Both the position numbers and the translations under genes were made by a program. A DNA stretch of 25,299 bases from a virus (lineage: Duplodnaviria; Caudoviricetes), in IMG/VR virus record IMGVR_UViG_3300020043_002358, positions 1 through 25,299 of that record; one strand, written 5' to 3'. The notes under the pieces were generated by a model. That model did no database searches, had not been told where the DNA came from, and saw only the letters and a program-made list of their open reading frames with translations. Shown here piece by piece: positions 1 through 25,299 of the stretch. How positions within the stretch are numbered: the first letter of the stretch is position 1; every line of letters starts with the position of its first letter.

Positions 1-39
1 GCCCCTGCTTGAGGGCATTAGATAATAGGAGGCAACAAA

Positions 40-171
40 ATGAATGATTGTAAGCACGAATTAGCGAGACGAACTAGAGTAATCCCTACCCGTGCAGGGG
101 TAGTGACAGAACAATTTCTGCTTTGCTACTACTGTTCAGAAGAGTTTGACATAGATGAGGAGGCAAAATGA
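40..171 (+). CDS. 43-aa Cys/His microprotein (MNDCKH...CYYC...EEFDIDEEAK)
   Basis: Translated by hand; AGGAGG SD at 27-32; stop overlaps next ATG (ATGA). Confidence 0.75.
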   Translation: MNDCKHELARRTRVIPTRAGVVTEQFLLCYYCSEEFDIDEEAK

Positions 172-284
172 ATACTAAATGCATACAATGTGGAAAAGAA
201 GTTGATTTGCTTGTGGCGTTCACCGCTCACAAGATTTGTGGAAAATGTACGAGGGCTAACCATAGAAAGGTGGCTGGAAAATGA
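168..284 (+). CDS. 38-aa zinc-finger microprotein (CIQC...CGKC)
   Basis: Hand translation; AGGAGG SD at 158-163; ATGA overlaps at both ends; two CxxC motifs. Confidence 0.8.
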   Translation: MNTKCIQCGKEVDLLVAFTAHKICGKCTRANHRKVAGK

Positions 285-400
285 TACGGGTGCAGACTAA
301 AGCAAAATGTAGTGAATGTAATCGGATATTTGATTTGCTTGATGAGACACAAGCAGAGGAGTGGTATTACGGGCACGATTGTGAAGGAGGTGAGCAGTAA
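281..400 (+). CDS. 39-aa Cys-rich microprotein (CSEC...GHDC)
   Basis: Hand translation; ATGA overlap at start, TAATG overlap at end. Confidence 0.75.
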   Translation: MIRVQTKAKCSECNRIFDLLDETQAEEWYYGHDCEGGEQ

Positions 401-603
401 TGTTGGAGAACGGATTAGGTGACAGCCTATACTTTCAGATTTGGTATTCACTATCGCAAGGATTTGTGATAGATGTGTACCCTTTCGTGCAGGTACAGGT
501 AAGTAACACGCTTATCGTATCCGCTTTAGCGATGATTGTAGCGTTGCGTGTGCGTAAAGTTCTACGAGATAAGAAAGGTAACAAGTGGACAAGTTTGCGA
601 TAG
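400..603 (+). CDS. Small membrane protein
   Basis: GGAGGTG SD; hydrophobic stretch LIVSALAMIVAL followed by basic tail. Confidence 0.65.
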   Translation: MLENGLGDSLYFQIWYSLSQGFVIDVYPFVQVQVSNTLIVSALAMIVALRVRKVLRDKKGNKWTSLR

Positions 604-770
604 TCGTGGCTATGGGTGAGTACACACTCACTCATACGGGCGGTGAGTTAGGTGAGGTTAGGTTGCGTGACGAGTGGCTGGATTATGTTATCGTGCGTGA
701 CGATACTACGGTAACCGATTTGGTTGCTGGATTACGGGAAGCAATAGTGAAAGATAAGGAGACAAGATGA
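585..770 (+). CDS. Hypothetical early protein (GTG start)
   Basis: ORF track; AAGGT SD; ends KETR across next RBS. Confidence 0.7.
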   Translation: MDKFAIVVAMGEYTLTHTGGELGEVRLRDEWLDYVIVRDDTTVTDLVAGLREAIVKDKETR

Positions 771-955
771 TGTTTGACAATAGCACAAGATTAGTGAACG
801 CTAATCATAAGGTGAACAGCAAAGCAGATGAATTATCAAGAGCACTAAATAGATTAGGTAGCCCTAGAGAAGGTGCTGGTGATTTTGATTTGGTTATCAA
901 GATTATCGGCGAGTTGCTTGTGGCTAAAGCGGAGCGTGACCAATGGCAAGATTAG
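767..955 (+). CDS. Hypothetical early protein
   Basis: AGGAGACAA RBS; ATGA overlap. Confidence 0.75.
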   Translation: MMFDNSTRLVNANHKVNSKADELSRALNRLGSPREGAGDFDLVIKIIGELLVAKAERDQWQD

Positions 956-1125
956 GAGAAGCATACACACTCCTCTTGTGGGAGTTTTCAAGAGACGGCA
1001 GACAATCAGGCATAGATTATGAGGTGTTCAAAAATAATCTGATTGACGAATACAAAATAGATGAGACACAGTTGAATAGTCTTGCTGGCGAATTGCTTGC
1101 AAGGTACAGTAAGGAGACAAGATAA
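943..1125 (+). CDS. Hypothetical early protein
   Basis: GGAG SD; ends KETR; TAATG overlap with next gene. Confidence 0.7.
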   Translation: MARLGEAYTLLLWEFSRDGRQSGIDYEVFKNNLIDEYKIDETQLNSLAGELLARYSKETR

Positions 1126-1292
1126 TGTACGCTGAGCACGGATTGTGTGAAGAGACAAGAGATGAGTGCCGACCAATTCTGCTTGACGAGTTGGTGGTAG
1201 ACACAGATTGCGAAGGTTGTAATCGTTATGTGTGTTTAGATTGTGGGCAAGATGTGGATTTGGAACAACTAACAGAGGAGACAACAAAATGA
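1125..1292 (+). CDS. 55-aa acidic zinc-binding microprotein (CEGC-x4-CLDC)
   Basis: Hand translation; AGGAGACAA RBS at 1112-1120; overlaps at both ends. Confidence 0.8.
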   Translation: MYAEHGLCEETRDECRPILLDELVVDTDCEGCNRYVCLDCGQDVDLEQLTEETTK

Positions 1293-1423
1293 AAATAAGT
1301 CAGGATAGTTTTTATTGGTCAGAGTTGGCTGAACTAACTCACGATACGCAGGTGCAGATTTTCGGTTGGTGTGCTTGTGAGGATAGTGACAAGGTGTATG
1401 CCGATTGTCCAGACACGCCGTGA
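1289..1423 (+). CDS. 44-aa Cys-containing microprotein (MKISQDSFYW...WCACED...DCP)
   Basis: Start moved from 1232 to ATG 1289 behind AGGAGACAA RBS. Confidence 0.75.
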   Translation: MKISQDSFYWSELAELTHDTQVQIFGWCACEDSDKVYADCPDTP

Positions 1424-1481
1424 TTTGACAAATGAAAACAAGTAATGTAGAAAAGGTTTGTGGCTAGAAGGTCTAGGCACA
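1412..1481 (+). promoter_or_regulatory. Putative sigma70-type early promoter with upstream GACACGCCG box and 5' stem-loop
   Basis: TTGACA 1425-1430, 17-bp spacer, weak -10 TAGAAA 1448-1453; hairpin TGTG-g-CTAGA-agg-TCTAG-g-CACA 1459-1481; only real intergenic gap in the early region. Confidence 0.55.
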
Positions 1482-1505
1482 GAAGATAAAAGGAGACAAA
1501 ACAAA

Positions 1506-1754
1506 ATGAGTGACATAACAAAAGTAGAAAAGCAAATAGGTTACTTACAACTATTGAAAGAAGAACAAGACATTATCTGTTTTGTTTGGGTAAAAGAAGA
1601 CGCAGAACAAATCACAGAACAATCTCTTACAGATGAAGAGTGGTCTAACCTTGCGTACACTATTACCCGTAAAGCAGATTGGATTTACAACGAGATGGCA
1701 GAAGAGATTACTGAAAGACTACAACTAATGAGAGAAGAGAAGGAGACAAAGTAA
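1506..1754 (+). CDS. Hypothetical protein, LTDE(E/Q)W paralog 1
   Basis: Start moved to ATG 1506 behind AGGAGACAA; similar to next gene. Confidence 0.8.
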   Translation: MSDITKVEKQIGYLQLLKEEQDIICFVWVKEDAEQITEQSLTDEEWSNLAYTITRKADWIYNEMAEEITERLQLMREEKETK

Positions 1755-1981
1755 TGAAAGCACAAGACGCAATCAAATGGCTAAGCGAGTATGACCCTGA
1801 ACAGGAAATCATTATCGCTTGGTGGGATAAAGAAACTACGGGATACGATTTGACAGATGAACAATGGGCAACTGTCATTGAGGAAGTAGATAAGAGAGCA
1901 TGGTGTTGGGAAGCAGTAACTGACGCTATTGACGATAGTGTTGGAGAGTTAGAGAACAATACAGATGAGGAGACAAACTAA
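1754..1981 (+). CDS. Hypothetical protein, LTDE(E/Q)W paralog 2
   Basis: AGGAGACAA RBS; TAATG overlaps. Confidence 0.8.
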   Translation: MKAQDAIKWLSEYDPEQEIIIAWWDKETTGYDLTDEQWATVIEEVDKRAWCWEAVTDAIDDSVGELENNTDEETN

Positions 1982-2172
1982 TGAGCAAAGATACAAGCAG
2001 AGAGCCAATAGTAACTATTACTTGGTGTGCATTGGACTTGATGAACGAGTACGGATACTCAGAGGAAAAGGCAACTGAGGTGCTAGAAAACATAGCCTCT
2101 TCTTTAGAGGATAGAAGTATTGAACTTGGTTGGCAAGTTATTGAAACGCTTATTTCTGAAGAGGAAGAATAG
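1981..2172 (+). CDS. Hypothetical acidic protein
   Basis: AGGAGACAA RBS; TAATG overlap. Confidence 0.8.
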   Translation: MSKDTSREPIVTITWCALDLMNEYGYSEEKATEVLENIASSLEDRSIELGWQVIETLISEEEE

Positions 2173-2180
2173 GAAAAGAA

Positions 2181-2444
2181 ATGAACAAGACAGAACAACT
2201 ACTAAATCAAGCAACTGTGTTACTGGATAATCAGATGAACTTGATTGAACAACTTAGAGCAATACGGATAGATAAAGGATTTACTCAGGAAGAAGTTGGT
2301 GAGCGTATGGGCGTTACGAAACAAAAGGTTGTACGCTTTGAAACAGTATCGGATACTGTAACTCTTTCTATGCTTAGGCGTTACGCTTTAGCGATTGGGG
2401 TAACTATCAACTTTCAAGTAACTAATAATAAGGAGAACAACTAA
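2181..2444 (+). CDS. XRE/Cro-like helix-turn-helix DNA-binding protein
   Basis: LRAIRIDKGFTQEEVGERMGVTKQKVVRFE...TLSMLRRYALAIG is a classic HTH_3 pattern. Confidence 0.9.
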   Translation: MNKTEQLLNQATVLLDNQMNLIEQLRAIRIDKGFTQEEVGERMGVTKQKVVRFETVSDTVTLSMLRRYALAIGVTINFQVTNNKENN

Positions 2445-2644
2445 TGATGGGTAGATACGATACACAAAAGAAATGGGAACAACTAGCAAGAGATTACACA
2501 CAACTAGCGTATGGACATAAGAAGTTTACGCAGGCTGTGCAGTTAGGTATGGCAATGGCAACACTAACAGAGGAGCAAATGCTGTCTCTTGTTGAAACAA
2601 CTGAACGCTGGCTGGAACAAGCAAAGGAGAAGAACAATGTTTAG
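2444..2644 (+). CDS. Hypothetical protein
   Basis: AGGAG SD; TAATG overlap. Confidence 0.75.
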   Translation: MMGRYDTQKKWEQLARDYTQLAYGHKKFTQAVQLGMAMATLTEEQMLSLVETTERWLEQAKEKNNV

Positions 2645-2783
2645 TATTGCAGAGGTGGATACTATCCTTGTAGCGTTGAAGTATTACGCTGACAATGGTG
2701 GAGATAAGGAAACGATTGACGGGTTGAACGAGAAGTTCAATGCGTGGCTTGTGTGGACATCTATTGTAGGAGAAGAACAATGA
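2637..2783 (+). CDS. Hypothetical 48-aa protein (MFSIAEVDT...)
   Basis: Start moved to ATG 2637 behind AGGAGAAGAACA. Confidence 0.7.
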   Translation: MFSIAEVDTILVALKYYADNGGDKETIDGLNEKFNAWLVWTSIVGEEQ

Positions 2784-2905
2784 AATGTCAGGGCTGTAAT
2801 GTAACCTTTGAAGCAGTTGATGAAATAGAACTATGCCACTACTGTTATTGCAATGAGGCACAGGATAAAACAAGTCCATTACATTTACTGTTAGGAGTAT
2901 CGTAA
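2780..2905 (+). CDS. 41-aa zinc-finger microprotein (CQGC...CHYC)
   Basis: Hand translation; AGGAG SD; ATGA overlap; two CxxC. Confidence 0.8.
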   Translation: MKCQGCNVTFEAVDEIELCHYCYCNEAQDKTSPLHLLLGVS

Positions 2906-2907
2906 TT

Positions 2908-3105
2908 ATGAGAGTGTTAGCAACTAAAGCAAAATACTATGATGTGTATGAGGTGCGAGAAACAATCGCAGAACTCAACAACATACCTGTTGAAGATGTG
3001 CTGGAAGAAGAAGCAATTAGTTTGATTTGGAAGTTTGTTGCTGAGGATTTTGGTGACCTTGACAATGTTGAGTTGGTTGATGATGAAGGGAACTTTGTAA
3101 GATAA
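2908..3105 (+). CDS. Hypothetical acidic protein
   Basis: AGGAG SD; ORF track. Confidence 0.75.
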   Translation: MRVLATKAKYYDVYEVRETIAELNNIPVEDVLEEEAISLIWKFVAEDFGDLDNVELVDDEGNFVR

Positions 3106-3263
3106 TGGATAAGGAACAGATAACACAGGAACTGATTGCTTACACAAAAGAAATGGCTGGAGATTATTACCACTCATACCTTTCAGGTATGCTGTTTGCA
3201 ATCCTTACTGATGAACAATGGAAGTATCTTGAAAACAAAATCTTGAAGGATGTGTTGCTATGA
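3105..3263 (+). CDS. 52-aa hypothetical protein (contains LTDEQW)
   Basis: Hand translation; TAATG and ATGA overlaps. Confidence 0.7.
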   Translation: MDKEQITQELIAYTKEMAGDYYHSYLSGMLFAILTDEQWKYLENKILKDVLL

Positions 3264-3406
3264 TAGTTTGCAAAAAGTGTGATGATGTTCTCTACACCAA
3301 CACAATGCCTGAAGGTTCAGACGAAATAGTGTATGTGCTATGCGAGAGTTGTTCACGCTCATACACAATGACAATCACAATCACAGAGGAGATAATCCTA
3401 GTATGA
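3260..3406 (+). CDS. 48-aa zinc-ribbon microprotein (CKKC...CESC)
   Basis: Hand translation; ATGA overlaps at both ends. Confidence 0.75.
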   Translation: MIVCKKCDDVLYTNTMPEGSDEIVYVLCESCSRSYTMTITITEEIILV

Positions 3407-3729
3407 GAAAACCAATAGAAGATTTCTTGGAAGCGTTTAAACAGCGTCTCTCTAGGGATTGGATACAGCAGGCGAACTGTGCAGAAATGTGGGAAGAGTT
3501 TGACATAGATGAGGACAAGGAAAGTGATGTGTCTATCTACAAGCGTAGGACTTTACAGAAGATTTGTGACGCTTGCCCTGTCAAACAAGAATGTTTAGAT
3601 GACGCATTGTTCTACTCTGAGGAATACACTTTCCGTGCAGGAATGATGCCTAGTGAACGCAAAAGGTTGATGACAGAGTTAGGTATCCCTACTTGGGAAC
3701 AGAAACAGAAAGCGTTACGCAATGGTTGA
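3403..3729 (+). CDS. whiB: WhiB-family Fe-S transcription factor
   Basis: DW...ANC...ICDACPVKQECLDDAL...AGMMPSERKRL (four Cys); start moved to ATG 3403 behind GAGGAG. Confidence 0.9.
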   Translation: MRKPIEDFLEAFKQRLSRDWIQQANCAEMWEEFDIDEDKESDVSIYKRRTLQKICDACPVKQECLDDALFYSEEYTFRAGMMPSERKRLMTELGIPTWEQKQKALRNG

Positions 3730-3832
3730 AACAATACTTGTAGGATTTATTGTATGGTTTGCAGGTAAATGGATTATCTCTGAACGGGAAGCACGATACT
3801 ACAAGAAACTTGTGCAACGGAAGATAAAATGA
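3722..3832 (+). CDS. 36-aa single-pass membrane protein
   Basis: Hand translation MVETILVGFIVWFAGKW...; fills the gap with overlaps. Confidence 0.6.
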   Translation: MVETILVGFIVWFAGKWIISEREARYYKKLVQRKIK

Positions 3833-4134
3833 GAAGCAGAAAGAAAGAAGTTCAGGAACTTGTCACGATACTGGATAATCCACACGATAGTGTGGAAGAT
3901 TTAGCCGAAGAGATTTGGGTGAAGGTTGATGAGTTCCGTAGGGTAAGGGAAGCGTGGGCTGTGATTGTGAGACAAGAACAACTCATCTTCCTTTACGGAC
4001 TGTACGATACTGAGAACTCTGCCCGTAAAGATTTGGAAAAATACAGGGCAGTAACCAAAAACAATCAGGCTATGATTACTAAAGTGTTATCCCCTTCCGC
4101 CCTATGGGGCGGAGAGTTATTGGATTATAAATAA
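3829..4134 (+). CDS. Hypothetical protein
   Basis: ORF track; ATGA overlap; last gene before the intergenic region. Confidence 0.8.
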   Translation: MRSRKKEVQELVTILDNPHDSVEDLAEEIWVKVDEFRRVREAWAVIVRQEQLIFLYGLYDTENSARKDLEKYRAVTKNNQAMITKVLSPSALWGGELLDYK

Positions 4135-4194
4135 CCATAACTGGTGAACAGTATTATACTGGAAAAATTGTTTGAAGAAAGGATTTGGTCTTGC

Positions 4195-4250
4195 GACACG
4201 CCGAACAATTTGAAAAAGAATTGTGTCACCTAGTGTGGTACAATAATCCT
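4195..4250 (+). promoter_or_regulatory. Putative extended -10 promoter for the candidate sRNA and replication operon, with GACACGCCG box
   Basis: TGgTACAAT 4236-4244; GACACGCCG 4195-4203; no correctly spaced -35. Confidence 0.65.
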
Positions 4251-4335
4251 GTCGGGATTTGTCTCCCCTGACAGGCTTGGGTGGGTTGAACTCCTTGACG
4301 GATTGTCTCCCCTGATAGTAGAGTTCCCCACCCAA
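4248..4335 (+). ncRNA. Candidate two-hairpin anti-RBS small RNA or leader with UUGUCUCC loops
   Basis: Stem 1 CCTGTCGGG/CCTGACAGG (4248-4256 with 4267-4275); stem 2 TTGGGTGGG/CCCACCCAA plus GAACTC/GAGTTC; TTGTCTCCCCTGA repeated at 4259-4271 and 4303-4315; complementary to phage RBS motif. Confidence 0.7.
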
Positions 4336-4370
4336 TAGGTTTGAATAACTAAAAGCGAAAGGAAAAGCAA

Positions 4371-4586
4371 GTGAGCAAGTTGATGATAGACGGGTACGAG
4401 TTACCCGACTATGCTTCCTACTCTAGCCTTACAACGTGGCTGGATTGTGGGTGGCAGTATGTACTAACAAGGGCAGTGAAAGTTCCTGAACTACCTGCGT
4501 GGTACTTTATCGGTGGCACAACTCTCCATGAGGTGACGGAACACTTGGATAACGAGTGGTTCAACAAACAGAGAGGAGAAGCGTGA
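4371..4586 (+). CDS. N-terminal part of split Cas4/AddB-like PD-(D/E)XK exonuclease
   Basis: SYSSLTTWLDCGWQY...GTTLHEVTE matches the N-terminal motif of RecB/Cas4-like nucleases; GAAAGGA SD, GTG start. Confidence 0.8.
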   Translation: MSKLMIDGYELPDYASYSSLTTWLDCGWQYVLTRAVKVPELPAWYFIGGTTLHEVTEHLDNEWFNKQRGEA

Positions 4587-5242
4587 ACATAGAAAACCTA
4601 TGGTCAGATACCTTCAATGCCCTAAAGTATGCTCAGATTGAAGCACAGGGCTTTACAGAGGCACAAGTACGCACCTCTGGTAGGGCAACGAAGGAGTATC
4701 CAAACAAGGAGAACGACACTTGGTGGATGGCTAACGGAACTAAGATGGTTGAGTCTTGGGTACGCTGGCGTGACAACTCAGGTTGGGGAATAGCCGACAT
4801 GGGTCAAGGCAACCCTGGAATTGAGTTGCCTATCACCATCAGTCTTGGTGGTGTTGATGTGAAGATGGTGATTGACAGGGTGATGTTTAAACCATCTGAG
4901 ACTGGTGTTCTAACCCGTGAGGACTACATTGTGTTAGACCTCAAGACAGGACGCTATGCACCTAAGTCTGAAATGCAGTTGGCTTTGTATGCGACAGGCA
5001 TTGAGATGGTGTACGGGTTCAGACCTAAGTGGGGTACATACTGGATGGCAAGGGAAGGGCAACCTTCACCCATGCTAGACCTAGATAAGTATCCGACTAG
5101 CATGTTTGAGGACTTGTTCTCTAAGTTCCAGACAGCGAGAGAGAACGGCGTGTTTCTGCCCAATCTCAACCACTGTTCAATGTGCAGTGTGATAGACTAT
5201 TGTAAATACAAACAACCAACTCTTTGGGAGATAAAGAAATGA
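4583..5242 (+). CDS. C-terminal catalytic part of PD-(D/E)XK exonuclease
   Basis: E...IDRV...DLKTG...QLALYA and C-terminal CSMC-x5-C; start moved to GTG 4583 (AGGAG SD, GTGA overlap). Confidence 0.85.
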   Translation: MNIENLWSDTFNALKYAQIEAQGFTEAQVRTSGRATKEYPNKENDTWWMANGTKMVESWVRWRDNSGWGIADMGQGNPGIELPITISLGGVDVKMVIDRVMFKPSETGVLTREDYIVLDLKTGRYAPKSEMQLALYATGIEMVYGFRPKWGTYWMAREGQPSPMLDLDKYPTSMFEDLFSKFQTARENGVFLPNLNHCSMCSVIDYCKYKQPTLWEIKK

Positions 5243-5691
5243 GCAATGAATCCAACTTTTCGTACACTACGAAAATAAACAATGACCTCTTCACAGTTCG
5301 TGGTGACACCTATGATGAGTTCTTGAACAACGCTATGATGGTTGCAGGAGTTCCTGCTATCAACGCTTTACTGTCAGCACTCAACGGATTAAACCCTGTT
5401 GAAGCACAGGCAGTAGCACAAGTTCAGCAGGTTATTCCTGCTACTGTTGTGGCTACACCACAAGCAGGTGTACCTCAGCAATCGTTTGCACCAGTACCAC
5501 CTGTATCCACCCCTGCACCTGCCGTTAGCACACCTACCTGCCATCATGGTACGAAGGTTGCGAAGAAAGGTAACGGTGCTAAAGGTGAATGGCGTGGTTG
5601 GATGTGTCCAGCCCCGAAGGGCACACCTGACCAGTGCACACCACAATGGGTTGCGAAAGCAACAGCAGAGTGGGCTTCGTTCCCTGCCTAA
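5239..5691 (+). CDS. Hypothetical protein with Pro/Ala linker and C-terminal zinc ribbon (CHHG...WMCP...QC)
   Basis: Start moved to ATG 5239 (GGGAG SD, ATGA overlap); lies between nuclease and helicase. Confidence 0.75.
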   Translation: MSNESNFSYTTKINNDLFTVRGDTYDEFLNNAMMVAGVPAINALLSALNGLNPVEAQAVAQVQQVIPATVVATPQAGVPQQSFAPVPPVSTPAPAVSTPTCHHGTKVAKKGNGAKGEWRGWMCPAPKGTPDQCTPQWVAKATAEWASFPA

Positions 5692-5707
5692 TCTGACCGA
5701 GGCAATC

Positions 5708-5735
5708 ACACCTGAGCATGTGTTTAAACGGCTCA
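5708..5735 (+). promoter_or_regulatory. Putative H-type RNA pseudoknot upstream of the helicase RBS
   Basis: ACAC 5708-5711 pairs with GTGT 5720-5723; TGAGC 5713-5717 pairs with GCTCA 5731-5735. Confidence 0.45.
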
Positions 5736-5753
5736 CCAATTTTTAGGAGATAA

Positions 5754-6536
5754 ATGAAAACATTAGGTAGAGCAGTAGGGAAACCTGACATTGGTGGCGA
5801 ACCACTACCGTCAGTGTTCAACACCTTCGCTCAAAACAACATTGTGATACGCAGAAGTGAAGTGTCAATGATTGCTGGTGCACCAGGTGCAGGTAAATCA
5901 ACGATTGCTTTAGCGATAGCGTTACGAAGTCAAGTACCAACCCTGTATGTGTCAGCAGATACGAACGCACACACTATGGCTATGCGTTTGTACTCTATGA
6001 TTACAGGTAAGTCACAGCGAGAATCAGAAGTGATACTTTCCGAACGACCCGAAGAGGCACGACAAGTATTATCTATGACGAACCACATTTTCTGGTCATT
6101 TGATTCGTCACCTAACCTTGACGATTTAGATGAAGAAGTCTCTGCGTTCGAGGAAATTTGGGGTGAATCACCAGCGTTGATTGTGGTTGATAACCTTATG
6201 GATGTCGCTATGGATGGTGGTGAAGAGTTCGGTGGCATGAGGGCTGCAATGAAAGAGTTAAAGTTTCTAGCCCGTGACACCAACGCTGCACTACTAGTGC
6301 TACACCATACGAAGGAGTCTTACAACGGTGACCCTTGCCCACCACGCTCAGCAGTACAGGGCATGGTGAACCAGTTACCTGCACTCATCCTCACATTAGG
6401 ATTGACAGCGAACAACATGTTGGGTGTTGCCTCTGTGAAGAACCGTTACGGTAAAGCAGACCCATCAGGTAACAGTCCTGTATGGTTACAGTTCAACGGT
6501 GAGTTCATGTACATTAGTGATACGGAAATCAGATGA
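5754..6536 (+). CDS. DnaB/RecA-fold ATPase (replicative helicase-like)
   Basis: Walker A GAPGAGKS, Walker B LIVVD, LLVLHH, KNRYG arginine finger. Confidence 0.9.
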   Translation: MKTLGRAVGKPDIGGEPLPSVFNTFAQNNIVIRRSEVSMIAGAPGAGKSTIALAIALRSQVPTLYVSADTNAHTMAMRLYSMITGKSQRESEVILSERPEEARQVLSMTNHIFWSFDSSPNLDDLDEEVSAFEEIWGESPALIVVDNLMDVAMDGGEEFGGMRAAMKELKFLARDTNAALLVLHHTKESYNGDPCPPRSAVQGMVNQLPALILTLGLTANNMLGVASVKNRYGKADPSGNSPVWLQFNGEFMYISDTEIR

Positions 6537-6955
6537 CAGATAGGAAGATAGCATGGATACTTTATACGCTTTTATTCGTGATATTGTTGAGCAGTACAAG
6601 CGTCTCATTACAGATAAACCATCAGGCATGGATGAACGAGAACAGACAACATGTCCCTACTGTGGTGGAACCGTTAACGATTAGGCAGAAGGCTAAGGCT
6701 TGGACATTACAGCGTACAGGTAAACGTGAATGGAAATGTGCAGATAACATTATCAAACGTGAATCCCGCTGGATACCGAACCTTTGGAACAGTCAAGGTT
6801 CATCAGCATATGGGCTTGGACAGTTGAAAGAATCATATAGGTGGACTAAGAATCAACCTATGAAGCAGTATGTTAAGGCAATCAAGTACATGATTTATCG
6901 CTATGATACTATGTGCAATGCTTGGAAATTTTGGCAAAGAAACGGATGGTATTGA
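6533..6955 (+). CDS. Membrane-anchored lytic transglycosylase-like (lysozyme-fold) protein
   Basis: N-terminal TM helix; RESRW...N..SSAYGLGQ...YMIYRY...AW...GWY. Confidence 0.8.
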   Translation: MTDRKIAWILYTLLFVILLSSTSVSLQINHQAWMNENRQHVPTVVEPLTIRQKAKAWTLQRTGKREWKCADNIIKRESRWIPNLWNSQGSSAYGLGQLKESYRWTKNQPMKQYVKAIKYMIYRYDTMCNAWKFWQRNGWY

Positions 6956-6956
6956 A

Positions 6957-7049
6957 ATGGGTAGTTGGCAGCCCCGTAAAGGGGATGTGTCTCCACGTAA
7001 GGAGATAATTCCAGAGGTTGACGAATGGGATGAGGAGGAGGAAGAATGA
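6957..7049 (+). CDS. 30-aa peptide with acidic tail
   Basis: Hand translation MGSWQPRKGDVSPRKEIIPEVDEWDEEEEE; ATGA overlap with next ORF. Confidence 0.5.
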   Translation: MGSWQPRKGDVSPRKEIIPEVDEWDEEEEE

Positions 7050-7144
7050 GTTGGATACATGACACACCTGACATGGACTTTTGGGAGTCAATAGATTTTA
7101 TTAATCTCAATGTGGCAGAAGAGGATGAGGAGACAGATGAATAA
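7046..7144 (+). CDS. 32-aa acidic peptide
   Basis: Hand translation MSWIHDTPDMDFWESIDF...; strong GGAGG SD. Confidence 0.55.
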   Translation: MSWIHDTPDMDFWESIDFINLNVAEEDEETDE

Positions 7145-8147
7145 AGCAACCATTCTAGTTGGTGATGCTATAGAAGGATTACGTCAACTACCTAGCGGTT
7201 CGGTTAGAAGTGTTGTCACATCACCCCCATACTGGGGTCTTCGTGACTACGGCAATGCAGGACAACTAGGCCTTGAACCTACGCCAGAGGAATACGTTAA
7301 AAACTTGGTAGCAGTGTTTCGTGAAGTGTGGCGTGTGCTTGCCGATGATGGAACGCTGTGGCTCAACCTTGGCGACTCGTATGCCTCGTTCCGTGATGGC
7401 AAAGCCATACCAGACACCACACGTGGCAACAGCACTGGCACGCTAGTACCCAAGGGCAGTGCAGCCAACAGGATGGCAACAAGTTTCGCCAACTCACCTG
7501 TCAAACACAAGGACCTTGTCGGCATTCCATGGCGTGTGGCATTCGCTTTGCAGGCTGAGGGATGGTATCTACGTCAGGATATTATTTGGGCAAAACCTAG
7601 TCCAATGCCAGAATCAGTAAAAGATAGATGCACTAAATCACACGAATACATTTTTCTATTAACAAAGTTACCCAAATATTTTTACAATAATGAAGCAATC
7701 AAAGAAGACTCTGTTAGTGCTGGAAGTGTAGGAGTTTTAGGTGGACAAAAACCTTTAAACAATAAACCAAAAGATGGAAGCAACGACCCAATGTGGCGTA
7801 ATGGTGATTCTGCACAATGGGGAAGGGTTATAAAAACTGGTGATAAACGAAACAAACGAGACGTGTGGACTATCGCAACTAAACCGTTCAAGGGTGCACA
7901 TTTTGCTGTCATGCCAGAAGCATTAGTTGAACCATGTATTTTGGCTGGTTCAGAAGAAAACGATACTATCCTTGACCCGTTTGCTGGTTCAGGTACAGTC
8001 GGTGTTGTTGCGTTACGCTATGGGCGTAACTTTATTGGATGTGAACTAAATCCAGAATACGCTGCTATTGCGGAGAAAAGGATACTTGAATCTAATCCAC
8101 TGTTTAATCAGATTACTATTTTAGATGGTAAAACAAATGCTAACTGA
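7137..8147 (+). CDS. Beta-class amino DNA methyltransferase (N4-cytosine or N6-adenine)
   Basis: Motif IV TSPPY precedes motif I DPFAGSGT; HFAVMPEAL; start moved to ATG 7137 behind AGGAG. Confidence 0.95.
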   Translation: MNKATILVGDAIEGLRQLPSGSVRSVVTSPPYWGLRDYGNAGQLGLEPTPEEYVKNLVAVFREVWRVLADDGTLWLNLGDSYASFRDGKAIPDTTRGNSTGTLVPKGSAANRMATSFANSPVKHKDLVGIPWRVAFALQAEGWYLRQDIIWAKPSPMPESVKDRCTKSHEYIFLLTKLPKYFYNNEAIKEDSVSAGSVGVLGGQKPLNNKPKDGSNDPMWRNGDSAQWGRVIKTGDKRNKRDVWTIATKPFKGAHFAVMPEALVEPCILAGSEENDTILDPFAGSGTVGVVALRYGRNFIGCELNPEYAAIAEKRILESNPLFNQITILDGKTNAN

Positions 8148-8214
8148 CCTGTTGATACTAGGACTTATGCTTGTCATCTTCGTGTTAGCCATGCACAACT
8201 TTATGGACCACTGA
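8137..8214 (+). CDS. 25-aa hydrophobic peptide
   Basis: MLTDLLILGLMLVIFVLAMHNFMDH; TGATG overlap with next gene. Confidence 0.5.
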   Translation: MLTDLLILGLMLVIFVLAMHNFMDH

Positions 8215-8609
8215 TGGCACTATCAGACTTTGACTTAGATTTGACAGTAGGTCATGCAGGGGAACAGACGGTAGCGAACCTGCTCACTATTGAAACTGTT
8301 GAAGTGAAAACAGATTTACAATGGCGAGACACAGGTAACCTGTATGTGGAAACCCTCTGCTGGTACAACAGTACACAGTCGTGGGAGTTGAGTGGTATCA
8401 ACGTGACGAAGGCAACGCATTGGGCTTTCAACATGGAAGGCATGGTGTTGATTATTGAAACCCATCTGCTTGCTGAGGCATGTAGGCATCTTGGCAGACC
8501 GATTGAGTGTAACATTGAACCTAACCCTAGTCGTGGTGTGTTGATTAAGCCAGAGCAGATTATTCGTCATGTGAAGCAGGTGAAAAGTGAGCACACCAAG
8601 CAAGCGTGA
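8214..8609 (+). CDS. Putative PD-(D/E)XK restriction-fold nuclease
   Basis: GE...EVKTD...TGNLYVE...SGI..TKA.HW pattern. Confidence 0.6.
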   Translation: MALSDFDLDLTVGHAGEQTVANLLTIETVEVKTDLQWRDTGNLYVETLCWYNSTQSWELSGINVTKATHWAFNMEGMVLIIETHLLAEACRHLGRPIECNIEPNPSRGVLIKPEQIIRHVKQVKSEHTKQA

Positions 8610-8659
8610 ACTAAAGAAACGAGTAAGATGTATGGAGTGCGATAGGGAAAGGCATAGGA

Positions 8660-9001
8660 ATGTCCAGAAATCGCAGTAAAATAAAGGGTTCAGCATGGGA
8701 ACTAGCGATAGCCAAATATCTGGTAGAGAAAGGCTGGAAGCATGCTGAGCGAAGGATTGCAGGTTCAACGATAGATAAAGGTGACATCTACGGCATCATT
8801 GGTTGCGTTATAGAAGCAAAGAATGAGAAGAAGATAACCCTATCGGAGTACATGAAAGAGTTAGAGGTTGAGGTTGCTAACGCTAAAGCCACCACAGGGG
8901 TGGCGGTAGTAAAGAAGAAAGGAACCACAGATGTTGGTCAGGCTTATGCTGTTATGCCTGTGGACATGTGGGTTAAACTTATGAAAGAGGCAGGATACTG
9001 A
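8660..9001 (+). CDS. Holliday junction resolvase (Hjc-like PD-(D/E)XK)
   Basis: KGSAWE...DKGDI...IEAKN. Confidence 0.85.
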   Translation: MSRNRSKIKGSAWELAIAKYLVEKGWKHAERRIAGSTIDKGDIYGIIGCVIEAKNEKKITLSEYMKELEVEVANAKATTGVAVVKKKGTTDVGQAYAVMPVDMWVKLMKEAGY

Positions 9002-9177
9002 TGGCAACCTACGTGTACAACTGTCGCACCTGCCAAATCTTTCAAGAGATTGTCAGGTCAATGCACGATATTGAAATCCTACCAGCATGCGAATCCTGTG
9101 GGGAACTCATGAAACGTGTATACTCACCTGCACCAGTGAAGTTCAACGCTCCTGGTTTCTACACGACAGGTGGATGA
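9001..9177 (+). CDS. FmdB-family zinc-ribbon protein (58 aa)
   Basis: Hand translation MATYVYNCRTC...CESCGELMKRVYS...FNAPGFYTTGG. Confidence 0.9.
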   Translation: MATYVYNCRTCQIFQEIVRSMHDIEILPACESCGELMKRVYSPAPVKFNAPGFYTTGG

Positions 9178-9557
9178 TGAGCAAAACCAAACATCCAATA
9201 GCAGTAATCCTTGAACACTACGGTGCTAAGATACCGTTGGGTACAGGATGGATGAAGATACGTTGCCCTTTTCATGGTGATAGCCATGCTAGTGCAACAG
9301 TGAACACAGAAATCAATGCGTTTAAATGTTTCGCTTGCGAAGTAAGCGGAGACACTTATGGTATAATTATGAAACATGAAAGGAAAACATTCCATGAGGC
9401 ATACACTCTCGCAGAAGAAGTCACTGGAATCAGCGGTGACACACTATCAGAGATTCATAGGGCAGGCAGAGGAGTATCTAGCAAGCAGAGGTCTAACTCT
9501 GCAAGACGTGGATATACACCGCCTAGGGGTCGTAGACGAACCACTACCAGGTCATGA
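9174..9557 (+). CDS. DNA primase zinc-binding (CHC2) domain protein
   Basis: CPFHGDSHAS...FKCFAC...GD; start moved to ATG 9174 or 9177. Confidence 0.9.
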   Translation: MMSKTKHPIAVILEHYGAKIPLGTGWMKIRCPFHGDSHASATVNTEINAFKCFACEVSGDTYGIIMKHERKTFHEAYTLAEEVTGISGDTLSEIHRAGRGVSSKQRSNSARRGYTPPRGRRRTTTRS

Positions 9558-10008
9558 AAACTATAAGGGTAGGCTAGTTATCCCTTATCTCACGAAGACA
9601 GGTGTAGTGGATATACGGTTCAGGGCTATGGGTGAATCAGATGTCAAATATCTAGGGTTGCCTGGTGCCAAGACACATCTGTACAATGTGCTATCAACGT
9701 TCAATGCACAGGATGCTATCGCTGTGTGCGAAGGTGAGATAGATACCATCACTCTCAACAAGTGTGGCATCCCATCGGTGGGTGTGCCTGGTGTCAACAA
9801 CTGGAAGAAACATTACACCCGTATCTTGCAGGACTTTGAAACAGTGTATGTGTTCGCTGACGGTGACCAGCCTGGTACAGATTTTGCTAAGAACCTTGCC
9901 CGTGAACTATCCACTGTGACGGTTATCCAAATGCCTGACGGTGAGGATGTGAACAGTGTATACTGCAAGGGTGGACCGAACGCTATACGTCAACGGATAG
10001 GACTATAA
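9394..10008 (+). CDS. DNA primase catalytic TOPRIM domain protein
   Basis: YLASRGL...RLVIPY...VCEGEID...ADGDQPG...EDVN; AAAGGA SD before ATG 9394. Confidence 0.9.
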   Translation: MRHTLSQKKSLESAVTHYQRFIGQAEEYLASRGLTLQDVDIHRLGVVDEPLPGHENYKGRLVIPYLTKTGVVDIRFRAMGESDVKYLGLPGAKTHLYNVLSTFNAQDAIAVCEGEIDTITLNKCGIPSVGVPGVNNWKKHYTRILQDFETVYVFADGDQPGTDFAKNLARELSTVTVIQMPDGEDVNSVYCKGGPNAIRQRIGL

Positions 10009-10326
10009 ATGTCTTGGTGGGATTGTGAACATGGCAGAGCGAACAATGTGTTTCAGTATTTGAAGAACCATGATGAAGGTTTCTATGCCCCGATTGTTTT
10101 CAATCTCCCCGACATAGATTACGAATTGAACCTTTTCTCGTTTCTTGAATCGGTTTATGATAAACTAAATGATGGGCAAGTGGACTTGGCGAAACGACTT
10201 GTTGAGTCTGTTGCAACTCTCATGTATGAAAGTGCAGTAGAAATAGATGAGGGTGCTAAATCGTTACATGAAGAGGTTGAAGAGTTCCTGCGAACATACA
10301 ACGATAAGGATGGTAAAGATGGCTAA
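10009..10326 (+). CDS. Hypothetical protein
   Basis: ORF track; abuts primase stop. Confidence 0.75.
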   Translation: MSWWDCEHGRANNVFQYLKNHDEGFYAPIVFNLPDIDYELNLFSFLESVYDKLNDGQVDLAKRLVESVATLMYESAVEIDEGAKSLHEEVEEFLRTYNDKDGKDG

Positions 10327-10636
10327 GTCTTGGGAAGACTTTCAGTTAGGTGTACGAGATAAATCTGAAGAGGCAGTGAACCTGCTGTTGAAGAAACATA
10401 AGGATTATGGTCCGAAGAACATTGCTAACGCACCTGGTGGTGCAACAATGGGGTTGGCTGTACGGCTACACGACAAGGTGGCACGGCTTGCTCATCTCCT
10501 TGAGCAGGGCATTGACCCACAGAACGAGTCTTTGTATGACACGTTCGTGGACATTGCCAACTATGGGCTGATTGGTATGCTTGTGTTGGATAACATGTGG
10601 GATTCTGAAACCCCTGACAGTGAGGAATACTACTAA
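10319..10636 (+). CDS. Nucleotide-modification-associated domain protein (DUF1599/Nmad1-like, all-alpha)
   Basis: KKHKDYG...RLHDKVARL...ESLYDTFVDIANYGLIG; start moved to ATG 10319. Confidence 0.8.
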   Translation: MAKSWEDFQLGVRDKSEEAVNLLLKKHKDYGPKNIANAPGGATMGLAVRLHDKVARLAHLLEQGIDPQNESLYDTFVDIANYGLIGMLVLDNMWDSETPDSEEYY

Positions 10637-10740
10637 TGAACTTTGATTTGGATACAGCACTTACTGCTAGAGATATGATTGCAGTTGGTTTAGGTTTAGT
10701 TATTGCTTCTGCCATAATAGTTTGGCGGAGAAACAAATGA
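10636..10740 (+). CDS. 34-aa membrane peptide
   Basis: Hand translation ...IAVGLGLVIASAIIVWRRNK; overlaps at both ends. Confidence 0.6.
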   Translation: MNFDLDTALTARDMIAVGLGLVIASAIIVWRRNK

Positions 10741-11498
10741 AACGTGTAGTCGTACTCTCAGACATGCAGGTACCATTGCATGATGCTAGAGCAATCACAG
10801 CAGTAGAAACCTTCGTGCAAGACTGGCAACCAGACGAACTGTATTGTGTAGGTGACGAGGCTGACCAGTTTGAAATCTCACGTTGGGATAAAGGCACAGC
10901 ATTAGAGTATGCTGGAACCTATCAGAAGAACCTTGATAAAACTACAGAGATTATGGCAAGGTTCAAAGGTGCGTTAGGTGACAAACCTTTCCATGTTATG
11001 CGAAGTAATCATGGTGAAACCCGTGTGAACTCGTATCTGAAACGCTACGCTCCTGCGTTTGATTCTTTGCGTGAACTTAAATATGAAAGGCTGTTGGGTT
11101 ATGACCAGTTGGAAATTACATACCACAATCGAATCTGGCAGTTCGCTCCAGGGTGGGCATTGGCTCATGGAGATGAAGGAAACCAGAATCAAACACCTGG
11201 CGGTACGGCTATGGCGTTGGCGAAACGTATTGGGTTATCGGTTGTCTCTGGTCACACACACAAAGCAGGAGTACAGCATTCTCATCAGGGGTATGCAGGT
11301 AAGATTACAAGACCACTCTACGGGGTTGAGGTTGGACATCTTATGGACATGGCCAAAGCCTCGTACTTACCGTCTGGCTATGGTAATTGGCAACAAGCCT
11401 TCTGTATCCTTTACATTCGTGCAGGGAACGTAACCCCTGTAATTGTTCCGATTAATGGTCGTTCATTTACTGTGGAAGGCAGACTATACAAATGGTAA
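10737..11498 (+). CDS. Calcineurin-like metallophosphoesterase
   Basis: SDMQ, GDEAD, SNHG, HGD, GHTH motifs; start moved to ATG 10737. Confidence 0.9.
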   Translation: MKRVVVLSDMQVPLHDARAITAVETFVQDWQPDELYCVGDEADQFEISRWDKGTALEYAGTYQKNLDKTTEIMARFKGALGDKPFHVMRSNHGETRVNSYLKRYAPAFDSLRELKYERLLGYDQLEITYHNRIWQFAPGWALAHGDEGNQNQTPGGTAMALAKRIGLSVVSGHTHKAGVQHSHQGYAGKITRPLYGVEVGHLMDMAKASYLPSGYGNWQQAFCILYIRAGNVTPVIVPINGRSFTVEGRLYKW

Positions 11499-12196
11499 CT
11501 GAACACATCTACGAGTCTTATGCACCTATGGTGAAACGTATCGCATCAGAGTATGCGAACCGTTACCGTATGGTGGATAGGGAAGACATTCAGCAACAAC
11601 TATGGTTGTGGTTTGTTGAACATCCTCGAAAGGTACAAGAGTGGTCGGCAATGGAATTGAAGGATGGGGATAAAATGTTTGCCCGTTCTTTACGGAACGC
11701 TGCCTACGACTTTTGTTTGAAGGAAAAAGCAGTAGTAACAGGATACGATTACAATGATGTGTTCTGGTACTCTAAGGATTTCGTGAAACGTATCCTGCCT
11801 GCTGCTTTGGATGGGGATTGGAAAAAGGTTCAACTGTTTTCTTTTGAAACTAGGAACCCTAAGTCACCTGCCGAATCTGGTGACTGGATGGCGTATGCCT
11901 CTGATGTTCGTAAAGCGTTCAACAGGTTGTCGCAGAAAGAACAGGCTTTAGTTCTTTTGTTTTACGCAAAGGATGTTGATGGTGATACACTACATGAACA
12001 TCTTGGTGAAGATAGACCTTCTGCTAGGGCAACACAGATGGCTGCTAACCGTGCAATAAACAAGATGGTGAAAACATTAGGTGGGTTTCCACCGTATCGT
12101 GAAAGGGATGAGATGACAGTACTACCGATAGAACCATTGAAGGTTGATAATCCGAATGTGGTTCCCGATGAAGATTGGTTTGAAGAAGATGAGTGA
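11492..12196 (+). CDS. Phage sigma70-like (ECF-type) RNA polymerase sigma factor
   Basis: Region 2-like VKRIASEY...DREDIQQQLWLW...LRNAAYDF; region 4-like VRKAFNRLSQKEQ...RAINKM. Confidence 0.75.
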   Translation: MVTEHIYESYAPMVKRIASEYANRYRMVDREDIQQQLWLWFVEHPRKVQEWSAMELKDGDKMFARSLRNAAYDFCLKEKAVVTGYDYNDVFWYSKDFVKRILPAALDGDWKKVQLFSFETRNPKSPAESGDWMAYASDVRKAFNRLSQKEQALVLLFYAKDVDGDTLHEHLGEDRPSARATQMAANRAINKMVKTLGGFPPYRERDEMTVLPIEPLKVDNPNVVPDEDWFEEDE

Positions 12197-12338
12197 GCAA
12201 GACCAGAACGAGTTTATTAAAATACATTTCGATGAGGAAAGAGTGTTGGATTTTGAGTTGATTTCTTTCTCTCAAGGTCGTGATGACATGTTTATTCTTA
12301 TTGTGAAACCTGTAAGGTTTGAGGATAATGACGAATGA
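12189..12338 (+). CDS. Hypothetical 49-aa protein
   Basis: Start moved to ATG 12189; fills the gap. Confidence 0.6.
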   Translation: MSEQDQNEFIKIHFDEERVLDFELISFSQGRDDMFILIVKPVRFEDNDE

Positions 12339-12522
12339 GATTGACCAGAGGGGAATCCCAACCCACCAATGTTTCAACTGTGGTGGCGAATGGTTCAAGG
12401 TATACTGTCGGTTCGAAGATTACGAAATTGCACAGTACATCATTGAGGCGGTTTGTGTTGGGTGCGATAGTGACGTTACCGCTCCTACTCTGGTGGATTC
12501 TCCTACGTTTGAAGGGTCGTAG
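12328..12522 (+). CDS. Zinc-binding protein (RGIPTHQCFNC...CVGC...TAPT)
   Basis: Two CxxC; GAGGA SD before ATG 12328. Confidence 0.75.
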   Translation: MTNEIDQRGIPTHQCFNCGGEWFKVYCRFEDYEIAQYIIEAVCVGCDSDVTAPTLVDSPTFEGS

Positions 12523-12639
12523 ATGATTTGTGTGGACTGCCGTATGGGGGCAGATTATGGTAAGATAGAGTTACACAATAACTGTACTGGCTGTCCATGC
12601 CAGCATAAAGAGAAAGGTAAGTACATTGGCAGACTATAA
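12523..12639 (+). CDS. 38-aa Cys/His microprotein (CVDC...H..CTGCPCQH)
   Basis: Hand translation; abuts previous stop. Confidence 0.7.
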   Translation: MICVDCRMGADYGKIELHNNCTGCPCQHKEKGKYIGRL

Positions 12640-12880
12640 ACAAAACGATTTGTTCACTGAGGTGAGTGTCGCTATCAGCATTGGTCCTGGTTTCATAACG
12701 TTGGCAAAGTTGGATGATATAAAGTTCCTTGCGTCTCAGGCCAACATTCCTCAGACAGCGAAGGTTGAGATTGAACCTGGACAGGTCAGGTTCACCTTTA
12801 GAATCCCGAAGAAGAAGCCATCTAACCTTCCATATCCTGACGGGAAGCAGGAATATAGAAAGTTCGTAACCGAATTCTAA
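12626..12880 (+). CDS. Hypothetical protein (TTG start)
   Basis: GAAAGGT SD; last gene of the + arm. Confidence 0.6.
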   Translation: MADYKQNDLFTEVSVAISIGPGFITLAKLDDIKFLASQANIPQTAKVEIEPGQVRFTFRIPKKKPSNLPYPDGKQEYRKFVTEF

Positions 12881-12886
12881 GGGCAT

Positions 12887-12930
12887 AAAAAAAGAACCCC
12901 CTAACCTTTATCGGGTCAGGGGGTTTTCTT
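12887..12930. terminator. Bidirectional intrinsic terminator between the converging arms
   Basis: A-run, then GAACCCCCTaACC / GGTcAGGGGGTTT stem, then T-rich tail; a second hairpin follows at 12936-12968. Confidence 0.85.
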
Positions 12931-12966
12931 CGCTCAGAATCAATCCTAGAGCCTTCTAGGGGGATT

Positions 12967-13194
12967 CTACAAGTCGTCTTCGTCAGGCTCCATATATAAA
13001 GCCTCAACGGTTTTCTTATTTTCCAACCTCTGAGCATATTCGCCAAGCCCAAGACTGGACAAGACGAACACTACAACGGGTTCCACAGGCAAATCTGGGG
13101 CAACCGCAGTTAATACGATAGCCACAGTAGCCGAAACCCACGCTGTCACACGGACAGGGTTACGGTAAGCAAACTCTTTAAGTCTAGCCAACAT
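12967..13194 (-). CDS. Putative holin (two TM helices)
   Basis: Hydrophobic helices, charged C-terminus, directly after the endolysin. Confidence 0.7.
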   Translation of the reverse strand: MLARLKEFAYRNPVRVTAWVSATVAIVLTAVAPDLPVEPVVVFVLSSLGLGEYAQRLENKKTVEALYMEPDEDDL

Positions 13195-13742
13195 TACTTT
13201 TTACCTTTCTTCGGGGGAAACAATGATAACACAATCTTCTCCACCATCCACTTGTAGTCGGAACCCTGATAATCAGGTCTACCCCAACCAACAATCAAAC
13301 TCTTGTCACGAATCTTCAACGACACGGCACCACCGTTACGTTCATCAGGTGTCTTACCTTTAGGAACATAACCCGTCAGAGTGGTGTTACCTTCAATGCA
13401 GAGAACACTCTTACCTAAATCCTTAACCGCTATCCCAACATGCGAGATACGGTCAACGTTATCGTTAGGGAAATCAAAATAGATAATATCTCCAGCAAGA
13501 ACCTTACCCTTGCTCTTCCACTGCTTACGCACCTTGAAACCCTGAGCACCAGTAGGTGTATACCAAGTGTTATGTAACCTGCCACCAGACTTCTCAAAGC
13601 ACCAGTTAACAAACACACCACACCATTGGATACCATCGGTACCAAAATACTTAGCATACTTCGTTTTGTTTACAGGTTGCTCGGTATAACCGACCTCATT
13701 GAACGCTACCTCAAGTAGCCTTTGCACTGTAACTTTCATCAT
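13194..13742 (-). CDS. Endolysin, CHAP/NlpC-P60 cysteine peptidase
   Basis: EVGYTE...QWCGVFVNW...GDIIYF...SHVGI...IEGNT. Confidence 0.9.
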   Translation of the reverse strand: MMKVTVQRLLEVAFNEVGYTEQPVNKTKYAKYFGTDGIQWCGVFVNWCFEKSGGRLHNTWYTPTGAQGFKVRKQWKSKGKVLAGDIIYFDFPNDNVDRISHVGIAVKDLGKSVLCIEGNTTLTGYVPKGKTPDERNGGAVSLKIRDKSLIVGWGRPDYQGSDYKWMVEKIVLSLFPPKKGKK

Positions 13743-13939
13743 TGTCCTCTATTCACTAACAGTAAATATATTTCATCAACACGCTTCTCAAGATGCACTA
13801 CCTTATCTTTCAATGAACTACCACTGTTCGGTACAAGTTCATGTAAATAATGTTTAACCATCCAACGAATTGCTGACACTAAACTCCCAACTACTGTTAC
13901 TACTGCTACGGCAATACCTGCCCATTCTGTACCTGTCAC
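13739..13939 (-). CDS. Small membrane protein of the lysis cassette
   Basis: N-terminal TM plus PNSGSSLKD coiled coil. Confidence 0.75.
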   Translation of the reverse strand: MTGTEWAGIAVAVVTVVGSLVSAIRWMVKHYLHELVPNSGSSLKDKVVHLEKRVDEIYLLLVNRGQ

Positions 13940-16083
13940 TACAATTTCCTTACGGTCACTGTCAAAATACCACCAAACCCACTGAAGTGTTTGTGTGGAG
14001 CGGTTTCGCCTCTAAAGGAAACTTCCTCTATAAGGCCCTGATATATTTCCCCCGTCTTAAAATCTTGCACTGTCACAATATCTGAGGTGGCTTCCAAATC
14101 CTCAAACAAGTTGATACGCTCATAGGCTCTACCTTGATAACCTATACGGTTATTGAACTTGTCCATTTCGCTATCGAAACAATACAGATTGTATTGGATA
14201 AGTCGTTGCCTACGGATAGCAGGTAACGCTTTAATCTGGTACCCATACATGGTGGGTCCAACAGTTGTGTCAGTTGAAGAACGGTTCAACGTGAACACAA
14301 ACTGCTTCTGGTCGGTAGCGTTAGTTTCAGGGATACCAATATCACTGTTACCATTCGTACTATCAACAGTAATAATTGTTGCATCTGCTGTACCGATACT
14401 GATACTGCCACCAGGATACAATGCACGTTCCTTCACATACTTGAAGAACTTATCTTCGGTAGTGTTGAAACGGATACGACCAGTTTTGATAAACCCGTTG
14501 GAACGTAGACGGGTAGCGTTCTCAAAGAACAGTTCACCCGATGAACCCATAGAACTGAAAGCAAGCCTGTTGGTGCTACCAATAAACGCTACACCAGTAC
14601 ACGTGTTGTTCTCTGTCGTTACCTGCAAATCGTTAGCGTAAGCAAACACAAGTGGTTCAATCTGGGTACCCAAATCTATACGGGTCAAACCACAGTCACC
14701 ACCGATACGGTTCGTAACCCAAGCATACCTGTCGGATACAGCAATCTGATACACAGGCTGTTCGCTTTGGAAAATGACAGGACCATACACGATAGAACCG
14801 TCATCTTGTAGTTGCCCTACACGCACACCTTTCGATGTGCCGATAACCATGTAGCCAAGATATGCTTTGATACTGTACACGATTTCGCCACGTGGAAACT
14901 CTGCAACCACAAGGGCAGTTACAAGGTCAGGTAAACCACCAGTGAAAGTACCGTCAGTGTAGATACGGTGAATAACAGACCTGTTGTTTTCATAACCTGC
15001 AAAATAAATATCTGAAGGAGAAACAGCGATAGAAGTCCAACTAAAATTAACATTGTTGTGGGTGTAGATAACAGCAGGGCTGACAGTGGATGAACCAGAA
15101 GCCACATTCGCATACCAAATCTTGTTATCAACAGCGAACACTAGACGGTCCTTAGCGTACTCCATAACAGAAGACGAGGACACAGCACCAGTATGTTCAT
15201 ACAGTTTCACTTCATCCGCTGTAGACCTAGCATCACCACTCAATGGTTTACGCCACAAAGACCATTTACCTGCAATGTTAGTAATCCAATACGCATATGC
15301 ACCATCATCACAGATAGCATACACAGGGTCAGCACCAGTAGCGTAGTCAATGAAATGAACTATACCAACTTCGGCTGTGCCAGAAACAGCAGTGGATGAC
15401 ACGTTAGCGTTCGTTAAAGCAATAGTGAATGTTGTGCTAGTGACACCAGTAATCGTACCTTCAGCGTTAAACACTGTGTTAGGTGCAGCGATACCAGTAA
15501 CCTTCACATACATTTTAGCGGTAAACCCGTGAGCAGCACTCGTAGTGTAGGTTGCCACATTGGATGTCAACGAAACGTTAGTGATAGTTCTAGTGATAGT
15601 ATCAAATGCTTTATCAACATCCAACCCGTCATGCACCAGCACACCAGTAGAAATAGTTCTAAGGTTCGCAGTGTTAGTGCTTGTTATAGGGTGAGGAACA
15701 GTATCAACATCTTTTAACAGTTTCGCTTCACCAGCAGTCCACACATCCACACCCTCAGATGATTCAAACTTGAACCGAAGGTTCTGGTCCTGTGCAGGTT
15801 CATAAAACTTGGACCCTGCACCGAAATGGAATGAGGACTGTGAACGAAGCCACCAGCCAGATAACGATTGTTCACCTGGTTCAATACTGTTATCTTGTTG
15901 TTCTTTACGGTATGGTGCTGTCTGTCTGCGGTATGGTTGTTCTGATGTGGTAGCATCAAAGAATCCGATAGTACCGAAGGCAATATCGTAGGTTATTCCT
16001 GTTCCAGTGTTGACGGATGGAACGATGGCGGTTGAGTCGTTTGTTATGTCTACTTGAAAATCTTCAGTAATATCTGAAGCCAT
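13939..16083 (-). CDS. Large beta-rich tail protein (podovirus nozzle / tail tubular protein B-like)
   Basis: 714 aa, beta-propeller-like composition, position after adaptor and fibre genes; family is inferred. Confidence 0.6.
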   Translation of the reverse strand: MASDITEDFQVDITNDSTAIVPSVNTGTGITYDIAFGTIGFFDATTSEQPYRRQTAPYRKEQQDNSIEPGEQSLSGWWLRSQSSFHFGAGSKFYEPAQDQNLRFKFESSEGVDVWTAGEAKLLKDVDTVPHPITSTNTANLRTISTGVLVHDGLDVDKAFDTITRTITNVSLTSNVATYTTSAAHGFTAKMYVKVTGIAAPNTVFNAEGTITGVTSTTFTIALTNANVSSTAVSGTAEVGIVHFIDYATGADPVYAICDDGAYAYWITNIAGKWSLWRKPLSGDARSTADEVKLYEHTGAVSSSSVMEYAKDRLVFAVDNKIWYANVASGSSTVSPAVIYTHNNVNFSWTSIAVSPSDIYFAGYENNRSVIHRIYTDGTFTGGLPDLVTALVVAEFPRGEIVYSIKAYLGYMVIGTSKGVRVGQLQDDGSIVYGPVIFQSEQPVYQIAVSDRYAWVTNRIGGDCGLTRIDLGTQIEPLVFAYANDLQVTTENNTCTGVAFIGSTNRLAFSSMGSSGELFFENATRLRSNGFIKTGRIRFNTTEDKFFKYVKERALYPGGSISIGTADATIITVDSTNGNSDIGIPETNATDQKQFVFTLNRSSTDTTVGPTMYGYQIKALPAIRRQRLIQYNLYCFDSEMDKFNNRIGYQGRAYERINLFEDLEATSDIVTVQDFKTGEIYQGLIEEVSFRGETAPHKHFSGFGGILTVTVRKL

Positions 16084-16086
16084 AGG

Positions 16087-17478
16087 TTACGCTCCTACAA
16101 AGTTAACGTTGAAACCAGAAAGAACAGAATGTGTAGCACCACTGGAACCTGGAATGTCAAGATAGACTTCAACATAATCTGTTGCAACCAAAGGTACAAT
16201 AGTAGCGATAGATATTGTTTGAGCATCGCCAGTGGTATTAATTCTAGCCTTGCCTCTGGTTCCAGAAATTTCTGTACCATTCTTAGTGAAGTAGACACTA
16301 AAATCACCAGTTGAACCACCAGCAGTAATGTTTACAAAAGCGTCTAATTTGTATTTACCACCAAGATTAGACGGAATAGTGATACGGCTAGTGTTAGAAG
16401 AGGTACTGTGGAAACCATTGCTATCTGAATGTTCACTATTGTATGTGATAACACCATCAACAGTAGGGTTCAATGCTGAACTAGTAAAAGCGGAAACATA
16501 GTATCCTACAGACCTGTCGTATGCTGTGTCCCAGTTAGTTTGCTTAGTAGTAGTAGGGATAGAATATCCTGAAGATAGCGATACAGCCAAAGTACCAGAC
16601 GTGGTAACAGGGCTACCTGAAACAGACAGTCCTGTAGGAACAGTCATGCCTACACTTGTAACCGTACCTGAACCGCCACCACCAGTAGCCGCAATCGTAA
16701 TGTTACCTGAAACACCATCAGCATTAGTAATAGTGATGCCAGAACCTTGAACAAGGGTACGTGTAGCAGCAGTACCTGCACCAGTACGAACCACAATACC
16801 TGTAGTGGACAAACCTGCAACAGCAGTCAAATCAGCATCTAAACCCTGCTTGTTATCCAACTGTGTTTGGATAGCGGAAGTCACACCATTCAAATAACCA
16901 AGTTCAGTAGAATCAACACTACCAATAGTTGTAGTAGAAGGCAACACCACATTACCAGTAAACGTAGGGGCAGCAAGATTAGCCTTAGCATCCAACAAAG
17001 TAGACAAACCAGACACATCAGAAGACTGAACAGTCAAAGTATTATTAGCAGACGAAATAGTTTTATTCGTCAAAGTCTGAGTCTTAGACGTACCAACAAC
17101 ATCGCCACCAGAAGAACCAGAACCAGACAAACCATGCACATCCTGAGAACCAGCAATATGGTCCTGTGGTTCCTGCAAATCACGTGCACTAATCATATGC
17201 TTAACAACAGCACCAGCATCATGAGCCTGCTTAGCGGTACCATTACCACCAGTCACACCCTGATAAGTATCAGTGCCACGAGTAACATTCAACGTAGTAC
17301 CAGAAGACAAACCAGTAACAAGAACAATTTCCTCAGAAGCCTGGTCAGGGTCCAACACAAGAGTATAAGGATACGATGCAGGTAAACCCGTCAAATTATT
17401 TAACGTAATGCTAGAAGCAGTGTTAGTGACCGCTGAAGAAAGAGTTTTCTCAGAAGCAGTAGAACTATAATATCTCAT
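16087..17478 (-). CDS. Tail fibre protein with C-terminal C1q/TNF-like beta-sandwich
   Basis: Ser/Thr/Gly-rich; QTLTNKT, ELGYLNGVTSAIQTQL and GTVTSV fibre motifs; SRITIP..GGKY...L.ATDYVEVY. Confidence 0.8.
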   Translation of the reverse strand: MRYYSSTASEKTLSSAVTNTASSITLNNLTGLPASYPYTLVLDPDQASEEIVLVTGLSSGTTLNVTRGTDTYQGVTGGNGTAKQAHDAGAVVKHMISARDLQEPQDHIAGSQDVHGLSGSGSSGGDVVGTSKTQTLTNKTISSANNTLTVQSSDVSGLSTLLDAKANLAAPTFTGNVVLPSTTTIGSVDSTELGYLNGVTSAIQTQLDNKQGLDADLTAVAGLSTTGIVVRTGAGTAATRTLVQGSGITITNADGVSGNITIAATGGGGSGTVTSVGMTVPTGLSVSGSPVTTSGTLAVSLSSGYSIPTTTKQTNWDTAYDRSVGYYVSAFTSSALNPTVDGVITYNSEHSDSNGFHSTSSNTSRITIPSNLGGKYKLDAFVNITAGGSTGDFSVYFTKNGTEISGTRGKARINTTGDAQTISIATIVPLVATDYVEVYLDIPGSSGATHSVLSGFNVNFVGA

Positions 17479-17487
17479 CCATATTCC

Positions 17488-18381
17488 TTAGTTAGTGTAG
17501 TGAACTCGAACAGGATACTTACCCTGCAAACGGGCAGTTTCTTCCTGTAACCTCTGCTGGAACAGAGCAAAAACATATCTGGCAACATTCGTACCAGAAC
17601 CAAAACCAACACGGCCACCCTGCACATCAGCCTCTGGGGTGACATACGTCAACCTACCAGGGTCAACAAACGAGAGCAGACGATACGCTGCACCCAACAC
17701 GATAACATCTTTACAAGAATCAGGTAACCCAGTGACAGCACTAAAATCGTCAGATGAAGACTCCAACGGTTCAGGGTCAAAAATGTATGTCACCTGCACA
17801 GTCACACCAGGGTCAACAGCGGACAGCAAAGTGATAGACTTAGAAGAGTTCAAAGCGGAAGGGTTAGCCATTTTATCTAAACGCCAACCACGAACAGGCA
17901 CCCACTCTTTCGTAGGGCCGATAGCCTGAAACGATACGGCAAGGATACCGTCAGCCTCATCAGGTAAACTGTAGGTAGTGATAGCAGGACTGTAAGTAAA
18001 CGTGTAAGTGTTCACACCAAACAGTGAACTACCAACAGCAAGAATCGTATCGTTGATTGCTTTACGAACCATATGGCGAGGGAACGTAGGGTTAATCGTT
18101 ATCATAGTTCCAGAAGTATGGGATGCTGAAACACTGTTCATGTAGCCACGACCATAAGGCGGAACAGTTAACACGCCAGTGTTACGGTCAAATGTGTCAA
18201 TCCAAATCATTTCATCATCAATCTCGATGATGCCCTTACCGACACTCTCAGCGTTAGCCACAGATAGTGACACGTCTGTTGATGTTATGTTAGCCATCAA
18301 ATGTGTCAACGCATCCTGACGCATACTGTAGCCAGCCAAATGCTGTAGGGTTTCGTCAACCAAATCGTTTAATGTTGCCAT
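17488..18381 (-). CDS. Putative head-tail adaptor / tail tubular protein A-like
   Basis: MATLNDLVDE...AIND...YSLP...DVIVLGAAYRLL pattern; start moved to 18381 (TAATG overlap). Confidence 0.6.
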   Translation of the reverse strand: MATLNDLVDETLQHLAGYSMRQDALTHLMANITSTDVSLSVANAESVGKGIIEIDDEMIWIDTFDRNTGVLTVPPYGRGYMNSVSASHTSGTMITINPTFPRHMVRKAINDTILAVGSSLFGVNTYTFTYSPAITTYSLPDEADGILAVSFQAIGPTKEWVPVRGWRLDKMANPSALNSSKSITLLSAVDPGVTVQVTYIFDPEPLESSSDDFSAVTGLPDSCKDVIVLGAAYRLLSFVDPGRLTYVTPEADVQGGRVGFGSGTNVARYVFALFQQRLQEETARLQGKYPVRVHYTN

Positions 18382-18656
18382 TACCATTTAACCTTATCTG
18401 CCCAGTAGGCTGCCGATAGTTTCCCTTTGGAAATGTTTTTTGCATGTCTTGCTTTGAATGATTCTCTACGTTTACGGTAGGAAGCAGACTCACCTGTTTT
18501 ACGAGGTGAGCCTGACACTCCTTGTTGACCGAAACGAATAGTTTTGATTTGGCTTCCTTCCTTCGCAACCACCACATGTGATTTCGTTGGATGGTTAGGG
18601 GTACGCTTGGGTTTGTTGAAACCTGCTACTCCTGCTCGTTTCAGTCTAGGGTCCAT
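18381..18656 (-). CDS. Small basic viral protein (RFG...RRESFKARH...SAAYWA..VKW)
   Basis: ORF track; very K/R-rich; AGGA SD. Confidence 0.8.
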   Translation of the reverse strand: MDPRLKRAGVAGFNKPKRTPNHPTKSHVVVAKEGSQIKTIRFGQQGVSGSPRKTGESASYRKRRESFKARHAKNISKGKLSAAYWADKVKW

Positions 18657-18658
18657 GA

Positions 18659-18823
18659 TTACTTTCCTCGCTTAGCCGAACGAGGCATAGGGGGAACCTT
18701 CGGAACCTTCGGCATCGCATCCTTAGTCTTTGTAGACTGAGAATACGAACCAGTCATACTTACCTTCATTTCACCAGCACGGTGATTATAGTTTTTATAG
18801 TTACATCCACAAGTAGCACACAT
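18659..18823 (-). CDS. 54-aa protein with N-terminal MCATCGC metal-binding motif
   Basis: Hand translation; fills the gap between neighbours. Confidence 0.75.
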   Translation of the reverse strand: MCATCGCNYKNYNHRAGEMKVSMTGSYSQSTKTKDAMPKVPKVPPMPRSAKRGK

Positions 18824-18825
18824 GA

Positions 18826-19173
18826 CTAACCCTTAAACGTATCAACAATAAACGGTGGGCGTTGCTTAGCAGACTTCTTACGCTTAAGCATCATCTGCTT
18901 ATATCTATCAGCAGCCTTAGATGACGGAGCCTGATTACGATTCATTTGCTCCCGATTACCCATAGCCATACCACTACCACCTTTAGGTGGAGTAACAACA
19001 TCTTTTCTAGGTTTACCACTACCAGTAACAGGTTTCTGTCTAGGAATACGACCTTCAGTGGAAGGTTTACGGTCAATTACCATACCACCAAAATCCTTAG
19101 TGGAATCCTTATCAAACTTGAATTTGATGCCACGACCAACAGGGTCAATCGTAAACTTTTTACGGTTCATCAT
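18826..19173 (-). CDS. Basic low-complexity protein
   Basis: ORF track; K/R/P-rich. Confidence 0.7.
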   Translation of the reverse strand: MMNRKKFTIDPVGRGIKFKFDKDSTKDFGGMVIDRKPSTEGRIPRQKPVTGSGKPRKDVVTPPKGGSGMAMGNREQMNRNQAPSSKAADRYKQMMLKRKKSAKQRPPFIVDTFKG

Positions 19174-19175
19174 AA

Positions 19176-19322
19176 TTATTTCTTGCCTTTCTTAGCAACC
19201 TTCTTGACGGCCTTCTTGACAACCTTCTTGCCGTATTCCATTTTGCGTTCTTTCATGCCTTCAGATTTTTCATGCTTCATCTTAGACTTCTTTGATGAAT
19301 ACTTTTCACCCTTCATGGACAT
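19176..19322 (-). CDS. 48-aa lysine-rich histone-H1-like peptide
   Basis: Hand translation MSMKGEKYSSKKSKMKHEKSEG...GKKVVKKAVKKVAKKGKK. Confidence 0.75.
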   Translation of the reverse strand: MSMKGEKYSSKKSKMKHEKSEGMKERKMEYGKKVVKKAVKKVAKKGKK

Positions 19323-19323
19323 A

Positions 19324-19509
19324 CTATTTACCCTTCTTCTTCTTGGCTACACCAGCCTGTGATAGTGCGATAGCAATTGCTTGCTTCTTCGATTTAACAA
19401 TCTTTGCTTTCTTCGGACCCTTCGGGTCAACTCCAGCATGTAACTTGCCAGACTTGAATTCACGCATGACCTTAGAAATTTTGTTTTGTTGAGCAGATTT
19501 CTTTTTCAT
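19324..19509 (-). CDS. Small basic protein, DUF6496-like
   Basis: KVMREFKSGKLH...VKSKKQAIAIALSQA. Confidence 0.8.
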   Translation of the reverse strand: MKKKSAQQNKISKVMREFKSGKLHAGVDPKGPKKAKIVKSKKQAIAIALSQAGVAKKKKGK

Positions 19510-19769
19510 CCCTTAAACGCCTGTCCTGTTATGTTTGAAATTTCAACCGCAGCCCGAATATCTTTCATCTTCGTAGACCGAGGGTGAATACCCTGTGCCT
19601 TAGCATCACGGAACGCCTGTAACTCGGCATCCCATTTTTTGTTAGTCCAACCAGATTTAATCATCCCAGAGGAAGCATCCCCTGCGTTCATCTGAATATT
19701 GGAAGCCTTCAAACATTCACCCCAGTTAGCATGGTCCTGTGTAGGGCAACCACTTCTACATTTACTCAT
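19506..19769 (-). CDS. Hypothetical protein with N-terminal C-x3-C-x4-H-x5-C motif
   Basis: MSKCRSGCPTQDHANWGECL; ATGA overlaps. Confidence 0.8.
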   Translation of the reverse strand: MSKCRSGCPTQDHANWGECLKASNIQMNAGDASSGMIKSGWTNKKWDAELQAFRDAKAQGIHPRSTKMKDIRAAVEISNITGQAFKG

Positions 19770-20803
19770 TTGAATAACTCCATGTTTTTTAAGAAACGTT
19801 CATTATCAGGTTCAAACAGTAAAGCCTGTGAAAGATACAGTTTACCTATATGGTGTAAACCGAGATGCCAGCAGGCAATACTTGCAAGGTCATACGGTAA
19901 CGAACCCCAAGCGAAGTCTTCGCACAAATACTCTAACGGTTTCTGTTGCACCGCTAAAGCCCTATCTGATGCAATCAGACAGTCAAGCCAATTCTCTTTC
20001 TCATAATAGAACTGTGCAAGTTCCACCCATGCTTCACGTCTATCAGGTGCCTCTTGTGTTGCAAGCCATAACCATTGTTCTTTCTTGTCTGGTTCGCATT
20101 TTGCAAGATACCTGTATGATGCTGCACGTTCAGGTTTCCACACAGCCTTCGGTAAAGCAAGATGGCGTTTAAACTCTGCTATCGCTTCATCTGTCATACC
20201 ATTGAAGTAAAGTTCACGGGCATAGTAGAAGGCGTTACGGTCATCTGTAGGGTCTTCATCCACAGCCATCTTCAACAACGGATAGTAACTGCTACGTGAC
20301 TTTGTGCTGTCAGGATGATGATGTATCTGTAACCCTAACCATTCCTGAACTTCTTCACCTCTACAAGTCAACACTTCATGTACAGGGTGTTTCCAGAAGT
20401 ACCCTTTACGGGTATGTATCTTGTCACCACCGTACACTAGGTCAGGTGAGCCGTCTGGTTTCCATGACCATGTGTATTCGTATCGGATACGGGTAGTTCC
20501 ACGATTCACTTTTTCGAACTGTTCACGCCAACCTTCAACCAGTACCTCATCCATGTCTAGTGCTATGCACCAGTCAATGTTTTTAGGTAAAGCATCTAGG
20601 GCTTTGTTACGTGCCTTGTCGAATCGCCAAGGTTTTGTGGTTGCATCTACCACATGGATGCCAAGGGATTTGGCCAGTTCAATGGTTCCGTCTGTGGAAC
20701 CTGTGTCGGCTATGAGCAGATAGTCGGCTTGTTTCGCTGAGTTGTACCAGCGTTCTACGAATTGTTCCTCGTTGAGGGCTATGGTGTATACTGCTATTTT
20801 CAT
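19766..20803 (-). CDS. Family 2 glycosyltransferase with C-terminal TPR repeats
   Basis: IALNEE...DTGSTDGT...FDKARN...LDMDE...HPVHE; helical TPR-like C-terminal half. Confidence 0.92.
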   Translation of the reverse strand: MKIAVYTIALNEEQFVERWYNSAKQADYLLIADTGSTDGTIELAKSLGIHVVDATTKPWRFDKARNKALDALPKNIDWCIALDMDEVLVEGWREQFEKVNRGTTRIRYEYTWSWKPDGSPDLVYGGDKIHTRKGYFWKHPVHEVLTCRGEEVQEWLGLQIHHHPDSTKSRSSYYPLLKMAVDEDPTDDRNAFYYARELYFNGMTDEAIAEFKRHLALPKAVWKPERAASYRYLAKCEPDKKEQWLWLATQEAPDRREAWVELAQFYYEKENWLDCLIASDRALAVQQKPLEYLCEDFAWGSLPYDLASIACWHLGLHHIGKLYLSQALLFEPDNERFLKNMELFK

Positions 20804-20807
20804 AGAG

Positions 20808-20906
20808 TTATTCTACTACTTCGTCCTCTACTTCTCGTATTTCGACAATATTATTGTTTGGTTTTGTTGAATCGTATCCGCCAATACCATATGTGACTAT
20901 TTGCAT
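20808..20906 (-). CDS. 32-aa peptide ([22 protein letters not shown]...), possible fibre accessory
   Basis: TAATG overlap with the collagen gene stop; trimmed from ORF 20808..21116. Confidence 0.65.
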   Translation of the reverse strand: MQIVTYGIGGYDSTKPNNNIVEIREVEDEVVE

Positions 20907-22318
20907 TACGAAACCCTCACCCAGCAACAAGGAATATTGCCTGTTTCTCTTGCCAATGTTCCAGCAGTAGCGAAAGCACCAGTAACACCTGTTTGTGACC
21001 AAGCATTTGCTCTTTGATTTGCGAAACCACCTTGCCTCATTAAACCTAAAGGAAATGCTGTATTGCCTAAAAATGTATTTGTTGTGCCAGCGGTTTGCAT
21101 ATTGAATGCTAACCAATACCAGCCCTGATTTAAAGATTGATTTATAGTAATTTCATATCCAGTTGATGCAGCAGTAGGGTTCACCGTACCTGCATCTAAA
21201 ACAACTGTTGAAGGTTTACCTGTCGTGTTATCGTAAATACCTAAACGAACAGTTGCTGAACCAGCAAATGTTGAACCGGTAATACAACCAATTCTTACCC
21301 AACTACTATTCGATGGCACAAAGAATGGTTGATAATAAGTTACATCTTCTGTTACAGTCGCATTAGCAAAGTTTGCTGTTGCTGCCATTGTGTAGTAGAT
21401 ACCAGTTTCAACATCAAATACAGCTGCCGCACCAGTAGGTCCAGTAGGTCCTGACGGTCCAGTAGGTCCTGACGGTCCACTTGGACCTGTAGGTCCTGTT
21501 GCACCTACTGCTCCTGCAGGTCCAGTTGGACCTGTAGGACCCTCAGCACCTGCAGGTCCAGTTGGACCTGTGGCTCCAATAGCACCAGTTGCACCCGTAG
21601 GCCCTGTAGGGCCTGTAGCACCTGCTGTGCCTGTCGCACCCGTAGGACCCGTTGGACCAGCCACACCAGCAGGTCCAGTCGCTCCAGTAGGCCCTGTAGG
21701 GCCTGTAACAGTGCTTGCAGCACCAGTAGCACCAGTAGGACCTGTCGGTCCAGTAGCACCCACAGCCCCAGTTGGTCCAGTAGGACCAGCATCACCCTGT
21801 ACACCCTGCGGACCAGTCGGGCCAGTTGCACCTGTCGGTCCAGTAGGACCCGTCACAGTGGATGCTGCACCTGTAGGCCCCGTTGGGCCTGTGGCACCAA
21901 TAGCACCAGTCGGCCCTGTCGGACCTGTATTACCAATCGAACCAGTAGGTCCTGTCGGACCAGTGTCACCAGCAGGACCTGTAGGTCCTGTAACCGTAGA
22001 AGCAGCCCCAGTTGGGCCAGTCGGCCCAGTAGGGCCAGTATCGCCCTGTGGCCCAGTAGGGCCAGTGACAGTACTAGCGGCACCCGTAGGACCAGTCGGG
22101 CCAGTAGCCCCGATAGGTCCAGTCGGACCAGTCACGGTAGAAGCAGCACCAGTGGGTCCAGTAGGACCCGTAGCCCCAACAGAACCAGTAGGACCAGTGG
22201 GTCCTTGAATACCCTGCGGACCCTGAAGGTTAGACATCACCACATCAAAAGAAGAACCAGCAGTGAACACAACCTCAAAAGTAGAACCATCAGTTACGTC
22301 AACAACAAAGTCACTCAT
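20906..22318 (-). CDS. Collagen-like (Gly-Pro-Thr) fibre protein with C-terminal globular domain
   Basis: Roughly 260 aa of G-X-Y repeats dominated by GPT. Confidence 0.92.
21431..22222 (-). repeat. Degenerate 9-bp tandem repeat encoding collagen triplets
   Basis: GGNCCNACN repeats with synonymous variation. Confidence 0.9.
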
Positions 22319-22659
22319 CGGGTAACCTCTGGGGAAACAGTGAACTTACCTTCCAGCACACGCCACACCTGACCACCAGAAGACACCAACTCGAAATCGT
22401 ACACGTGACGGCCAGCAATCAAATCATCAGTCAAACTAGCAGGAACAGAAATAGCAACTGTACCAGCAGAACCACCCAACGTGATATAGTCACTATTCGT
22501 GATAGACAACAAAGTTGTGGTGGCGTTCACAGAGGTACGCACCTGCATACGTGCAGTGTAGTTTGTTAAGTTCCAAGGGGTAGAACCAGTCTTGATAGTG
22601 AAATCAAGAATGAACGTTGCACCCTGCTCAACTTTAATATTATATTTACCAGCAGCCAT
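22315..22659 (-). CDS. Ig-like virion protein (possible fibre attachment)
   Basis: QGATF...[12 protein letters not shown]...VYDFEL...[14 protein letters not shown] all-beta pattern. Confidence 0.7.
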
Positions 22660-22922
22660 CAGATAATCTCCGTAAGATATGAACCGTAACCTGCAGCAGT
22701 TAAAGACGCTGCCTCTGTATTAGAAACCTCATATTCGTGTCCACCCAAATAGTAGGCTTCAACCGAATCTAAAAGGTCCTGAGTAGGGAACCGAACCTGT
22801 GCATAACCATTATTCGCTTTGATAACAGTCACACCCCTGTCCAGTTTGTAGAACTGCCACAGACGATGATTCTCACCGATAGGGCCTTCCAACACTGTAG
22901 GTGTCTTAAACAAGTAAGGCAT
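22659..22922 (-). CDS. Hypothetical virion-associated protein
   Basis: GAAAGGA SD; follows the capsid gene. Confidence 0.75.
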   Translation of the reverse strand: MPYLFKTPTVLEGPIGENHRLWQFYKLDRGVTVIKANNGYAQVRFPTQDLLDSVEAYYLGGHEYEVSNTEAASLTAAGYGSYLTEII

Positions 22923-22938
22923 GATTTCCTTTCATAGA

Positions 22939-22985
22939 ACCAATACCACCCACCACCTGCACGAAGCAGGTGATGGATGATGTTG
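22939..22985 (-). promoter_or_regulatory. Long stem-loop after the major capsid gene (attenuator, processing or stability element)
   Basis: CAACATCATCCATCACCTGC-TTCGT-GCAGGTGGTGGGTGGTATTG: 19 of 20 pairs including 3 G.U on the - strand. Confidence 0.7.
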
Positions 22986-22994
22986 AGCCTACAA

Positions 22995-24179
22995 CTAGGC
23001 GATTGATGAACCTGATTCGATACGGAACAGGGCATCTTCACGGTAACGCTTGAAACCAAGCACACCGTACCAGCCGATAGGTCGGAGACGCATCAACTTG
23101 TCAGTCACAGGGCCGATAACTACATGTGGCTCTTCAGCAACTGCTTCAGCCAATGCTTGCTGACCTGCAACGATTGTGCGGTATACCTTGGTCTTCTTCT
23201 GTGCAGCGAGGGTACCTGTTACGGTTCCTGTCACGGAAGTTACGAAGGTGTAGGTGTTTGCACCAGTAACGGTGATTTCCCATGTGGCGTTCAAGCCAGC
23301 AGGGGTTGCACCTGAGATGGCAATGAAATCGCCAGTCTTGTAACCATGTGTTGATTCGGTAACAGTAGCAACGCCACCGCTGATAACGATACCCGATGGG
23401 GCACCTGCTGAACCAACGTTAGCACCATCACCGAAAGCATAAAGACGGTTGGACTCTACGAAGTATGCACCTTCGAACTGTCCGATTTCGCCTGCCCAGA
23501 TTTCCTGGTTGCTTTGATATTCGTGTGGGTTACGCCATGAAGCAGCACCTGTTTCGGCACGAAGGTCATGTGCAACTTCTGGGTGGATACCAACCCAGTA
23601 GAGTGAACCCTTGCGTGGGACAGCGTTCTGACCACGAAGTTTAGCAACTGCGAAACGAATATCTGCAGCCTTCATCGTGTCTGTTTCTTCAACAGTAGCA
23701 GTGCTAGTTGGGGTATCAGATGTGTCACGTGAGAAACGGACATTGGTACCACCACGAAGTTCCGTCATAACCAACTTGTCAATGCTGTCAGCCATGTTGT
23801 AAGCAACAATGTTAGCAACAGCAGGGTCAACGTCAGCAAGGCTGAACAGTTGGAGTTTACGGGTCGTAACAACAGCATTACCATATTCGTTGAGGGTAAC
23901 AACAACCTGATTAGGTGTAGCAAGTGCTACAGCATCTGGGTCAACTGTTTCGCTCAATGAAGAGGTAGCAGCAGACAAATCATTGTACAACTGCAAAGCA
24001 ATGCTGGAACCAGGAAGAGTTCCTGGTGAAGGTCGCTTGTCTGCAACAGAACGGAGCAGAGGTTGTGACCGTAGAGCAAATTCGACAAGGCGGTCATAAG
24101 CCTTTTGAACTAGACCAGCCGAGCCAACGGTACCACCGAGAGAGGTGGAACCAGTCGAGGTATAGGCATCAGTTGCCAT
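22995..24179 (-). CDS. Major capsid protein (N4-gp56-like, HK97 fold) with inserted beta domain
   Basis: AYDRLVEFALR...LNEYGN...IHPEVAHDL...GEIGQFEG..FVES...DKLMR...GWY; AAGGA SD; follows scaffold. Confidence 0.9.
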   Translation of the reverse strand: MATDAYTSTGSTSLGGTVGSAGLVQKAYDRLVEFALRSQPLLRSVADKRPSPGTLPGSSIALQLYNDLSAATSSLSETVDPDAVALATPNQVVVTLNEYGNAVVTTRKLQLFSLADVDPAVANIVAYNMADSIDKLVMTELRGGTNVRFSRDTSDTPTSTATVEETDTMKAADIRFAVAKLRGQNAVPRKGSLYWVGIHPEVAHDLRAETGAASWRNPHEYQSNQEIWAGEIGQFEGAYFVESNRLYAFGDGANVGSAGAPSGIVISGGVATVTESTHGYKTGDFIAISGATPAGLNATWEITVTGANTYTFVTSVTGTVTGTLAAQKKTKVYRTIVAGQQALAEAVAEEPHVVIGPVTDKLMRLRPIGWYGVLGFKRYREDALFRIESGSSIA

Positions 24180-24219
24180 TACATCTTCCTTACGTTAGAA
24201 ATGGACATTATTATTTTTG

Positions 24220-24708
24220 TTAATTCGACCCATGAATCATGTTAATGATTTCATCAGCCGAATCAGCCTGGTCAAGACGGAGAAGCAAATTCTCAATCTT
24301 GTCAGGTGTAACTGCACCCTGTGTCACAGCATCAATCTGCCGTAACGTTGCAAGGTCAGGTGCGGATTTCTGTTCCTGTACCACTTGTTGGATACCGAAC
24401 ACATCACCGTATTCACCAATCCACTGGTTGATAGCATCCTCGTCAGGACTAATATCCGCAGGGATAAACTTTGCAACCTTTGGGTTCAGTCCTTTACTTT
24501 CAAGAACTGACTTGATAACGTTCTCACGCTGTGCAGAACGAAGCGAAAGCAACTCGGACTCTAGGTCCTTAGCCCTCTTATCTGCTGCACGTTGTGCTTT
24601 ACGAAGTTGACGAACTAAATCATTATTGTTCTCAGCCCTACGTGGCTGTTCCGATTCGTCTTCGAAATCGAAATCGTCATCTTCATATTCTTGATAGTTG
24701 TTGCTCAT
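24220..24708 (-). CDS. Capsid scaffolding protein
   Basis: Acidic N-terminus, coiled coil, immediately upstream of the capsid gene. Confidence 0.75.
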   Translation of the reverse strand: MSNNYQEYEDDDFDFEDESEQPRRAENNNDLVRQLRKAQRAADKRAKDLESELLSLRSAQRENVIKSVLESKGLNPKVAKFIPADISPDEDAINQWIGEYGDVFGIQQVVQEQKSAPDLATLRQIDAVTQGAVTPDKIENLLLRLDQADSADEIINMIHGSN

Positions 24709-24743
24709 CGCAACTCACCCTTCTTTCTTTTCTAATTGAAAAC

Positions 24744-24831
24744 GTAGACCACACAACAAATCGGGGAAAAATGTTGCGGCTTCTACTACCAGTTGCTTAT
24801 ACACCTGTAGGGGCTGGTCGGTCCTACTAGG
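24744..24831 (-). ncRNA. Structured cis-RNA (pseudoknot plus hairpin) upstream of scaffold and capsid genes
   Basis: GUAGG/CCUAC stem whose loop ACCAG pairs with downstream CUGGU; second stem GUAGA..CCGCAACA / UGUUGUGUGG-UCUAC. Confidence 0.55.
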
Positions 24832-24836
24832 GATTC

Positions 24837-25298
24837 TTAAAACGCACCAGAGGTGCTACCACCAAGGGAAACTTGGCTTGTTCCAGACCTACCAGCAAAG
24901 TAAGCCTGTTCACGTGCCGCTAACTGTGCACGTCTCTTAGATTTCAAACCGAGAAGAGATTCTTTCTCCAACTCTGTTTGAATCGTTTGAGCATCCTCAC
25001 GTGCACGACTTGCTGCAGCCTCAGCCAAAGGTGTCTGAGCCTTAACCTCTTGATAACCTTGACGGGCCTGTTCACGGGAAACACCCTGTGCAAACAAGTC
25101 CTCAGCAGACAATCTACCTGTGAGACCTGCAGTGGCAGACTCGGCACGGATACCTGAAATACCAATCTTCTTCTGAAGTTCAGCAACAGTCTGACCTACA
25201 CCCAAGATACTTGCAACAATATCTTTATCGGTTAACGATGGGAAGTAGGTTTTCAGTTGTGTCTTCAAAGCCTCATCAGCATACTTGACAGCATTAAA
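24837..25298 (-). CDS. 5'-truncated helical protein (possible internal virion protein)
   Basis: Frame stays open to the window edge (FNAVKYADEALKTQL...), so the TTG start in the ORF track is not the true start. Confidence 0.7.
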   Translation of the reverse strand, partial: FNAVKYADEALKTQLKTYFPSLTDKDIVASILGVGQTVAELQKKIGISGIRAESATAGLTGRLSAEDLFAQGVSREQARQGYQEVKAQTPLAEAAASRAREDAQTIQTELEKESLLGLKSKRRAQLAAREQAYFAGRSGTSQVSLGGSTSGAF

Positions 25299-25299
25299 T

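Follow-up and report, generated by a model that had tools for sequence, protein, structure and literature searches.

Gene layout of the window

The window, meaning the whole stretch of DNA that was analysed, is a linear virus record of 25.3 kb with a completeness of 63%. Short early genes occupy positions 1-4134 of the plus strand and are followed 3′ by a replication module comprising a split exonuclease, a gp49-like gene, a DnaB helicase, a methylase, a primase and a sigma factor (Pfam, PHROG), while the structural genes are found on the minus strand. Since a WhiB-like protein is encoded and the helicase shares 60% identity with the helicases of two cultured 'Ca. Planktophila' phages (source: PMC10202952), the host of this phage is likely an actinobacterium. 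Gene starts were taken from a simple, purpose-made caller. A small share of the reads from one RNA run gave coverage confined to 4521-4926 of the window. The two genes closest to the argument below are:

3403 to 3729, plus strand: WhiB-like gene, 108 aa (Pfam PF02467, E 1.8e-9; PHROG WhiB families)
4371 to 4586, plus strand: N-terminal part of the split exonuclease (PHROG exonuclease), the first gene 3′ of the predicted RNA

The exonuclease consists of two overlapping ORFs, 4371-4586 and 4583-5242, both matching the same PHROG families; the split also occurs in relatives, in some of which a gene sits between the two parts. The primase is likewise made of two overlapping ORFs, 9087-9557 (zinc finger) and 9376-10008 (Toprim). 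A gene with collagen-like repeats (G-X-Y, period of 9 nt) at 20906-22318 of the minus strand probably encodes a tail fibre.

A predicted two-hairpin RNA 5′ of the exonuclease gene

The segment 4245-4360 folds with -40.7 kcal/mol (z -3.35) into two adjacent hairpins, and the fold model predicts a phage RNA of two hairpins from about 4248 or 4251 to 4335. Its features are as follows.

4236 to 4244, plus strand: extended -10 promoter-like site (TG-N-TACAAT), predicted start near 4251, -35 match absent
4248 to 4275, plus strand: hairpin 1 (fold prediction), loop 4257-4266, with TTGTCTCC at 4259-4266
4277 to 4335, plus strand: hairpin 2, with a lower stem, a 2-nt bulge (4286-4287), an upper stem and a 27-nt weakly paired tip carrying TTGTCTCC at 4303-4310

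Both hairpin loops contain UUGUCUCC. The -10 site was missed by a consensus promoter scan, which requires a -35. A promoter at this position, as an earlier note on this DNA had proposed, is nevertheless supported by its constant spacing in relatives: in the window and in the related loci L209 and L210 the same first stem starts 7 nt after the -10. The counterpart of hairpin 1 in L209 and L210 has a different loop sequence. No terminator was found 3′ of hairpin 2 in the window, so the RNA could either exist as a free small RNA or form the 5′ leader of the replication operon. Searches with Rfam gave no match in the window at gathering score, nothing relevant in 4100-4450 at E up to 10, nothing in 13 relatives, and only tRNAs and one abiF match in 15 further loci. 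An exact twin-loop pattern scan gave at least 121 stretches, with no relatives among them and no protein match in L001-L120, and a scan with the hairpin 1 pattern gave at least 120.

The loops are complementary to shared early ribosome sites

Both loops are complementary over 8 nt to GGAGACAA, which serves six early genes as ribosome site. This motif has six plus-strand copies in the window, every one 5′ of an early start codon, and its complement is confined to the two hairpin loops. Sites matched by the loops are listed below.

28 to 35, plus strand: early ribosome site GGAGGCAA, gene at 40, loop match with one G.U
159 to 166, plus strand: second copy of GGAGGCAA, gene at 168, loop match with one G.U
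758 to 765, plus strand: early ribosome site GGAGACAA, gene at 767, 8-nt complement of both loops
1113 to 1120, plus strand: early ribosome site GGAGACAA, gene at 1125
1277 to 1284, plus strand: early ribosome site GGAGACAA, gene at 1289, the second match of the earlier note
1492 to 1499, plus strand: early ribosome site GGAGACAA, gene at 1506
1742 to 1749, plus strand: early ribosome site GGAGACAA, gene at 1754
1969 to 1976, plus strand: early ribosome site GGAGACAA, gene at 1981
3384 to 3398, plus strand: whiB ribosome-binding region, longest predicted duplex with loop 2, within the last codons of ORF 3260-3406
5226 to 5235, plus strand: ribosome site of the gp49-like gene, loop match with one G.U, -9.2 kcal/mol
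5746 to 5755, plus strand: helicase ribosome site, loop match with one G.U, -11.3 kcal/mol
7129 to 7138, plus strand: DNA methylase ribosome site, start 7137, 10-nt match to loop 1, predicted target at -13.7 kcal/mol

Six early genes are matched perfectly and nine when wobble pairs are counted, whiB being among the nine. When the costs of opening both RNAs were included, the best pairings were those of whiB (-13.9 kcal/mol), the methylase (-13.7) and gene 1506 (-13.0), with gene 1125 at -12.7 and gene 767 at -12.3 kcal/mol. Scores of -8 kcal/mol or better, opening costs included, were reached by 9/19 early starts compared with 3/19 downstream starts. With the loops alone scored, all six GGAGACAA sites rank above whiB. 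The strong signal is the common 8-nt match to six early sites and not the extra length at whiB.

The earlier note had singled out that extra length. Its pairing of 3384-3398 with 4300-4314 at 14 of 15 positions (one A.C mismatch, one G.U) was reproduced, sequences and coordinates included, as was the 11 of 12 pairing of 1273-1284 with the same loop 2 segment. Among ungapped 15-nt windows of both strands, 3384 was the sole non-self site with 14 pairs, four others reaching 13, and in a ranking of all 25-nt windows by duplex energy the whiB site was the best non-self site (-21.8 vs -18.6 kcal/mol for the next). The start codon at 3403 also held, with a Pfam WhiB match (PF02467) and a first Met aligned with that of three relatives; the alternative starts further upstream, 3340 and 3349, fall within the ORF before it and lack a ribosome site. 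When flanks were randomised in 2000 trials, the best early site reached -21.8 in 1.05% (GGAGA kept, 10 sites) or 5.05% (GGAGAYA kept, 7 sites), figures that allow neither for the 15-mer having been picked after the fact nor for any of the sites being able to be best. Because of these chance figures, the additional duplex length at whiB is just mildly unusual. The claim that whiB is the best target stood in that whiB came first of 38 plus-strand starts with opening costs included, but its margin over the next three sites was just 0.2-1.2 kcal/mol.

The loop follows the early motif of its own phage

Relative loci were collected through similarity of the exonuclease, helicase and WhiB proteins, and in these the loop was found to change with the early ribosome-site motif of the same phage. 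Loop core and early motif were, respectively, TCATCCTTTC and GAAAGGATGA in L122, TTATTCTCCT and AGGAGAATAA in L209, TTTCACCTC and GAGGTGAAA in L211, and CTCCATTT and AAATGGAG in both L159 and L180. In a swap test with 16 lineages, which amount to fewer than 16 independent cases because they were hand-picked after the folds and, for several, the matches had been viewed and because some are close kin, every lineage had its own loop in first or second place among the 16 when these were matched to its early sites. The mean perfect run was 6.35 nt for own and 5.11 nt for swapped loops, with 8-nt matches at 27% versus 5% (permutation p < 1e-4). This mean of 27% of called early starts with a perfect 8-nt match includes three lineages with none (L128, L164, L423 same strand). 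For downstream genes the loop signal was much weaker than for early sites, with mean runs of 5.10 nt own and 4.85 nt swapped (p 0.03, 0.008 and 0.08 by three measures); downstream genes matching their own loop numbered 4/19 in L121 and 5/13 in L122.

Two procedures were less dependent on selection by eye. An automated rule for pyrimidine-rich hairpin loops within 330 nt 5′ of the exonuclease gene identified such loops in 34 of 128 non-identical related loci, a count that misses L121, L128 and L153 and admits a few doubtful cases. In a blind test, hairpins were located irrespective of loop content in 155 non-redundant loci, and at least four own sites were matched in 11/224 strand sets, compared with 0.28% of 6521 swapped sets. 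Eight of these 11 high-scoring sets lie within about 510 nt 5′ of the exonuclease gene; two of the 11 are near duplicates and one is a GC-rich locus that probably scored by chance. The blind test missed L122, L211 and L212, and 204 of the 224 sets scored 2 or less.

The cultured Planktophila phage F5 (OX376641) belongs to the related phages whose loop tracks the own early ribosome-site motif. Its hairpin lies 5′ of the exonuclease gene and its early genes are on the opposite strand, where the loop matches 8 of 25 called starts by at least 8 nt; the site of the adjacent exonuclease gene matches the loop as well, and no loop match was found at whiB of F5. Since the opposite-strand targets cannot share the transcript of the RNA, action in trans is favoured. 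Because unannotated sites gave a background in opposite-strand scoring (13/223 sets scored 3-5), F5, with a score of 8, was the sole opposite-strand case used.

Anti-site hairpins were also seen away from the border between early and replication genes, at L134:4853, L206:14771 and 13939, L152:12710 and L430:2905. A different hairpin, in whose stem a GGAG-type run pairs with its complement, lies beside a WhiA box directly 5′ of the exonuclease gene in L186-L207, and possibly controls that gene in cis.

A conserved bulged hairpin in other phages

Hairpin 2 has a conserved shape, consisting of a lower stem, a 2-nt bulge and an upper stem beginning GA, and this bulged shape was found with compensatory base changes in 9/9 loci examined. 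Stems were counted from the bulge as an anchor, since the sequences of 18 hairpins aligned too poorly to build a covariance model from them. A search of 1.86 Mb by shape alone returned 13 bulged hairpins, 11 of them with the anti-ribosome-site core, and two control shapes returned 0 and 0 in the same sequence. With the C/U core imposed on the bulged-hairpin pattern, 63 viral stretches were obtained, among which were many unrelated phages with full hairpins. The swap test, the blind test and the search by shape alone led us to reject chance as the origin of the loop match.

In Mycobacterium phage Rockstar the loop matches 4/48 leftward gene starts by 8-10 nt and 0/29 rightward ones. The hairpin of this phage, with the same bulge, lies between genes 2 and 3 (L574:1200-1255), the matched ribosome sites are those of genes 39, 47, 48 and 49 on the other strand, and the surrounding 700 nt have matches in 228 Mycobacterium phage records. 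The same bulged hairpin was seen at L524:1447-1491, 5′ of tRNA genes of Rhodococcus phages (RER2, CosmicSans; 45 records). Four phages unrelated by the proteins tested (L525, L561, L563 and L573) have the same two-hairpin layout behind a -10-like site near 5950-6035, and their opposite-strand genes frequently show a GGAGAC or GGAGAT site suited to loop 1.

Proposed action of the RNA

Complementarity, folding potential, compensatory changes in the stems and a loop that changes with the own early motif were each observed. Since loop and sites change together in relatives, the RNA likely turns the early genes down as a group, and a trans-acting anti-ribosome-site RNA that would damp the early genes together is the explanation we favour, with a probability of about 0.62. 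Firing of the replication-gene promoter at 4236-4244 would start plus-strand transcription from about 4251, the loops of the RNA would pair in trans with the shared early ribosome sites in the cell, and translation of the target genes would be lowered as a group, at a time set by the promoter. The RNA would not be a clean early-only switch, because the methylase, helicase and gp49-like genes, downstream genes of L121 and L122 and the F5 exonuclease match too; the weaker helicase, methylase and gp49-like matches make a rheostat more plausible than a clean switch. The main result is an anti-ribosome-site RNA family of which whiB is a clade-limited target, and feedback through WhiB would be side wiring in this clade.

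The whiB link and the WhiA/WhiB box

The earlier note had proposed that phage WhiB activates the 4236-4244 promoter and that whiB translation is in turn repressed by the RNA, so that a timed pulse results. With host WhiA as partner of phage WhiB, this circuit is compatible with the trans-acting RNA and adds one wiring step to it; we regard it as possible and rather doubtful. A feature absent from the earlier note bears on it, namely putative WhiA/WhiB boxes at two places:

1412 to 1419, plus strand: second WhiA box, just upstream of TTGACA at 1425-1430, within the early region
4194 to 4203, plus strand: WhiA/WhiB2 consensus box CGACACGCCG, 44 nt upstream of the -10, putative binding site by sequence match

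The WhiA/WhiB2 consensus is given as GACACGCC / CGACACGCCG in PMC13473873. Its 8-mer has two copies in the window, at 1412 and 4195, the latter (GACACGCC, 4195-4202) upstream of the -35 position. According to PMC10243135, WhiA binds the motif and WhiB bridges to sigma, and the two co-activate from a site upstream of -35. The full box upstream of the promoter lends independent support to the feedback premise. As at WhiA/WhiB(2)-activated promoters, a consensus box lies upstream of a promoter without a good -35; unlike at those, the site is in a phage, and the phage WhiB is divergent.

In related loci the 8-mer was found within 300 nt 5′ of the exonuclease gene in 50/126, against 0.55 expected. 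The full WhiA/WhiB2 box occurs 5′ of the replication operon in many relatives, whether the hairpin is present or not. Of 22 hairpin lineages, 8 have the box upstream of the first loop (5 of them at 70 nt or less), 3 have it downstream and 11 lack it, and for this reason the box is tied to the replication promoter more than to the RNA. A box no more than 70 nt from the first loop and a whiB site for which the own loop is best of 18 co-occur in the window, L128 and L210, and this favours the WhiB circuit, as does the first rank of whiB among 38 starts. The box is also a separate lead, as these phages appear to hook their replication promoter to host cell-division regulators.

Several points stand against the circuit. 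WhiA, which reads the box, comes from the host, whose WhiB2 could act at the box as well. Phage WhiB of TM4 is reported to lower whiB2 expression (PMC6282962), i.e. to repress rather than activate, and repression by WhiA is described as about as frequent as activation (PMC3781837). The four cysteines of phage WhiB (C26, C55, C58, C64) are invariant in 4/4 aligned proteins, but the G[V/I]WGG motif after the last cysteine, described as otherwise universal in WhiB-like (Wbl) proteins, is missing; the window has TFRAG at this place and two relatives have GFRAG. Because the final codons of the upstream ORF 3260-3406 contain the whiB site, with an ATGA overlap, translationally coupled ribosomes may bypass a block at whiB. 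The phage also encodes a sigma factor.

The window, L128, L209 and L210 form a clade of phage WhiB proteins with [TG]FRAG replacing G[V/I]WGG. An alignment search with whiB gave no new close relative in the viral collection, and a search of genome contigs gave 3 distant matches.

Lineage comparisons limited the whiB link further. For 5 of 18 lineages (window, L128, L210, L147 and L179) the whiB site paired best with the own loop out of 18. An early set was available for 16 lineages, and in 3 of these whiB came first among the early genes of its phage. Co-variation of loop and whiB site, which the earlier note had suggested checking across related phages, gave p 0.018 for all 18 lineages and p 0.16 without the window. 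The four closest phages showed it, with p 0.043, which is the minimum attainable with four, but the 14 distant ones did not (p 0.62), and whiB as a special, conserved target is not supported. For L121, L122, L407 and L153 the whiB rows are uncertain because the whiB start has no clear ribosome site. Within the closest clade the whiB site is matched in 3/4; in the close relative L209 it pairs weakly (-8.0), below all six early sites scored. As the main target of the family, whiB was rejected by the lineage co-variation test. In the closest clade it belongs to the predicted target set, the simplest reason being that this early gene has the common motif too, and a WhiB feedback could work solely in this phage and its closest kin.

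Other explanations

The hairpins might instead act in cis only, as leader or terminator of the exonuclease operon, with the loop match reflecting a general style of ribosome site. Such a role would fit the lack of a terminator after hairpin 2, the matching site of the adjacent gene in F5, and L211, L357 and L164, where the early operon ends with the hairpin, which precedes the box. It is unlikely, however, given that the ribosome site of the adjoining exonuclease gene at 4371 pairs poorly with the loops in the window (-4.8 kcal/mol), that early sites match far better than downstream ones, and that matches fall on the other strand in F5 (eight) and Rockstar (four).

Also unlikely is that the opposite strand is the active one, as a decoy that displays GGAGACAA in its loops and soaks up protein or ribosomes, or that the loops are DNA sites. 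A decoy would produce the same co-variation, and both hairpins of the window are slightly more stable when folded from the opposite strand. However, plus-strand -10-like sites point into the hairpins at constant distance, and in 33 hairpins G.U pairs number 34 on the anti-site strand versus 13 on the other; the anti-site strand has the better fold in 23/33 hairpins and in 0/2 of the window's.

A general anti-Shine-Dalgarno RNA aimed mainly at host messages, as the C/U core of every loop and its complementarity to common ribosome sites would allow (compare the cuckoo and 6C RNAs), is similarly improbable, since the bases flanking the core track the own early motif of each phage.

Comparison with known systems

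Loops of the 6C RNAs carry runs of about six C. The longest C run in the window RNA is four, and RF01066 had no match in the record itself, with a control that was detected in just 1 of 14 genomes, below the cut-off; membership of the 6C family was rejected on the C run and the missing RF01066 match. The likeness lies elsewhere: 6C RNA (RF01066), as described in PMC6486639, has hairpins with C-rich loops that pair with many ribosome-binding regions without Hfq or ProQ, a precedent for chaperone-free loop pairing in actinobacteria, the phylum of the likely host of this phage. The window RNA differs in being phage-encoded and in having U/C 8-10-mer loops that vary between phages and track their own early sites.

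The cuckoo and ar14 RNAs of Alphaproteobacteria resemble the window RNA in their adjacent hairpins and repeated anti-Shine-Dalgarno loops, the stems of cuckoo RNAs being variable according to PMC4615179. Two to four adjacent hairpins are typical of cuckoo RNAs, and the window RNA has two. Cuckoo RNAs differ, in the same account, in their fixed loops (CCUCCUCCC) and chromosomal location in Alphaproteobacteria. Membership was rejected, CCUCCUCCC being absent from both loops, which carry UUGUCUCC.

How lytic phages without a RegB-like nuclease stop early protein synthesis is poorly known, and an RNA loop that changes with the shared early ribosome site of each phage would be a compact answer to early shut-off. 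In purpose the RNA resembles T4 RegB, reported to shut early phage messages via GGAG ribosome sites (PMC1702504). RegB is a protein nuclease, whereas the site reader of the window is a predicted RNA, with no cleavage implied. No description of a phage RNA co-varying with its own early sites was found in the mostly open-access literature; the accessible main text of PMC10690425 has no passage on such an RNA, and its supplements, with 10,000 candidate viral RNAs, may list the motif.

On the target side, the early motif resembles the start-associated sequences (SAS) of cluster K mycobacteriophages, described in PMC3203893 as a repeated extended ribosome site 5′ of non-structural genes, for which that paper raises an RNA or protein partner and mentions one opposite-orientation copy in four phages. 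The window similarly has six motif copies before early starts and two reversed copies in the loops; it differs in that its early sites depart from the 13-nt SAS consensus. An RNA of this kind would make testable what reads the actinophage SAS, a question left open in PMC3203893, and the question can be tested now because the same kind of hairpin is present in the cultured Planktophila phage F5 and in the Mycobacterium smegmatis phage Rockstar. A wider picture, which we put forward as speculation and hold doubtful as a whole, is that many phages tag their early-gene class with a private ribosome-site extension that is read and silenced by a modular hairpin RNA; in the present clade WhiA and phage WhiB would switch this RNA on and whiB would be silenced too, giving a negative feedback timer, and the module, which is also carried by cultured phages of Planktophila, Mycobacterium and Rhodococcus, would be a candidate for the missing SAS partner.
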